The notes beneath the pieces were generated by a model. The model was not told where the DNA came from and did not search any database. It saw nothing but the letters and a program-made list of their open reading frames with translations. Made by a program: the position numbers and the translations under genes. This document shows positions 1 to 64,000 of a stretch of DNA of 64,000 nt, in pieces (position 1 is the first letter of the stretch; the number at the start of each line of letters is the position of its first letter). The stretch covers positions 64,001 through 128,000 of the forward strand of contig OZ244170.1 of assembly GCA_965216565.1 (NCBI GenBank), given 5' to 3'. The DNA comes from Bythopirellula sp. (GTDB taxonomy: Bacteria > Planctomycetota > Planctomycetia > Pirellulales > Lacipirellulaceae).

Positions 1-1
1 T

Positions 2-238
2 TGGGGGCAGGCACGGGTGGTAGAAGACGATCCAGAATTGATCGAGACCCTGCGAGATTCTAACTATCCTCAACTTCCGGAACGAGCAATTTTATTCGAC
101 CTGGAAGCTTGGGACGTCAACTGTTCTCAGCACATTCACAGGCGAGTGCTCCGGAAGGTCGCCCTGGCAAAGTTTCAGGAATTACAGGATCGAATCGAGG
201 AGTTGGAAGCGGAACTGGCCAAATACTCAAATCAATAG
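2..238 (+). CDS. C-terminal part of a pyridoxamine 5'-phosphate oxidase-like FMN-binding protein (truncated by window start)
   Basis: Frame is open from the window edge (WGQARVVEDDPELI...ERAILFDLEAWDVNCSQHI); the 'AWDxNCxQHI' motif plus a C-terminal coiled coil is typical of this family. Confidence 0.7.
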   Translation, partial: WGQARVVEDDPELIETLRDSNYPQLPERAILFDLEAWDVNCSQHIHRRVLRKVALAKFQELQDRIEELEAELAKYSNQ

Positions 239-313
239 GTGTCCAGGATCTCGATCGGTTGCTAGAAACTACTGGCAACCCACAATCAGAGACTCTTGAA
301 GGACTCCGCGAGG

Positions 314-1591
314 ATGGATCGAAATTCTCTTTATCTGCCAACCTTGTTTCTAACTCTCATCTCAGCACTGGTGCCGGTGGTGCGACTTGCTGCGAGTGAA
401 GTGGCTGATGAAAGCGAAGTCAACTTAGCCTGGCCGCAATGGCGAGGGCCAAACCGTGATGGTCGTGTTAGCGGTTCTCACTGGCCGAGCAAGCTCAATG
501 ACTCTTCGCTCAAGAAGAATTGGAGCCTGCCTCTGGGGCCCAGCTACTCAGGCCCAATCGTCAGCAAGAATCTGGTGTTCACTACAGAAACTCGCGATGA
601 GAAAGAAGAGGTGGTCTACGCCATTAATCGCGAAACCGGTGAGCAACAGTGGAGCCAGACCTGGCAGGGTGCTATGAAAGTTCCTTTTTTTGCAGCGTCA
701 AACGGGAGCTGGATTCGTTCGACGCCTGCTTACGATGGCGAGCGACTGTACGTGGCTGGAATGCGTGACGTTCTAGTCTGTTTCGACGCCGAAAGTGGTG
801 AGCAGCTCTGGAAAGTCGATTTCGTCAACGAGTTTGATACCCCGCTACCAAAGTTCGGATTCGTCTGTTCGCCTCTGGTAGATCAAGATGCAGCGTACGT
901 ACAAGCGGGAGCGAGTGTCGTGAAGCTAAACAAACGCACTGGCAACGTTTTGTGGCGGGCTGCTGAAGATGGGGGTGGCATGTTTGGTTCTGCTTTTTCG
1001 TCCCCAATAATTGCAACTGTGTCGGGCCAAAGGCAGCTTCTCGCGCAAACGAGGCAAAAGTTGACCGGTATTGATCTAAAGAAAGGCGAAGTGCTGTGGT
1101 CCCAGGAGGTCCCTGCTTTCCGTGGTATGAATATTCTCACGCCGTTGCCTTACCGCGACGGAATATTTACCAGCACATACCAGCGTGGTTCCTGGCTTTA
1201 TCAGGTTTCTTTGGCGGATGGCACATTTCAAGTCTCCGAAGCTTGGACGAGCAATGCTCAGGGCTATATGTCGACGCCCGTCATCGTAAACGATCATGTC
1301 TACATGCATTTGCAAAACGGACGCTTCACATGCATCGACTTGGCCACGGGGGAGAGAATGTGGACTTCGAAACCTTATGGCAAGTATGCCAGTCTCGTGA
1401 CTCAAGATGAACGAATTTTGGCACTTCTCTCGGATGGCCGCCTGTTGTTGCTAAGTGCTAATCCCAAGGAATTTGAGCCTCTGGGTAACGTAACTCTCAC
1501 CGACGCCGAAACTTGGGCTCACCTGGCAATTGACGGGAACATGCTTTTCGTCCGTGAACTTAATGCTCTCTCAGCCTACCGTTGGCAATAG
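314..1591 (+). CDS. Secreted PQQ-like/BamB-family beta-propeller protein
   Basis: Signal peptide, WPQWRGPNRDG motif, repeated 'D.ETGE.LW' propeller blades; ATG 314 preferred to TTG 296. Confidence 0.85.
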   Translation: MDRNSLYLPTLFLTLISALVPVVRLAASEVADESEVNLAWPQWRGPNRDGRVSGSHWPSKLNDSSLKKNWSLPLGPSYSGPIVSKNLVFTTETRDEKEEVVYAINRETGEQQWSQTWQGAMKVPFFAASNGSWIRSTPAYDGERLYVAGMRDVLVCFDAESGEQLWKVDFVNEFDTPLPKFGFVCSPLVDQDAAYVQAGASVVKLNKRTGNVLWRAAEDGGGMFGSAFSSPIIATVSGQRQLLAQTRQKLTGIDLKKGEVLWSQEVPAFRGMNILTPLPYRDGIFTSTYQRGSWLYQVSLADGTFQVSEAWTSNAQGYMSTPVIVNDHVYMHLQNGRFTCIDLATGERMWTSKPYGKYASLVTQDERILALLSDGRLLLLSANPKEFEPLGNVTLTDAETWAHLAIDGNMLFVRELNALSAYRWQ

Positions 1592-1774
1592 TCAGTTCAT
1601 GGTTTTACGCATGAGTGACAAGCGTCAGCTCTCTTCCAAGAGTGTGTCGGAGGATGCGCTGCCGGACTTGGGCTAAGAAAATTCGTTCATTCTTATGAAT
1701 GTTAGGTTTTCAATTACTTGAGCGAAACTAATTAGTATCTGTGTTAACTAATTTCTTTCTAGCGGAGTAGCATC

Positions 1775-2437
1775 ATGAGCTTCAAAAAACCTGTCCTCCA
1801 TCTGCTTCTGGCAACATTCGTCATCTCCATGGTTCCAACAACCTCGGCAGAAGCATTTTTTTTCGATTTTTTCAAAAGAAGAAAGCGAAATCTGCCAACC
1901 ATCGCTGAAGTTGTGATTAATTCGCAGCCGGATGAGTTCTCGACGCTCCTGACGGGCGTGCTCGCTGTGACAGAAGATCCCAACTTGCCTGACTTGGTTG
2001 ATGCCCTTTTCAACGCACCTCTCACGGTGTTTGCTCCTACGGATGCAGCCTTTGCCGAATTGGGACTCGATTCAAGCAACATTGCAACAGCGTTGCCCTT
2101 ACCAGTGCTCTCCGACATCCTGCTCTACCACGTCACACCGGGTAAGAAAGGTGCCATACGACTGTTGATAGAAGGCGAAGCTGAAATGCTCAATGGCGAT
2201 TCGACAGATATCGATCTTTCATTCTGGCCATTCGGAGTTTATGTAAATGATGCCCGCGTAGTCGATGCGAATATTCGTGCCAGAAACGGGTTCGTTCATG
2301 TGATTGATCAAGTGTTGATGCCACCAATGGACGCACCACCTTCGGCAGTTGGAATCTCAAACATTCCTGAGCCCTCCAGCATTGCCCTCAGTCTGAGTTC
2401 ATGCGGATTGCTCCTAGTCCGTCGTCGTCGTCAATAA
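1775..2437 (+). CDS. Fasciclin (FAS1) domain protein with PEP-CTERM sorting signal
   Basis: LTVFAPTDAAF, ILLYHV and NGFVHVIDQVL FAS1 motifs; ends IPEPSS-hydrophobic-RRRR. Confidence 0.9.
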   Translation: MSFKKPVLHLLLATFVISMVPTTSAEAFFFDFFKRRKRNLPTIAEVVINSQPDEFSTLLTGVLAVTEDPNLPDLVDALFNAPLTVFAPTDAAFAELGLDSSNIATALPLPVLSDILLYHVTPGKKGAIRLLIEGEAEMLNGDSTDIDLSFWPFGVYVNDARVVDANIRARNGFVHVIDQVLMPPMDAPPSAVGISNIPEPSSIALSLSSCGLLLVRRRRQ

Positions 2438-2461
2438 CAGCCGACTTCTTAGACCAAAGAG

Positions 2462-2495
2462 AACCCTGGTCGCCCAACGCGACCAGGGTTTTTTT
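2462..2495 (+). terminator. Rho-independent terminator
   Basis: aaccctggtcgc / gcgaccagggtt 12-bp stem followed by a T-tract, between convergent genes. Confidence 0.85.
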
Positions 2496-2519
2496 GTATT
2501 TCACGCGGAGCATAGCTGC

Positions 2520-3008
2520 TTAGTAGCGGCTACCGCTTTTGCGAAGGTGGACCATCGGGGCGACGTCGCTGTTGACCTTACCGCGTACGACTCTTGCGAC
2601 GAAGATTCGGTGATCTCCGGAGTCGACATGTCCAGTTGGCTCGCATTCCAGGTGACCACAGCATTCCTCCAGGATGGGAACGCCGCGGGGACAATGGCTA
2701 ATCTTGAGTCCCTCGAAGGCGGGTTCATCGGGCGCGAACCCTTTGCCAAAGTGTTTGAGCATGTTGTTCTGCATCTCGGCCACGACATTCAGAACGAATG
2801 GCTCACCGGCGGTTAACCAATCGCACACGTAGCGATCTAGTTTTACGGCCACGGTAACAGAGGGTGGTTCGAAACCGGCCTGCATCACCCAACTAGCGAG
2901 CATGCCGGTAGATCTCTCGGCTGTGCCTGCTGTGAGGATGAATATTCCGCTGGTGACCCTGCCAAGGGCTCCGTCGAGGTCATTGCTGCTCATTGTGTTT
3001 GCTTTCAT
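2520..3008 (-). CDS. Flavin reductase family protein
   Basis: GMLASWVMQAGFEPP and GDHRIFVARV motifs. Confidence 0.9.
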   Translation of the reverse strand: MKANTMSSNDLDGALGRVTSGIFILTAGTAERSTGMLASWVMQAGFEPPSVTVAVKLDRYVCDWLTAGEPFVLNVVAEMQNNMLKHFGKGFAPDEPAFEGLKISHCPRGVPILEECCGHLECEPTGHVDSGDHRIFVARVVRGKVNSDVAPMVHLRKSGSRY

Positions 3009-3013
3009 TGCAT

Positions 3014-3035
3014 CCCCGGGCAGAGCCCGGGGCTA
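3014..3035. repeat. Short GC-rich palindrome (REP-like)
   Basis: ccccggg-cagag-cccgggg-cta in a short intergenic gap. Confidence 0.5.
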
Positions 3036-3060
3036 TTAATGTGTTCAGCTAAAATTGTGT

Positions 3061-3369
3061 TCAACGTTTGACTTGTCGTCCGAGTTTCTGCTCGACGCTG
3101 TCGACCTTGGCCGCGAGGCGCCCTTGCTGACCGTGACGATAGTCGAGCTTGGCGGTACATGTGACGCGACCGGAGTGTGTAGCCATTTTTTCGATGCATT
3201 GCTGCATCAGCGTCAAGACTTCAGACAACTCTCCCTCAACGACCGTACCCATGGCGTGGAGGCGATAGTCGAGTCCGCTTTGGTCGACCAAGTCGACGCA
3301 TTCGGTGACGTACTGGCTGACGCTCTCGCCCTTGCCCATTGGTACGATGCTCATCTCTAGCAATACCAT
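3061..3369 (-). CDS. MTH1187/YkoF-like thiamine-binding protein
   Basis: SIVPMGKGESVSQYV...YRLHAMGTVVEGE...KVDSVEQKL pattern. Confidence 0.9.
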   Translation of the reverse strand: MVLLEMSIVPMGKGESVSQYVTECVDLVDQSGLDYRLHAMGTVVEGELSEVLTLMQQCIEKMATHSGRVTCTAKLDYRHGQQGRLAAKVDSVEQKLGRQVKR

Positions 3370-3475
3370 GATTTGAGCTTCGCAATGTAAGGTTTAAGTT
3401 GGCAGAACACCGATGTTTTCTCATTCTACAAGGCCTTGAGCCGGTGTCGACCACTATTGCTAGCACATGTACTTT

Positions 3476-3491
3476 AGTGAGCTAACTCACG
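3476..3491. promoter_or_regulatory. CRP/FNR-like box (AGTGA-N6-TCACG)
   Basis: GTGA-N6-TCAC core in a divergent intergenic region. Confidence 0.35.
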
Positions 3492-3616
3492 AAAAAAACG
3501 CGCATTCGCAAGATGATCGACCTTCATACGAAATCCAGAATCAAATACCCTACGTCGCCCTGCGGAACTGTCTTTCAAAGCTGAAACTCGCGCAATCGTA
3601 ATCGTTGCGACTCACC

Positions 3617-4678
3617 ATGCTACCTGTACGCCTAACCTTTGGATTGCTACTGCTCTGTCACTGGCTGCCCGCGTCTGGGTTGGCTCAGCAGGCTCCTATT
3701 TGGCAACCGTATCGGGCTGAGGAGGTTCAACCGCCGATCGTTGGCCAGATCGCATCCGACTTGCCAGGGCTCCCCATTGATGCTCTTACCGATCCTGAAC
3801 TTGAGGTAATGTGTGGGAGTTGCTCGACGTCGTGTCCGCCACACTATGCGGCGCCTGTGTATGTGAACGCTCCCTATGGCGATCCCGTCCTGGCACCGTT
3901 AGCGGATGCAGAAACATGGCAGTGGCATGTGTTGCCGAGCGACTTGCTTTGGCATTCCTACTTGGCTGGAGCCAAGGAGTCTCGCATTTCAGGGACCTGG
4001 TTTGGAGAAACTAACAGCGACGCCGGATTACTCGATGTCAGCCTGGGCGGTCGGTCCTCGGTCTTGCGCTACGGCACCTATCGTGAAGGCCAATCGGAGG
4101 GATGGGAATTGCAGCTCGAAGGAGCCGCCATTTTGCGATTGAATTTGGACCACAACTGGGACTTTGATCTTTCGGACTTTCGCTTTGGAGTGCCGATCAT
4201 TTACTCACGCGGAAATTCGCAATGGAAGTTTTCCTACTACCACCTCAGTTCGCACTTAGGGGACGAGTTAGCTATCCGAGAAGGCAATCTAGCTAGCCGC
4301 ATCAACTATAGCCGCGACGTCTTGGTGCTGGGCTATTCGTTGTTCCCCGTCGAAGCATTGCGGTTGTATGCCGAGATCGGTTACGCGTTTTATAACGATG
4401 GTGGTTCTGAGCCCTGGGAGTTTCAGTTTGGTTTCGATTACTCTCAGCCTGGGCCAACTGGTGCCATTGGAACGCCGTTTGTTGCCGTCAATGGCCACCT
4501 CCGCGAAGAAGTCGACTTCGGCGGCAACTTCTCGACCCAAGCGGGTTGGCTTTGGCGTGGAAAGAGCGGCAAGGTATTACGCACAGGCCTTCACTATTAC
4601 AACGGCAAGAGCCCCCAGTTTCAAACCTTTGACGAGTTTGAACAGCACATTGGCGTTGGGCTGTGGCACGACTTCTAA
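3617..4678 (+). CDS. DUF1207-like secreted/outer-membrane protein
   Basis: Signal peptide, YYHLSSHLGDE motif, aromatic beta-strand pattern, C-terminal Phe. Confidence 0.75.
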   Translation: MLPVRLTFGLLLLCHWLPASGLAQQAPIWQPYRAEEVQPPIVGQIASDLPGLPIDALTDPELEVMCGSCSTSCPPHYAAPVYVNAPYGDPVLAPLADAETWQWHVLPSDLLWHSYLAGAKESRISGTWFGETNSDAGLLDVSLGGRSSVLRYGTYREGQSEGWELQLEGAAILRLNLDHNWDFDLSDFRFGVPIIYSRGNSQWKFSYYHLSSHLGDELAIREGNLASRINYSRDVLVLGYSLFPVEALRLYAEIGYAFYNDGGSEPWEFQFGFDYSQPGPTGAIGTPFVAVNGHLREEVDFGGNFSTQAGWLWRGKSGKVLRTGLHYYNGKSPQFQTFDEFEQHIGVGLWHDF

Positions 4679-4757
4679 GCGGGCCCGCTTTTCGTGGAAC
4701 AAACCCCAAGCGTCGCCACGGCTAGGCACACTGGCGGCAACACTTTAGAATGCCTAA

Positions 4758-5444
4758 ATGAGACAAAGTCTAGCTGACTACAAGGTGTTCTGGCGGGAAT
4801 TCCGCGAAACATTTCACACCACTGGCTCGGTCATCCCGAGCGGTCCGTCGCTGGCGCGTGCCTTAGCAAGCGAGGTAAAACCTGGCACCAAGCCGAGCAA
4901 GATTCTCGAGGCTGGCCCAGGGACAGGTGCCGTGACCGCGTGCCTTGTCGAGAAGCTTGGACCAGAGGATCAACTCGACCTGGTTGAGCTTAATGAGCGT
5001 TTTGTCGAGGTACTCCAGCAGCGGTTCGAAACCGATCCGAAGTGGAACCGTGTTGCCAATCAGGTTCGCATCTTAAATATTCCGCTGCAGGAACTTCCCG
5101 GTACGGCAGAGTACGACCGCATTGTTTCTGGCTTGCCTTTGAGCAACTTTTCGTGTGAGCTCGTGGAAGAGTTGTTTCAACATTACCATCGCGTCGCTGC
5201 CCCGCGGGCGATGCTGAGTTTCTTTGAGTACATCGCGGTTCGCAAAGTAAAAGCTCTATGGAGTAGTCGACCTGAACGACTAAGACTTTCGGGCATCGAT
5301 CGTATCTTCCACCGGGAATTTTCTTCCTGGGAAATCTCTAAGCAATGTATTTTGCCAAACGTGTCGCCTGCTTGGGTGCATCATCTGCAGATGCCCGGAG
5401 GAGTTTCTCAACCTGAACCTGAGCTTTTGGTTGCGGCGACATGA
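4758..5444 (+). CDS. PmtA-like class I SAM-dependent lipid N-methyltransferase
   Basis: TGSVIPSGPSLARA, ILEAGPGTGAVT and IVSGLPL motifs; stop overlaps tsaD start (ATGA). Confidence 0.8.
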   Translation: MRQSLADYKVFWREFRETFHTTGSVIPSGPSLARALASEVKPGTKPSKILEAGPGTGAVTACLVEKLGPEDQLDLVELNERFVEVLQQRFETDPKWNRVANQVRILNIPLQELPGTAEYDRIVSGLPLSNFSCELVEELFQHYHRVAAPRAMLSFFEYIAVRKVKALWSSRPERLRLSGIDRIFHREFSSWEISKQCILPNVSPAWVHHLQMPGGVSQPEPELLVAAT

Positions 5445-6466
5445 CACGGATTTTGACTATTGAAACCACCTGCGATGAGACGGCCGCAGCGGTAGTGACC
5501 GATGAGCTGAAGGTGCTGGGTGCTGTGGTTGCGTCGCAGCATGATCTGCATCAACGGTTCGGGGGCGTTGTGCCCGAAATTGCCAGTCGGGCCCATGTTG
5601 AACGCATGTTGCCGGTACTGGAAGAAACGCTCCGCGAAGCAGGTGTGGAACTGCGAGAACTAGACGCAATTGCCGTTGCCAATCGACCGGGGTTGGCAGG
5701 ATCTTTGTTGATCGGGTTGATGGCAGCCAAGGCGCTTTGCCTCGTGCATGACTTACCGCTGATCGCCGTCGATCACTTGCAGGCCCATATCTATGCCTGC
5801 AAAATTGCGAGCGGCAAAGAAGTGTTTCCCTGCATCGGTTTGATCGTAAGTGGGGGGCATTCGAATCTGTACCGCTGCAAGTCTCCATTAGATTTTACGC
5901 CGCTCGGAGGGACGATCGACGATGCTGCCGGTGAAGCGTTTGACAAGGTAGCCAGTATGTTGGGTCTGCCTTATCCTGGTGGACCATCCATTCAAGAGGC
6001 ATCTGAATCGGGCGATCCCCGGCGATTCCAATTGCCCAGACCATTGCTGGACGACAATTCGCGATTGGCGTTTAGCTTCAGTGGTCTGAAGACAGCCGTC
6101 CGATATCAACTCTTCGGCACGGGTCGACCTCAGATGGGTGCCGCCGCGAATCTCGATTCACAGCTCGTTGCTGATATGGCGGCAAGCTTCCAAGCTGCGG
6201 TGATAGATTGTCTTGTGGGAAAGGCGATGCTCGCGCTAGATCAAACGGGCTTCACGCGATTGTGCGTCGGCGGGGGCGTAGCAGCTAACCAACCGTTTCG
6301 CCAAGCATTGGAACAAAAAGCTGCGGAACATGAAATCGAATTGTATATTCCGCCTCTGTCTCTTTGCACAGATAATGCCGTGATGGGGGCGATTGCCTTT
6401 GAACGCTATAAGGCAGGCCTATTTGAATCGCTCGACCTGGATATATCTGCCGGACTGGTTCGCTAG
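5441..6466 (+). CDS. tsaD: tRNA N6-threonylcarbamoyltransferase TsaD
   Basis: IETTCDETAAA, GGVVPEIASRAH, HLQAH, DDAAGEAFDK, FSFSGLKT, CTDNAVM. Confidence 0.97.
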   Translation: MTRILTIETTCDETAAAVVTDELKVLGAVVASQHDLHQRFGGVVPEIASRAHVERMLPVLEETLREAGVELRELDAIAVANRPGLAGSLLIGLMAAKALCLVHDLPLIAVDHLQAHIYACKIASGKEVFPCIGLIVSGGHSNLYRCKSPLDFTPLGGTIDDAAGEAFDKVASMLGLPYPGGPSIQEASESGDPRRFQLPRPLLDDNSRLAFSFSGLKTAVRYQLFGTGRPQMGAAANLDSQLVADMAASFQAAVIDCLVGKAMLALDQTGFTRLCVGGGVAANQPFRQALEQKAAEHEIELYIPPLSLCTDNAVMGAIAFERYKAGLFESLDLDISAGLVR

Positions 6467-6493
6467 GAGAGCGGACTTGCGATAGATCATCAC

Positions 6494-7150
6494 TCAAGAA
6501 CGTAGCGCGCGAGCTTCCGCCAGGCAATCATTCAGTATCTCGGTAACCCTCGGCTCAAACTCTTTCGCGTCCCACGCTCCGTACTCCTCGTGAGAAATAG
6601 GCTCGCCGAATGCGATAGCGAGCCGTCCGGGACGTGGCAGAAGACGGCTTTTCGGCCAGGCTTGGTAGGAACCTTCAATTGCCATTGGCAGTATCGTTGG
6701 GTTCTTTTTCCGCGTGAGCATTTGAAAACCCGATTGTAGTTCAGCAATTTCTCCGTCGTCGGTACGAGTGCCTTCTGGGAAAATAAGCATGGCCGTGCCA
6801 TTGTCTAAATGCTTGAAGGTGGCTTTCAACGATGCCCTCGTCGAGCCAGCGCTGCCAACGGGGATAGCCCCCAGCGAGCGGATCATCCAACTCAACGGCC
6901 AAAAGAATAGCGACTCGCGGGCGAGTGCTCGGAGCCGTCGGGGCGATGCGGCGGCAATTGCCAGCGGATCGAGATGGCTTTGATGATTGGAGAGGACAAG
7001 CAATGGTCCCGCGGGCGGAATGTTCTCTTTACCTGAAACTTTTAAGGCAAAAATGGTTGAGAAGACCACCCGGCAGATGGTACGCACGAAGTGGTACCAC
7101 AAGTTCATTTGCTCAGTCGGTGGAGATGGTTCGGGATTGCTGTTTTGCAT
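6494..7150 (-). CDS. plsC: 1-acyl-sn-glycerol-3-phosphate acyltransferase
   Basis: NHQSHLD and FPEGTR motifs; start placed at ATG 7150 just after the cmk stop. Confidence 0.88.
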   Translation of the reverse strand: MQNSNPEPSPPTEQMNLWYHFVRTICRVVFSTIFALKVSGKENIPPAGPLLVLSNHQSHLDPLAIAAASPRRLRALARESLFFWPLSWMIRSLGAIPVGSAGSTRASLKATFKHLDNGTAMLIFPEGTRTDDGEIAELQSGFQMLTRKKNPTILPMAIEGSYQAWPKSRLLPRPGRLAIAFGEPISHEEYGAWDAKEFEPRVTEILNDCLAEARALRS

Positions 7151-7155
7151 CGCTA

Positions 7156-7812
7156 CTAGTTCGCCGACATCTTCGCATGGACAATCTGTTCCAAACAATC
7201 AACTACTTCATCTGGCGACATCCCATCGGTGGTAACGACGATTGAATCCTCGGCTTGCTTCAGTCCGCCTTGTTTCCGTTCCAAGTCGCCCAGGTCGCGT
7301 TGTTGCTGCTTGGCAAGAACCTCACCTAGTGTGATCTGCTCACCACGGGCGAGAAGGTCCTGATGACGACGCTCGGCTCGCACTTCCTCGCTAGCCGTCA
7401 GATAAATCTTGCAATCGGCGTCGGGAAAGACAACAGTTGCCTGGTCGCGGCCCTCGGTTACCACGTCGTTGCCGGCGGCGAATTCGCGCTGCAGGTCGCA
7501 GAGCAGCTCTCGTACCAGGAGGTTATCGGCGGCGTGGCGTGTCAGTGTGGTGATCTCGAAAGTCCGAATGGCGTCGGTGACATCTTGGTCGTCTAGATAG
7601 ACGCGATCGTCGGTGAGCCGAATTTCGATCTTCGCAGCCAACAGAGCCAGGGCAGCCTCGTCTTCGAATTGGATTCCTTCGCGCAACGCAGCCAGCGTCA
7701 CTGTTCGGTACATGGCTCCGGTATCGAGAAAACGAAAGTTCAGTCGCTTGGCAAGTGTCCGCGCTGCACTGCTTTTTCCAGATCCGGCAGGTCCATCGAT
7801 GGTGACGATCAT
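7156..7812 (-). CDS. cmk: Cytidylate kinase
   Basis: IDGPAGSGKSS, LDTGAMYR, EGRD, TVVFPDA. Confidence 0.97.
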   Translation of the reverse strand: MIVTIDGPAGSGKSSAARTLAKRLNFRFLDTGAMYRTVTLAALREGIQFEDEAALALLAAKIEIRLTDDRVYLDDQDVTDAIRTFEITTLTRHAADNLLVRELLCDLQREFAAGNDVVTEGRDQATVVFPDADCKIYLTASEEVRAERRHQDLLARGEQITLGEVLAKQQQRDLGDLERKQGGLKQAEDSIVVTTDGMSPDEVVDCLEQIVHAKMSAN

Positions 7813-7965
7813 ATGTGAAGTTGTGGATGGGGAGATGGAATGGGCAAGCTGCTGCAGACAGTCCTCGGCTGATGGGTGCTTTAATATCGATGGTCAGCGG
7901 CTCCAACGCAACCGATCCCAGCTATAATGAGAAGCTTCTGATAGACGAAATCTGCACCGGCGATC

Positions 7966-9357
7966 ATGAGCACACAAGACACGCAGACGGTTAGGCAAGT
8001 AAACACAAGCTGGGGATTGCGCCTCATTCTGCTGGTTGTGGTTGGGATCTCGGGGGCTTTGATTAGTCACAATTGGGAATCAAGCACTGTTTTCAACGAG
8101 AATCTTGACTTGCTGGCCCACGAGCGCGAAAACGTCTTCATCGACCAGCAAGCAAACACTAGTATCCGTTCGGCGGCTGGTTATCTTTTGCTCGGCTTCA
8201 CCGGAATCTATTGTTTGGTTGGTTCCAGATGGAACAGCCTTCGATGGCTCCACCCTTTGAGCTTTCTTTTTCTGGCATTCGTAGCCTGGGCCGCGCTCAG
8301 TTTACTGTGGTCCGATACGCCTGAATTATCTTTTCGCAAGATGAGTATCTTGGCACTCGTTTCGCTGGCTGCCTATGGAATCGCTTCGCGTATTTCACTT
8401 TTGGAGATCATGTGGCTCACGGCGGCCTACTTTGGAATTGCATTGCTACTAGGGATTGTATCCGAGGTTACCCAAGGAGTTTTTCGGCCCTGGTTGACCG
8501 GCTACCGACTTGTAGGTACGCAGCACCCAAACACAATTGGCATGAATGCGAGTATCCTCTGCCTAGCTGCGGGATTATTGGCTTGGCAGGCTCGGTACTC
8601 GCGCTGGCTGCTTGCATTGGTATTTGTTTTTGGATTTTTCGTGCTATTACTTTCCAAGTCGCGAACTTCCTTGGCGGCGTTTCTTGCCTCGGCACTAGTC
8701 GTAGTGCTACTAAAAACTCCGGCACAGTTCCGCTTAATGATTGGCTCACTGGCTGTGGGATTCGTGTGCATCGCTGGCATCGCTTCAAATTTTGCCAATA
8801 CGCAAGACATTGGCGAAGTAACTGCCGCAGCTTCTCTCGGAAGAAGTGATAATATCGGATCACTTACGGGGCGTTTGCCTTTGTGGAACGAAATGCTGAA
8901 GTTTGCCGATGACCATCCATTGCTTGGTTTCGGATATGGAAGTTTCTGGAGTGCTAAGCGTATTGATGATTTTTCGGAGAAGTTGCTCTGGGAGATTCCG
9001 AATGGGCACAATGCCTATCTCGACTTGCTCTTGAATCTTGGCATTGTCGGACTGAGTTTGTATGCCGCTTGGCTACTTGTTATGGCTATTACCGGAACGC
9101 AGCGATTCCTTCGCGATGGCGGGAACGGTGAATTGTTCGCTGTCGGTTTGGCGGTGTTCCTGATGATTCATGCTTTGGCCGAATCGTTGATCCTCGCTCA
9201 GGGGATCCCTTCGCTCTTGTTGCTTACGTGTTCAGCCCGGCTGGCCCTGTATCCCTCGGAACAAAGAGCGTTGGTAGGCCCAGATTTAATCCGACCCAAC
9301 AGTAAGTCGAGCGAAGCGGCTTCCCCGAGTGCGGCTGTTGACAATCTTGTTACATAA
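7966..9357 (+). CDS. O-antigen ligase/Wzy_C family membrane protein
   Basis: Multiple TM helices; HPN, SKSRT, LTGRLPLW, PLLGFGYGSFW and HNAYL motifs. Confidence 0.88.
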   Translation: MSTQDTQTVRQVNTSWGLRLILLVVVGISGALISHNWESSTVFNENLDLLAHERENVFIDQQANTSIRSAAGYLLLGFTGIYCLVGSRWNSLRWLHPLSFLFLAFVAWAALSLLWSDTPELSFRKMSILALVSLAAYGIASRISLLEIMWLTAAYFGIALLLGIVSEVTQGVFRPWLTGYRLVGTQHPNTIGMNASILCLAAGLLAWQARYSRWLLALVFVFGFFVLLLSKSRTSLAAFLASALVVVLLKTPAQFRLMIGSLAVGFVCIAGIASNFANTQDIGEVTAAASLGRSDNIGSLTGRLPLWNEMLKFADDHPLLGFGYGSFWSAKRIDDFSEKLLWEIPNGHNAYLDLLLNLGIVGLSLYAAWLLVMAITGTQRFLRDGGNGELFAVGLAVFLMIHALAESLILAQGIPSLLLLTCSARLALYPSEQRALVGPDLIRPNSKSSEAASPSAAVDNLVT

Positions 9358-9753
9358 CCTCTGCACCAACGCTTTTTAGCGGGATTTGAGGCTTTTCTGC
9401 CCGGGCTTTGTCTTACGGAACGTCAGCTAAAGTTCTGGTCAGCCTGAAATTCTCGATTAGAATAGTTCATGTGGGGGGCTCCTCGGGTCTTAGGTTGGGT
9501 TGGCTTATGCTACTCCAGCTCCAACAGTCTTGGGGCAGCTTCTTGACGCTGTGGAAAGATTGCCTTCAGTGCGGTTTCCCGATAAATTTATGTAGAGGCA
9601 AAAGGCTTATCGTCTGTGTTGTGTGCCATAGTCTATTGAGGTTGGAACACCCTCTTGTGACTCACCCTTCACTAGTCGGAAGTTTATTGAATTTGGAACA
9701 TCACCTTCGCCCTTGGGTTTCGATGGGCATTAGGTGGAACAGAGGACTCTTCG

Positions 9754-11922
9754 ATGGCAAAAAGTGACGCCGTGTGGGGAATTGACATTGGTCAATGCGC
9801 TCTAAAAGCATTGAAGTGTCGGGCACACGAGAAAGACGATGACCTCATCGTTATCGAAGCGTTCGACTACATCGAGTATCCCAAGATTCTCTCTCAGCCC
9901 GAGGCTGAACCAGAAGAACTCGTCAAGGAAGCACTCGAGCAGTTCTTGTCTCGCAATGAAATTGCCGGAGACAGCGTGGCGCTCGCAGTCGCTGGCCAAA
10001 GTGGTCTGGCACGATTCATCAAACTTCCACCGGTTGAGTCAAAGAAGATCCCGGACATCGTCAAGTACGAAGCCCGTCAGCAAATACCGTTTTCTCTGGA
10101 CGACGTCGTTTGGGACTATCAGCAGCTAACTGGTGGTAGTGAAGAAGATGGATTTGCGCTCGAACCGGAGGTGGGGCTGTTCGCAATGAAGCGCGATCAG
10201 GTCGCTCGTAGCCTGGTCCCACTGGAAGAGGCGGGCATCGAGATCGAATACATCCAGCTCGCACCACTGGCAGTTTACAACTACGTATGTTTCGATCGAC
10301 TGGGCGAACTCAGCAGCGAGCCTTACGACCCCGCCAACCCGCCCGACTCGACAGTCGTCATATCACTGGGCACCGATACGACCGATTTGGTGGTGACCAA
10401 TGGCTACCGTGTGTGGCAACGCAATATACCGATTGGCGGAAATCACTTTACTCGCGCTCTCAGCAAAGAGCTGAAATTAACGTTCGTCAAAGCCGAGCAT
10501 CTTAAACGAAACGCGATGCAGGCCGACGATCCCAAGGCAGTGTTCCAGGCGATGCGGCCCGTGTTTAGCGACTTGCTGGCCGAAATTCAGCGATCCCTGG
10601 GCTATTTTACTAGTATCGATAAGTCGGCAAAAATCGGTGACGTCATCGCACTGGGAAATGCAATGAAGCTGCCGGGGCTGCAAAAATATCTCTCGCAGAA
10701 CCTAGAGCAAGACGTCAAGCCAATCGAAGAGTTTGCGAATTTGTCCGCCGGAAGTGTTAGCGGGCAATCGCAGTTTAAGGAAAACGTGCTTAGCTTCGCG
10801 GTATCTTACGGGCTCTGTGTCCAGGCATTGGGGAAGAGTGAGCTAAAGACGAATCTGTTGCCTGAAGAAATCGTCCGATCTAGATTGATCCGCGCCAAAA
10901 AGCCATGGGCTGTGGCGGGTGCCGCGGCTGTGCTGCTGGGTCTAACGTTCAATTACTTCTCGCATGTGTCTGCCTGGAGCGCTACCCAGGCTGCCGACAT
11001 GTTGTCGGCCGAGTCTCGAGCCAAAAGCGTCAGTAGCACTTCCTCGAATTTCAAAAGCCAAAGCAGCGAAATCCGAGACTTCTTTACCAAGGTGAAACAG
11101 ACGGGTCAGAACTTAGTCAGCAATGTGGACGGCCGCTTGGAGTGGTTGGAACTTATCAAAGCGGTAAACGCTGCCTTGCCTAAAGATGACCGACCGAGTG
11201 ACGAGCGACAAGAAACCACCGAAGACATTCAAAGTCGCAAAGAGTTGCATATCGAATCATTGGACGGTAAGCACTTTGCTAATCTACAGGACGAGTGGTT
11301 TACTCAGGTTCAGGCCGCTTATGCGAAGGCTCAAGGATTGCAGTCCGATCCGAATGCCGGTGGAACCGGTGATCCGAACGCTGGTGGAGGTGGCGAGAGT
11401 TCCGTAGATATTGCCAAGCCTGGTTGGGTAATCCAACTGACTGGATATCATTACCACAATCACGACACGACCAACGATATGGCGAGATTCGTGAAGAATA
11501 CTCTGATCAAATCTTTAGAAGAAGGAACGGTTGAGCTTCCTGATGGACCTAACGGAGAGATGATAGAGGTCAAGCTCTCAGATATCGGCATCAGTCACCC
11601 CTGGATCGTCCAAGATAGCCAGTTGAGTGAAGTAGAAATCCATCCTGAAGAAGGGGTTCTGGGCGAAGGCTCCCAACGGAGCGGTGCTCGGTTTGGCGGT
11701 TTTGGAGAAGAGGGCGGCGGCCGATTCGGTGCGGATCCTGACGAAGAAACAGAACCTATCGAGCTCATCAAACTCAAGCGTTACGACTTTGTGGTTCAGT
11801 TCTGCTGGATTCCAACCACAAGAGCCGAGCGAGAGGAAATTCTTGCTCAGCGCGCTCAAGCAGAAGCAGAACGAGCAGAGCAAGCGGCTGCAGAAGATCA
11901 ACTAGCCAACGACAACGAATAA
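9754..11922 (+). CDS. pilM: Type IV pilus assembly protein PilM fused to a TM + periplasmic (PilN-like) region
   Basis: WGIDIGQCALKA actin-fold start, YEARQQIPF, IGGNHFT, EIQRSLGY; then NLLP motif, TM helix and ~320-aa extension. Confidence 0.85.
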   Translation: MAKSDAVWGIDIGQCALKALKCRAHEKDDDLIVIEAFDYIEYPKILSQPEAEPEELVKEALEQFLSRNEIAGDSVALAVAGQSGLARFIKLPPVESKKIPDIVKYEARQQIPFSLDDVVWDYQQLTGGSEEDGFALEPEVGLFAMKRDQVARSLVPLEEAGIEIEYIQLAPLAVYNYVCFDRLGELSSEPYDPANPPDSTVVISLGTDTTDLVVTNGYRVWQRNIPIGGNHFTRALSKELKLTFVKAEHLKRNAMQADDPKAVFQAMRPVFSDLLAEIQRSLGYFTSIDKSAKIGDVIALGNAMKLPGLQKYLSQNLEQDVKPIEEFANLSAGSVSGQSQFKENVLSFAVSYGLCVQALGKSELKTNLLPEEIVRSRLIRAKKPWAVAGAAAVLLGLTFNYFSHVSAWSATQAADMLSAESRAKSVSSTSSNFKSQSSEIRDFFTKVKQTGQNLVSNVDGRLEWLELIKAVNAALPKDDRPSDERQETTEDIQSRKELHIESLDGKHFANLQDEWFTQVQAAYAKAQGLQSDPNAGGTGDPNAGGGGESSVDIAKPGWVIQLTGYHYHNHDTTNDMARFVKNTLIKSLEEGTVELPDGPNGEMIEVKLSDIGISHPWIVQDSQLSEVEIHPEEGVLGEGSQRSGARFGGFGEEGGGRFGADPDEETEPIELIKLKRYDFVVQFCWIPTTRAEREEILAQRAQAEAERAEQAAAEDQLANDNE

Positions 11923-11932
11923 TAGAATTCTC

Positions 11933-13342
11933 ATGGATAAAGTTAGACTCATCGTAGCAGTCATCTGGCGAGAGCGGTTCTGGGTACTCACTGTGCTAGG
12001 TGTGATTGTTGCTGTTACCTGTTGGCATTTGTCTTCGGGTGAACTCGATAAAGAATTCACCTCAAGAAAATCAGCAATTTCCAGCACGATTACATCGATG
12101 CGAACTTTGAGTCAAGAGACGGATCATCCTAATGATAAGGTGATTGAAGGCGACAAAGAACAAGCGAGAGTTCAGCGCAACAATACTCTCAAACAATGGG
12201 AAACTCTCTACGCTACCCAAAAAGAAGAAGTTCTTAAATGGCCAGCTGATAACCTAAAGCCGGAATTTATCGAGGCAATCGAGGAGCTGAAGTTCCAAGA
12301 TCCGTTCCCGGCAAACCTTCGTGAGAACATGCGGTCCCATTACTGGAATTACATTGGTAAGCGGTTTGACGGCATGCTGGAAATCGTCAAGGCCCTGAAG
12401 ATGGAAGGGTCGAGTGGTCGATCGGGAGGAGCTAGCCGATTTGGAGGCGAGGAGTTTGGCGGCGCCCCAATGATGCGTGGCGGAACGGATGGTGAAGAGA
12501 TCGAGGAAGACTATCTCGTTCAGTGGCTCGATCAAGGTAGTTTGCGAGAAAAGCTTGATTTCGATAGCAAGCCTACCACGCTCCAAATCTGGGTCACCCA
12601 GGAAGACTTGTGGGTGTACGAAACTCTGCTGAACGTCATTGCTAACACGAACGAAAAGGGCGGTGCGACGCGTCCCGACAATGCGGTGGTCCGCACCATT
12701 CTAACGCTGGAGGTGGGCAAAGAAGCAGCCCTGGCGAGTCGGCAGCCGTCCCAAATTCTGATGCCCGGCGGAGAATCTGAGGGAGGAGGCCGGGGCGAAT
12801 TCATGCGGGGCGAGGGTCCCAGCAGCGAATTCATGGGTGGAGGTCGAGAAGAGTTCATGGGAGGGGGGCGAGGATACCCTGGTGGAGAAACCGAGGTGAC
12901 CGACGAAATGGTTCTAGCAGGGCGTTACCTGAATGCCGAAGGCGAACCGTACCCAGGCCAACCGGAAGATCCCGAATTCCGTCGTCTGCCCGTCATCATG
13001 AAACTGGAAATGGACCAGCGTCACCTACCCGATCTGCTTGTTGAATGTGCGAATGCCACGTTGCCGATTGAGGTCGAGTCGGTAAAGATCAACCCCGAAA
13101 AATCGGGAGGCAATTTTTCTTCTGGTTCAAGTAGTTTTGGAGGCAGGCGAGGCAGCGAATTTTCTCGTATGTCTGGCGGCACGGAGGAGACGGTACCCAA
13201 TCCGAATATGGCTACAGTCGAAATTCAGGGTGTTGTTTATATCTACAACGAACCAGACAAGAGTGTCTTATCACTTCCTGGCCTTGAAGAGGAAGAAGAG
13301 CTCGACAACCAGCAGGCAGCAAACCCCACAAACTTGCGATAG
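11933..13342 (+). CDS. Membrane-anchored pilus/secretion accessory protein (PilO-position), Gly-rich
   Basis: N-terminal TM, coiled coil, C-terminal RRLPV...LLVECAN..LPIEV segment; operon position after pilM. Confidence 0.55.
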   Translation: MDKVRLIVAVIWRERFWVLTVLGVIVAVTCWHLSSGELDKEFTSRKSAISSTITSMRTLSQETDHPNDKVIEGDKEQARVQRNNTLKQWETLYATQKEEVLKWPADNLKPEFIEAIEELKFQDPFPANLRENMRSHYWNYIGKRFDGMLEIVKALKMEGSSGRSGGASRFGGEEFGGAPMMRGGTDGEEIEEDYLVQWLDQGSLREKLDFDSKPTTLQIWVTQEDLWVYETLLNVIANTNEKGGATRPDNAVVRTILTLEVGKEAALASRQPSQILMPGGESEGGGRGEFMRGEGPSSEFMGGGREEFMGGGRGYPGGETEVTDEMVLAGRYLNAEGEPYPGQPEDPEFRRLPVIMKLEMDQRHLPDLLVECANATLPIEVESVKINPEKSGGNFSSGSSSFGGRRGSEFSRMSGGTEETVPNPNMATVEIQGVVYIYNEPDKSVLSLPGLEEEEELDNQQAANPTNLR

Positions 13343-13382
13343 ACTTGTTCACAGTAAACGGTAGCAAGAAGGAGCACTCCCC

Positions 13383-15470
13383 ATGGCTAAATTGAAAAGC
13401 GGAAACGCAATTGTACGTTTATTGCTGTCTCATGGGGAAAAGCTGGGCATGCTTGCCATATTGGTTTGCGCTGGAATGCTCTTCTGGTCTGCACTTGGAG
13501 TTGAGAAGCTTGGCGACGATCAAGAACCCCAAGATCTGGTTGGCCTTACCACTCGAGCCAATGAGCAGATCACTAAATCGACGTGGGACACGGTCGACCC
13601 GAATAACAAGGTAGTCGCGGCCCCAGTCAGTATTGGTGCTATGGCCGACATCCCTGCTGATCACTTTCCAACGCTCGATTATCCTCTCAGCCGCCCAGTT
13701 CTTGATCCCATCAGTCTGAGAAAAGATCCTGCCATTCTTAGCGTCGAGGATTTAGAGGTTTACGGAGATTCAGGGCTATGGGCCAGCGCGGAAGAGTCAG
13801 TAATTCGTAGCAACCAACTTCGGGCGATGAAGGAAGCTCAAGAAAAAGCCAAAAAGGCCGAGGCAGCCTTAGAGCGAGAAACTCGGGGTAGGGGCCCAGA
13901 AGGCGGCGAAGGAAGAGGTTCCTCTCTGTTTGGTGGTTCCCCACGAGGCGGTGTGGAAGGCGGAGGAAGATTTGATCGTGAAACCTCACGCTCCCGCAAT
14001 GATGGACCTGTAATCGTCACACCTAATTCTCGGACTTCCCTCCAGGGCTTTGAGGAAATCAACGAAGAGTCCTGGGTCACCATTGTGGGTAGAATCCCAA
14101 TCGAAAAACAAACCAAAGTGTATGAGTCCGCCCTGGAAGATGCCTCAGGATACGATCCTGGCACCGATGTCCCCGTTTACAAGGGCTATGAAGTCGAGCG
14201 AGCAGAAATTACCCATACGGGGCTAGGTGAATGGAAAACCATTGCCCGCGTAAATTCCCGAGTGCTAGAGAAAGAGATCTCGACTTATCCATTCGATGCT
14301 CCGGATTTGATCTCCCAACGATATACGCATCCACTGCTCACGCATCCTTTGCCACCGTTAGTGTTGCGAGATTGGGACCGTCGCGTTACGCATTCAGAGA
14401 TTCCGCTCATCGAGGAGGAAGAACCTGAAGGGTTTGAAGACTTCGAAGAAGGCACCATGGAGGAAGAATCAGATGAAACTGATATGTTTGCACGACGCAG
14501 CAACAATTTCGACGAGGGAGGATTCGGAGAACGCTCAGGTAGAATGACAGGCCGAACGGGACGACGCAGCACACGCGGTGGACGCGGCGGCGCTCGCGGA
14601 ATGCCACGGGGCATGCCGATGAGAGGTATGAGCGAAATGATGGGCGGCGAATTCATGGGCGGAGGCATGGAGCGTGGCGGCAGAGGAGGAATGTCTAGGG
14701 GCCGAGGCTCGGTGGCGGATTTTGTATGGGACGGCCAGACATCGCACGTGTTATTCCGCTATTTCGATAACTCCGTCAAGCCAGGCAGTCGCTATCGCTA
14801 TCGCGTGCGTTTGGCTGTGGCAGACGTCAACGATGAAGTTGACGAGCGGTACCTGGACCAGACGGTTTTAGAGCGTCGCAAACAAATCAAGGTAGCCAGC
14901 CGTAAGGCCTATCAGTTTACCGAATGGAGTGAGCCAAGCCCGATTGCTAGCGTACCCCTGCCAGCACGTGTCCACGTGGCTGGAGCAGAACCCATCAAGC
15001 AGAGCAGTATCGACGACGAACCAGAAGCCGTCATGCTTGTGAAAGCTTTTGACAGCGGTTTGCCGGCGGAATTTGCCAAAAAGGAGAGTTTCCTCCGAGG
15101 TAGCGTGCTCAACCCCCTCGATGAAGCGGACGTCATCTGGACGCAAGTCAGCAGCACCGACGGTTCGGAGCAACCAGAGGAGCTCAAAGAAAAGTTCCAA
15201 TTCCGCACTGGTGTAACCGTGGTAGACATCCGCGGCGGGGAAAAATTGAGTACCAAGAATCGAGATCTTCTTCATCCAGCGAGTGTTCTGTTAATGGACC
15301 CAGCGGGCCGTCTATTCGTTCGAGTCGAGTCAGAGGACGCAGAACCGGTGCAAGAATTTGAAGATGCTAAAGAAGGCCTTACCGCCGACGGAGGCCGCGG
15401 CGGCGGTTTCCAAGGAGGATTTGGTGGTCGAGGTGGACCTGGTGGAGAGTTCTTCGGCGGCGAAGAGTAA
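13383..15470 (+). CDS. Membrane-anchored accessory protein (PilP-position) with RGG/Met-rich tracts
   Basis: AAGGAG RBS, HGEK + TM, FRYFD..VKPG.RYRYRVRL Fn3-like strand; lies between PilO-position gene and secretin. Confidence 0.55.
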   Translation: MAKLKSGNAIVRLLLSHGEKLGMLAILVCAGMLFWSALGVEKLGDDQEPQDLVGLTTRANEQITKSTWDTVDPNNKVVAAPVSIGAMADIPADHFPTLDYPLSRPVLDPISLRKDPAILSVEDLEVYGDSGLWASAEESVIRSNQLRAMKEAQEKAKKAEAALERETRGRGPEGGEGRGSSLFGGSPRGGVEGGGRFDRETSRSRNDGPVIVTPNSRTSLQGFEEINEESWVTIVGRIPIEKQTKVYESALEDASGYDPGTDVPVYKGYEVERAEITHTGLGEWKTIARVNSRVLEKEISTYPFDAPDLISQRYTHPLLTHPLPPLVLRDWDRRVTHSEIPLIEEEEPEGFEDFEEGTMEEESDETDMFARRSNNFDEGGFGERSGRMTGRTGRRSTRGGRGGARGMPRGMPMRGMSEMMGGEFMGGGMERGGRGGMSRGRGSVADFVWDGQTSHVLFRYFDNSVKPGSRYRYRVRLAVADVNDEVDERYLDQTVLERRKQIKVASRKAYQFTEWSEPSPIASVPLPARVHVAGAEPIKQSSIDDEPEAVMLVKAFDSGLPAEFAKKESFLRGSVLNPLDEADVIWTQVSSTDGSEQPEELKEKFQFRTGVTVVDIRGGEKLSTKNRDLLHPASVLLMDPAGRLFVRVESEDAEPVQEFEDAKEGLTADGGRGGGFQGGFGGRGGPGGEFFGGEE

Positions 15471-15855
15471 ATTCCAACCTGGATCACGCGCTGAATTGAT
15501 TTGCTCACACTTCGGTTGATGCGATTCAATCCAGCTAGCGCTCAATTGTCTTGGTACTATCCGCGCGATGCCATTGCTAGCGTTCTAGAGATCTTCGTGC
15601 CCTCTCAGTAATTTTTTCTAGTCGTTTCTTACGACTGCACTTGACGCGAGTCTCTCTCAACTAGTATTTAACGCCCCGCTCAGCGGCAGTTCTGTCGATG
15701 AGCTTGGAAGCTATTCGTAATTAGGGGCGTCTACCATGGGACTGTCTGGGACGATCGCGCCTCGTCAAATTCATAAGTCAGCAATGATTCCTGCGACCAA
15801 AATGTGTCGCGAGACATATTGCCATGTGTGCAAATGTCTCGAAAGGAGAGTAACC

Positions 15856-18800
15856 TTGAATCGGTTAAGCATGAGCGTTAGTCATCTTTCAGCACTAACC
15901 TTCTTTTCAGTGGCAATCGGATTAATCTCGCCTGCGAGCGTAACGTATGGCGCAGAAGAAAAGGCATCGCAATCCGAAGATGCCTCTCGCAGTGTGGACA
16001 ACCTCTTGGTGCAGGTGCGTCAAGCAATGGCGTCCGGTAATCTCCAGCAGGCAGACACACTGTTAAAGCGCGCGGAATCCGCGAAAGTTAGCTACCCTGT
16101 GCTGCACTTTGGTGATACTCCTGCTCGCGTAAGACGCGACTTGGAGAAGCTGCTCGCCAAGGGTTCCCAGGGCAAGGCTAGTGCTCCGACCGAGAGCAAG
16201 AATGCCCAGACAATTATTAACAAATTTGCAACTGGGAGTGACAGTTTCAAAGATCCCTTCCTAGGTAACCGCTACAAATCCGCGGCCAATTCCGCTGGTA
16301 ACGTGACAAATGTGAACGTGCCAGGCGTAGAAGGCACCAACAATCGTAATAAGCAAGCAACGGCCCATTTACTATCGGCTCGACGAGCCCTCGTGGTTGG
16401 AGATGCCGAACAAGCAGAACACTTTCTTGGCCAAGCCAAGCAGACGGGTGCTGTACTCGATACCTCGTCTGATTCACCTGAACGTGTTGCCCAATCGATT
16501 CGCGACTTCAAGGTCTTGAAGTCAACGCGGGACGAGTCAGCAAGTTGGCGTCACGCTTACGCGAAATTCCTGGTCGCACAGGCTGGCGTGTTGATTGAGC
16601 ATGGCGATCTCGATCGGGCCGAGCAGGTTTCGCACGAGGCGGTTGGTCTCGGTGCGTCATTCGAAATTTCTGAAACAACTCCTCAGGACGTGCTGCAGCG
16701 GGTTAGCAAAGTTCGCAGTGGCAGCAGGCTCTCTCAGGTCGAGCTCCCTCAGAAGCAGGCATTTGCCAAATCCAAAATGCAGACCTTGGTATTGCTGGAA
16801 GCAGCACGCTCGGCTTTGTTGTCGGGTGACTTGACCAAGGCGGAAACGCTCGCTGGCGAGGCAAGTCGTCTCCAAGTCCCTGAGTCGCACTTTGCACCGC
16901 AGGAAGACAGTCCAGCCCGATTTGCTGCTGACCTTGAACGGGCACGTGCCGAGTCGACTTCGATTGAATTGGCTGCCTCAAATTCAGGTTCCGACCTGCG
17001 CCTTCCTGGCTTGCCGAGTCCCTCGGAACAGATACCGCATATTGCATCAGCCTTGGAGGATGTACCTACACCATTGCCGGCCGTCGGATTAGAAGAATCC
17101 TTAGTAACTAAAGATCCCTACGCAATTTTCTCCGAGGCCGAACAGGCCCTCCGTCTTGGCAATCGTGAGCAAGCCCTCCAACTGTTTGAAGAGGCCCTTG
17201 AGTACGGCGACCAATTCGACCCACTCACCAAGAAGCGTCTCTACGATCATCTACAAATGCTTTCGAGCGATCGGGGTAGTGCTCAGGCTAGCGATGGTAG
17301 ATCGAGCTCGTTGCTTAATTCTGCCAACTCAAATGTAAAGGTGCTGGCACGCCAGTTGTCTGCAGATGTGGGCCGTCAGCAATCCGAAGCAGCAAAAATC
17401 CGCAGCACAGATCCTGACGGGGCTTTGAAGTTGCTAGACGACATCAGCAAGGAAGTGGCCGATTCGGAACTCGATGAAGGAATGAAACGGCAATTGCAAC
17501 GCCGGATCAGCATGACAGTTGCCGAAACCGAACGATTTATCAAAGACAACAAAGCGGAGCTCGATCTTGATGCCGCCAATCGAGAGGTATTGGATGAGAT
17601 TGAACGTGCTAGGGAGGTAAAGCTCCAGGTACAGCAGCGTCTGGCGGAACTCAACGATCAATACAATCAACTACGTGACGAGCACCGTTACGCCGAGATG
17701 GAAGTTGTCGCCAAGCGGGCGTACGAAATGGCTCCTGAGAATCCAGTTGCTCAGTTGATGTGGACCAATGCCAAGTTCATTCGCCGCGAAATGCTCAATC
17801 AGGAAATTAACCAAAAATCTGAAGAAGGTTTCGCAGGGTTCATGCTGGGTAACAGAGAAACGGCAGCCGAAGCCTCACTTCAGGGCGACAAGCCAATTAC
17901 CTACGATGCAAACACATGGGCAAAGTTGAAAGACCGCAAAGGCTCTACCGATAGGTCTTCTCGACGCACCGCCCGTGAACTGGAGATTCAGGAGAAGCTG
18001 AAAACACCCGTGTTGCCTCGCTACGATGGCACACCACTGGCAGAGGTTGTCGAACAGCTTTCTCAACTAACAGAAGTAAATATTCACCTCGACGAACTTG
18101 GGCTAGGCCAAGAAGGGGTCCGGAGCGACGAGCCAGTGTCACTGAACCTCAAGCGGGAAGTTTCACTTGAGAGTGCTTTGAATTTGATTCTCGAGCCCTT
18201 ACACCTAACCTACATGATCAAAGACGAAGTCCTTAAGATCACCAGCGAAGAATTGCGAGACGGAGATCTCAAGACGAGAACCTACAATGTTGCCGACTTG
18301 GTCATTCCAATTCCCAACTTTGTTCCTAGTTCCGATACAGGTTTGCAAGGTCTCATCAACGATGCTTATGCCGCGTTGCCCCAAAATGTGCGAAACTATG
18401 GGGCTCCCATGGCCATGGTACCTTCGGCCACAGGTGGACCCGCAGGTGGGGACGGTATGATGCCCGGTGGTGTCTTGCCGCAGCAGTTTGCAGCTCCCGG
18501 TGGCGGCACCTCCGTTGATTACGGGCCTGGTGGTCCGGGCAGCCTGGGCGGTGCAGCCAATGCCGACTTCGATTCTTTGATTGATCTGATTGTTTCGACC
18601 GTCGAACACGACAGTTGGATGGAAAATGGTACCGGCGACGGAGAGATTCAGCCGTTTCCTACGAATCTTAGCCTGGTCGTTAGCCAAACCCAGCGGGTCC
18701 ACGAGCAAATCGCCGATCTGCTGGAACAGCTACGTCGACTGCAAGATCTGCAGGTGACAATTGAAGTGCGATTCATCCAGCTCAACGACGATTTCTTTGA

Positions 18801-19740
18801 ACGCATCGGCATCGACTTCGATTTCAATATTGAAGATGAAACGGGAATCGGGCTGGGCTCGATCGGAATTAACGGATCTCCTACCGAGCCTTCCGAGCCA
18901 AGTTCTGTAGTAGGCATCACCGGCAATCCTGACGTCGGAGAGGCGATTGGAGATTTCACGCTCGACCTTGACATTCCGTTCCGAAATAGCTCATTCAATC
19001 TAAGTGCTCCCACCTTGGGGACACCTGCCGACGTGGGTAGTTTTGGTTTCGCAATCCTCAGTGACATCGAAGCGTATTTCTTGATCAATGCTTCGCAAGG
19101 AGATCGTCGATCGAACGTGCTGAGTGCACCTAAGGTCACGCTCTTCAATGGCCAGCAAGCCGTAGTCTTGGACACTGCCTTTATGCCATTTGTGATTAGC
19201 GTGATCCCTGTCGTCGGTGAATTTGCTGCAGCCCAGCAACCGGTAATCGTGGTGCTCTCAGAGGGTACTATGTTGACCGTCCAGGCTGTCGTATCCGACG
19301 ATCGTAGGTACGTGCGTTTGACATTAGTGCCGTTCTTCAGCGAAATCGGTGACGTCGACACCTTCACTTTTGAAGGCTCAGAGACGACAACCACCTCCAG
19401 TGCCAGTTCCGATGAAGACGACGATGGGAACGACGAAACGAACGACGACTCTACAAACGTGGTCCGCAGTGGTACGACGGTTCAGTTGCCGACATTCCAG
19501 GTCATCTCTGTCAGTACGACGGTGAGTGTCCCCGACGGAGGTACAGTACTGCTCGGTGGTATCAAACGCTTAAGCGAGCAACGCAACGAGTTTGGCGTTC
19601 CGCTGCTTAGCAAGGTGCCATACGTCGATCGTCTGTTCCGTAACGTCGGCATTGGTCGTACGACGGAGAGCCTGATGATGATGGTGACTCCTCACATTAT
19701 TATCCAGGAAGAGGAAGAAGAGCGACTGGGCATTGAGTAG
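15856..19740 (+). CDS. Large secretin (GspD/PilQ family) with long helical/TPR-like N-terminus
   Basis: QVTIEVRF, APKVTLFNGQ, TTVSVPDGGTVLLGG, GVPLLSKVPY..RLF, LMMMVTPHII; start TTG 15856 after GAAAGGAG RBS. Confidence 0.9.
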   Translation: MNRLSMSVSHLSALTFFSVAIGLISPASVTYGAEEKASQSEDASRSVDNLLVQVRQAMASGNLQQADTLLKRAESAKVSYPVLHFGDTPARVRRDLEKLLAKGSQGKASAPTESKNAQTIINKFATGSDSFKDPFLGNRYKSAANSAGNVTNVNVPGVEGTNNRNKQATAHLLSARRALVVGDAEQAEHFLGQAKQTGAVLDTSSDSPERVAQSIRDFKVLKSTRDESASWRHAYAKFLVAQAGVLIEHGDLDRAEQVSHEAVGLGASFEISETTPQDVLQRVSKVRSGSRLSQVELPQKQAFAKSKMQTLVLLEAARSALLSGDLTKAETLAGEASRLQVPESHFAPQEDSPARFAADLERARAESTSIELAASNSGSDLRLPGLPSPSEQIPHIASALEDVPTPLPAVGLEESLVTKDPYAIFSEAEQALRLGNREQALQLFEEALEYGDQFDPLTKKRLYDHLQMLSSDRGSAQASDGRSSSLLNSANSNVKVLARQLSADVGRQQSEAAKIRSTDPDGALKLLDDISKEVADSELDEGMKRQLQRRISMTVAETERFIKDNKAELDLDAANREVLDEIERAREVKLQVQQRLAELNDQYNQLRDEHRYAEMEVVAKRAYEMAPENPVAQLMWTNAKFIRREMLNQEINQKSEEGFAGFMLGNRETAAEASLQGDKPITYDANTWAKLKDRKGSTDRSSRRTARELEIQEKLKTPVLPRYDGTPLAEVVEQLSQLTEVNIHLDELGLGQEGVRSDEPVSLNLKREVSLESALNLILEPLHLTYMIKDEVLKITSEELRDGDLKTRTYNVADLVIPIPNFVPSSDTGLQGLINDAYAALPQNVRNYGAPMAMVPSATGGPAGGDGMMPGGVLPQQFAAPGGGTSVDYGPGGPGSLGGAANADFDSLIDLIVSTVEHDSWMENGTGDGEIQPFPTNLSLVVSQTQRVHEQIADLLEQLRRLQDLQVTIEVRFIQLNDDFFERIGIDFDFNIEDETGIGLGSIGINGSPTEPSEPSSVVGITGNPDVGEAIGDFTLDLDIPFRNSSFNLSAPTLGTPADVGSFGFAILSDIEAYFLINASQGDRRSNVLSAPKVTLFNGQQAVVLDTAFMPFVISVIPVVGEFAAAQQPVIVVLSEGTMLTVQAVVSDDRRYVRLTLVPFFSEIGDVDTFTFEGSETTTTSSASSDEDDDGNDETNDDSTNVVRSGTTVQLPTFQVISVSTTVSVPDGGTVLLGGIKRLSEQRNEFGVPLLSKVPYVDRLFRNVGIGRTTESLMMMVTPHIIIQEEEEERLGIE

Positions 19741-19761
19741 TCGTCGCGGTACGATTGGGGG

Positions 19762-20181
19762 ATGAATGCTCCCAGTCGTACGATACTCCCACTCGGTGCT
19801 TTGTCGGCAGCCATGGCTGTCGGCCTCGGGGCCTACGCGGCCCATGGCTTGGACGATTCTCTCGTTGCCAGCGGCTACGAAGAGGATTTGAGCCAGCGGC
19901 TTGCGTGGTTCGAAACGGGCGTCCGTTATCAAATGTACCACTCGCTGGGACTTCTCCTCGTGGGTCTGATAGGAACTCGTTCGATGCCAATATGGGGCAC
20001 CGCTGCTTGTTTTCTACTCGGAATCTTGCTCTTCAGCGGTTCGCTCTACGGCTTGGCGATCTTCTCGTCCGACCACCGTTGGCTGGGAGCGGTAGTGCCG
20101 CTGGGTGGGCTTTCGTTTATCGTCGGTTGGGTGATGCTTGCCTGGCGTTGCTGGCGAGATTCAATACCGTCAGAAGTCTAG
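19762..20181 (+). CDS. DUF423 (YgdD/TMEM256) family membrane protein
   Basis: GAYAAHGL, FETGVRYQMYH, GILLFSGSLY, PLGGLSFIVGW. Confidence 0.92.
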   Translation: MNAPSRTILPLGALSAAMAVGLGAYAAHGLDDSLVASGYEEDLSQRLAWFETGVRYQMYHSLGLLLVGLIGTRSMPIWGTAACFLLGILLFSGSLYGLAIFSSDHRWLGAVVPLGGLSFIVGWVMLAWRCWRDSIPSEV

Positions 20182-20191
20182 TTCCGGCAAT

Positions 20192-20230
20192 AAAAAAGCC
20201 GAGGCCCCATGATTCCCATGGGACCTCGGT
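20192..20230 (-). terminator. Rho-independent terminator of the ECF sigma gene
   Basis: Minus strand accgaggtcccatg-loop-catggggcctcggc followed by TTTTTT. Confidence 0.8.
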
Positions 20231-20254
20231 CGTCGAGTAAGTGCCGTCCAATCC

Positions 20255-20833
20255 TCAGACGGCCTGCAAAAATTCGAGCTCCTTGGCAAGACGCTTTCGC
20301 GCCACGTGCAGGCGTCGCTTGATGGTACCGACCGGAGCGGCGAATTCTCCGCTCATCTCCAGAATCGATTGTCCCTTCAAGTAAAACGCTTCCAAGGTGT
20401 TTCGATCGGTGCTAGCCAATCGACGCAAGCCCTGGTGCAACTGCAAAGAACGCTCGTCACTCATCAAGTTGTCCAAAGGAGCAGCGTGCCGCACGTCAGC
20501 TCGATCGATCGTGTGGGGTTCCACAGCGATCGAAGGCGGGCGTCGGGTGCTGTGGTTGATCGACTGTCGAACAGCGATCGACCGCAACCAACCAGCGAAG
20601 GCAGCCGGTTCCTTCAACTGCTCCAGTTTCTGGAATGCCTTGATGAATACCTCCTGCGAGACCTCTTGCGCCTCGGAGTGGTCGCGCAGTCGCTGGCTGC
20701 ACACGGCGTACACCATGCGCTCGAATCGCTGGACCAACTCGCCGAAGGCCTCGGTGTTGCCTTCCTGAGCCAAGTTGACCAAATCTGCAGTTGTGGTTTC
20801 CAATTCGTCGGTGAAAGTAAGTGTAGCGCTCAT
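20255..20833 (-). CDS. ECF-type RNA polymerase sigma factor
   Basis: AFGELVQRF, AQEVSQEVF, FAGWL (region 2); PVGTIKRRLHVARKRL (region 4). Confidence 0.93.
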   Translation of the reverse strand: MSATLTFTDELETTTADLVNLAQEGNTEAFGELVQRFERMVYAVCSQRLRDHSEAQEVSQEVFIKAFQKLEQLKEPAAFAGWLRSIAVRQSINHSTRRPPSIAVEPHTIDRADVRHAAPLDNLMSDERSLQLHQGLRRLASTDRNTLEAFYLKGQSILEMSGEFAAPVGTIKRRLHVARKRLAKELEFLQAV

Positions 20834-21010
20834 GGTTCTCTCGGAGGTTTTCCGATAGGCAATTCGCTGCATGGCTAGCAGACAAAAGTGCCAAGTCGGC
20901 AAATATATAGGGTGGCAAGAACATCGCAAGCAAATGGACCGCTAGCGGCCGCGTGGCTTGCTGCTCGCGCTGAAAAAGGGAGGTGTTGCTAAGACCTAAT
21001 TCACCCAGAT

Positions 21011-21301
21011 TCAGGCAAGGGTGCGACAGCGTGTGTTTAGCACTAGCTGACGCTGACGCCGTTTCGCGACGACGAAACAGCCGACCATCGCTGACGTGCG
21101 ACCGGTCGTGGTCCATGTCGTAAACGGTCGATGCCACATGGAGTGGCGCATCTCATTGATGAGATGGCTCACGCCATAGATCAGCGCGTGTACTGAAGAG
21201 GCAACGCGAGACCCTACGGCTTCGACACGGACGACCAGCTGAATGCCTTGGTTAGCAATGCAGTTGCTAATGGCGCTGATGTTCGATTGTTGAAAACGCA
21301 T
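21011..21301 (-). CDS. Putative 96-aa hypothetical protein upstream of the ECF sigma gene
   Basis: ATG preceded by GAGG; fills the gap between a candidate ECF promoter and the sigma gene; no recognised domain. Confidence 0.45.
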   Translation of the reverse strand: MRFQQSNISAISNCIANQGIQLVVRVEAVGSRVASSVHALIYGVSHLINEMRHSMWHRPFTTWTTTGRTSAMVGCFVVAKRRQRQLVLNTRCRTLA

Positions 21302-21452
21302 GATGGCCCTCGTTGCGCGTTTGCGCTGAAAGAGAGAACGTACTAATGCAGGCTCGACGCGAGCCCACTCCTATTTGAAGTCTGGCAACCTATGAACCGT
21401 CGGTCAAGCGAATAATCAACAGCTAGACCGGGATTCTCCTGCCCGACGCCCC

Positions 21453-21480
21453 TATGACAGTGATTTCGGCAGCTGGGTTC
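21453..21480 (-). promoter_or_regulatory. Candidate ECF-type promoter (GAACCC-N16-GTCATA)
   Basis: Minus strand gaaccc agctgccgaaatcact gtcata, upstream of the small ORF and ECF gene. Confidence 0.45.
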
Positions 21481-21705
21481 GCTGCTGACCGAGAAAAAAG
21501 TCGATTTTCCGAGTGGATGATTGGGCTATTTCACTAAGTCTATTGGTGGCATGAGCTTAGAGCTTCCTGCGGTTTCTATTGTGAACAGAAGAAACCGGAG
21601 GAAATTGATGATGTTGGCGGTGCCGAACAAGAAGATTCACCGCACCCACGACGAGTAACGCTTGCGGTTAAGCCGCTATCGAAGTCCACCCATGTCGGTA
21701 AGAAA

Positions 21706-22626
21706 TTACCCCCGATACCCTTCATGGCAAGCACTACACGACTGCGTTGCCCGCCCCGTTGCACCGCGGGTGGCTTCGTAATCTTCCTGGCGAACCGCCT
21801 TTGTGATTGCCTGCGATGCCTTGCGTAAGTCTTCAGCCATGCTGAGAAACTCTTCGTCTTCGCCGAAGTCGTAGTCCGGATGCTGAATCACTCGAGCCAG
21901 CATGGCTAGCAATTGTGCTTCATGGCTGATGGTATCGGCATTACGCCGGAAGGTGCGTTTGTCGGCAAGGGCCGGCGAGATGTTCGTTTCGACGGCGGTC
22001 TCCATCCGCTGCATGAGTGAGGTTTGCTCAACGAGTTGAGGAGGCGTCGCTGCTACTTCCGGTGGCGTGGTGCCACGGAGTAGATCAGCGAGCACCTGAT
22101 GTGCTTCGCCTGCCGACTTGAAACTCTCGGTAGTGGGTTCGCGGCACGCCTGGGCGGCTTCATAGCAAAGCTGGTGCATCGCGGCGGCACTCGATTGCCA
22201 GCGCGGTTCGCGCTCGTGCTCGGCAATCACCCGAAACAAGGTAGCCAACATGGAGAAATCCTGACGGCATTCGACGTTGCCACCACTCTTGAATGGCCCA
22301 GCCCGACGCAGGGCAATATTCAGGCGATTGGCGATCTTCTTCACCTCAGATGTGAGTGTGTCGGCTTCGACCAGATCGGCCCAGCGCTCGTCGCCTTGAT
22401 TCTTTGCGTCCGTTTGATCCTTCGCTTGTTCGCGTTCGGCCTTCTCAGTGGGCCGTTCTCCCACCAGGTGCTGTCGAGCATCTTCGAAGAAGACGGACGT
22501 CTGCTCCTCGCCAAATTCCGGTGGCTTCGCACGTTTCGATTCTACGCCTTCGGCCTGAGGATTGACGACCGAGATTAGGCTCAAAACTAGACAGAAGGAT
22601 CGCAAGAAGATTCGCATAGCTGCCAT
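21706..22626 (-). CDS. Secreted helical c-type cytochrome (cytochrome c'-like)
   Basis: Signal peptide; C-terminal CSACH..YR heme-binding motif. Confidence 0.75.
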   Translation of the reverse strand: MAAMRIFLRSFCLVLSLISVVNPQAEGVESKRAKPPEFGEEQTSVFFEDARQHLVGERPTEKAEREQAKDQTDAKNQGDERWADLVEADTLTSEVKKIANRLNIALRRAGPFKSGGNVECRQDFSMLATLFRVIAEHEREPRWQSSAAAMHQLCYEAAQACREPTTESFKSAGEAHQVLADLLRGTTPPEVAATPPQLVEQTSLMQRMETAVETNISPALADKRTFRRNADTISHEAQLLAMLARVIQHPDYDFGEDEEFLSMAEDLRKASQAITKAVRQEDYEATRGATGRATQSCSACHEGYRG

Positions 22627-22747
22627 TATCTATCCCTGGTATTACGAAGACAACAGCCAAACATGATACCCTAGAATACCGCTCCAGCTTCGTGTAGGTT
22701 GGCATGTATAGAAGGGTAAATCTCACGAAAAGTCATGCGAGTTGAGA

Positions 22748-24550
22748 ATGTCTAACGAGAATGTAATCGCTCAGGTCGAACAAGCTGCCGCAAACGGGAA
22801 AATTTCTGAGTCGGCTGTTGAAAACATCAAGAATTGGCTCAATGAACCTCGGTACGCCGACTATGCCGACCAGGTGGCCGAGCATGTTGCGGAGGAAAAG
22901 TGGCAAGCACTGGACGACGCTTTTTGGACGATCATTCCGTTCGGGACGGGCGGACGCCGTGGGCGGATGTACCCGATTGGTTCCAATGCAATCAACGACC
23001 GGACGATTGGCGAGAGCGCCCAGGGGATGGCCGACTATGTGAAGGCCAATAACGAGGGTGGCACATTGGCTTGTGCAATCGCTTACGATACTCGTCATCG
23101 TAGCGAACATTTTGCCAAGCTATGCTCCGAAGTAATGGTTGCCGCGGGGTTCAAAGTCTATTATCTGCAGGGACATCGCAGTACACCTGAGTTGTCTTAT
23201 GCGGTGCGATTCAAGAATTGTTCCTGTGGAATCATGGTGACGGCCAGTCATAATCCTCCCAGCGATAATGCGGTAAAAGCTTATTGGTCGACCGGCGGAC
23301 AACTTTTGCCTCCCCACGACAAGGGTGTGATCGATCGCGTCATGTCGGTGGAGAATATCGAACGCGTGCCCTTCGACGAAGCGCTGGCCGATGGCCGCAT
23401 TGAGATTTGCCAAGAGGAAGTCGACCCCGCCTTTATCGAGGCCGTGTTGGAGCAATCGTCGCCGGGCCCTCGCGAGTTGAAGGTCATCTATTCACCTCTG
23501 CACGGCGTGGGAGCCACTGCGGTCGTCCCAGTGTTGGATAAGGCGGGCTTTGAAGACGTAGAAGTTTTTGGACCGCACGAGAAGCCCGATGGCGACTTTC
23601 CGAACGTACCGGGAAACGTTTCGAACCCAGAGAACCCCGAAGTATTCGAGTCAATCGTTGCCCACGCCAGTATGGTCGGTGCGGATCTGGCTGTGGCGAG
23701 TGATCCCGATTGCGATCGCATCGGCTGCTCGGCTCCGCTGACCCAAGCGGACGATGCTCCCTGGGAGATCCTTACCGGCAATCAAATCGGAGCGCTGTTG
23801 GCTGACTATGTGTGTGAAACACGTCAGAAACAGGGAAGTCTTTCCCCCGAAAACTTTATCGTTTCCACACTCGTCACCACGGCACTTACCTCCCGAATTT
23901 GCGAGAGTTATGGCATCCGCTACTTTGGCGATAATCTGGTGGGGTTCAAATGGATTGCAGGAGTAATTGACGACCAAGGTGCCGACCAGTTTCTGTACGG
24001 CACCGAAGAATCGTACGGTTACATGGCCGGCCAGCATGTTCGCGATAAAGACGGCGCGGTAGCTGCCCTATTACTTTGCGAACTTGCCGCCAAACTGAAA
24101 GCCGACGGACAAACGCTCCACGAAAAACTGGAAGCTCTCTTCTGGCAACATGGTGTACATCAGGAACGGACAGTCTCTGTGCAAATGCCCGGTAGCGAAG
24201 GCATGCAGCGGATGAAAGAGGTGATGGCCCAGTTCCGCAGCGACCCTCCCAAAGAAGTCGCCGGAGCAGGCATCAAGCAAATACGCGATTACAAGCAAAA
24301 CTTGACCCTGTACCCAGACGGATCGACAAAGCCCCTGGAACGTCCGCATGGCGACCTAGTGATTATCGATTTGGAAGAGGATGGCAACTATGTTGCCGTA
24401 AGACCCAGCGGCACCGAACCCAAGATCAAGCTGTACATGTTCACCTACGAACCGCCGGAGCAGCTCTCAAGTATTGCCCTGGCGAAAGACAAACTTTCTG
24501 AACGATTAGACAAGATGGAAGCCGACTTGCGAGCATTCGCCGGTGTGTAA
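22748..24550 (+). CDS. Phosphoglucomutase/phosphomannomutase
   Basis: FGTGGRRG, TASHNP, DPDCDR, GFKWI, EESYG, RPSGTEPKIK. Confidence 0.95.
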   Translation: MSNENVIAQVEQAAANGKISESAVENIKNWLNEPRYADYADQVAEHVAEEKWQALDDAFWTIIPFGTGGRRGRMYPIGSNAINDRTIGESAQGMADYVKANNEGGTLACAIAYDTRHRSEHFAKLCSEVMVAAGFKVYYLQGHRSTPELSYAVRFKNCSCGIMVTASHNPPSDNAVKAYWSTGGQLLPPHDKGVIDRVMSVENIERVPFDEALADGRIEICQEEVDPAFIEAVLEQSSPGPRELKVIYSPLHGVGATAVVPVLDKAGFEDVEVFGPHEKPDGDFPNVPGNVSNPENPEVFESIVAHASMVGADLAVASDPDCDRIGCSAPLTQADDAPWEILTGNQIGALLADYVCETRQKQGSLSPENFIVSTLVTTALTSRICESYGIRYFGDNLVGFKWIAGVIDDQGADQFLYGTEESYGYMAGQHVRDKDGAVAALLLCELAAKLKADGQTLHEKLEALFWQHGVHQERTVSVQMPGSEGMQRMKEVMAQFRSDPPKEVAGAGIKQIRDYKQNLTLYPDGSTKPLERPHGDLVIIDLEEDGNYVAVRPSGTEPKIKLYMFTYEPPEQLSSIALAKDKLSERLDKMEADLRAFAGV

Positions 24551-24551
24551 C

Positions 24552-24581
24552 TTACCACGGAGCCACGGAGGGCACGGAGAG
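24552..24581 (+). repeat. CACGGAG-type 9-mer tandem repeat
   Basis: accacggag ccacggag ggcacggag; related arrays at 42377-42410, 24764-24800 (inverted) and 61716-61782. Confidence 0.65.
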
Positions 24582-24844
24582 CGGTACAGGATTTCGAAAT
24601 GATAGAATGAAAATGTTAGTGGGTGGCCAGGTTTAGAGCACTTCTAACATCTACGTCCCGCCACTTGGTTGGCGGTGTCTGCCAAGACACTGCGAAATAT
24701 ACACGGGGCAGCAGAACGCCAACACTGAAATCCTCCTAGCAAGATCTTGTCCCACCTTTTTGCTTCGTGTGTGCATCGTGTTCTTCGTGTCTTCGTAGTT
24801 TGTCCCTTTCCAGAGTCGGTGAGGCGGCCTACGATTACCTCGTC

Positions 24845-26218
24845 ATGGCAGAAACTCCCGCACAATCAGACAGCCCCCAGCCAGAGCCTCCCAAAACGCA
24901 GGCCGACTTTTTCCTGCGTGCTAGCGACAAGGTCAAAGCTAAGTTCCCGAATACTCCGGGGGTGTATCTGTTCCAAGATCAGTCTGGACGGGTGCTATAT
25001 GTGGGGAAGGCTAAGAATCTAAGAGCACGCGTAGGCAGTTACTTCCTGCAGGCGGCCTTCGAGGATCAGCGAACCGCGCGACTTGTACGAGAAGCCTACG
25101 ACGTCGATTTTTTGGAAGCGGAGAGCGAAGTCGATGCCTTGCTGATGGAAGCGAGGCTTGTCAAAGATATTCAGCCTAAGTTCAATCGCGAGCTGCGTGA
25201 TGACAAAACGTTTCCCTACTTGCAGATCACAACGCACGAAGAATTCCCCAGAGTCGAAATCACCCGCGAGCCTCGAACGAGCGGCGTGAAGCTCTATGGT
25301 CCTTTCAGCAACGTCGGCAGCTTGCGGGGGGCTCTCCAGGTGCTGCAGCGAGTTTTTCAGTTTCGCACTTGCTCGCTTGATATTGCTGAAGACGACGAGC
25401 GCTGGCGATGGTTTCGCCCGTGCCTGTTAGCATCGATTCGGCAGTGTACGGCGCCGTGCAACTTACGCATCTCCAAGGAAGAGTACCGAAAAGATATTGC
25501 CCGACTCAAGAAGTTCTTAGAGGGCAACCGGAAATCGCTGCTCAAAGAAATGCGGTCCGAAATGCAGGAGGCCGCTGAGGCCAGGCGTTACGAGCAGGCG
25601 GCACGATTGCGCGATGAAATAGCAATGCTCGAGTCCCTCGACGACCGGGGCGACTTGGAAAAACACGATCAGCCAGAAGTGTTTTATATGGATCCCAAGA
25701 AGGGCTTGGCTGGACTTCGAAAAGTATTACAGCTTGAGACTCAGCCCCGGACCATCGAAGGCATGGATATCGCCCATCTGGCGGGAGAAGAGACAGTGGC
25801 AAGCCTGGTGCAATTCATCGATGGTATGCCCTTCAAGCCCGGCTACCGTCGCTATCGTATCCGCGAGGTGGAAGGAATCGACGATTATGCCAGCATGCAG
25901 GAAGTCGTCTCGCGGCGATTTGCCAGACTTCAGGAGGAGTCGGAAGTCTTTCCCGATATCTTGCTCATCGACGGTGGTAAAGGGCAGTTGGGAAGAGCAG
26001 TGCGTGCGTTCGAAGCGCTCGACATCGAACCGCCGTTGGTTCTCTCGCTAGCGAAGAAGGAAGAGCTCATTTACGTGAACGGACGCAAAGAACCATTGCG
26101 GCTAACACGGCAATCTTTTGCTCTTCGGCTATTACAATACGTGCGAGACGAATCGCATCGATTCGCGCAACACTATCATCATCTCTTGCGTCGCAAGAAG
26201 ACTCTCGGCGGCGAATAG
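24845..26218 (+). CDS. uvrC: Excinuclease ABC subunit C (short form)
   Basis: GIY-YIG (PGVYLF...YVGKAKNLR), Cys cluster, UVR domain, RNase H-like LIDGGKGQL, RDESHRFA. Confidence 0.93.
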   Translation: MAETPAQSDSPQPEPPKTQADFFLRASDKVKAKFPNTPGVYLFQDQSGRVLYVGKAKNLRARVGSYFLQAAFEDQRTARLVREAYDVDFLEAESEVDALLMEARLVKDIQPKFNRELRDDKTFPYLQITTHEEFPRVEITREPRTSGVKLYGPFSNVGSLRGALQVLQRVFQFRTCSLDIAEDDERWRWFRPCLLASIRQCTAPCNLRISKEEYRKDIARLKKFLEGNRKSLLKEMRSEMQEAAEARRYEQAARLRDEIAMLESLDDRGDLEKHDQPEVFYMDPKKGLAGLRKVLQLETQPRTIEGMDIAHLAGEETVASLVQFIDGMPFKPGYRRYRIREVEGIDDYASMQEVVSRRFARLQEESEVFPDILLIDGGKGQLGRAVRAFEALDIEPPLVLSLAKKEELIYVNGRKEPLRLTRQSFALRLLQYVRDESHRFAQHYHHLLRRKKTLGGE

Positions 26219-26233
26219 ACGGTTGACTTGGGA

Positions 26234-26386
26234 TTACGTGAAGTAAACGGCATAGATGTCCGCCACGGCTGGGGCCATCGATAGGCCGAGAATAATGCTA
26301 ACGGCCCAAAGCACGTCTCGTTTCTGTAGTGGTCGGAGGTCTTCATTCAGTTCAGCAAGAAGTTCCGGGCTGATTGTGTCAGTCAT
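26234..26386 (-). CDS. Small 50-aa putative membrane protein (below the ORF-track cutoff)
   Basis: MTDTISPELLAELNEDLRPLQKRDVLWAVSIILGLSMAPAVADIYAVYFT*, GGAG RBS 8 nt upstream, one hydrophobic helix. Confidence 0.55.
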   Translation of the reverse strand: MTDTISPELLAELNEDLRPLQKRDVLWAVSIILGLSMAPAVADIYAVYFT

Positions 26387-26531
26387 CTTGATGGCTCCGA
26401 AGGGCTGAAAAGCGGAGATGAGTCGAGGGTGTCTAGGAACACGCCTATCTAAAATCTAGCTCACGAATTTGAGTTGTGCTGGAAGCGATCTGAATCTTCG
26501 GATTTTTCTATCGCCAGCGAATTTGAGGCTG

Positions 26532-26659
26532 TGGGAATCTGGCCCATTTTTCTGTTCGGGCTACTTGCAGAAGCGGGCTGATTCGTTAGAATGCTTACAC
26601 ACATGGGAAATAGGCCCATTTAGATAGAAAAATAGATAAATTAGTGGGTTAATAACCCA
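26532..26659 (+). promoter_or_regulatory. mraZ promoter region: TTGCAG-N16-TAGAAT and three TGGG-N7-CCCA boxes
   Basis: Boxes at 26532-26546, 26604-26618, 26645-26659; -35/-10 at 26565-26592. Confidence 0.6.
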
Positions 26660-26713
26660 ATAGTGCCACGGAGGGGTTGTTGCACAGTTCGGCCTACAGG
26701 CCCAAAGAAATAC

Positions 26714-27214
26714 ATGACCAATGATGCCACGCTAGTGGGCGAAGGGCTGTTCCTGGGGGAATGGGCTCGTTCGCTCGATGATCGGTTTCGCCTATCTCTT
26801 CCGCCCGAGTGGTCGGAAGGCTTGGCAGGTGAATCGGCAACTTGCGTTTTGGCGAAGGAGCGTCCCGGTTGCGTCAGCGTCTGGAACGCTCAGAGTTGGG
26901 ACGAATCCATGGCCGACGGAGTGTCGTTAGTAGCTGGCAAGATTCGCAGCGGTCGACTCACCAATCGGATCGATCAAGTTCAGAAGTTGGGTCGCTTATT
27001 GTCAACTCGACATCGCACCGTGCCGATTGCTGGACGAGGCCGCTTGGTTGTACCAGACAGTTTTCGCGACTTCTTAGAGGTCGAAGCAGGAGGGGAATTG
27101 TTGGTTGTAGGAGCTGCGATTTGTGTCGAGCTTTGGCATCCACGCCGCTGGAGCGAGCATATTGGTGATCAGATGCCCCAATTCAGAGAGTTATTCGATC
27201 AGTTAGCCGATTGA
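26714..27214 (+). CDS. mraZ: Transcriptional regulator MraZ
   Basis: FLGEWARSLDDRFRLSLP and GRGRLVVP..FR...VVGA...VELW duplicated AbrB-like motifs. Confidence 0.85.
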   Translation: MTNDATLVGEGLFLGEWARSLDDRFRLSLPPEWSEGLAGESATCVLAKERPGCVSVWNAQSWDESMADGVSLVAGKIRSGRLTNRIDQVQKLGRLLSTRHRTVPIAGRGRLVVPDSFRDFLEVEAGGELLVVGAAICVELWHPRRWSEHIGDQMPQFRELFDQLAD

Positions 27215-27239
27215 TAAGTCCCCACCTACCAATAGGTCA

Positions 27240-27414
27240 CCCTACGCAGGAAGCACAGATTAGTACGGAAACAAGACACGTCATGCCCGGTTGGCATTAA
27301 TAGTCCACTACCCCGTCCGTTTGTCACCCGGTGCGGGATGCAAGTCATATTTTGGATGGACTGTTGATCCATGCAGGCCAAGTCAGGACCTGCCGGGCAT
27401 GGCGTTGTTTTTTT
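27240..27414 (+). ncRNA. Candidate structured RNA downstream of mraZ, ending in a U-tract
   Basis: Stems 27278-27291/27392-27405 and 27296-27307/27357-27368, each with two G-U pairs valid only on +; family not recognised. Confidence 0.45.
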
Positions 27415-27464
27415 ATAGGTTAAGATTTGAGGGAGCAGGGTGAGTAAAGATTGAAAGCCGTAAG

Positions 27465-27860
27465 TCAGCTCTGCGGTGGGGCGGCAGCCTGGGCTTGGAC
27501 AAATGCCATGCGAAGCTGGTGAAGCAAGTTGGTGAGGCCAGTATCTTCGTCAGACGAGAGATTGCCCTTAGTCTTTTCCTGTAGAACTTCAATCATATCG
27601 ATCGCATAGCGGGCCTGTGCGATATTGATTTCTAGTTTCTCGGTGCCGTATTGGGGTATTTGTCCCATCGACATCATTGCTTCGGTGGCCAGTGACGTGA
27701 GCAGCATCTCCAGAGACGCTGGGGGCATTTGGGGCTGAGCTCCGCCCGCTGCCGACTCTTCGACAGGCTCCGACTTGCCTTCTTCTGCTAGAGCCTCTTT
27801 TTCTGCCTGAACACTGGTCTTCCAGTCTTCGTCGATGATGATCTTCTTCTCTTCGCTCAT
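27465..27860 (-). CDS. DUF1844 domain protein
   Basis: IIIDEDWK, A..AID...VLQEKTKGNL...E...L...LHQLRMAFV. Confidence 0.88.
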   Translation of the reverse strand: MSEEKKIIIDEDWKTSVQAEKEALAEEGKSEPVEESAAGGAQPQMPPASLEMLLTSLATEAMMSMGQIPQYGTEKLEINIAQARYAIDMIEVLQEKTKGNLSSDEDTGLTNLLHQLRMAFVQAQAAAPPQS

Positions 27861-27893
27861 GGTTTTACCCTATCAATGTCAATTGTTATTAAC

Positions 27894-29576
27894 TTAGGCC
27901 GATTCTTCGGCCGCCTGTTGCGAAGTCTGTTCCAGAGAGGCATCTGCCGACTTCCCGGAGGTACGCTCATTGCGCTCCGCTCGGTGTTTGACAGTGGCCT
28001 CGACAAAACCTGTGAATAATGGATGCGAAGCAGTTGGCTTCGACTTAAATTCTGGGTGATACTGCACAGCAACAAACCAAGGTTGCTCTGGGATTTCGAC
28101 GATTTCCACCAAGGCATCGTCAGGGCTGGTGCCAGCAATTAATAGGCCATTAGCTTCGAACTGTTGCCGATAGCGATTGTTGAATTCGTAGCGATGACGA
28201 TGGCGTTCTTCGATTTCCTCCGTGCCATAGCACTCTGCTGAGTGGCTCCCCGGAGTCAACTTGGCAGGCTGCGCACCCAATCGCATAGTGCCGCCTTTGT
28301 CTGTAATCGCTCGCTGATCATCCAGCAGACAAATCACCGGGTGTTGCGAGTCCTTGTCAAATTCGGTTGAATGAGCATCTTCGAGACCACAGACATTGCG
28401 TGCAAATTCTACTACTGCGCACTGCAATCCTAGGCAAATGCCAAAGAATGGAATCTTCTTTTCGCGGGCGTAGCGGATCGCGGCTACCTTGCCTTCGATA
28501 CCCCGTTCACCAAACCCACCTGGCACAAGAATGCCGTCGTAGCCGGATAGTAAACGCTCGGGACCCTCGGCCTCGACGTCTTCACTGCGAATCCGGCCGA
28601 TGCGAATCTGAGCAGCGTTTGCCATACCTGCATGGTCGAGTGACTCGTAGATTGATTTGTAGGCATCTCTGTGGTCGGCATACTTTCCCACGACTGCTAT
28701 GCTCACTTCGTGTTCGGGATTGCGGAGCCGCTGCAGTAGATCACGCCAATCGTTGATGTCTGGCTCGGGCGTAGATACCCCAAGTTTGCGACAAATGAGA
28801 GAGTCCAGTTTATTATCAACCAGACTCAATGGTACCTCGTAAATCGAAAAGTCCTTGTCACGTTCTTCTATGACGGCCTCTTCAGAGATGTTGCAGAACA
28901 AGGCAATCTTCTCGCACTCTTCCCGGCTAATCGGTTGTTCAGTTCGACAAATCAAGATGTCGGGTTGGATACCGATCTCGCGGAGCTGACCCACGGAGTG
29001 TTGGGTTGGTTTGGTCTTCAGCTCGCGTGCCGCCTTCAAGTAGGGCACCAGTGTGAGATGAATATACAGGCAGTTTTCTTTGCCTACGTCGAGAGCGAAC
29101 TGCCGAATGGCTTCTAGGTAGGGCAAGCTCTCGATGTCACCGACCGTACCCCCTATTTCGGTGATAACGACATCAACGTCGTTTTCGCCAACTTTCTTGA
29201 TTACTGATTTGATTTCATTAGTGACATGAGGAATGACCTGCACGGTCTTGCCCAGAAATTCGCCTCGGCGTTCTTTGTTGATCACCGACTGATAGATTTG
29301 GCCAGTTGTGTAGTTTGAATCGCGTGTCAGTTCGGAATTGGTAAAGCGTTCGTAATGGCCCAGATCGAGATCGGTCTCGCTGCCGTCGTCCAGCACGTAA
29401 ACTTCGCCGTGCTGATAAGGACTCATTGTGCCGGGATCGACATTGATATAAGGATCAAGTTTTTGCATCCGCACGGTTAGACCGCGTCGCTCGAGCAGCA
29501 TGCCAATCGAGGCACTGGTGAGACCCTTGCCGAGAGAGCTGACAACGCCACCGGTAACGAATATATGCTTGGCCAT
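27894..29576 (-). CDS. pyrG: CTP synthase
   Basis: [44 protein letters not shown]. Confidence 0.99.
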
Positions 29577-29741
29577 AATGCAAAATACCTTCCTGGCTGC
29601 TCCGCGACCGAACTTGCCGCGGTCCGCTTACGGTGAAGCGAGTAAATCCCTGATGCCTGTCACCTACGAGTAGCAACCGCTTGCTACCCAACCCATCCAT
29701 TCTACCGCAGTTTGACGACTGCGCGGAGGGCCGGCATTTGG

Positions 29742-30158
29742 TTAGTTGTACATCTGGCCGCGGCCAGCGGCGGGGAAGGCGTTTTGGAGGTGCCGCAATT
29801 CTGGGTGCTTGGAATTTGTAGGCCAGAGCACCTCGACAACGTCGAAACGGCTGGAATATTCCAGCAGGCCGTGAGATTTGAGGAATGCCAAAGCCGCACG
29901 CGTCATCCGGTTTTGTCGGGCCGTGTCGACTGCCGCGGCCCCTTCCCCTACCCGTTCCGTACGCCGAGTTTTTACTTCGACGAAGACTACCGTAGTTCCA
30001 TCGATGGCGATGATGTCAATCTCGCCATAGCGCAGGCGATGACGAGTGGTGACGATCTTATATCCTAATCGCCGTAGCATTTTGGCTGCAGCTTGTTCGC
30101 CCTGCTCGCCAAGCGTCGACGGAGAGAATCGCGTTGCGAGCCACGTGCGAATAGACAT
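29742..30158 (-). CDS. YraN (UPF0102) family endonuclease
   Basis: LGEQGEQAA, GEIDIIA, VFVEVKTR, RFDVV; start ATG 30158. Confidence 0.92.
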   Translation of the reverse strand: MSIRTWLATRFSPSTLGEQGEQAAAKMLRRLGYKIVTTRHRLRYGEIDIIAIDGTTVVFVEVKTRRTERVGEGAAAVDTARQNRMTRAALAFLKSHGLLEYSSRFDVVEVLWPTNSKHPELRHLQNAFPAAGRGQMYN

Positions 30159-30201
30159 TGGATCCCCTGCGTAGAGTGAATCCTTCACTTCGCAATGAGT
30201 C

Positions 30202-30570
30202 TTAGGCGTTGGCTTTGACGTCGCGGCGTCGTTCCTTGAGCCGCACGGCTTTGCCACTACGCTCGCGGAGGTAGTACAGCTTAGCTCGACGCACATCGGC
30301 GCTGCGTTTGACCTCGATCTTGGCGACACGTGGCGAATTGACGGGGAACTTCCGCTCAACACCCTGCCCTGCCACGATGCGACGAACTGTGAACATTTCG
30401 CGAGTGCCTGAGCCATTGCGGGCGATAATTACGCCGGAGAAGACCTGAATTCTCTCTTTGTCGCCTTCCAAGATCTTAGTGTGTACGTCGACTGAGTCAC
30501 CGATATCGAAATCCAACGGCTTTTCTTTCATCGAAGCTTGTTCAACTTTTTTCAGGATCTCTTGGCTCAT
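30202..30570 (-). CDS. rplS: 50S ribosomal protein L19
   Basis: [29 protein letters not shown]. Confidence 0.98.
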
Positions 30571-30607
30571 GGCTATTTCCTTGTTTGCACAATACTCTGC
30601 GTATCGA

Positions 30608-31297
30608 TTATTCCTCGGGCAACAAATCGGCCCGCCGTTGTTTGGTTCGTTCCAGGCTGTTCGTATCCCGCCACTTGGCAACCGCCTGGTGGTCGCCGCT
30701 CATCAATACTTCTGGAACTTCGTGGCCCCGATACTCTCTTGGTCGAGTGTACTGGGCATGCTCCAGCAACCGATTGCCGGTGGAAAACGAATCGAGCCGG
30801 TTGCTCTGCTCGTCTCCCAGCACACCAGGCACTAGCCGAATTACGGCGTCGATCGTGACCATGGCGGCAACTTCGCCTCCGTTGAGCACAAAGTCTCCAA
30901 CGGAGATCTCTTCCGGTTGGAGAATATCGCTCACCCGCTGGTCGAATCCCTCGTAGCGTCCGCAGAGCAAAAGCAGGCGGGAATGCTTGGCGAGTTCTTC
31001 GACTAATGGTTGAGTTAACTTCTTTCCTTGAGGCGACAGCAGGACAACGCGTCCCGGTTTGTCGGCCTGTGGTTGTATGGCTTCAACTGCTTCAACAACC
31101 GGTTCCGGCTTAATGACCATTCCCGGCCCGCCGCCGAAAGGGCGATCGTCGACACATTTGTGTTTGTCGCGACTATAGTCGCGAATATTGTGTAAGTGGA
31201 TGTCTACCAGCGATCGCTCGATGGCAAGATTCAGCAGGCTTTGGGTCATGTACCCAGAGAAGATCTCTGGAAACAGGGTCAGGACGTCGAATCGCAT
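30608..31297 (-). CDS. trmD: tRNA (guanine-N1)-methyltransferase
   Basis: [35 protein letters not shown]. Confidence 0.98.
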
Positions 31298-31317
31298 GTT
31301 TCTTAGAACAGACCCTC

Positions 31318-31923
31318 CTAGCCGGCGGCATCCTCCTTAGGTGTTTCGTCTCCAGCGGATTCGACTACCTCTGAAACTTCCGTCGTCTCAGATGGGGCAA
31401 CTTCAGTCTTAGCATCGTCAGAGACCGTTTCTTCTTTGTACAAAGTTTCTTCGACGGTTTCCTCAGATTTGGGCTCCTCGGATTTGGGCTCTTCAGTCTT
31501 TGCTCCATCCGCCGGAGCAGATTCAGTTGCCGAAGCATCTGCTTCCGCCGCCTTGGCTTCTTCCGGCTTCGACTCTTCTTCTTTCTTCGGCAGCGAAGCG
31601 GGAGCCCCCGGATCGGGCACGACTCTCGGTTGGGCTAGCTTTTCTAGTGCTGCTTCTTGCTGAGATTTGTGGGTGCCTCCGGTGCCATATTTCTTAATCA
31701 ACACAGCACACTTGTCGCTCGGTTGGGCACCAACGCCTAACCAGTAATCAATGCGATCAGTTTTGAGAACAGCACGAGCGTCGGTGTCGGCAACGCTCGT
31801 GTCATACGTGCCAAGTTCTTCTAGCACACGGCCGTCACGGGGTGCACGCTTGTCGACGGCACAAATGCGGTAATAGGGACGATGGGTTCGGCCCATTCGT
31901 TTCATGCGAATTCTGACTGACAC
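31318..31923 (-). CDS. rpsP: 30S ribosomal protein S16 with long acidic C-terminal extension
   Basis: VRIRMKRMGR..RPYYRI, RDGRVLEELG.YD, WLGVGAQPSD. Confidence 0.97.
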   Translation of the reverse strand: MSVRIRMKRMGRTHRPYYRICAVDKRAPRDGRVLEELGTYDTSVADTDARAVLKTDRIDYWLGVGAQPSDKCAVLIKKYGTGGTHKSQQEAALEKLAQPRVVPDPGAPASLPKKEEESKPEEAKAAEADASATESAPADGAKTEEPKSEEPKSEETVEETLYKEETVSDDAKTEVAPSETTEVSEVVESAGDETPKEDAAG

Positions 31924-32164
31924 GTATTTGACTCCTAGAACTATCTGGCTTCAAGCTATCTAGCCGTCCGCCTATTGGGCGCACAAGCCTGTAATGCAAA
32001 CCCACTATCATGCCAGAACTGGGGGTGGAGAGGCAAGGGGGCAGAGGGCAGGGAAATGCCAAAAAAACAGGTGGATTGTTGCCAAATCACCCATGCCCAG
32101 CGACCTACTGTCAAATTTGCGGTGAGGCCTGGGTCGATCTGCCCTTGGGGCAACTGAATGGCAT

Positions 32165-32443
32165 CTAACGCTGGACGAACTTGCTAAAGCGGCTGAGGCT
32201 ACCCTCGGCGGTGTGAACGTCGTAGATGAAGGCAAGTTTCGCCTCCTCAAACTTCCCAAAGAAGTCTTCCCACGAGATCTCATCCAGCTGGTCGCCGCTG
32301 CCTTGGCCAGGGAAGAAAATTCGCAGCAGACCGACATCATCGCCTTCGGTGGTCGAGCTGACACTCGCTGGAACTCCACCGCGATCTTCAGTCCACAATC
32401 GAATCACTTCATGATTAGTTGTTGTGTTGGCACTAGAACTCAT
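32165..32443 (-). CDS. Conserved small hypothetical protein (TT.HE.IR.W family)
   Basis: TTTNHEVIRLWTEDRGGVPA...LLRI.F...ISWEDFF.KFEE..LAF...SRFSK; GAAAGGA RBS. Confidence 0.8.
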   Translation of the reverse strand: MSSSANTTTNHEVIRLWTEDRGGVPASVSSTTEGDDVGLLRIFFPGQGSGDQLDEISWEDFFGKFEEAKLAFIYDVHTAEGSLSRFSKFVQR

Positions 32444-32758
32444 AACCCGCTATTCCTTTCGTTGGGCTTTCAGTTGATTCAGTCGAGGGTTTTTAGAAGG
32501 GTGCCCCGATTGGCGAAGCTGCAGCGTTTAGGGCTGCTTCGCAAGAAGTTCTTATTATTCTAGCAGATTTTCGCTAATTTGTCACGCCGACCGAAATGAG
32601 CATGTGCTAGGGGAATAATCTTCATGAAGAATTGCGAAGATGTTATTTTTCCGAGAGAAGCCCGTCACTTGAGTGTGGGCGAGTGGCGATATCAAGATAA
32701 ACGCGAATCTTTGGCTATAGCTCCTTGCACACTTCCGCAGCCTGCCGGCGACTGTCGT

Positions 32759-34240
32759 CTATTTCCTGCGCTTCTCGCGTTTACGACGCCTCAATTCACG
32801 ATCGCGTTCTTTCTTAAGCTTTGCCTTTTCCTTCGGACTGAGTCGCTTGCCGGTATTTTGCTTTTTCTTCGTGAGCTGGCCATTGGGGTTGCTCATGGTG
32901 GCCTGCATTTCGCGGACCATCTTCATCCGCTCACGCATCCCCTTGCCGGCCATGGCAGTCATCATTTGCGACATCGCATCGAACTGCTTCACCAGGTCGT
33001 TGACTTCGTGTGGCTCGACGCCCGAACCGGCGGCAATGCGGCGGCGGCGACTTTGGTCGATCACTTTGGTTGGATTGCGACGTTCGTCGGCAGTCATCGA
33101 GTCGATGATGCCGAATAAACGTTTCATGTCCTGCTCTGGATCCACATCGTCCAGGGCCTCGGTCATGTTGCTCATGCCTGGGATCATGCCCATCACTTTT
33201 TGCATGGGGCCGAGCTTTTTGATCTGGGAAAGCTGTTTCTTGAAGTCGTCGAGAGTAAACTCGCCCTTCCGCATCCGCTCTTCTTGGGCCTTCATCTCAT
33301 CTTCGTCGAACTCGCGCTGCGCTTTTTCCACCAGCGAGAGGATATCGCCCTGACCGAGAATTCGGCCTGCCATTCGGTCGGGATGGAACTCTTCGAGCGC
33401 GTCGAGGTGCTCGCCGGTGCCGACGAACTTAATCGGAACTCCGGTAACTTGCTTGACCGAAAGTGCGGCACCGCCGCGGGCATCACCGTCGAGCTTGGTC
33501 ATGATCACGCCATCAAGCTCAAGCGACTCGTTAAACGCCTTGGCACTGTTAACCGCGTCTTGACCGGTCATACCATCGACGACCAGGTAGACTTGCTGGG
33601 GGTTACATTTGCGATCGATATTCTCAAGCTGCTTCATCAACTCGTCGTCGACATGCAATCGGCCGGCAGTGTCCAGAATCAAGACATTGGCCCCGGCCTT
33701 CTTAGCTTCCTTGACGGCAGCATTGCATACCGTGACAGGGTTTTTTTCCTGACGATCTGAATAGACGGGAATATCAAGTTGCTCGCCCAACACGTGCAAC
33801 TGGTCGATAGCCGCGGGACGCTGCAAGTCCGCAGCGACAAACATTGGCTTGCGACCGTTCTCTTTCAGCATGCGTCCCAGCTTGCCACAGCTGGTGGTTT
33901 TTCCTGAGCCTTGCAATCCGCACATCATTAGCACGGTAACGTCGTTGGCACCCAGTAGGTGAAGTGAGTGGTCCACCGGACCCATCAGGTTGACCAACTC
34001 CTGATAAACGATGCCGACGACCTGCTCGCTAGGGTCAAGAGCTTTGAGCACTTTTTCGCCAACGGCTTGTTCTGTGACCCGACTCATGAATTCGCGGGTG
34101 ACGGCAAAGCTGACATCAGCTTCGAGCAGCGATTTTTCGACCAGCTTGAGGCCATCGCGCATGTTGGATTCGGAGAGCTTGCCCTTGCCCCGCAAGCCTT
34201 TCAGTGCGCCGGTTAGACCATCTTGGAGAGATTCGAACAT
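32759..34240 (-). CDS. ffh: Signal recognition particle protein Ffh
   Basis: [29 protein letters not shown] domain [10 protein letters not shown]. Confidence 0.98.
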
Positions 34241-34439
34241 AGGTTTTGTTTGCGGTTTTGAGCGACAGTTTATGCGAAGACCGTAGTTTACCGGAGCCAG
34301 GGAGTTTTGGCCAATGCGTCAGGTAGGGAGAGAATATGGGGCGAAGGGCTAGGGAATCGCACTTTGAGCGTGGCTGCAAACTCGGTAATATTTCTTGCTG
34401 AGTGGAGTCGCAAATAGCCAATGATCAACTGGGTGACAT

Positions 34440-34694
34440 ATGAGCGACAAAGGCCAACATCTTGATCTCTCCAGTGGCGATGGTTCTCGTCGCAATTCAG
34501 CCCACACGGACCACGATAAAGCGGCAGGTGGGAAATTCATCGGCGTACATTTTGAGTGCTGCGATATCTATCGACGTATCTACCCCAATCGCGAGGGAAC
34601 CGCTTATGCCGGCAATTGCCCCCGCTGCGGTCGCAAGGTGCAGTTTTTGATTGGCTCGGAGGGCACGAATGCCCGATTCTTTCGGGCTCAGTAA
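34440..34694 (+). CDS. Small putative zinc-ribbon protein
   Basis: [25 protein letters not shown]; divergent from ffh. Confidence 0.7.
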
Positions 34695-34831
34695 GGGTGG
34701 CTGCCTCGCAGGCGGTAGCCTGAGTCAGGCGGCTGCTAGCATTCACCACCGCGTGTCTTGCTGCTGATGGAGCATTTCGCTATTCTTGGCCGACTTTTTT
34801 TGAGAATTCTCGTCCTAGAAAGCGGCTAGCC

Positions 34832-35347
34832 ATGTTACTCGATTTTGAGTTGCGCAGTTGTAGCCGCCATTGCGCGAAAACAGAGCGCGAGCTGCAACCG
34901 GGTGACTCTTACTTCTCAGTACTTACCGAAGTTGGCGATGAATTGGTGCGGGCTGATTACAGTTCAGAAGCATGGGAAGGCGAGCCGGAAGATTGCGTAG
35001 GTTGGTGGCGCTCGCGCATTCCCACCGCTGGCGATAGCAAACCTAAGCTGGCGCCAACCGAGGTGATGCTTAGTTTGTTTGCGACACTTGCCGAGCGAAC
35101 CGAAGACGAGGCGTTCCGTTACCTGCTTGGGCTACTGTTACTCCGAAAGCGGATCTTGCGTCGCGACGATGCCTACTGCAACGAGGAAGGCCACGAGGTG
35201 CTAACGCTATTTTGTCCGCGTAAGAATGAGAATTGTGAGCTGATTGTTACACCGCTAGAGACGGAAGAGATTGAACCGCTGCAGCAACGGATGGCTGAGC
35301 TGTTGTATAGCGACGCTGAAACCGAGACCAAGGCGGTGGCGAGCTAA
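34832..35347 (+). CDS. Conserved hypothetical protein
   Basis: Protein-like composition; RYLLGLLLLRKRIL motif; operon-like spacing to next gene. Confidence 0.75.
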   Translation: MLLDFELRSCSRHCAKTERELQPGDSYFSVLTEVGDELVRADYSSEAWEGEPEDCVGWWRSRIPTAGDSKPKLAPTEVMLSLFATLAERTEDEAFRYLLGLLLLRKRILRRDDAYCNEEGHEVLTLFCPRKNENCELIVTPLETEEIEPLQQRMAELLYSDAETETKAVAS

Positions 35348-35361
35348 GGCTAGTCTCACCA

Positions 35362-36519
35362 GTGAATCTTGACAAACGAATGATGAAGAACGCTCCACCA
35401 ACCCGAAGACTCACCACGGCAACACTCAATGTGTTGTTGCTGCTGGTGGTGTTTTGTGGTTCGGGGGCAACTTGTTCCAGATCATTTCGCAATCCCTTCG
35501 CCGCCCAATTAGGCCCGCCCGCTCCAGAGGTGCTGCTTACAGGATCGTCGTTAGACCAGGTGATTGCTGCGGTGAATCAAAACTCCTCCCGAATCGTCAG
35601 CTACCAGTCGAACGATGCATCGATCACTATTCCAGGCATTCCGGGCATACCTTTGCTGCGGGGAAATATTGCGGCTCAGCGTCCCGGGCGTGTTCGGATG
35701 CGTGCCAGCACGGCGATTACCGGCGAAGAAATGGATTTGGGTAGCAACGACGAATTGTTTTGGTTTTGGGTAAAACGAAACGAACCGCCGGCATTGTACT
35801 TCTCACGCCACGATCAATTTGTAGGTAGCGCGGCCCAACAGCTGATGCCAGTCGAGCCGCAGTGGTTGCTCGATGCATTGGGCATGATGCAGTTTTCGCC
35901 GACCGATCATCACGAGGGACCCGTCCCACACAGCAATGGCACGATTGAGATTCGCTCAGTGGTGCAATCTCGTGGTGGCACGATGACAAAGAATACAGTG
36001 GTTGATGCCCGTCGGGCGTGGGTGTTGGAGCAGCACATCTACGCTCCCACGGGTGCGCTGTTGGCGAGCGCGATCGCTCGTTCGCACCGCTACTATCCGG
36101 AGATTGGGGCATCATTGCCACAGGAAATTGATCTGCGATTGCCGGCAATGCAGATGTCGCTCACTATCGACGTAGGTACCGTCGCTATCAATCAGCTCGG
36201 CGCAAGCCCTCAATTGTGGAGTTTGCCAGCGATGAGCGGAGTGCAGCAAATCGACTTGGGTTCCGCACCACCCGGCGGCGTAGCTCCTATCAGTACGGCG
36301 GCTAGCAAAGATCGCTCGACCTGGGCGTCGCCCGACTTTGTGGGGCTTGCCCCGCAGGTGGATCCATTCGCTTCTCAGATTGCGGTAACACCGCAGCAGC
36401 AAGATCCCCCGCTAATTCAGCGTCGGGTAACGCCGCCGCCTGTTCCAGCATCCAGTTCTCAACCAATTGCCCAAGGTCTGCCGCCTGGTGGAATACCGGC
36501 TAGCACCTATTCCCGGTAG
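35362..36519 (+). CDS. Hypothetical exported protein (possible LolA/LolB-like fold)
   Basis: Hydrophobic N-terminus ending in Cys, EMDLGSNDELFWFW motif, Pro-rich tail. Confidence 0.7.
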   Translation: MNLDKRMMKNAPPTRRLTTATLNVLLLLVVFCGSGATCSRSFRNPFAAQLGPPAPEVLLTGSSLDQVIAAVNQNSSRIVSYQSNDASITIPGIPGIPLLRGNIAAQRPGRVRMRASTAITGEEMDLGSNDELFWFWVKRNEPPALYFSRHDQFVGSAAQQLMPVEPQWLLDALGMMQFSPTDHHEGPVPHSNGTIEIRSVVQSRGGTMTKNTVVDARRAWVLEQHIYAPTGALLASAIARSHRYYPEIGASLPQEIDLRLPAMQMSLTIDVGTVAINQLGASPQLWSLPAMSGVQQIDLGSAPPGGVAPISTAASKDRSTWASPDFVGLAPQVDPFASQIAVTPQQQDPPLIQRRVTPPPVPASSSQPIAQGLPPGGIPASTYSR

Positions 36520-37068
36520 TCAGCGGCTCCAGATACCGCGTCGGGCAGCTTGGGCGTCATTCTCGGCTCGTCGCAGACGCTGCTTCTTGGCTTCGCCATA
36601 GTCGTAACCCAATTTGGCCTTCGCGAGCCCTTCGCGTACTAACTCTTCGTTGAGCAGGCGGGCACCGTGCCAAACAAATACCAACTTGCGGCCATATTGA
36701 TCACTTGATTCGCCGTCAATTTCGATGCGGACCTTTCCGCCTGCATCCTGGACAAACCGTTTGGTGTACTGGGTTGCCTCGGGTCCCCAAGCTTCAACGG
36801 GGGTATTATCTTTAACCGTCTCTGGGGTATCGATCCCTTGTAACCGGGCTCTCGTGCGTTCGTGTTCGAGAAGTAGGGTATCACCATCGACTACGCGAAG
36901 CACACGGTACGTCTTGGCTTGGAAGTCGCTTTGCGCTTGCCAGTCGGAATCGAAAGTCGGCGGTTCGAATGCCTCACGTTCTTGCCAGGCACGATAAGCG
37001 ATTGTGATCGCCACAATGATGGCAAACACAACTCGAGTCCACGATCGGTATTGAACGCGTCGGGGCAT
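36520..37068 (-). CDS. Membrane-anchored thermonuclease (SNase family)
   Basis: VVDGDT, RLQGIDTPET, DQYGR.L, NEELVREGLA, RRGIWS. Confidence 0.93.
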   Translation of the reverse strand: MPRRVQYRSWTRVVFAIIVAITIAYRAWQEREAFEPPTFDSDWQAQSDFQAKTYRVLRVVDGDTLLLEHERTRARLQGIDTPETVKDNTPVEAWGPEATQYTKRFVQDAGGKVRIEIDGESSDQYGRKLVFVWHGARLLNEELVREGLAKAKLGYDYGEAKKQRLRRAENDAQAARRGIWSR

Positions 37069-37094
37069 AGAGAAGAACTGAGGCCTTGATGAAT

Positions 37095-37400
37095 TCAGTT
37101 CTGACTAAAGTCAAGGTGAGGAGCCGACGAGCGGGCAAGCGGATTTTGAACGTAACGCTTGCGGCATTCGCCACACAAATCGAAACGGCGATGATGGTAG
37201 ACATCGTCGCAAATCTGCGGGTCCTCGGCATCGTCTAACCGTTCAAGAATATCTTGGATCTCTTGGAGGTGATCGCGGTCGTCGTTGAGTTCTTCTTCAG
37301 CGGGATCGAGCGACGCATACACTTCTAACCGTACGACGTATCGAAGTTCACTTTCTGGATCGATGGAACGTTTACAAGAATCGCACGTGTAGTGAATCAT
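37095..37400 (-). CDS. Small acidic zinc-ribbon protein
   Basis: MIHYTCDSCK...FDLCGECR; AGGAG RBS before ATG 37400. Confidence 0.8.
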   Translation of the reverse strand: MIHYTCDSCKRSIDPESELRYVVRLEVYASLDPAEEELNDDRDHLQEIQDILERLDDAEDPQICDDVYHHRRFDLCGECRKRYVQNPLARSSAPHLDFSQN

Positions 37401-37804
37401 TACGACAACTCCTAAGACCATCAAAAAAACAGCATACTGATGATATGAATTCCCTCCACACCATTTCTTCATCCTAGCGACAAACGATAACCAGGGGCAA
37501 GAGAAACTTTATTGAGATTTCTTTCGTTTAGAATCGCAGAAAAAAACAAAGTAGACGCAAGCAAACGGTATGCCCACGGACGCAAAAAGCCAGTCTTCAA
37601 CTCTTCGCAAACTTTTCGAAACATTGATGGAGTAGTTACGCCTCGTAAAATGCGTAAAGTTCGAAGTGTCTGGCTGAAGAAATGCCTAAATATGCAGATA
37701 TCCCGCTAATTCTTGCTAAAACCGAACGTTTAGGATTTCATTGAATGCTTTGCTGCGCGAATTCTTAGCTGGTTTTGTCTTCCACTCGGAGATAGAATGA
37801 AGGT

Positions 37805-38081
37805 AGTCGCCGAGCAGGCAACAGAAGGAGTGGTGTTTTCACCCGCTCTGGTGAAAATGCCAATGCTCCGAGACTCGGTCGGCAGGTACGCATTGCCGTT
37901 ACCCGCCAGGCAATGTCTGAGATCCAAGTTGAATTTTTCCGTGCTCAGTTCGTATGATCACAAAGCACGGGAAAGCGTCTTGGTCTACAGACGCGTCTAG
38001 GGTAACCCTTGCAATGCGTCCTTTGGTTTGTGCCTATTGGATTTGGCAACCATGCATTTGGGACTCGAGGGGACTCACTAG
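37805..38081 (+). ncRNA. Candidate structured leader/ncRNA upstream of HNH endonuclease
   Basis: At least five hairpins with +strand G-U pairs plus an alternative long-range pairing; TAGAAT -10 at 37793-37798. Confidence 0.5.
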
Positions 38082-38714
38082 ATGTCAGCCGCAACTTCCA
38101 CTGCGTTAAACTCAAGCGTTTTAGTCTTAAACCGTCAATATATGGCGGTACATGTGGTCGGTGTTCGCCGTGCCTTTGGCTTGCTAATCAACCAAATGGC
38201 TGAAGTGATTCACATCGAAGATGGCCAATACGGCAACTATGATTTCAACTCATGGCGAGAAGTAAGTGAGTTGAAGGCCGAGTTCAAACAGCCCAGCGAT
38301 GACTGGATTCGCAGCGTAAACTTCGAAGTTTGCGTGCCACGTGTGCTGCGGTTGCTCTATTACGATCGTCTACCCAAGCAGCGAGTTCGTCTCAACCGGC
38401 GAAACATCTTTGCTCGCGATACGAATATGTGCCAATACTGCGGAAAGAAGTTCTCCACAAGCGAATTAAGTTTGGATCACGTGATGCCCACTTGCCGGGG
38501 CGGTGGAACCAGTTGGGAAAACTTGGTCTGTGCCTGCGTAAAGTGCAACGTACGCAAGGGTGGCAGAACGCCAAAAGAAGCAGGCATGAAGCTTATCAAG
38601 AAACCGATTCGGCCAAAGCGCAGTCCGATGCTCACAGTAAAACTTGGTAACCCCAAGTACGCGAGCTGGAAAACGTTTCTCGACTCGGCTTACTGGTCGG
38701 TTGATCTAAAGTAG
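38082..38714 (+). CDS. HNH endonuclease (McrA-like, VLVLN N-terminus)
   Basis: RRNIFARD...CQYCG...LDHVMP..RGG..SWENLVCAC.KCN.RKG. Confidence 0.93.
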   Translation: MSAATSTALNSSVLVLNRQYMAVHVVGVRRAFGLLINQMAEVIHIEDGQYGNYDFNSWREVSELKAEFKQPSDDWIRSVNFEVCVPRVLRLLYYDRLPKQRVRLNRRNIFARDTNMCQYCGKKFSTSELSLDHVMPTCRGGGTSWENLVCACVKCNVRKGGRTPKEAGMKLIKKPIRPKRSPMLTVKLGNPKYASWKTFLDSAYWSVDLK

Positions 38715-38780
38715 CGAGTTTCGAGTTGTGAGATACAAGTTCTTAGACTCGCAACTCACAACCCGTTGTTCGCAACTCGT
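38715..38780. repeat. Inverted heptamer arrays (CGAGTTG / CAACTCG) between convergent genes
   Basis: gcgagtt tcgagtt gtgagat ... actcgca actcaca ... tcgcaactcg; can fold as a long hairpin. Confidence 0.55.
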
Positions 38781-38781
38781 A

Positions 38782-39060
38782 TCATGAATCGGCCAAAGGC
38801 TCTTTGCGTTCGGTGATCACCGGCAACTGGGGAGACATCTCGGCATTGAGTGCCGTGAAATCTGTCCACTCTTCGGGGACATTGTCTTCGTGGAAAATTG
38901 CTTCCACGGGACATTCAGGAACGCAGGCTTCGCAGTCGATGCATTCGTCAGGGTGGATGTATAGGATTTGTTCGCCTTCGTAGAAGCACTCCACGGGGCA
39001 AACAACCACGCAATCGGTGTACTTGCATCCGAAGCAAGGTTCACAAACGACGTGCGTCAT
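38782..39060 (-). CDS. 7Fe (FdxA-type) ferredoxin
   Basis: [39 protein letters not shown]. Confidence 0.95.
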
Positions 39061-39637
39061 ATTTCTGCGTCTCCTTCTTTCAAGGCAATTCCGACGCGTG
39101 GAGAGTCCAGCGCGACTGAGCTTTGCCTAACTGCGGCATGAATCAATGGTTGGATGATACCTGTATCGGTTCGCCAGAAGCAAGTATTTACCCAGAAAAG
39201 ACATTCGACCCTCTGGATGCTTCAGCACGGTATTTTGTATACGCCTCGGGGGTTGCCTATGTCAAGCAGATTCGATTGCGGAAAATCTAACGATTATGGA
39301 TTAAGCCATCGTGCCCGTGAGGGCCGAGAATGGCCCGCTACGCAGGCTAGATTCATTTTTTGGACCGAAAGCGTAATATTCCGAATCGGTCACCGAATAC
39401 AGGGCCTAGAAATGCTTGCTCGCCTTGCTCCGGCCGTAACGGCTATTTAGAATTAAGGAGTGGATAGAAATGTTGGAAAACTCTGTGAGCAAAAGGGATA
39501 GAGCGCTCGTAGTAGGTATGATGCGGACTTCCCTAGGCTCGTTGCCTCAGCCGTAATTGGTTCAGGAAGAAGCATCAGCACGCTGCCAAGGGGCAGCGAT
39601 CGAATGAATCCACCAACTTCTGCCGAGGCAGCATAAA

Positions 39638-40204
39638 GTGGCGCTATCTGATATCGACCGAACTTTGCTCGAGCGTTGTCTTGAGCGAAAGCCCAGAGCG
39701 TGGGAAGACTTTGTCGATCGCTTTATGGGCTTGGTGATGCACGTTGTGAATCATACCGCTCAAAGCCGGTCTATTCTGCTCTCTCCCTCGGATCGCGAAG
39801 ATCTGGCAGCCGAGGTGATGCTAACTATCATTTCCGATGATATGGCTGTGCTTCGTCGGTTCCGCGGCAACAGCAGCTTGGCTACCTACCTGACGGTGAT
39901 CTCTCGCCGGGTGGTGGTTCGCAAAATGCTGCAAAGCCGATCGGCAACGCCTCTGGGAGCGGTGGCTCCAACTGCTTTGGCCGAAAACTCGGGTCACGAG
40001 CAACGCATTACGAATCGCGAAGAAGTCGAGCGGTTGCTCAACCAACTCGAAGGCGACGAAGCGCAGGTCGTGCGACTATTCCATCTAGAAGGTAAGACAT
40101 ACCAAGAGATTAGCCGCACTGTGGGAATGCCCACCAATAGCGTTGGGCCAATGCTGAGCCGACTTCGATCGCGGCTCCGCGATGCCAATCAACCGAATGC
40201 TTAG
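39638..40204 (+). CDS. ECF-type RNA polymerase sigma factor
   Basis: AWEDFVDRF, REDLAAEV, LATYL (region 2); EGKTYQEIS...NSVGPMLSR (region 4). Confidence 0.9.
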   Translation: MALSDIDRTLLERCLERKPRAWEDFVDRFMGLVMHVVNHTAQSRSILLSPSDREDLAAEVMLTIISDDMAVLRRFRGNSSLATYLTVISRRVVVRKMLQSRSATPLGAVAPTALAENSGHEQRITNREEVERLLNQLEGDEAQVVRLFHLEGKTYQEISRTVGMPTNSVGPMLSRLRSRLRDANQPNA

Positions 40205-40213
40205 TCATTGCAA

Positions 40214-40777
40214 TTAATACCCAGGCCCGCGTAGATCGATTTCTCCCTCTGGCCAGTGGCCTTTGCTGGGATAGCGCATGGCAACTGCGTCTTTAAAGGG
40301 CGATGTCTCCTCGCCCGCTCCTAGTGAATTGACGATCGGGTTGATGATCTCGCAGCATCCGAGGCGTTCGTAGAAAGGTTGTACTTCGCGGCTAGTTTGG
40401 AAGAGTGAGAATGGAAAAGCACCGGCATCAACAAGGTCGAATACAGGTCTCACAACCATCGGCCCCAGTCCCATCCCGCGAGAATCGGGATCGGTACATA
40501 CTCGTGCCAGGCCGGCAATCGTCATTTCTCCTGCCGAGGTGCTCACGGTGCGAGTCACAAAAGCCGCATGAGCAATCGCCGCCTCATCCTGCCAGACAAC
40601 GAATGCGCGCGGCCGCTGCTCCGTGGGACCCTTGTAGTCGCAAATCATCTCGAGGCCTCGTTCCTGACGCATGGAAACCGTCACATCCGGTTTAGGCCAG
40701 ACTTTCACAATCAGCTTGGCAATGGCCAGGGCTTTCGCCTCAGTCAGAGTTCGAGCGTCGAGGACTTCTACTTGCAT
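40214..40777 (-). CDS. GNAT family N-acetyltransferase
   Basis: LARVCTDPDSRGMGLG and FYERLG motifs. Confidence 0.88.
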   Translation of the reverse strand: MQVEVLDARTLTEAKALAIAKLIVKVWPKPDVTVSMRQERGLEMICDYKGPTEQRPRAFVVWQDEAAIAHAAFVTRTVSTSAGEMTIAGLARVCTDPDSRGMGLGPMVVRPVFDLVDAGAFPFSLFQTSREVQPFYERLGCCEIINPIVNSLGAGEETSPFKDAVAMRYPSKGHWPEGEIDLRGPGY

Positions 40778-40992
40778 AACAGCAATCCAATTGTATGGAG
40801 TCAAACACTTTGAAGGCGTAAATCAATCCATTAGAAACGGGGGATTCTGGAAGGTTCATGGTGCCTTCCCAAAATCGGTCCTAGTGGTTCGGATTCCCAC
40901 AGCATGGCACGGAGTTGCATAATTGCTAGGATGGTTATGCTGATCCAAGAATCCCAATCTAACGGCGGTAGCCCCCTCTGGAGTATTTAGAC

Positions 40993-42252
40993 ATGCAGCG
41001 TACGCTTTTTCTTATCGGTCTACTGGCAATCCAGTTGAACTCAAATATAGCTTTTTCCGAGCCCGCCATTCATCCCGAAGAGGGCTTAAAGCAAGTGGAA
41101 TGGCAATATGCCCGCGCCGTTGTCTGGAAAGAGGCCTTCGTCTGCGGAAAAGTCATCAATACCAGTTCAGCAGGACAGGTAAATTTCCTGAATTTTGATG
41201 CCAGCCGTCCCGCAGAATTTACGGCCGTTATCTTCAAACGGAATTTGGATAAGTTCCCGCAGCCTCTGAAAGAACTCTACGAGGGGAAGATTGTACGAAT
41301 TAAGGGCCGGGTTCACCTCTACAAAGACCACCCGCAAATCATCGTCACCGATCCCAGCCAGATCGAGATTCTCGATGAGATGCCCGACCTCGCCAAACCG
41401 ATTGCTCCTGGCGAGGCGAAGACTGCGGTCGAAGGACAGTTGACGATCGCGACCTACAACACGCTGAATATGTTCGACGACGAGGACGATCCTTATCACG
41501 GCGACGAAGGCACTCCGGTAAAGCCGAGGAAGGAACTGCAGAGCCTCGCCCAATCGATTGAGCAATTGAATGCCGATGTGATCGCCTTCCAGGAAGTCGA
41601 GAACCGTTTTTATCTCCAGAAATTTGTCGACGTATTCCTACCAGACCTTGGCTACGGAGAAGTGGTTCACTTCGAAGGCAACGATGGTCGTGGGATCGAT
41701 GTCTGCCTGATCTCGCGTTTGCCTGTGGGAGCGGTACGTTCCTATCGGCATCTCCGCTTCCCCGGACCGCACGATACCATGCGGCGATTCAATCGAGACA
41801 TCCTCGCCGTGACGATCGAACCAAAGAACGCCGAGCCGTTCGAGGTGTGGGTCGTTCATTTGAAAAGCAACTCAGGAGGTCGCGAGTTTTCCGAACCGGT
41901 CCGAATTTCCGAGGCTGAGAAGCTACGCGATCTGCTTGATCGGGAATTGGCCAAGAACCCCGAGGCCCGTTTTATGGTGATGGGCGACTTCAACGACACC
42001 TGGGACAGCGCCACGCTCAAAACCATCGTCGGCGAGGGCTCGGGACAATTGTGGTCGGCAGCCAGCGAGTTGGGCGACGATCTGCCCGACACTTACAATC
42101 GAGGCCGATATCAATCGATGATTGATTTCATCCTCTGTTCGCCCGCCATGGCTAAAAAGTATGTGAAAGGGTCGTTCCGCGTCCTGCCTGGCTCCACAGA
42201 AACCACCGGCTCCGACCACAACCCGGTGGTGGCGAACTTCTACTTGGAATAG
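40993..42252 (+). CDS. Secreted endonuclease/exonuclease/phosphatase with N-terminal OB-fold
   Basis: Signal peptide; FTAVIF...GKIVRIKG..HLYK..PQI OB-fold; ATYN, ADVIAFQEVE, HLKS, GDFND, IDFI, SDHNPV. Confidence 0.9.
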   Translation: MQRTLFLIGLLAIQLNSNIAFSEPAIHPEEGLKQVEWQYARAVVWKEAFVCGKVINTSSAGQVNFLNFDASRPAEFTAVIFKRNLDKFPQPLKELYEGKIVRIKGRVHLYKDHPQIIVTDPSQIEILDEMPDLAKPIAPGEAKTAVEGQLTIATYNTLNMFDDEDDPYHGDEGTPVKPRKELQSLAQSIEQLNADVIAFQEVENRFYLQKFVDVFLPDLGYGEVVHFEGNDGRGIDVCLISRLPVGAVRSYRHLRFPGPHDTMRRFNRDILAVTIEPKNAEPFEVWVVHLKSNSGGREFSEPVRISEAEKLRDLLDRELAKNPEARFMVMGDFNDTWDSATLKTIVGEGSGQLWSAASELGDDLPDTYNRGRYQSMIDFILCSPAMAKKYVKGSFRVLPGSTETTGSDHNPVVANFYLE

Positions 42253-42283
42253 CAGGCCAAGCCATCAATGGCGGTCACCCCTC

Positions 42284-42362
<79 letters not shown>

Positions 42363-42376
42363 TCGTGGGAGTTACT

Positions 42377-42410
42377 TTACCACAGAGGACACGGAGGGGC
42401 ACAGAGGGGG
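42377..42410 (+). repeat. CACAGAG/CACGGAG-type tandem repeat
   Basis: accacagag gacacggag gggcacagag; same family as 24552-24581. Confidence 0.65.
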
Positions 42411-42430
42411 AGCTTATTCGTACCTGCGGC

Positions 42431-42462
42431 CGTAGGGTGCGTGGAGCGAAGCGCAACGCACC
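42431..42462 (+). repeat. GTAG-type REP palindrome
   Basis: cGTAGggtgcgt...acgcacc; same family as 48462-48543. Confidence 0.65.
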
Positions 42463-42612
42463 TTGGTATCTGGGATGCGTTTAACCTCTTGCATAAAGCG
42501 CGGGCATAGAAGCACGTCGCACGGCAAAGGTAGCTCAACGGCAATCGGCTGGGGTGCAGAACCCCGTCAAGTTTTGCATTTGGCCGGGCCCTCTGCGGTG
42601 TGGAAGGGGGCT

Positions 42613-42746
42613 GGGTGAGTTTGTCTGCCGCGTCCTGGGTCTGGGTTCTCGACTCTTGTCTCACTAGATGTCAAAGAATCTACGCAGGCGGTGCCGATCT
42701 ATTTTCAATCTCGACGCGAACGAAAGCGAGAAGTATTGTTGGCCAC
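42613..42746. repeat. 134-bp dispersed repeat, copy 1
   Basis: Aligns without gaps to 44634-44767 (about 74% identity by hand count). Confidence 0.85.
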
Positions 42747-42825
42747 CGATGGGCAGGGTGGGAGATCGCTTGCTGGCGCCTATTCAACTCTCAAAATGTG
42801 GAGGGAACAAAACATGCACACCCGA

Positions 42826-44256
42826 TTAACACTCAGTTACGTTGACGGCTAATCCCCCTCTTGATGTTTCCTTGTACTTCGTCTTCATGTCGCGACCGGT
42901 TTCGCGCATCGTCTTAATGACTTTATCGAGAGATACAAAGTGTCTGCCGTCGCCTTGCAGCGCTAATTGGGCAGAGTTGATCGCCTTTACTGCTCCCATC
43001 GCGTTGCGTTCAATGCAAGGCACTTGAACTAGTCCTCCGACGGGATCGCATGTCAATCCAAGGTTGTGTTCCATGCCGATTTCTGCGGCGTTTTCCACTT
43101 GTTCAGGCAATCCTCCTAGCACTTCGCATAGTCCGGCTGCCGCCATCGAGCACGCGGTCCCGACTTCGCCCTGGCATCCAACTTCCGCACCAGAAATTGA
43201 AGCGTTGGTCTTAAATAGAACTCCAATTGCCGCTGCCGTGAGCAGGAATCGAACCGTGGCATCATCCTTGGAATTCGTATCGGAATCGCACGACCGGTAT
43301 TTATGGAAGTAGTGGAGCACAGCAGGAATGATCCCCGCGGCTCCATTGGTGGGCGCAGTCACTACGCGGCCTCCAGCGGCATTCTCCTCGTTGACGGCCA
43401 ATGCCCACATGTTGACCCAATCTAAGCTACTATTCTGAGCACCACTCTCGGCAATACAGTTTAGTTTGCGGAACATTGGAGCTGCGCGTCGCTTAACTTT
43501 TAGGCCACCGGGAAGCACGCCTTCTTGACGGCATCCTTGTTCGACGCATTCCTTCATCACCTTCCAGATATTGAGTAAGTCCGAACGAATCTTCTCCTCC
43601 GTTCGCCAAGATTTTTCGTTCTCAAGCATCAACGTGCTGATAGAAAATCCCGTATCGAGGCACAGTTTAAGAAGTTCATTACCGGAGGAAAAAGGAAACG
43701 GTAAGTCAGTGGACGAATCCGTAGGTGGTCCCTGCAGAACGCTATCTCCGTCCACAACGAATCCACCACCAACTGAGTAATAAGTCCGCTTAAGAAGCTC
43801 GTGGCCGGAACTGTCCCAGGAATTGAACTCCATTCCGTTCGAATGAAAATCAAGAGATTTTCTTACAAACTCAATATCTTGAACAGGATTGAACGCGATA
43901 TCATGATTGCCGATCAGCGAAAGTGCTTTTTTCTCTGTAACTGCCCTCTCTAACTGGAACAGTTCGTCTGGATCGACAGATTCGGGTAGCCAACCATGTA
44001 GCCCCCCGATCACAGCTTTGCCTGTACCATGTCCTTTTCCCGTGGCGCCGAGTGATCCGTATAGCTGGATGCTCAGTTTGCAAGTGCGTTCTAACAGTCC
44101 TTCCGTGATCAAGGCACTTACAAATTGATGTGCAGCACGCATCGGCCCAATTGTGTGGGAACTCGATGGTCCAATGCCAATTGTAAACAGGTCGAACACA
44201 CTGATGGACAATGGAGGCTCCTCAATACCAATGGGGAAGCGGAAAGCATTTGACAC
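42826..44256 (-). CDS. sdaA: Fe-S L-serine ammonia-lyase (fused alpha/beta type)
   Basis: [72 protein letters not shown]. Confidence 0.97.
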
Positions 44257-44333
44257 GTTGAGCTTTCAATGTACCACAGGTCGTAATATTCTATTGAATT
44301 GCTGCAGTCTGCTCAGTAAGACGAGTGCCATTG

Positions 44334-44428
44334 GCTGAAAATGAGGACAGGCACGCGATTGTGGCCGCGTAAGCGATCTCGACGCAGTCCATGCCCATGG
44401 CAATCGCGAGCCAGTCGTCATTTCAAGT
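44334..44428. mobile_element. Non-autonomous palindromic element (MITE/REP-like), type B
   Basis: Arms tgaaaatgaggacaggcacg / cgagccagtcgtcatttcaa; homolog at 56919-57009. Confidence 0.6.
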
Positions 44429-44514
44429 TCATTTGACACCACAATCCTAGGAGAATAAATGGTCGTTTGTTGACGTTGGTATGTCTCTTGAATACTGGTA
44501 CTACAGTATAGAGT

Positions 44515-44612
44515 CGGGAGTCGAAAAATAGGGACTGGCTCGACGCTCGAACACGGCTTGAGCCCGAAACGCACGCAGAGTCGTCGTGCCTGTCCCTTTT
44601 TTTCGACGGACC
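44515..44612. mobile_element. Non-autonomous palindromic element (MITE/REP-like), type A
   Basis: Arms gtcgaaaaatagggactggctc / gtgcctgtccctttttttcgac; 98 nt, homolog at 56810-56907. Confidence 0.7.
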
Positions 44613-44633
44613 GCTGTTAGCCTCACTTGAACG

Positions 44634-44767
44634 GGGTGAGAAAGTCTGCCGGGTCCTCGCTCTGGACACTGGACTCTCGTCTAACTAGATGTCAAAGAAC
44701 CTGCACGGTGGGTGCCGGCTTATTTTCCAATGAGCCCAAGACGAAAGCGAGTAGAATTCTTAGCCAC
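44634..44767. repeat. 134-bp dispersed repeat, copy 2
   Basis: Direct repeat of 42613-42746; shared actagatgtcaaagaa and acgaaagcgag blocks. Confidence 0.85.
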
Positions 44768-44854
44768 AGGCGAAGCAGAGCGAATGTTGCTGGCTCGTTT
44801 CGGCTTTATGTCTAGTGAAAGAAATATGCCCACGTCTTGGAGGCTCTGATAAAG

Positions 44855-45685
44855 TTATTGCGGGTTCGCCTCGGAGCTGTCCTGCAGCATTGTTCGCAGT
44901 TGAGTTACGGTTTCTTCGCTGCTCAAAATTCTCACGGTTCCGTCATTATTCACGATAAAAGAACTGATGATATGTGCCAAACTCTTAGTTTGAATATTAT
45001 CATCACCGCCTAAAGATAGAAGTTCCTCGGGCGACATATCGCGAGGCTCCATCCAATGAAAGTCAGGCCCGGTAATCCCGACAACCATAGGATCACTGCC
45101 GGCATGAAGGCGATAATGCCAGCCTTTTTTACCTCGTACCACATCATCATTTCCTATGGTCTGAACTAGTGGTAGATTTGGATTGATCACCATCACCAGG
45201 TTTGTATGGAAGTCGTTCTCATATGATGAGTGTTCGGGATGCTGATACGCCGACCTGACAACAGTAACGTCAGGAGTATCTTTATCACCGAACCCGCCTT
45301 CAGTGTAACTTTGAAGAAGAAGCTGGTTATTCGGTCCATTCCATGGCTCATCAAAATGGTAACAACTAGAAAACAAGTTTTGTTCAATATACGGGAGTAT
45401 CAAAACTCGCCAGCTGTGCATAGGCCGCCTGTTATCATCCAAGACGGATGCCGGCGGTAGGACGCCATTGTGCGAACGGTAATGATTGATACTTCGTCCA
45501 ATATGCTCTTGAGTGCTTCGCCACTGTGTTTCGCGCGCACTATTCACCGCATAACGGAAGATCACGGAGACCATTACGAAGAGGGCGCATGCACAGAAGA
45601 TCGCAATTCCCAATCGGAGAAGAGTGGGACGTACTTTGGATGAGCATCTAATATCCATTGAGATGTCCAATATAGGCTTGGTCAT
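44855..45685 (-). CDS. DUF1559-like protein (divergent)
   Basis: TM then AR.....IG.SI.HY.S..G.LPP, HSWRVLILPYIEQ, FDEPWNGPNN, WMEPRD. Confidence 0.8.
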   Translation of the reverse strand: MTKPILDISMDIRCSSKVRPTLLRLGIAIFCACALFVMVSVIFRYAVNSARETQWRSTQEHIGRSINHYRSHNGVLPPASVLDDNRRPMHSWRVLILPYIEQNLFSSCYHFDEPWNGPNNQLLLQSYTEGGFGDKDTPDVTVVRSAYQHPEHSSYENDFHTNLVMVINPNLPLVQTIGNDDVVRGKKGWHYRLHAGSDPMVVGITGPDFHWMEPRDMSPEELLSLGGDDNIQTKSLAHIISSFIVNNDGTVRILSSEETVTQLRTMLQDSSEANPQ

Positions 45686-46062
45686 CTTCTCGACTACTCT
45701 AGGACATTCGGTGAAAACGTAAACGAAACACGCGATTAGGGATGAAAAGAAATTTTTTGTGTTGTCCTATCACATTGCCTGCTATTGAGGTGCGAGTGCT
45801 AACTATTCCAGTGTAATCTCTTCCAATTCTTCATAGAAGAACTTTCCGTGTCCCAATTTCCGCCCCTCTCGTCGACTTTTCGGAATGGTTGCTCGGCCAT
45901 CGGCGATGGAGTAGTCTAGCTTCTAGGGCGTTTCAACGTTGGCGTTCCGCTGTACCAAGTACATTGCGCAGTGTCTTGGCAGACACTGCCAACTAAGTGG
46001 TGGAGCGTGAATGGCAAAAGCGCTCTAGATGCTGTGTATCTACCAGTCAATGGGAGCAAACA

Positions 46063-46872
46063 GTGAGCGATTTTTTTCAACTCGACGGGCAGACGGCTAT
46101 CGTTGTTGGTGGTACGGGCGTGTTGGGCGGGGCGATGGCCGACGCGCTGGCGGATGCCGGGGCTCGGGTGGCTGTGGTGGGGCGGAGTGCTGAGCGGGGG
46201 CAGGCCCGGGTGGATGCCATTGTGGGGCAGGGCGGGAGTGCCATGTTTCAGTCGGCCGATGCGCTTGATCCCGATTCGCTCAAACAAGCCCGGGACGAAA
46301 TTACCAAGGAATTGGGCGCGCCCCACATTTTGGTGAACGCCGCCGGGGGAAATCGGCCCGCGGCCACATTGCCGCCAGGGTCCAACTTCTGCGAACTATC
46401 GACCGATGCTTGGAAAGAGGTTTTCGATTTGAATCTTGTCGGGGGTGTGTTGCTGCCGACGCAGGTATTTGCCGAGGCGATGGTGGAACGGCAGCAGGGG
46501 AGCATCATCAATATTGCATCGCTATCGGGTACGACGCCCCTGTCGCGGGTGGTGGCCTACTCGGCGGCCAAGTCGGCCGTGCTGAATCTCACGCAGTTTC
46601 TCGCCCGCGAGTGGGCGGAGCAAAAAGTGCGAGTCAACGCGTTGAGTCCCGGGTTTTTCCCGGCCGATCAAAATCGGGCGCTGCTTTACAACGACGACGG
46701 TTCGTACACGGAGCGGGGTCAGCAGATTATCGATCATACGCCGATGGGGCGGTTCGGAGAGTCGCAAGAACTGGCCGGGGCCGTGATTTGGCTGGCCTCG
46801 CAAAAAGCGTCCGGCTTTGTGACGGGACAGAATATTGTGGTAGACGGTGGTTTTTCGTCGACGACGATTTAG
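46063..46872 (+). CDS. SDR oxidoreductase, UxuB/fructuronate reductase-like
   Basis: GGTGVLG, NAAGGN, PLSRVVAYSAAK, PGFFPADQNR, HTPMGRFG; GTG 46063 after GGAG. Confidence 0.85.
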   Translation: MSDFFQLDGQTAIVVGGTGVLGGAMADALADAGARVAVVGRSAERGQARVDAIVGQGGSAMFQSADALDPDSLKQARDEITKELGAPHILVNAAGGNRPAATLPPGSNFCELSTDAWKEVFDLNLVGGVLLPTQVFAEAMVERQQGSIINIASLSGTTPLSRVVAYSAAKSAVLNLTQFLAREWAEQKVRVNALSPGFFPADQNRALLYNDDGSYTERGQQIIDHTPMGRFGESQELAGAVIWLASQKASGFVTGQNIVVDGGFSSTTI

Positions 46873-46921
46873 TTCAACATTTCGGGGAAATGTAGGAGAC
46901 ACGATCAGCAGCGATATTAGC

Positions 46922-46981
46922 TGTCATCCCGAGGTCCGCCGAGGAATCTTGCTAGATCCCTCGGCGGACCTCGGGATGACA
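46922..46981. repeat. Perfect 23-bp inverted repeat (TGTCATCCCGAG-type REP)
   Basis: tgtcatcccgaggtccgccgagg (46922-46944) / cctcggcggacctcgggatgaca (46959-46981). Confidence 0.85.
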
Positions 46982-47055
46982 TGTTGCTTCGCGTTCGAGA
47001 ATTCCAACCTACATTCCCCCACGGGTTTACTTAGGACGAACTCAGAGTTTCGAAG

Positions 47056-47096
47056 CCCCCTCCCCTAGCCCCTCCCCCGCAGACGGGGGAGGGGGA
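47056..47096. repeat. C/G-run palindromic REP-like element
   Basis: ccccctcccctagcccctccccc-gcagac-gggggaggggga. Confidence 0.6.
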
Positions 47097-47123
47097 TTTA
47101 GATTGCTGGTTTAGAGTTATCCG

Positions 47124-48431
47124 ATGGTCACGAATATTAATCAATCTGCATCCGATAGTTTTCCCATCGCGATCGATGGTGGCGAGCAGGGATTGAGTGA
47201 TGAACAGCTCGATGCGGTGGTTGCGCAGATTGCTGAGGACTGGGTGGTGGGGCCGGGAGCGAAAAAGCTGCTGCTGTTGCCGCCGGATCATACGCGGCTC
47301 TATTCTTTCGCCGGTCAGATTACTGCCAAGCTGTGGGAGCAACTCCACGAACGGGTGGAGATCGACATTTTGCCGGCGCTGGGCACGCATTTTCCCATGA
47401 GCGAGACGCAGCTACGGCTGATGTTCGGCGACAAGATTCCGCTGGAACGGTTTATCCCCCATCGCTGGCGCGACGATCTGGAAGAGCTGGGCGTATTGCC
47501 CGCGGAGTTCTTGGAGCAACTTTCCGAGGGCCGGATGAAAAGCCCGGTGACGGTGGCCGTCAACCGGCGGATTGTCAGCGGCGAGTACGATCAGGTGCTT
47601 TCCATCGGACAGGTCGTGCCGCACGAGGTGATCGGCTTTGCCAATTTTTCGAAGAATATTTGCATTGGCTGCGGTGGTGGCCAGATGCTGCATCAGTCTC
47701 ACTTTTTGGGGGCCGTCTGCGGCATCGAACAAGTGCTGGGCGAGATCGAGAACCCCGTGAGGCAGCTTGTCGACGAGGGATATTTCCGTTTCGTCGAGCC
47801 GAAGACAAAAGTCGGCTTCGTACTAACTGTGGTAGAAGATTCCAAGCAGGGTCCGCGGCTACGCGCCTTGGCAACGGGAACCGATCGCGAATGCTTTCGC
47901 TGGGCTGCCGAGTTGTCGCGGCAAGTGAATCTTACGCGGGTCGATCGGCCTTTAGAACGTTGCGTGGTTTATCTCGATCCGCGTGAGTTTTCGTCTACGT
48001 GGTTGGGCAACAAGTCGATTTATCGGACCCGCAAGGCGATGGCTGATGGCGGCGAACTGATTGTGCTGGCCCCTGCCGTGGAAACTTGTGGGGAAGATCC
48101 GGAGATCGACAAGCTGATCCGCCAGTTCGGCTATCGGGGCACCGAGGCGACCCTAGCCGCACTGGAGTCGAACGAGGAGCTGGCTGGCAATCTATCGGCT
48201 GCCGCGCACTTGATACACGGTTCTACCGAGGGTCGCTTTGAGGTGACCTACTGCACGGGCGAGGGGCTCTCTGCGGAGGAGGTCACAGCGGTGGGCTACA
48301 AACACCGACCCTACGAAGAGGCGGCTAGCGAGTTTAACATCGAGAAGCTTGCCGATGGCTGGCACGAGGGGCCCGATGGAAAGCCCTTCTACTTCATCCG
48401 CAACCCGGCCCTGGGGCTGTGGACGAGTTAG
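47124..48431 (+). CDS. LarA/DUF2088 family protein (lactate racemase-like sugar-acid epimerase)
   Basis: PPDHTR, PALGTH, GQVVPHEVIG.AN..KN, STWLGNK.IYRTR, AAHLIHGS.EGRF. Confidence 0.85.
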   Translation: MVTNINQSASDSFPIAIDGGEQGLSDEQLDAVVAQIAEDWVVGPGAKKLLLLPPDHTRLYSFAGQITAKLWEQLHERVEIDILPALGTHFPMSETQLRLMFGDKIPLERFIPHRWRDDLEELGVLPAEFLEQLSEGRMKSPVTVAVNRRIVSGEYDQVLSIGQVVPHEVIGFANFSKNICIGCGGGQMLHQSHFLGAVCGIEQVLGEIENPVRQLVDEGYFRFVEPKTKVGFVLTVVEDSKQGPRLRALATGTDRECFRWAAELSRQVNLTRVDRPLERCVVYLDPREFSSTWLGNKSIYRTRKAMADGGELIVLAPAVETCGEDPEIDKLIRQFGYRGTEATLAALESNEELAGNLSAAAHLIHGSTEGRFEVTYCTGEGLSAEEVTAVGYKHRPYEEAASEFNIEKLADGWHEGPDGKPFYFIRNPALGLWTS

Positions 48432-48461
48432 TTGAGTAGCTGGCAGCGATCAGAAATTAGT

Positions 48462-48543
48462 CGTAGGGTGCGATGAAGCAACGCGCAATCGCAACATAAT
48501 CCGGTTTTCGGTGCGATTCCACTTCGTTTCATCGCACCCTAGA
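48462..48543. repeat. REPIN-like doublet of inverted GTAG REPs
   Basis: gtagggtgcgatgaa...ttcatcgcacccta; flanked by 20-nt near-identical direct repeats 48438-48457 and 48552-48571. Confidence 0.75.
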
Positions 48544-48589
48544 TGTTGGGAAGCTGTCAGCGATCAGAAATCAGCAATCCAAACTCGCA

Positions 48590-49651
48590 CTACGCCATGG
48601 CGTCGAGCACGAGATCGCCGATTTCGCTGGTGGTGTAGCCCATCTTACCTGCGCTCTGGCTCTTCATCTTCTCGCTGGTGACGTGCATGATGGCGCTCAT
48701 TACCCGTTCGGCCGCATTGGTTTGGCCGGCTTGCTCTAGCAACATGCTGACCGCGTTGATGGTTGCAATCGGGTTGATCTTGCCCGTGCCCGTGTACTTG
48801 GGGGCACTGCCACCCATGGGCTCGAACATGCTGACGCCGCCTTCGTCGGGGTTGATGTTGCCGCCCGCAGCGACGCCCATTCCCCCTTGAATGATGCCGC
48901 TGAGGTCGGTGATGATATCGCCAAACATGTTGGTGGTGACGATCACGTCGTAGTATTCGGGATTCTTTACGATCCACATGCAACAGGCGTCGACGTGATT
49001 GTAGTCGGTCTCGACGTCGGGGTATTCTTCGGCGACTTCCTGGAAGGTTCGCCACCAGAGGTCGTGTCCTGTGGTGAGGACATTCGTTTTGGCGACCAGC
49101 GTCAGTCGTTTGCCTTTGGGATTGTTCCGCTTCAGGGTGTAATCGAAGGCGTACCGAATGCAGCGCTCGCAACCTTGACGCGTGTAGATGGCGGTTTGGG
49201 TGGCCACTTCGCGTGGCGTGCCTTTGTGCATGAACCCGCCGGCGCCGCAGTAAAGGTCCTCGGTATTTTCGCGGACGACCACAAAGTCGATATCGTCGGG
49301 ACCCTTGCCAGCCAGTGGGGTTTCAACACCGGGGAACAATTTCACCGGCCGGAGATTGATGTATTGATCGAGCCCAAAGCGAAGATCAAGGAGCAGCTTG
49401 CGCTCTAGGATGCCCGGGGCCACGTCGGGATGGCCGACCGCACCTAGCAGCACAGAATCGAACTGTCGAAGTTGATCCAGCCCATCCTCCGGCAGCGCTT
49501 CACCCGTTTTCAAGTAGCGGTCGCCACCCCAGTCGAGGTGGGTGAGTTCCACAGAAAAACCTTCGAGCTTGGCTGCCGATTCGAGGACTCGTACGCCTTC
49601 GGCAGCTACTTCAGGGCCAGTGCCATCGCCGCCGATTACTGCAATCTTCAT
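48590..49651 (-). CDS. leuB: 3-isopropylmalate dehydrogenase
   Basis: GDGTGPEV, LLGAVG, NLRP, VVRENTE.LY, K.NV, NMFGDIITD, FEP.GGSAP. Confidence 0.9.
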   Translation of the reverse strand: MKIAVIGGDGTGPEVAAEGVRVLESAAKLEGFSVELTHLDWGGDRYLKTGEALPEDGLDQLRQFDSVLLGAVGHPDVAPGILERKLLLDLRFGLDQYINLRPVKLFPGVETPLAGKGPDDIDFVVVRENTEDLYCGAGGFMHKGTPREVATQTAIYTRQGCERCIRYAFDYTLKRNNPKGKRLTLVAKTNVLTTGHDLWWRTFQEVAEEYPDVETDYNHVDACCMWIVKNPEYYDVIVTTNMFGDIITDLSGIIQGGMGVAAGGNINPDEGGVSMFEPMGGSAPKYTGTGKINPIATINAVSMLLEQAGQTNAAERVMSAIMHVTSEKMKSQSAGKMGYTTSEIGDLVLDAMA

Positions 49652-49789
49652 AATGAATTTCGTTTAGGGTTGTAGCTTGGTGGTGGGCCAAACTAGCGAT
49701 TCTACTAGGAGCTGGGGGCCGAGGGCTAGGGGCTACAAACTCCCACCCCGAGGAGCGGAATTACAGGTTCCAGTCCGTCGCCAGAAGAT

Positions 49790-50590
49790 TTACAACACGA
49801 CGTTGCCGGCCATTCTGCGTCTCTTGACGCTCGTAATAAGCAGGCCCAAGCCTACCAGTGCAAGTGAGGCGGGCTCAGGGATGTTGATGAGTGCCACCTG
49901 GGTAAGTGTCAGCTCGGCGCCAAGGGTGCTGGTTTGGAAATCGAGCAAAATGCCATCCAGGGCGGACAAGTCGGCAGGAGGGAAGACATTCGGCGGGTTG
50001 AGCGCGTCGGGGATATCTTCGTTGATGTCCGTGAAGGGGATCAACAATCGTTGATTTGTCGCGGCAGGCAAGACGAGAGTGGCTCGACTGCCCGCTTCCG
50101 GATTGCCACCGGCATCGAGGTTGCTGAACGTGGCGATCAAGTCGTAATCGACACTCGCGGAGTAATCGATGGCAATATGCGTATCACTCGTAACATCGGG
50201 AACGGGCTCGTTAGGATCGACGACCCAGCCGATCACAAAAAATGTGGTGGCTTCGGCAGACGCATTAGCCGTAAGTTGGCCAAGGTTGGGATCGATGTCG
50301 ACGGTGAGCGAAAGGTCGGTCGGCAGAGGATTGGGCGGCGGAATTTGCGGCCCAGGCGCGATATTCAGCACTCTCGAAACGCCAAACGTGGAATTCAACG
50401 GTGCGTCAACGTGGAATCCATTTATCCCACCGAAGGTGTTGGTCACCGGATAGGAAACGCTACCGCTGATTTCAGTAAAGTCGTCGACAAGATTGCCGGC
50501 CTCAACTGGTTGAGCGGTCAGCATCAGGAGGGCCAGCGCGGCAATCGTTTTGTAAATGGCGGAGCAATTCGTAGTTTTGCAAAGTGGCAT
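49790..50590 (-). CDS. PEP-CTERM surface protein, unknown function
   Basis: Signal peptide; IPEPASLALVGLGLL...KRRR. Confidence 0.85.
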   Translation of the reverse strand: MPLCKTTNCSAIYKTIAALALLMLTAQPVEAGNLVDDFTEISGSVSYPVTNTFGGINGFHVDAPLNSTFGVSRVLNIAPGPQIPPPNPLPTDLSLTVDIDPNLGQLTANASAEATTFFVIGWVVDPNEPVPDVTSDTHIAIDYSASVDYDLIATFSNLDAGGNPEAGSRATLVLPAATNQRLLIPFTDINEDIPDALNPPNVFPPADLSALDGILLDFQTSTLGAELTLTQVALINIPEPASLALVGLGLLITSVKRRRMAGNVVL

Positions 50591-50648
50591 CGGGTAATCC
50601 TGAATGGGTTGCGTGTGCAGTGCAGAGTTTGCCCAGTATCCAGCCAAT

Positions 50649-50694
50649 AAAAAAACGCCAAACCTCCGTGTGCTGAGCACGGAAACTTGGCGTT
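50649..50694 (-). terminator. Terminator-like hairpin between miaE and the PEP-CTERM gene
   Basis: Minus strand aaacgccaagtttccgtg-loop-cacggaggtttggcgttt followed by a T-tract. Confidence 0.7.
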
Positions 50695-50837
50695 TGTTAA
50701 AAGCTAGATTAGTTCTTACCTACTGGGTGCGAATGAATTGGTGCTTAGTATAAGAGTCTAAGGTTGCTATGCAAGAAAAAACTCAGCAAAATCGAGGCGA
50801 AACGATCTATCACCAAGTGGCGTTTGATCTTAGGTCA

Positions 50838-51413
50838 TTAGCTATGCATTCGCGGCAGCGGCTCTCTCTGGGCCATGATTTGAGCCTCGGCCTCGTAGAG
50901 CTCTTCCAGGCGACGCTCCACGACATCCTCGGCCGCAAAGTGGTGGGCCAGCCGGGTGTAGGTAGTATGATGCCGGGCTTCGCTCTCGAACAGGCTCTGA
51001 TAAAACTCGGCCAATTCTGGGTCGTCCACATGAGCGGCCAGGGCTTGGAAGCGTTCGCAGCTTCGGGCTTCGATGAGCCCCGCCACCAGCAACCGATCGA
51101 CGGCCCGCTCCGGTTCGCTTTTGCGAATCAGTTCATGCAGGCGATTGCCGTACTGACTCGGTTTGAGCCGGCGGAATTTGATATCGCGTTTCTCCAGCAA
51201 AGCAATCACCATGTGAAAGTGCTCGAGTTCTTCGTTTACAATCTCGGTCATCTCGCGGCAAAGTTCGAGATTGTCGACGTAGTGAAAAATCAAGTTCATT
51301 GCTGTGCCGGCAGCCTTCTTTTCGCAGTGGGCATGATCGATTAGAACCTCTTCCAGGTTCTCGTCGACCTGCGCGAGCCAACTAGCGTCGGTGGGGGCTT
51401 TTAGATGGAGCAT
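50838..51413 (-). CDS. miaE: tRNA-(ms2io6A) hydroxylase
   Basis: DHAHCEKKAA, EELEHF, LIEARSCERF, SEARH di-iron motifs. Confidence 0.93.
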   Translation of the reverse strand: MLHLKAPTDASWLAQVDENLEEVLIDHAHCEKKAAGTAMNLIFHYVDNLELCREMTEIVNEELEHFHMVIALLEKRDIKFRRLKPSQYGNRLHELIRKSEPERAVDRLLVAGLIEARSCERFQALAAHVDDPELAEFYQSLFESEARHHTTYTRLAHHFAAEDVVERRLEELYEAEAQIMAQREPLPRMHS

Positions 51414-51499
51414 GGCGGCAGTTGTGGGCAGTGGGCAGTGGTGGCCGCGATGCAATGCATCGCCGGAGCCCACCAATATCGCCCAGTTCGCAACGAGGA

Positions 51500-52333
51500 T
51501 CAATCGCCCGCGTCAAACTTCCGCTGGTGACGACGATAGATCTTGTCGACCAGATTCAGCCAAGTGATCGACGCTAGCCGTTTGAATCGCCAGGAAAGCA
51601 CGGCCCGACGGCCAACTACCAGAAAGAATTTCCGTTTGCGGAGGGCCCGCAAGGTTTGCTCCACAACTTTTTCGGCGGTGATGCTCGATCGATTCGTATA
51701 GTGATCGGCCGTGTTGCGTTGCATGTCGGTGTGATACAGGCCCCGTTTGGTGAGTTGGCTGGCAAAAAAGCCCGGGAGGACAACTGTCACACCAATCCTC
51801 CAAGGCCTGAGCTCGGCATACAACGTCTCTGAGAGCGAGAGCACCCCAGCCTTGGAGACGTTGTAAGCAGCCATCGAGGGTGCAGAGACCACACTCGCGA
51901 TTGAGGAAATGTTAACAATCTGCCCGCCAGCGGAAGATTCTTTCAGCCAGGGAATCATTGTGTGGCAGCCGTTGATGGTTCCCCGCAAGTTGATATCGAG
52001 TATCCGCTGGAAATCTTCGAGGGGGCTATCGCCCACTTCCCCAGTACCGCAGATTCCCGCATTGTTGATCAACATATCGAGACGGGGCCACTCGGCGGCA
52101 AGGCGCTCACGGAGGTCTTGCCATTGGGAACTGTCCACCACGTCGAGGTGCTCGGCCTGCGCCTGTCCACCCGCGGCTTCGATTTCATTGACAGTTTGCT
52201 CAGCCGCTGCCAGGTCGACATCCGAGCATGCGACGTGCCACCCTTCGGCTGCTAGACGCAGACAGAATGCTTTGCCCAGTCCGCTCCCCCCACCGGTGAC
52301 CAGGGCGTATCTCGATTCGCTAGGTTCAGTCAT
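51500..52333 (-). CDS. Short-chain dehydrogenase/reductase
   Basis: TGGGSGLG, NNAG, YNVSK. Confidence 0.92.
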   Translation of the reverse strand: MTEPSESRYALVTGGGSGLGKAFCLRLAAEGWHVACSDVDLAAAEQTVNEIEAAGGQAQAEHLDVVDSSQWQDLRERLAAEWPRLDMLINNAGICGTGEVGDSPLEDFQRILDINLRGTINGCHTMIPWLKESSAGGQIVNISSIASVVSAPSMAAYNVSKAGVLSLSETLYAELRPWRIGVTVVLPGFFASQLTKRGLYHTDMQRNTADHYTNRSSITAEKVVEQTLRALRKRKFFLVVGRRAVLSWRFKRLASITWLNLVDKIYRRHQRKFDAGD

Positions 52334-52436
52334 AGGTTCTCTATCATACCAGCGTGGTGGCAAGGGAATGTCCAGCCCTCCGGCGACGGAACGCTGGCTT
52401 GGCCGAGGGGCAAATTCGCGGGTCTCGCAACGAGTG

Positions 52437-52452
52437 TGTGCCGTAGCTCACA
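52437..52452. promoter_or_regulatory. CRP-like box TGTGC-N6-TCACA
   Basis: In the divergent gap between the SDR and YHS genes. Confidence 0.45.
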
Positions 52453-52736
52453 GAACCCCGCTAGCCCTCAGCCTAGGATACTAGTGAGCTGCCCCATTTG
52501 CGAACTCTTTCAGACATTTTGAACTTGGCGTGGCTGGCGACGACCCCCAAACCCCAACCCAGTCGTAGGTCCGCATAACCATGCGACTGTGTCGCCGGCC
52601 ACGCGATTTTTCTTGCTGGCAACTCCCTCGCAATCAGCGATTGCCGGCATATTCCTGCTATTCTAGGCCGAATCGACATCGCTCGGGCAGCGGAGATTCG
52701 CTACCATCCTCCCTGGTTTTTTCATCAGGGAATGCC

Positions 52737-53963
52737 ATGCGAACACCTTTCAAAATTCCGCCCCTGCGATCTGCACAGATCAGCCAGTCATTCACGCTGG
52801 TTGCTGTGGGGGCAATTTGTCTGATGTTCGCGGTTCTGCCCGCAAACAGTTTGGCCCAAGAGCGATTGTTCGCTTCTCCCAATTTCGAAAACGGCAATCG
52901 CTTTGCACCCTCGCAATTCGACGATGTTGAGCTGCCCGTGGCTTTAGGAGGCTTCTGCCCAATCACGTTACGCGACAAGCATCAGTGGTTTCCCGGGCGG
53001 CAGCAATTGCTGGTGGTGTTCGATGGACAGATCTACTGGTTCGCTAGCGAGCGCGAGCGGGCCATCTTCGCGGCCAGCCCTACCGACTATGCACCCGTGT
53101 TGGGGGGCGATTGTGCCGTCACCCTGGCAGAGACCGGGGAGCGAGAGCTTGGAAAACTGGAGTTCGCCGTCGAACATGCCGGAAGGCTTTATATGTTTAC
53201 AAGCGAACAACGTCGCCAGCAGTTTCAGTCCAATCCCGACGCCTACACACGCAGCGATTTGGCAAACGACGGGTTCTGCCTCGTCAGCGAGGTGGAAGAG
53301 GAGCGACAGATTGCCGGCATGCCCGAGACGACTGTCATGGTGGATGGCTTGCGGTACATGTTTGCGGGAGACTTCCAACGTCGCAAGTTCGCGGCCGACA
53401 TTCGCCGCTACGGTGTCGAGCGCCATTTAAAAATTCGTTCTCCAGATGCTCAACAATTCTCGGCCCAGTCGGAGTCTGGTTTTACCAGTGACGCTGAACC
53501 CCTGGACGAAGCTCCTGCAGAAACCGAACCCGAGATGACGTTCGTGATGGATGGATATTGCCCTGTCACGCTTCAGCAACGCAACATTTGGGTGCGCGGG
53601 AGATCGCAATATCGGTTCAAATACGAGGGGAAAATCTATCTTCTGGCAGGCGACGCCGAGAAGAACCGATTCATGATCAGTCCAGAAAAGTTTGCACCGG
53701 CACTAGGTGGAGACTGCGTCGTTTCGAAGATCGACGATAGTTTGCAAGTGCCGGGTAGCGTCGACTATGCGGTGTTCCATCAGCAGTCCAGCCGTATGTT
53801 TCTATTCGCGGGCCCCGATCAGAAGGCGGCCTTTACCGAGAACCCTGAACGCTACATCAAACTAGCAAAAGTATCGGCGTACGGCACGAAACAGGGAGAC
53901 GCAACGACCCCGGCTCAATCCGCGGCGCCCGATGCGGAGAAGTCGGACCGACCGGCTCAGTAG
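52737..53963 (+). CDS. Exported multi-YHS-domain protein
   Basis: Repeated G.CPVT...G...Y.G..Y.F...F...P..YAP units; signal peptide. Confidence 0.85.
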   Translation: MRTPFKIPPLRSAQISQSFTLVAVGAICLMFAVLPANSLAQERLFASPNFENGNRFAPSQFDDVELPVALGGFCPITLRDKHQWFPGRQQLLVVFDGQIYWFASERERAIFAASPTDYAPVLGGDCAVTLAETGERELGKLEFAVEHAGRLYMFTSEQRRQQFQSNPDAYTRSDLANDGFCLVSEVEEERQIAGMPETTVMVDGLRYMFAGDFQRRKFAADIRRYGVERHLKIRSPDAQQFSAQSESGFTSDAEPLDEAPAETEPEMTFVMDGYCPVTLQQRNIWVRGRSQYRFKYEGKIYLLAGDAEKNRFMISPEKFAPALGGDCVVSKIDDSLQVPGSVDYAVFHQQSSRMFLFAGPDQKAAFTENPERYIKLAKVSAYGTKQGDATTPAQSAAPDAEKSDRPAQ

Positions 53964-54424
53964 CCAGGCGTGACCTGGGCCAGCGAGAACGCCATTCGAG
54001 TGGGACGCAGCCCGGGATTCTCTGTTCCCAACATGGCGAGAGTGACGCCGGGATACGCTTCATTGAACTTAGCCCGGCAGCAGGCACACTTGGCCAGGTG
54101 CACTTCGATGCGACCAGCCAAATCGGCATCGGCCATCAGAGCAGCGCCAGTTACATGATCGCGATATTCGGCTGCATGAGACAAACACTCGGTGCAACCG
54201 ATTCCGCCAAATTGGGGCTCCTGGTAGAACACGAACCCGCCCGCAACGATGGCACCGACGGCAAACAGCACAAGACTCACCATACTGGTGCTAGCAAGCT
54301 GACGCAGCCTTCGACCTCGCTCAGAGCGGTTAAGCCGACGGACCATCTGAGAGATCTCGCCGTCGACGCATGGCTCCCATTGGTCGTGCTGTTGGTCTTC
54401 AGATTGTGGGTTGTTGACGGACAT
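53957..54424 (-). CDS. Membrane protein with zf-HC2-like Cys/His motif
   Basis: TM helix then GGIGCTEC...IEVHLAKCACC. Confidence 0.7.
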   Translation of the reverse strand: MSVNNPQSEDQQHDQWEPCVDGEISQMVRRLNRSERGRRLRQLASTSMVSLVLFAVGAIVAGGFVFYQEPQFGGIGCTECLSHAAEYRDHVTGAALMADADLAGRIEVHLAKCACCRAKFNEAYPGVTLAMLGTENPGLRPTRMAFSLAQVTPGY

Positions 54425-54513
54425 CCATTGGTCCCAAGTTGTCGGGCAAACAGAGGGCTGTAAGCCTCGGTGGTTCACATATCAGTATCATCGTAAAAAC
54501 AGAGCTCAAACAC

Positions 54514-54529
54514 TGTAAAACAGCTCACA
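54514..54529. promoter_or_regulatory. CRP-like box TGTAA-N6-TCACA
   Basis: Between the Crp/Fnr gene and the zf-HC2-like gene. Confidence 0.5.
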
Positions 54530-54564
54530 ATATCCAAAACTCCCTGACAATTAGACTCTTCGCA

Positions 54565-55275
54565 TCACGATCCATCCGGGGGGGATGGCTTGATGCCAAC
54601 ACTAGCAGCCAATCGGGCGAGGTCCTTCAGAATGATTTTTCTTCGTCCCAATTCCAAGTAGCCCTCCGACTGCAGTTCTCCAAGTACCACGGTTACCGTC
54701 TCTCTCGTACTGCCAATAATATTGGCCAAATCTTGGTGCGAAAGTTTGATTTTCAACTCCAAACCGGCAGCGGTTTCTCGACCATACTGCTCGGCCAATT
54801 CCATCAGCAAATGAATCATCCGTTCTCGGTTCGATCGAAACAATAGATATTTCAGACGCCGTTCGATACGCCGACGGCGGAGTCCCATCAGTCGAGTGAT
54901 GCCCAACGAAACTTCCGGATTCTGCATCAACAGTTGCTGCATCACGTCGTTGGGGATGAGCACAATCGTCGATTTCTCTACCGCCTCGGCATATTCTTCT
55001 CTCTCTTGGCTTCCCATCAGCGAGAGCTCGCCGAATAGTTCACCAGGCTCAATAAAGGCGAGAATTGCCTGTTTGCCGTCCTCGGTAAAGCTGCCAATTT
55101 TCACGCGACCCTGCGCCAATAGCAGCACACCGTTGGCATGATCCGAGGGCAAATAGATGGGAGAGGAACGAGGGAATTGTCGCACGCGACAACGATTCTC
55201 GATCGCCGCGATTTGTTCTGCACCCAACTGTTGAAAAAGATCGCACTGCTTCAGATACCAAAGTCGTTCCGACAT
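54565..55275 (-). CDS. Crp/Fnr family transcriptional regulator
   Basis: cNMP-binding PGELFGELSL; HTH LSHQDLANIIGSTRETVT. Confidence 0.95.
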   Translation of the reverse strand: MSERLWYLKQCDLFQQLGAEQIAAIENRCRVRQFPRSSPIYLPSDHANGVLLLAQGRVKIGSFTEDGKQAILAFIEPGELFGELSLMGSQEREEYAEAVEKSTIVLIPNDVMQQLLMQNPEVSLGITRLMGLRRRRIERRLKYLLFRSNRERMIHLLMELAEQYGRETAAGLELKIKLSHQDLANIIGSTRETVTVVLGELQSEGYLELGRRKIILKDLARLAASVGIKPSPPDGS

Positions 55276-55413
55276 AGTGCGACGCTACTTGCTATTGGGA
55301 CGAATTGGTCAACAGAGCGGGGGGGATGATGTAGTTCTCTGTTGATCCGTTCTTTAGACAGGCCGAAGCGGTGTCTGCTATTTTAGCCCTTCGCCAAAGG
55401 GGGACAACTGCAG

Positions 55414-56748
55414 CTAGTTGCCAGCGGTCGCCCAATATCCTCCGCGAGCATGATCGAATCGCGCTGCACGTCCCCGAACAGATTCGTCTAATTCCCCATG
55501 ACGATAGACTTCTCGACCATTTACCCAAGTTCGCACGGGCCAACCCGTGAGCGACTCGCCATCCCAGGGACTCCACCCGCACTTTGTAAGCTGGTTCACA
55601 TTTCTTACCTCTTGGGTCAATTCCAGGTCGACTAGCACCAGATCGGCATCGTAACCCTCGGCAATGCGACCTTTGTCGACAATGTCCCACACTCGAGCCG
55701 GCGCATCGCACATCCAATGGACGACTTGCTCTAGCGAACAACGCCCACCGTGTACTTCGTTGAGCATCAGTGCCAGACTGTTTTCGATCGCGGGTACTCC
55801 CGAGGGCGACTTGGGATAGCCCTGCTGTTTTTCGGCCAGCGTATGCGGCGCGTGATCGGTGGCGATAACCTGAATCTCTCCCTGCTGGAGTGCTTGCCAA
55901 AGCCTTGCGTTATCGGCAGCCGTTTTGATCGAAGGATTGGCTTGCGCCAGCGTACCCAGCCGGGCGTAGTCGTCGATATTGAGCAGCAGGTGATGAGGGC
56001 ACGCCTCGGCGGTAATGAGATTACGATGGTCGGATAAGAGTTCCGTCTCAGCCCCCGTTGAGACATGCAACACATGGAAACGATGATTGTGCCGAAATGC
56101 CAGGTCGAGTGAGCGGCGGGTGGCAATGATGGCCGCCTCGTGGTCGCGAATCTTGGAGTGATCCGCAACGTCGGACGTACCGGCTAGCCGCTCGGCGTTT
56201 GCCCGCACGGTGGCCTCATCCTCGCAGTGTGCGGTGATGGGCAAGGTGGTCTCAGCGAAAATTCGCTCTAGCGCTGCCTGCTCGTCGACCAACAGGTTGC
56301 CCGTGCTGGAACCTATAAAGATTTTGATGCCCGGCGTATTGGTAGCGTTTTTCAGGTCTTCAATATTGTCGGGCGTTGCACCAATATAGAAGCCGTAGTT
56401 CACGAGCGATTTCTCGGCGGCCAGGGCCCGTTTTTCCTCCACCCCTTGTTGGGTGATGGCGGGGGGAGAAGTATTGGGCATTTCCAGGAAGGTGGTGACG
56501 CCTCCTTTGGCACAGGCACGCGACGCGGTGTGCAGATCCTCTTTGTGCGTGAGTCCAGGTTCGCGGAAGTGGACCTGATCGTCGACCACGCCGGGAATCA
56601 AATGCAACCCGGCAGCATCGACCGTTTCGTCAGCGGTACTTTGAATTACTGCATCGACCGCAGCGATCTTTCCGTTTTCAATTAAGACGGAAACAGCCTC
56701 GACCCCGGTGGGCAACACGACCTGGGCATTCTTGATGAGAGTTTTCAT
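55414..56748 (-). CDS. pyrC: Dihydroorotase (multifunctional-complex type)
   Basis: [39 protein letters not shown]; the ORF extension to 56838 runs into a repeat. Confidence 0.9.
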
Positions 56749-56809
56749 GGGACGACCATTGTCGCCCATTGGATGCCAACCGTCGAGCCACTCTGTTAGA
56801 GCGCTAGAC

Positions 56810-56907
56810 CGGGAGTCGAAAAAAGGGGACTGGCTCAACGCACAATAACGGCTGTCGCCTGAGCATACGTTGGGTCGTCGTGCCTGTTCCCTTTTTTTCG
56901 ACGGACC
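56810..56907. mobile_element. Non-autonomous palindromic element type A, copy 2
   Basis: 98 nt like 44515-44612; bounded by CTAG at 56804 and 56909. Confidence 0.75.
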
Positions 56908-56918
56908 ACTAGGGCACC

Positions 56919-57009
56919 GCTTGAAATGGGGACTGGCACGGGATCGCAGGAAAGGCTAACCAATGGCCAACCGGCAGCTTGCAATCACGAGCCAGTCCCC
57001 ATTTCAAGC
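56919..57009. mobile_element. Non-autonomous palindromic element type B, copy 2
   Basis: gcttgaaatggggactggc / gccagtccccatttcaagc perfect 19-bp arms; bounded by CTAG at 56909 and 57014. Confidence 0.75.
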
Positions 57010-57027
57010 TCACCTAGAGCTACAGTA

Positions 57028-58200
57028 CTATGGTGTATCCCCGTCAGTAGGGCCTTTCCTTTTGCCTTTGCCCAGCCACCCCATCCAGCGGAAGAAGAAC
57101 AACTGGCCCGCGGCCACTGCCGCCATCAACCCCAAGGCAAACGGATAGCCATTGTGCCATTTCAGCTCGGGCATGTTGAGTTTCGATACTTCCGGATCGA
57201 AATTCATGCCATACACGCCAGCGATAAAGCTGAGTGGAATGAATATCGTGGCGATGATGGTCAGCACCTTCATTATTTCATTCATGCGATTGCTGATCTC
57301 AGTGGCGTGATAGTCCCGTATATCCGAGCACGCCTCCCGGCATCCCTCCAGTGTTTCGATGATCTCGGCGACATGGTCGCGACAATCGCGGAGGTAGAGT
57401 TCCGTCTCCTCGTCCACAAGCCAACTATGGTCGCTACCTAACGAATCGACCACCTCGCGCATCGGCCATGAGATGCGCCTGAGAAGTCGCACATCGTGTC
57501 GGGCACCATGCAGTTGTGAGATGACGCCCGTTTCGGATCCCTGCTCAAGCTGCTCATCGAGTTCATCAAGGCGTTCGCTGATTTTTTCAATTTTAGGAAA
57601 GTAAGAATCGATAATCGCATCGAGCAGAGCATACAGCAGGTAGTCGCTGCCTGAGCTACGGATGACGCTGCCATCTACCTTGAGCCGATCGCGAACCGCA
57701 TTGAAACAGACACCGCGACGCTCTCGCCAGCTAATCACGAACCCTTTGCCGACGAAAAAGCTGATTTGCTCGACCCCTTGAGTACCGTCGCGATCTTTTT
57801 TCGGTTTTTCAAGTTGGCGTGGCAATTGGGTGACCAGGAACAAATAGTCCTGAAAATTCTCGACCTTCGAGCGTTGCGGAATATGGCACAGGTCTTCCAG
57901 GGCCAGTCGATGGATGCCAAAGAGATTGCCGAAGTCTTCGATCAACTTGGCATCGCCCAAGCCAGCGATGTCGATCCACAGCACCTCGTGCTTTCCACGC
58001 TGCTCCTTCACGTCTTCAAACGTGCAGTCGTCGAACAGGGTAATTGCATTCGCCCCATAGCCCGTCATGCGGATATGCGGCGGCAGCGCGCCTGCGGGAA
58101 TCTCGATCGAGCCCGGCCTGGCCCCCGGGCTACCACGACGTTCGTACCGCTCCATATATAGGCTGCGGTTGGGCAATTTTCTGCGTTTTCGAGAGGGCAT
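57028..58200 (-). CDS. corA: Magnesium/cobalt transporter CorA
   Basis: H.LALED, MNEIMKVLT, YGMNF, MPELKW. Confidence 0.96.
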   Translation of the reverse strand: MPSRKRRKLPNRSLYMERYERRGSPGARPGSIEIPAGALPPHIRMTGYGANAITLFDDCTFEDVKEQRGKHEVLWIDIAGLGDAKLIEDFGNLFGIHRLALEDLCHIPQRSKVENFQDYLFLVTQLPRQLEKPKKDRDGTQGVEQISFFVGKGFVISWRERRGVCFNAVRDRLKVDGSVIRSSGSDYLLYALLDAIIDSYFPKIEKISERLDELDEQLEQGSETGVISQLHGARHDVRLLRRISWPMREVVDSLGSDHSWLVDEETELYLRDCRDHVAEIIETLEGCREACSDIRDYHATEISNRMNEIMKVLTIIATIFIPLSFIAGVYGMNFDPEVSKLNMPELKWHNGYPFALGLMAAVAAGQLFFFRWMGWLGKGKRKGPTDGDTP

Positions 58201-58227
58201 ATGCGGTCGAGCCGTATCGTGGCTGGT

Positions 58228-60453
58228 TTAAGTCTCGATGGGTTCCGGCGGGGGCGACATCTCAATCTTCAGCGGAGAGCTGGTATCCAAGTGGACGTCC
58301 CGTTGTGGGAACGCGATCACGATGCCCGCCTCTTTGAACAGTTGTTCGATTTGGTAACGGACGGCACTCTCCACTTGCAGCCGATCCATGACGGTTCGCA
58401 TGCGAATCCAAAAGTGGATTTCGAAGGCGAGCGAGTTATCTCCAAACTCTTTGAACAAAATTATCGGAGGTGGATCTTTGGACGTGCGGCCCGTCTCGAC
58501 TACGGCTCGCCGTAAAAGTTGGGTGACGGTGACCACGGGCGATCCATACACGACTCCCACCTCGACAGACGTACGCACCTTGTCGCTAGAGAGGGTATAG
58601 TTGATGACGTTATTCTGCAAGAACGTGCTGTTGGGCACGATGATTTCCAAATTCGAGCCCGTTCTTACGCGTGTGCTGCGGGCACCGATGTGTTCCACGT
58701 TTCCGTAAAGATCGTCGAGCAGAATTAGGTCGCCAACTTTCACCGGCCGCTCGGCGTGGAGGATCAACCCGCTGATAAAATTGTTGATCACATTCTGGCT
58801 ACCAAAACCAACACCAAGAGCCAATGCACCACCCAGGAAGGTCAGTGCCGTAAGCGGCACATTGATGACTTTCAGTGAGAACAGCGTGAACATGAGCAGG
58901 AATGTGTAGAAGAGCAGCGACTGGATAGTCGCCGACGCGCTGGGGTCGATATCGAGCCGGCGAAGCACCTGCGTTCCCAGGAAGCGACTGAACATCCGCG
59001 AGGCAACGACACCAATCAGCAGCATCAGGATCGCGATGACGACCTTCCGCACCGTCAGCGGACTGTCGCCTACGACAGCAAGTTCCTGATTCCAGATCGC
59101 CTGAACGCCACTCCAAATGGACAGCAGCTTGTCCTTCGCGGTCGAGGCCAGCGAGCCAGTATCGAGTTCGTTGATCAGCTTCTGATGCAACTTGCCCGAT
59201 TCTTCAATACTGGCCAGGTTGGCCTGGTGGCTTTTTAGTAAGGCTTCTGCGTCTTTGATTTCGTTCTCGATCCGCCGGGCTTCGGCAGAATTCTCTTCGG
59301 CATCTTCCAGCGCTTCTTGTCGCTTGGCGATTTGCGAACGAAGATCGCTGATCTCCAAGGCTGCCGATTTCGCCTCGTCGTTGAGCGATTCGATGGCCTT
59401 GGCAGTCTTTTCACTCCACTCGCGTACATCTTTGCTATTTGCCAGCTTGAGATAGATTTTTTGTCGCTGTTGCCAAATATTTTCGTGGGCGGAGAGTCGA
59501 CGTTGTTGTTGGCGAAGCAAACGGAGCTGTTCTTGGACCAACTGCGCGTTCTGATTGAATCCGTCTTTGGCACTAGCTTGAAGTTTATCTATCTTCTTCT
59601 TGAGCGAGTCTTCTTTCTTCTTGATCTCAGTTAGAACTTCGTCCAATTGGTCTTTTCCAAACTCCGCCACGCTTCGCATACGAGCGACTTTCTCTCGCAG
59701 CATCTTCACCTGTGTCTTCTGTGCTTTCAGTGACGCTTTGACATTGTCGAGCGTTTTCTTCCGCAGTTGGGCGGTGGCCTCGGCGATTTCGCAGAGCAAT
59801 TCCGCTTCGGCTAGCTCTTCCCCCAGCTCTTGCCGTTTGCTGTCATCGTCGTTGGTCTCCACGGCTTCCCGCGCAATGCGACGCTGACTGGCACGACGTT
59901 TCTGTTCTTCTCGGGCTGTTTCTAGTGCTTCGGTGAAGGACTCCACACGAGACTCGAGACTCTTCTGCCGTTGGAGTTCAGCTTCGAAGGAGTCCTGCGT
60001 TCGGTCCAGTTCAGAAAACGGGGTCGACTCTTCCGAGAGGCCTTGCTGGACGAAATCTTCCAGGGCTTCTAAGCGTGCCTCCAGATATTTGGCAAGTTGC
60101 TCCGACTTCTCCCATTCCGCTTCCAGTTGCGAGAGCGTCAGGTCCAGCCAACTGAGTAGTTCTTGTTGTTCTTTGAGCCGTTCCGGAATCTTCTGCCCTT
60201 CTTCTTTGCTCAGCTCTTCGATCTGAGCTGCTGATTCTTTGAGCCGCTCGCTGACGCTTTCTTGCCAGTCTGCTAGTTCCTTTTCGGGATCTTTCTTTTC
60301 TTCTTCCTGTGGCTCGTCGCTCTTTTGGGAGGCGAGTTGGGTAAGAGGGTTTTGGGCGTGCGTCGATGAGACCCCGTGCGACGACCAACAAGCGATCGCC
60401 AGCGCTAGTAAGCCTAGGCTTTTCAAGATAGAGATGGCCGGGCGTCGATGCAT
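58228..60453 (-). CDS. MscS-family mechanosensitive channel with long periplasmic coiled coil (MscK-like)
   Basis: Signal peptide, ~420-aa coiled coil, GVGFGSQN..NNFISG, ERPVKVGD, IAFPQRDVH. Confidence 0.93.
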   Translation of the reverse strand: MHRRPAISILKSLGLLALAIACWSSHGVSSTHAQNPLTQLASQKSDEPQEEEKKDPEKELADWQESVSERLKESAAQIEELSKEEGQKIPERLKEQQELLSWLDLTLSQLEAEWEKSEQLAKYLEARLEALEDFVQQGLSEESTPFSELDRTQDSFEAELQRQKSLESRVESFTEALETAREEQKRRASQRRIAREAVETNDDDSKRQELGEELAEAELLCEIAEATAQLRKKTLDNVKASLKAQKTQVKMLREKVARMRSVAEFGKDQLDEVLTEIKKKEDSLKKKIDKLQASAKDGFNQNAQLVQEQLRLLRQQQRRLSAHENIWQQRQKIYLKLANSKDVREWSEKTAKAIESLNDEAKSAALEISDLRSQIAKRQEALEDAEENSAEARRIENEIKDAEALLKSHQANLASIEESGKLHQKLINELDTGSLASTAKDKLLSIWSGVQAIWNQELAVVGDSPLTVRKVVIAILMLLIGVVASRMFSRFLGTQVLRRLDIDPSASATIQSLLFYTFLLMFTLFSLKVINVPLTALTFLGGALALGVGFGSQNVINNFISGLILHAERPVKVGDLILLDDLYGNVEHIGARSTRVRTGSNLEIIVPNSTFLQNNVINYTLSSDKVRTSVEVGVVYGSPVVTVTQLLRRAVVETGRTSKDPPPIILFKEFGDNSLAFEIHFWIRMRTVMDRLQVESAVRYQIEQLFKEAGIVIAFPQRDVHLDTSSPLKIEMSPPPEPIET

Positions 60454-60754
60454 CGTTTTATGGCTAGGGGAGCGGGCGGGAGAGCGAGTACTTGTGGCTT
60501 CTCGAAAAAACGAGGCTCACGTTGCGACTAGCCGTCTTGCGAACCGCATGTCGCAGACTTCGTTAAATATCATTGCTGTTCAAGGGAACTGCAAACAGCG
60601 ATACATAATCCTACCACCTCCGCTTGTCCATGAACGGGGACTCGCCTCCTGGATCGGCATTCAAGTTAGGCGCCGTAGGACTTGGGACGATAATACGGAA
60701 AATCGCTGAGAAAGCAGATTTCCTCAAGTCTCACGAACAATGCTAGTCAACTAT

Positions 60755-61615
60755 CTAGCTAGACTTGGAGACGCTCATCTGCCTCTCGATTTCATCCACG
60801 AAGGCACAGGCTTCGGTGAGAGACATTTTTCGCTTTTCGCGGAGCAGCTTCGTGGCGTCGATCGTTTCGCCGTCGTGAACAAGTTTTTTGACGAAATCGA
60901 CGAACTCAGCCTCGCTCAGATTCTCCCAGTCAGCAGTCTTGTTCTCGTTCTGCTCGGCGACGCTTAGATAGTCGTCCAGAAAGGCGAGCACTTTCTTTGG
61001 TCGGGGTAACAAGCCGAAATTGCCTGCCGTGAATTTCACCTTGAGCAGGGCATCGCTCGAAACCTTTACCGGCTGATGTTGGATTCCCTTGTTGCTAACG
61101 GTGACCACTCCCCAAAGGTAAGATTTCTTGAAGGGTTGCCGCGTCCGCTCTCGTTTGAGTTCTTCGGCAATCTGTTCAGCTTGCTTCTGGTCAAGCTGAA
61201 AGTCGAGATAGACGTCCTTGTGGCTCACGTCGCCATCACTATCTGGAGTCTTATAGCGATGTATAGATTTGTTGACCGAAAGAATTTCTTCGTAAGGCAG
61301 GTAGACAACAGTCTGCCCAGGTTCGGCCCGGTAATACTCGCAGTTGCGGAGATTGACCCACATGCCATCGCGGAACAAAGCCAGAACCCAATTTTCAGGC
61401 CTTCCACGACGTCGCCAACTACCCCAGAGAAACGGCGTGATAAACAACGCTACAGCGGCGCAGCCGTAAGTGACGATGCCAGGTGCCTCTAGCCACCACC
61501 AAAGGAAGGGTACCCCCGCGAAGATGATCCACAGAATGAGAAGATTGAACCGCGCATTGCGGCACACCAATCTCGCTTCCGCGGTGGGATCAGTTCCTGT
61601 TGGATGAAACTGCAT
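60755..61615 (-). CDS. Hypothetical membrane protein with C-terminal L7/L12-like helical motif
   Basis: Two N-terminal TMs; ends GETIDATKLLRE...SLTEACAFVDEI. Confidence 0.7.
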   Translation of the reverse strand: MQFHPTGTDPTAEARLVCRNARFNLLILWIIFAGVPFLWWWLEAPGIVTYGCAAVALFITPFLWGSWRRRGRPENWVLALFRDGMWVNLRNCEYYRAEPGQTVVYLPYEEILSVNKSIHRYKTPDSDGDVSHKDVYLDFQLDQKQAEQIAEELKRERTRQPFKKSYLWGVVTVSNKGIQHQPVKVSSDALLKVKFTAGNFGLLPRPKKVLAFLDDYLSVAEQNENKTADWENLSEAEFVDFVKKLVHDGETIDATKLLREKRKMSLTEACAFVDEIERQMSVSKSS

Positions 61616-61845
61616 GACAATCTGCAGATTGAGGAATGGTGGTAGCGTGTGCTTCTATAAAGCATAGCATTCCCTTGGTACTCACTCGCCCATTTGATTC
61701 CTCAAATCAGATAGTCACGAAAAACGGCACTAAGAATTGCTTAGCGTAGGCGCCTTTACGGCTTTTTGTGCTTTTCGTGGCTAGAGGATATTGGGCACGA
61801 TGCTAAGGGATCGGGCCGTTCAATCGAGCACGGAGAAGCCACGAT

Positions 61846-64000
61846 CTAACGTGCCCGCGATGACATTCTGGTCAAGAACCAGGGGCAGCCGAGCAGCAGT
61901 GCTAGTGACGCCGGTTCGGGGACCGTTTTCGCCGCCGCGACGATTGCTACGCCGCTGCCAAGCTGTTGTTGCCAAACGAGAAAATCAAGCCCATCGGAGC
62001 GGCCATCGCCATTGGCATCCGCCTGATCGCTTGTAGCAAAGTGTTGTTCCCACATCGCCAGGTCGTCGTAATCGACGTCGTGATCGTTGTCGAAGTCGGC
62101 TTCATAGGGCGAAGTAATTTGGAACAATAGAAACTCACTAACATCGAGATTCCCGTTGCTATCCACGCTTGCAGGAATCTGCAACGAAGAGACGAGCGCT
62201 CCCCCATCCGCACTGTCGTACCTGCCGACGGCCAGATAGATTTCGCTGGGCACCGTCCCGAATTCTTCGGCCAGATTGATAGTGCCCTCCAGCACCCCGC
62301 CGTTCGGTCCGGTAGCGGCCTCCGTCGTGCCGCTGGCATCGTTCCAGGCTTCGTAGTCGTTGTCGTTCTCGTCGGCCAGGAAGGCGTCCCATTGGGCAAT
62401 CTGTCCCGCCTTGGCCCAATTGGCCGGCACCAGGGCACCGGGGTTTTCTGCCAGATAAATGAACACATCCTGTCCTTCGCCTGCATCGCTAGTGGCGATG
62501 TACAGCGTATCGCCCTCGACAACCGCAAACAGTTGCAGCCCGCCCACGGTAGCAATCTCCACCGCATTGGCGTCAACAACACCATCCATCACAAACTCAG
62601 GACCTGCCGTGGCTCCCTCGACGGCAAAGTGCCAGTCGGCACCGTTGTTGTTGTCCCAAGTCCCTTGCCCATTGTTGAACACGACATCGAGCATCGATGC
62701 CGAGCTATTCACGGGGACGGTGATATCCCAAGTACCGGCGTTGGGATCGAAATTCATCAGGGGATCGGGCGAAATGACGGTGCTCCAGTCATCAAACCCA
62801 TAATGCAAATAGACGTCCGTTGCCCCTGCCAGAGGTCCCCCGGTCGGATCGAAGGAGATTGTCACCGGGTCGCCCGCCTGCACAGGGTTAGGCCCCACGG
62901 TCACGGAGCTAGTACCGCCAGGGGGCGAGGTTGCCGAGCCAACGTACACATGCTGGATGTCGCTCCGGGTGACATTGCCATTCAGGTCGATCGCTTCCAC
63001 GTAGTAGTCGATGAGTTCGTTTTCCAGCCCCTCGATCATTCCTCCATAGCGTAGGGCACGATGGGTTGGGGCCAGTATATTCGACGGTGGGACGACGTCG
63101 CTGGAAGACATGGAGATACTATTCCAAGCGCCCACCTCCGTACCGCCCGCGTAAGTCTCGTTTGCGAATGAAGACAATGGGTTCGTACCGTCCGCATCGA
63201 CTCGATACTTGAGCGTGACGGAATCCAATCCGCTTACGTCGTAGGCGTAGGTCCACACTTCGAAATCACTGTCCTCAGCAGTGGTGCTCCACTCGAAACC
63301 GCCGGGGTTGTAAGACTCGCGTTGGGGGTGGAAAACAGTCGGACCGGTAGTTTCGGTCCCCGTGAATCCGGCGAGTACCTGATCGGCCTCGGCCACTGCC
63401 AGGTTGCTGCCGCGGGTGACGTTGCTGTCCCAGACCTCGGTGCCATCCCAGTACCAGTGGTCGGAGGCTTCCGCCTGGAGCAGGTAGTGCCAGGCCCGCT
63501 CTGTGGCTGTTCCCGAGCCATCTAGTACGCCCTGCATGCTCGCGACCGGTGCGATGTCGTCGGCTGTGAACACGCGATTTTTGGCCGCTGTGAGCACTGC
63601 CCAGGAGTTGCGATCGGGGCTCCAGCCTGTGGAGTCGGGATCGCCCAGCCACTTTTTGAATTCAGGGTCGCCATTGTCCGCCCCCGCCCAAGAGCCGGGT
63701 TCGATGTGAATCACATCGTTGGGGTTCACCGGGAATCGATCCAAATAGTCCTGCACGGTGGTCACATCGTAATTGGATGTGCCGGATGCCCAGTTCACCA
63801 TGTTCTGAAAGTTGCCGTGGTAATACGACTCGCTGCCGCCGCCAAAATTGTCGCCGTCGTGATGCAACAGCACGAACTGCGGATGATTGGGGTCGGTGTT
63901 GTATTGCCGATACTGGTCCATCACCTGCTCGTATTGCAGCGCACCAAATCCGCCGCGACCATCCTCATTGCCTTCGTATCGAGCACCCGGCACGGCAACC
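61846..64000 (-). CDS. GH57/GH119-like alpha-glucan hydrolase with starch-binding module, EF-hand/dockerin-like repeats and PEP-CTERM (5' end outside window)
   Basis: LLHHDGDNFGGG, IEPGSW.GAD.GDPEFKKW; VYLHYGFDDW...VVFNNG..TWDNNNG.DW (CBM25/53-like); ADFDNDHDVD..D; VPEPAS. Confidence 0.75.
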   Translation of the reverse strand, partial: VAVPGARYEGNEDGRGGFGALQYEQVMDQYRQYNTDPNHPQFVLLHHDGDNFGGGSESYYHGNFQNMVNWASGTSNYDVTTVQDYLDRFPVNPNDVIHIEPGSWAGADNGDPEFKKWLGDPDSTGWSPDRNSWAVLTAAKNRVFTADDIAPVASMQGVLDGSGTATERAWHYLLQAEASDHWYWDGTEVWDSNVTRGSNLAVAEADQVLAGFTGTETTGPTVFHPQRESYNPGGFEWSTTAEDSDFEVWTYAYDVSGLDSVTLKYRVDADGTNPLSSFANETYAGGTEVGAWNSISMSSSDVVPPSNILAPTHRALRYGGMIEGLENELIDYYVEAIDLNGNVTRSDIQHVYVGSATSPPGGTSSVTVGPNPVQAGDPVTISFDPTGGPLAGATDVYLHYGFDDWSTVISPDPLMNFDPNAGTWDITVPVNSSASMLDVVFNNGQGTWDNNNGADWHFAVEGATAGPEFVMDGVVDANAVEIATVGGLQLFAVVEGDTLYIATSDAGEGQDVFIYLAENPGALVPANWAKAGQIAQWDAFLADENDNDYEAWNDASGTTEAATGPNGGVLEGTINLAEEFGTVPSEIYLAVGRYDSADGGALVSSLQIPASVDSNGNLDVSEFLLFQITSPYEADFDNDHDVDYDDLAMWEQHFATSDQADANGDGRSDGLDFLVWQQQLGSGVAIVAAAKTVPEPASLALLLGCPWFLTRMSSRAR

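Follow-up and report, generated by a model that had tools for sequence, protein, structure and literature searches.

A gene for a 210-aa HNH nuclease in the window (the whole 64,000-nt stretch of DNA analysed here) stands behind a long predicted 5′ leader, and the question is whether this leader is a functional RNA and, if so, whether it serves the nuclease as a scaffold or guide, or controls the nuclease gene in cis. Both roles had been proposed in a sequence-only reading, which placed an undescribed structured RNA between the promoter and the HNH start. The structured RNA stands: the leader matches no Rfam family, its promoter is conserved, and part of it covaries. It contains a real, uncatalogued and narrowly distributed motif in front of an IshB-type core gene, which is neither HEARO nor 6S RNA; of the two proposed roles the cis-regulatory one is the best reading, and the leader is probably not a guide. 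The features referred to below are:

37095..37472, reverse strand: divergent gene for a small Cys-rich protein of no Pfam or NCBIfam family, bounding the intergenic region
37769..37798, forward strand: conserved sigma-70-type promoter (CTGGTTT, 17 nt, TAGAAT), with predicted transcription start at about 37805
37805 (approximate predicted start) to the HNH start at 38082, forward strand: predicted 5′ leader, 277 nt
37806..37883, forward strand: P1, a 5′ hairpin domain in which 37810-14/37874-78 closes 37827-43/37850-69
37850..38000, forward strand: candidate upstream ORF, with GGTGA at 37850-54 inside P1, ATG at 37857 or 37863, and stop TAG at 37998-38000
37884..38022, forward strand: window-specific rod of 139 nt, followed by TTTGGTTT (38022-29)
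37890..37916, forward strand: P2, a conserved 8-bp hairpin with an 11-nt C-rich loop, GTTACCCGCCA (consensus RYDWCCYGCCW)
37915..37992, forward strand: P3, a long imperfect hairpin directly after P2
38024..38085, forward strand: two weak 3′ hairpins
38082..38714, forward strand: 210-aa IshB-type protein, with a PLMP-like domain (11-100), a zinc-binding HNH domain (about 101-180) and no RuvC

Promoter and leader

The −10 box TAGAAT is present at 37793-37798, as the sequence-only reading had it. CTGGTTT-17-TAGAAT or a near variant precedes nearly all orthologues of the nuclease gene in the same layout, and 135 of 146 leaders scored above the cut-off of a promoter matrix (a score that is partly circular, because the matrix was trained on these same leaders); in all 135 the second letter of the upstream box is T and the fourth is G. 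Within the genome the strict pattern is unique, and the promoter was on that account rejected as the signature of a regulon. The distance from promoter to start codon ranges from about 40 to more than 400 nt among orthologues (n = 135: below 100 nt in 42 leaders, 100-199 nt in 23, and at least 200 nt in 70). The divergent Cys-rich neighbour is present in 104 of the 107 orthologue loci that have enough flank; homology among these proteins begins only around residue 20, which makes a start downstream of the first ATG probable. A GG-N10-GC sigma-54-type promoter faces this gene at 37561-37575 (reverse strand), and many relatives have a similar word, judged by eye. The 16 nt at 37652-37667, ahead of the nuclease promoter, recur with one mismatch inside the nuclease gene (38314-38329), which may be chance.

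The leader folds better than shuffled sequence: for 37800-38085 (286 nt) the minimum free energy is −115.7 kcal/mol (z −4.32), and none of 200 shuffles was as low. The reverse strand of the same 286 nt gave z −4.12; since the minus strand folds comparably, folding energy alone cannot fix the strand of the RNA. Within its own genome the folding strength of the leader is unusual, not unique: z ≤ −4.3 was reached by 4 of 173 same-length ORF-free stretches upstream of genes (sampled from 699 candidates, with 15 shuffles each). Taken alone, P1 has z −2.65, P2 −2.05, P3 −5.11, the rod (37884-38022) −7.59, and the last 70 nt, with the two weak hairpins, −0.15, which is no better than shuffles; the rod, private to the window, thus supplies much of the fold stability of this leader. 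The second of the weak hairpins contains the ribosome-binding site GAGGGG (38067-72) and the HNH ATG. All the stems listed in the sequence-only reading exist where it placed them, but not all of them can form together: P2 is exclusive with the rod, and 37975-80/37989-94 competes with the base of P3.

The whole of the roughly 280 nt had been taken for one RNA, and as a conserved unit it dissolves on comparison, with only P2/P3 shared, in 14 of 120 family genomes, and nearly a third of leaders (42 of 135) too short to hold it. BLAST of the leader found no significant relative outside the coding part in 27 genomes of the genus and 120 of the family; no word common to 31 leader clades rose above the null; and no terminator, U-tract or 3′ end is conserved across leaders, with no forward-strand terminator predicted. 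Only 4 of the 33 leaders in the first set folded reached z ≤ −2.9. In L007, L119 and the leaders of genus g37 the corresponding stretch is likewise closed by a 5′ hairpin (by eye and from folds), which resembles P1 in shape and is unrelated to it in its letters; no alignable P1 sequence was found in relatives. Copies of the leader as a repeat or MITE were found nowhere else in its own genome, and a dispersed element is ruled out, since the leader is single there and the motif matches outside the family sit in ORFs. Contigs from four DNA sequencing runs yielded no informative leader variants. At the other end of the nuclease gene, an imperfect 31-nt inverted repeat (38710-38777) lies between the convergent nuclease and ferredoxin genes, either REP-like or a two-way terminator.

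A covarying motif in three genera

When all leaders were compared with one another, that of the window was linked to 14 others, which come from three genera and from metagenomes. In the carriers P2 lies about 100-130 nt past the predicted transcription start, its loop includes CCCGCC, and a long hairpin follows in all. Among 14 aligned sequences, 98% of the P2 cells are paired and 3 of the 8 pairs changed on both sides; in P3, 7 of 14 pairs did so, the changes being largely between g37 sequences, to which the P3 of the window aligns poorly. For P2 and P3 together (10 of 22 pairs changed on both sides), structure-wide covariation exceeds 498 of 500 column shuffles (2 of 500 reach the score) and all slid controls, in a shuffle that ignores relatedness, with 10 of the 14 rows from one genus and the structure drawn from the same sequences. 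Covariation among orthologues, on which the sequence-only reading hung, is therefore found for P2/P3, but the leader as a whole is not conserved.

Several observations bear on selection. Between the window and its relatives 19-22 of the 27 P2 bases are kept where four-fold sites are 29-37% identical, and across ten P2 variants 79 of 80 stem cells are paired, which argues for purifying selection on P2. Third positions are fixed in P2 although synonymous sites are saturated, and the loop letters are conserved beyond the needs of pairing. One P2 pair shows the series C-G, U-G, U-A; intermediates that are G-U, not A-C, fit an RNA read from the forward strand. A sigma-54 site inside P2 was considered and rejected, since the spacing in the sequence is GG-N9-GC and not N10. 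Leaders of about 80 nt without an SD (L088, L190, L192, L193, L206, L226-L228, L232) have in common a GCCTGCC/GGCAGG stem, some 25 nt ahead of the start, that has the stem letters of P2 and a free loop; a CTGCC/GGCAG stem (8 short g27 leaders) was not accepted as a family-wide word, being a post hoc find that counts as one event.

The motif is found in 14 of the 120 family genomes, which are 14 of the 112 that bear the gene, and in three genera (10 of 14 genomes in g37, 2 of 2 in g18, and 2 of 27 in the window's genus). It always lies on the forward strand, between the promoter and the start of the same gene, once per genome. A covariance model, R1 (E ≤ 0.05), gave matches in 25 of the 120 family genomes: the 12 strong matches are all in HNH leaders (11 of them from training genomes), two held-out weak matches also fall in HNH leaders, and the other 12 weak matches (11 genomes) have no HNH gene near and look like chance. 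R1 was silent at 10 IscB loci and at 16 HNH loci outside the family. The exact 25-letter pattern occurs 14 times in 185,579 genomes, 8 times in HNH leaders and 6 times in unrelated sequence, the matches outside the family lying in ORFs, and it was not found in viral contigs. One record titled as a gammaproteobacterium (L267) has a planctomycete-type locus, with an 88% identical protein and the motif, and is probably mislabelled or mis-binned. In a quick protein tree the main split of a 54-row clade (support 99) has carriers on either side of it, a pattern suggesting that P2/P3 is ancestral and that most genomes of the window's genus have lost or replaced it.

The nuclease gene

The HNH domain is well marked (Pfam HNH_5, PF14279, 60.5 bits on the 210-aa protein). 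Its residues H133, N147, and N156 are invariant in 87 homologues, and both CxxC pairs are intact; with activity predicted on these grounds, a reason for tight control would exist. A RuvC domain is absent, as had been noted: IscB and Cas9 models match only residues 104-168, guided_IscB scores 43.3 bits against a cut-off of 175 and on the HNH part only, which excludes a RuvC plus HNH effector, and a second structure model (pLDDT 94.6) has two domains for the 210 aa. The sequence-only reading went on to say that no PLMP segment was visible and that the protein was unrelated to OMEGA proteins, and here it was mistaken. Aligned by hhalign, the 87 N-termini match those of 12 planctomycete IscB proteins (probability 75.5, E 2.4e-5, score 27.8, 33 columns; 40 column shuffles scored at most 13.6 and the reversed control 8.5). 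In two fold searches (48,161 chains), residues 11-100 match, among the matches listed, only PLMP domains, those of two IscB structures and one IsrB structure, with modest Z of 4.5-5.4 and rmsd 1.7-3.1 over about 50 residues (9k2z, Z 5.4/4.5, rmsd 1.7/1.9, 48/49 aligned; 8dmb, 5.2/4.7; 9k30, 4.9/4.6). Pfam leaves the N-terminal half blank, RRXRR giving no score on it, and Foldseek and sequence searches of the PDB returned the HNH part only. On profile and model comparison, the N-terminal domain is PLMP-like and the protein has the layout of IshB, PLMP plus HNH without RuvC.

The gene is present in 112 of the 120 family genomes (one copy in 110 of the 112), in each of 16 further families sampled from the order, and, in a profile search, in 120 of 151 genomes of the phylum. 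Proteins at 90-93% identity are known from close relatives. No transposase was found among the flanking ORFs and no element ends were seen; downstream, ferredoxin and ECF sigma genes are each present in 25 of 42 loci. Single copy, a fixed divergent neighbour and the lack of a transposase point to an IshB-type architecture, not a mobile IshB, and by its sequence and distribution the gene is best described as a domesticated, single-copy IshB-type core gene. Two homologues (P0131 and P0161) are interrupted at a shared site, immediately ahead of the first zinc cysteine pair, by an insertion of more than 300 residues that looks intein-like by eye. The protein may be akin to rice WSL9. IshB was reportedly first presented by Altae-Tran in 2021, in a study whose supplements may already list this protein family as IshB.

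Alternative folds and upstream reading frames

Alternative folds are predicted in silico for the window and for some relatives. In the window, P2 is replaced when its 5′ strand and loop pair with 38000-38022: the resulting rod is the predicted minimum-energy fold, the pair probability of P2 in it is 0.00, and forcing P2 costs 9.6 kcal/mol. The rod in this form was not seen in relatives. The P2 loop of the window can pair with GGGTAAC (38000-06), a pairing that extends into the rod; in the g37 leaders and L119 a loop partner, GGCGGG, lies 37-60 nt before the start in the same register, and it is absent in L007, L054, L052, and L201. A downstream partner gives no clear gain over shuffles in any of 16 leaders (fraction as good 0.07-1.0), and its pairs show no change on both sides (in g37 pairing is possible in 95% of cells). 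A pseudoknot between the P2 loop and the downstream GGCGGG in g37 was rejected on these grounds, and from the sequences loop-partner pairing is only a lead. With ribosomes simulated at various positions on the window folds, the opening of the HNH SD changes little (0.56-0.72 unpaired).

The candidate upstream ORF would encode 47 or 45 aa, with anti-SD pairing of −6.6/−7.4 kcal/mol; the corresponding value at the HNH start is −7.5. The window, L007, and L119 all have an SD-led start, at +58 to +60, and the latter two have a stronger SD site at the same offset, opening a 3-codon ORF; the ORF is not common to most motif carriers, and most g37 leaders are without an SD-led start. P2 itself reads ALPRPAWQ in one frame, which is open across P2 in 15 of 16 carriers, and 7 of the 18 variants in this frame are synonymous and 11 are not (28% synonymous expected). 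Starts, stops, and frame vary among the carriers, non-triplet indels follow P2 in 5 of 10 g37 leaders, and L164 has a stop codon in the P2 frame that preserves the base pair, all of which argues that the hairpin is selected as RNA.

A conserved start, frame, and stop beside a terminator, as in a leader-peptide attenuator, were not found among the carriers and were found in part in g19 and g1c. In g19 (L041, L168, L175, L182, L186) there is a conserved ATG with a peptide start MxSExGPxH...W and an ORF of 69-83 aa, which in 4 of the 5 leaders overlaps the HNH start out of frame, the HNH start there having no SD. In g1c (L020, L021, L022, L032) a strong SD stands just after the predicted transcription start, and in 3 of 4 leaders TTG comes next and opens an 18-codon frame for a basic peptide. 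That sister clades carry different devices at this position fits a locus under repeated post-transcriptional control; overall, promoter and gene stay fixed, and the leader between them is often rebuilt yet repeatedly holds control devices.

Function of the leader

We consider it most likely, with a probability of about 0.55, that the leader acts in cis, keeping the synthesis of the nuclease low or conditional; it evolves fast, probably switches folds, and is probably coupled in part to upstream translation. Transcription would start near 37805, and P2 would fold first, to be displaced later in this genome by 38000-38022, which may nucleate on the P2 loop (GTTACCC with GGGTAAC). A ribosome on the upstream ORF (37863-38000), the speed of transcription, or a protein bound to the RNA (the PLMP domain of the nuclease is one possibility) could decide between the folds, and the fold adopted would govern either read-through at the U-rich stretch or start-codon accessibility. 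As expected of a cis-acting leader, covarying structure is found 5′ of one gene family, in three genera. Against a role in cis stand the lack of a conserved expression platform, with pairing partners that neither exceed chance nor covary, and the 98 of 112 gene-bearing family genomes that are without the motif.

The PLMP-like domain might itself bind P2/P3, whether to feed back on its own message or within a ribonucleoprotein for which the leader would serve as a domesticated omega-like scaffold, and this we hold to be unlikely, if worth weighing. The N-terminus does match PLMP domains of IscB and IsrB, PLMP contacts the omega RNA in IscB structures (PMC10734217, in part), the P2 loop is kept beyond pairing needs, and in this phylum HEARO, the omega RNA of IscB (Rfam RF02033; PMC9755519, in part), lies at the same position upstream of IscB, with 223-288 nt. 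But RF02033, which matches 7 of 10 control IscB loci, has no match at E ≤ 10 in the window or in 10 motif-bearing homologue loci, R1 has no match at IscB loci, the motif is missing upstream of proteins 77-88% identical, many of which stand behind leaders of less than 100 nt, and the 31 leader clades share no word beyond the null. There is also no target-like match for the leader in its own genome or in phages, and no bridge helix, RuvC, or sign of mobility, which together with the missing HEARO match speaks against the scaffold or guide of the sequence-only reading. A wider form is just as tentative: a domesticated, phylum-wide IshB nuclease whose PLMP domain still binds its own leader RNA, each lineage with its own ligand, so that P2/P3 would be the first identified IshB-type RNA partner and a relic of, or precursor to, the contact between omega RNA and PLMP.

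A small RNA derived from the leader, whose C-rich P2 loop pairs with G-rich sites of other messages in trans, is slightly less probable: the promoter is strong and conserved, CCCGCC is invariant and single-stranded, the window's rod ends at a U-rich stretch, and other clades have their own C-rich loops at the locus (by eye), but no terminator or 3′ end is conserved, the motif is never found away from the HNH gene, and the sole antisense lead, an 18-nt complement to the neighbouring ECF sigma gene that appears across species, failed in each carrier's own genome and was rejected. We give the same low weight to selection on a leader peptide, translated through P2 in the LPxPAWQ frame, or on an attenuator that senses ribosomes, with the hairpin secondary. 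The open frame over P2, the SD-led starts of the window, L007, and L119, and the upstream ORFs of g19 and g1c speak for it; 7 synonymous variants of 18 are no clear excess over 28%, however, and neither the variable starts and stops, the indels after P2, and the mostly missing SD-led starts in g37, nor the pair-preserving stop of L164 and the fixed third positions suit a selected peptide. Least probable of all is a slowly decaying long UTR in which P2 is a stabilising hairpin or a relic without regulatory role and the rod a chance rearrangement. The few strongly folded leaders (4 of 33), the absence of the motif from 25 of the 27 genomes of the window's genus, and the 4 of 173 upstream stretches that fold as well would suit it, but it sits badly with the purifying selection on P2 (19-22 of 27 bases kept against 29-37% four-fold identity, and 79 of 80 stem cells paired).

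Even if the leader should act in cis and nothing more, it is an uncatalogued RNA motif of narrow range. The IshB-type gene, near-universal and single-copy in planctomycetes, has a defined promoter and, in genera with cultured members, a leader hairpin that covaries; it offers a concrete protein-RNA pair, and precise mutations, to probe PLMP-RNA binding outside transposons and to ask how such a nuclease is held in check.

Comparison with known systems

Rfam recognises only a tRNA in the window, with chance matches at the locus and in 10 homologue loci. The largely open-access literature covered on planctomycete structured RNAs, 6S RNA, HNH, and IshB (PMC7354284 and PMC2864571 among it) holds no description of the leader RNA. 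SRP RNA was rejected, the genome having its own SRP RNA elsewhere. 6S RNA (RF00013) is reported absent in Pirellula and Rhodopirellula (PMC5673643, in part), and the Rfam 6S model found it in none of six Pirellulales-type genomes (G000, G018, G040, G043, G118, G119). The window leader can, like 6S RNA, form a long irregular rod, but this rod is of 139 nt, private to the genome, and without a 6S-type central bubble or an RF00013 score; the relatives fold into separate hairpins, and a 6S identity was rejected.

HEARO shares with the leader its place 5′ of a PLMP-domain HNH gene, a length of 250-300 nt, and several hairpins. The two differ in that no covariance model matches in either direction, the leader motif is held by a small subset of orthologues, and guide targets are lacking, whereas on the protein side the window's nuclease differs from IscB in having neither a RuvC domain nor an arginine-rich helix. 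Cis-regulatory leaders and attenuators typically combine a long leader, a fixed promoter, mutually exclusive folds, and an upstream ORF. The region before the HNH start differs from these in that no conserved terminator, anti-SD, or leader peptide emerged across carriers and no Rfam family applies; it shares the long leader, the fixed promoter, the exclusive folds, and a candidate upstream ORF.

IshB consists of PLMP and HNH, with about 180 aa and no RuvC (PMC10734217, PMC11610941, both in part), is discussed as an early, possibly RNA-targeting state toward IscB and Cas9 (PMC13284715, in part), and in the literature covered is described by prediction only. The gene in the window departs from it in being a core gene kept in synteny and in single copy (present in 112 of the 120 family genomes and 120 of the 151 from the phylum), with no signs of a mobile element; its protein has MAVH instead of the PLMP motif letters and a 45-residue insertion in that domain, and its upstream RNA is not HEARO. 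The likeness to IshB nonetheless extends over a PLMP-like N-terminus, an HNH domain with zinc ligands, the absence of RuvC, a similar size, and a structured non-coding stretch upstream.
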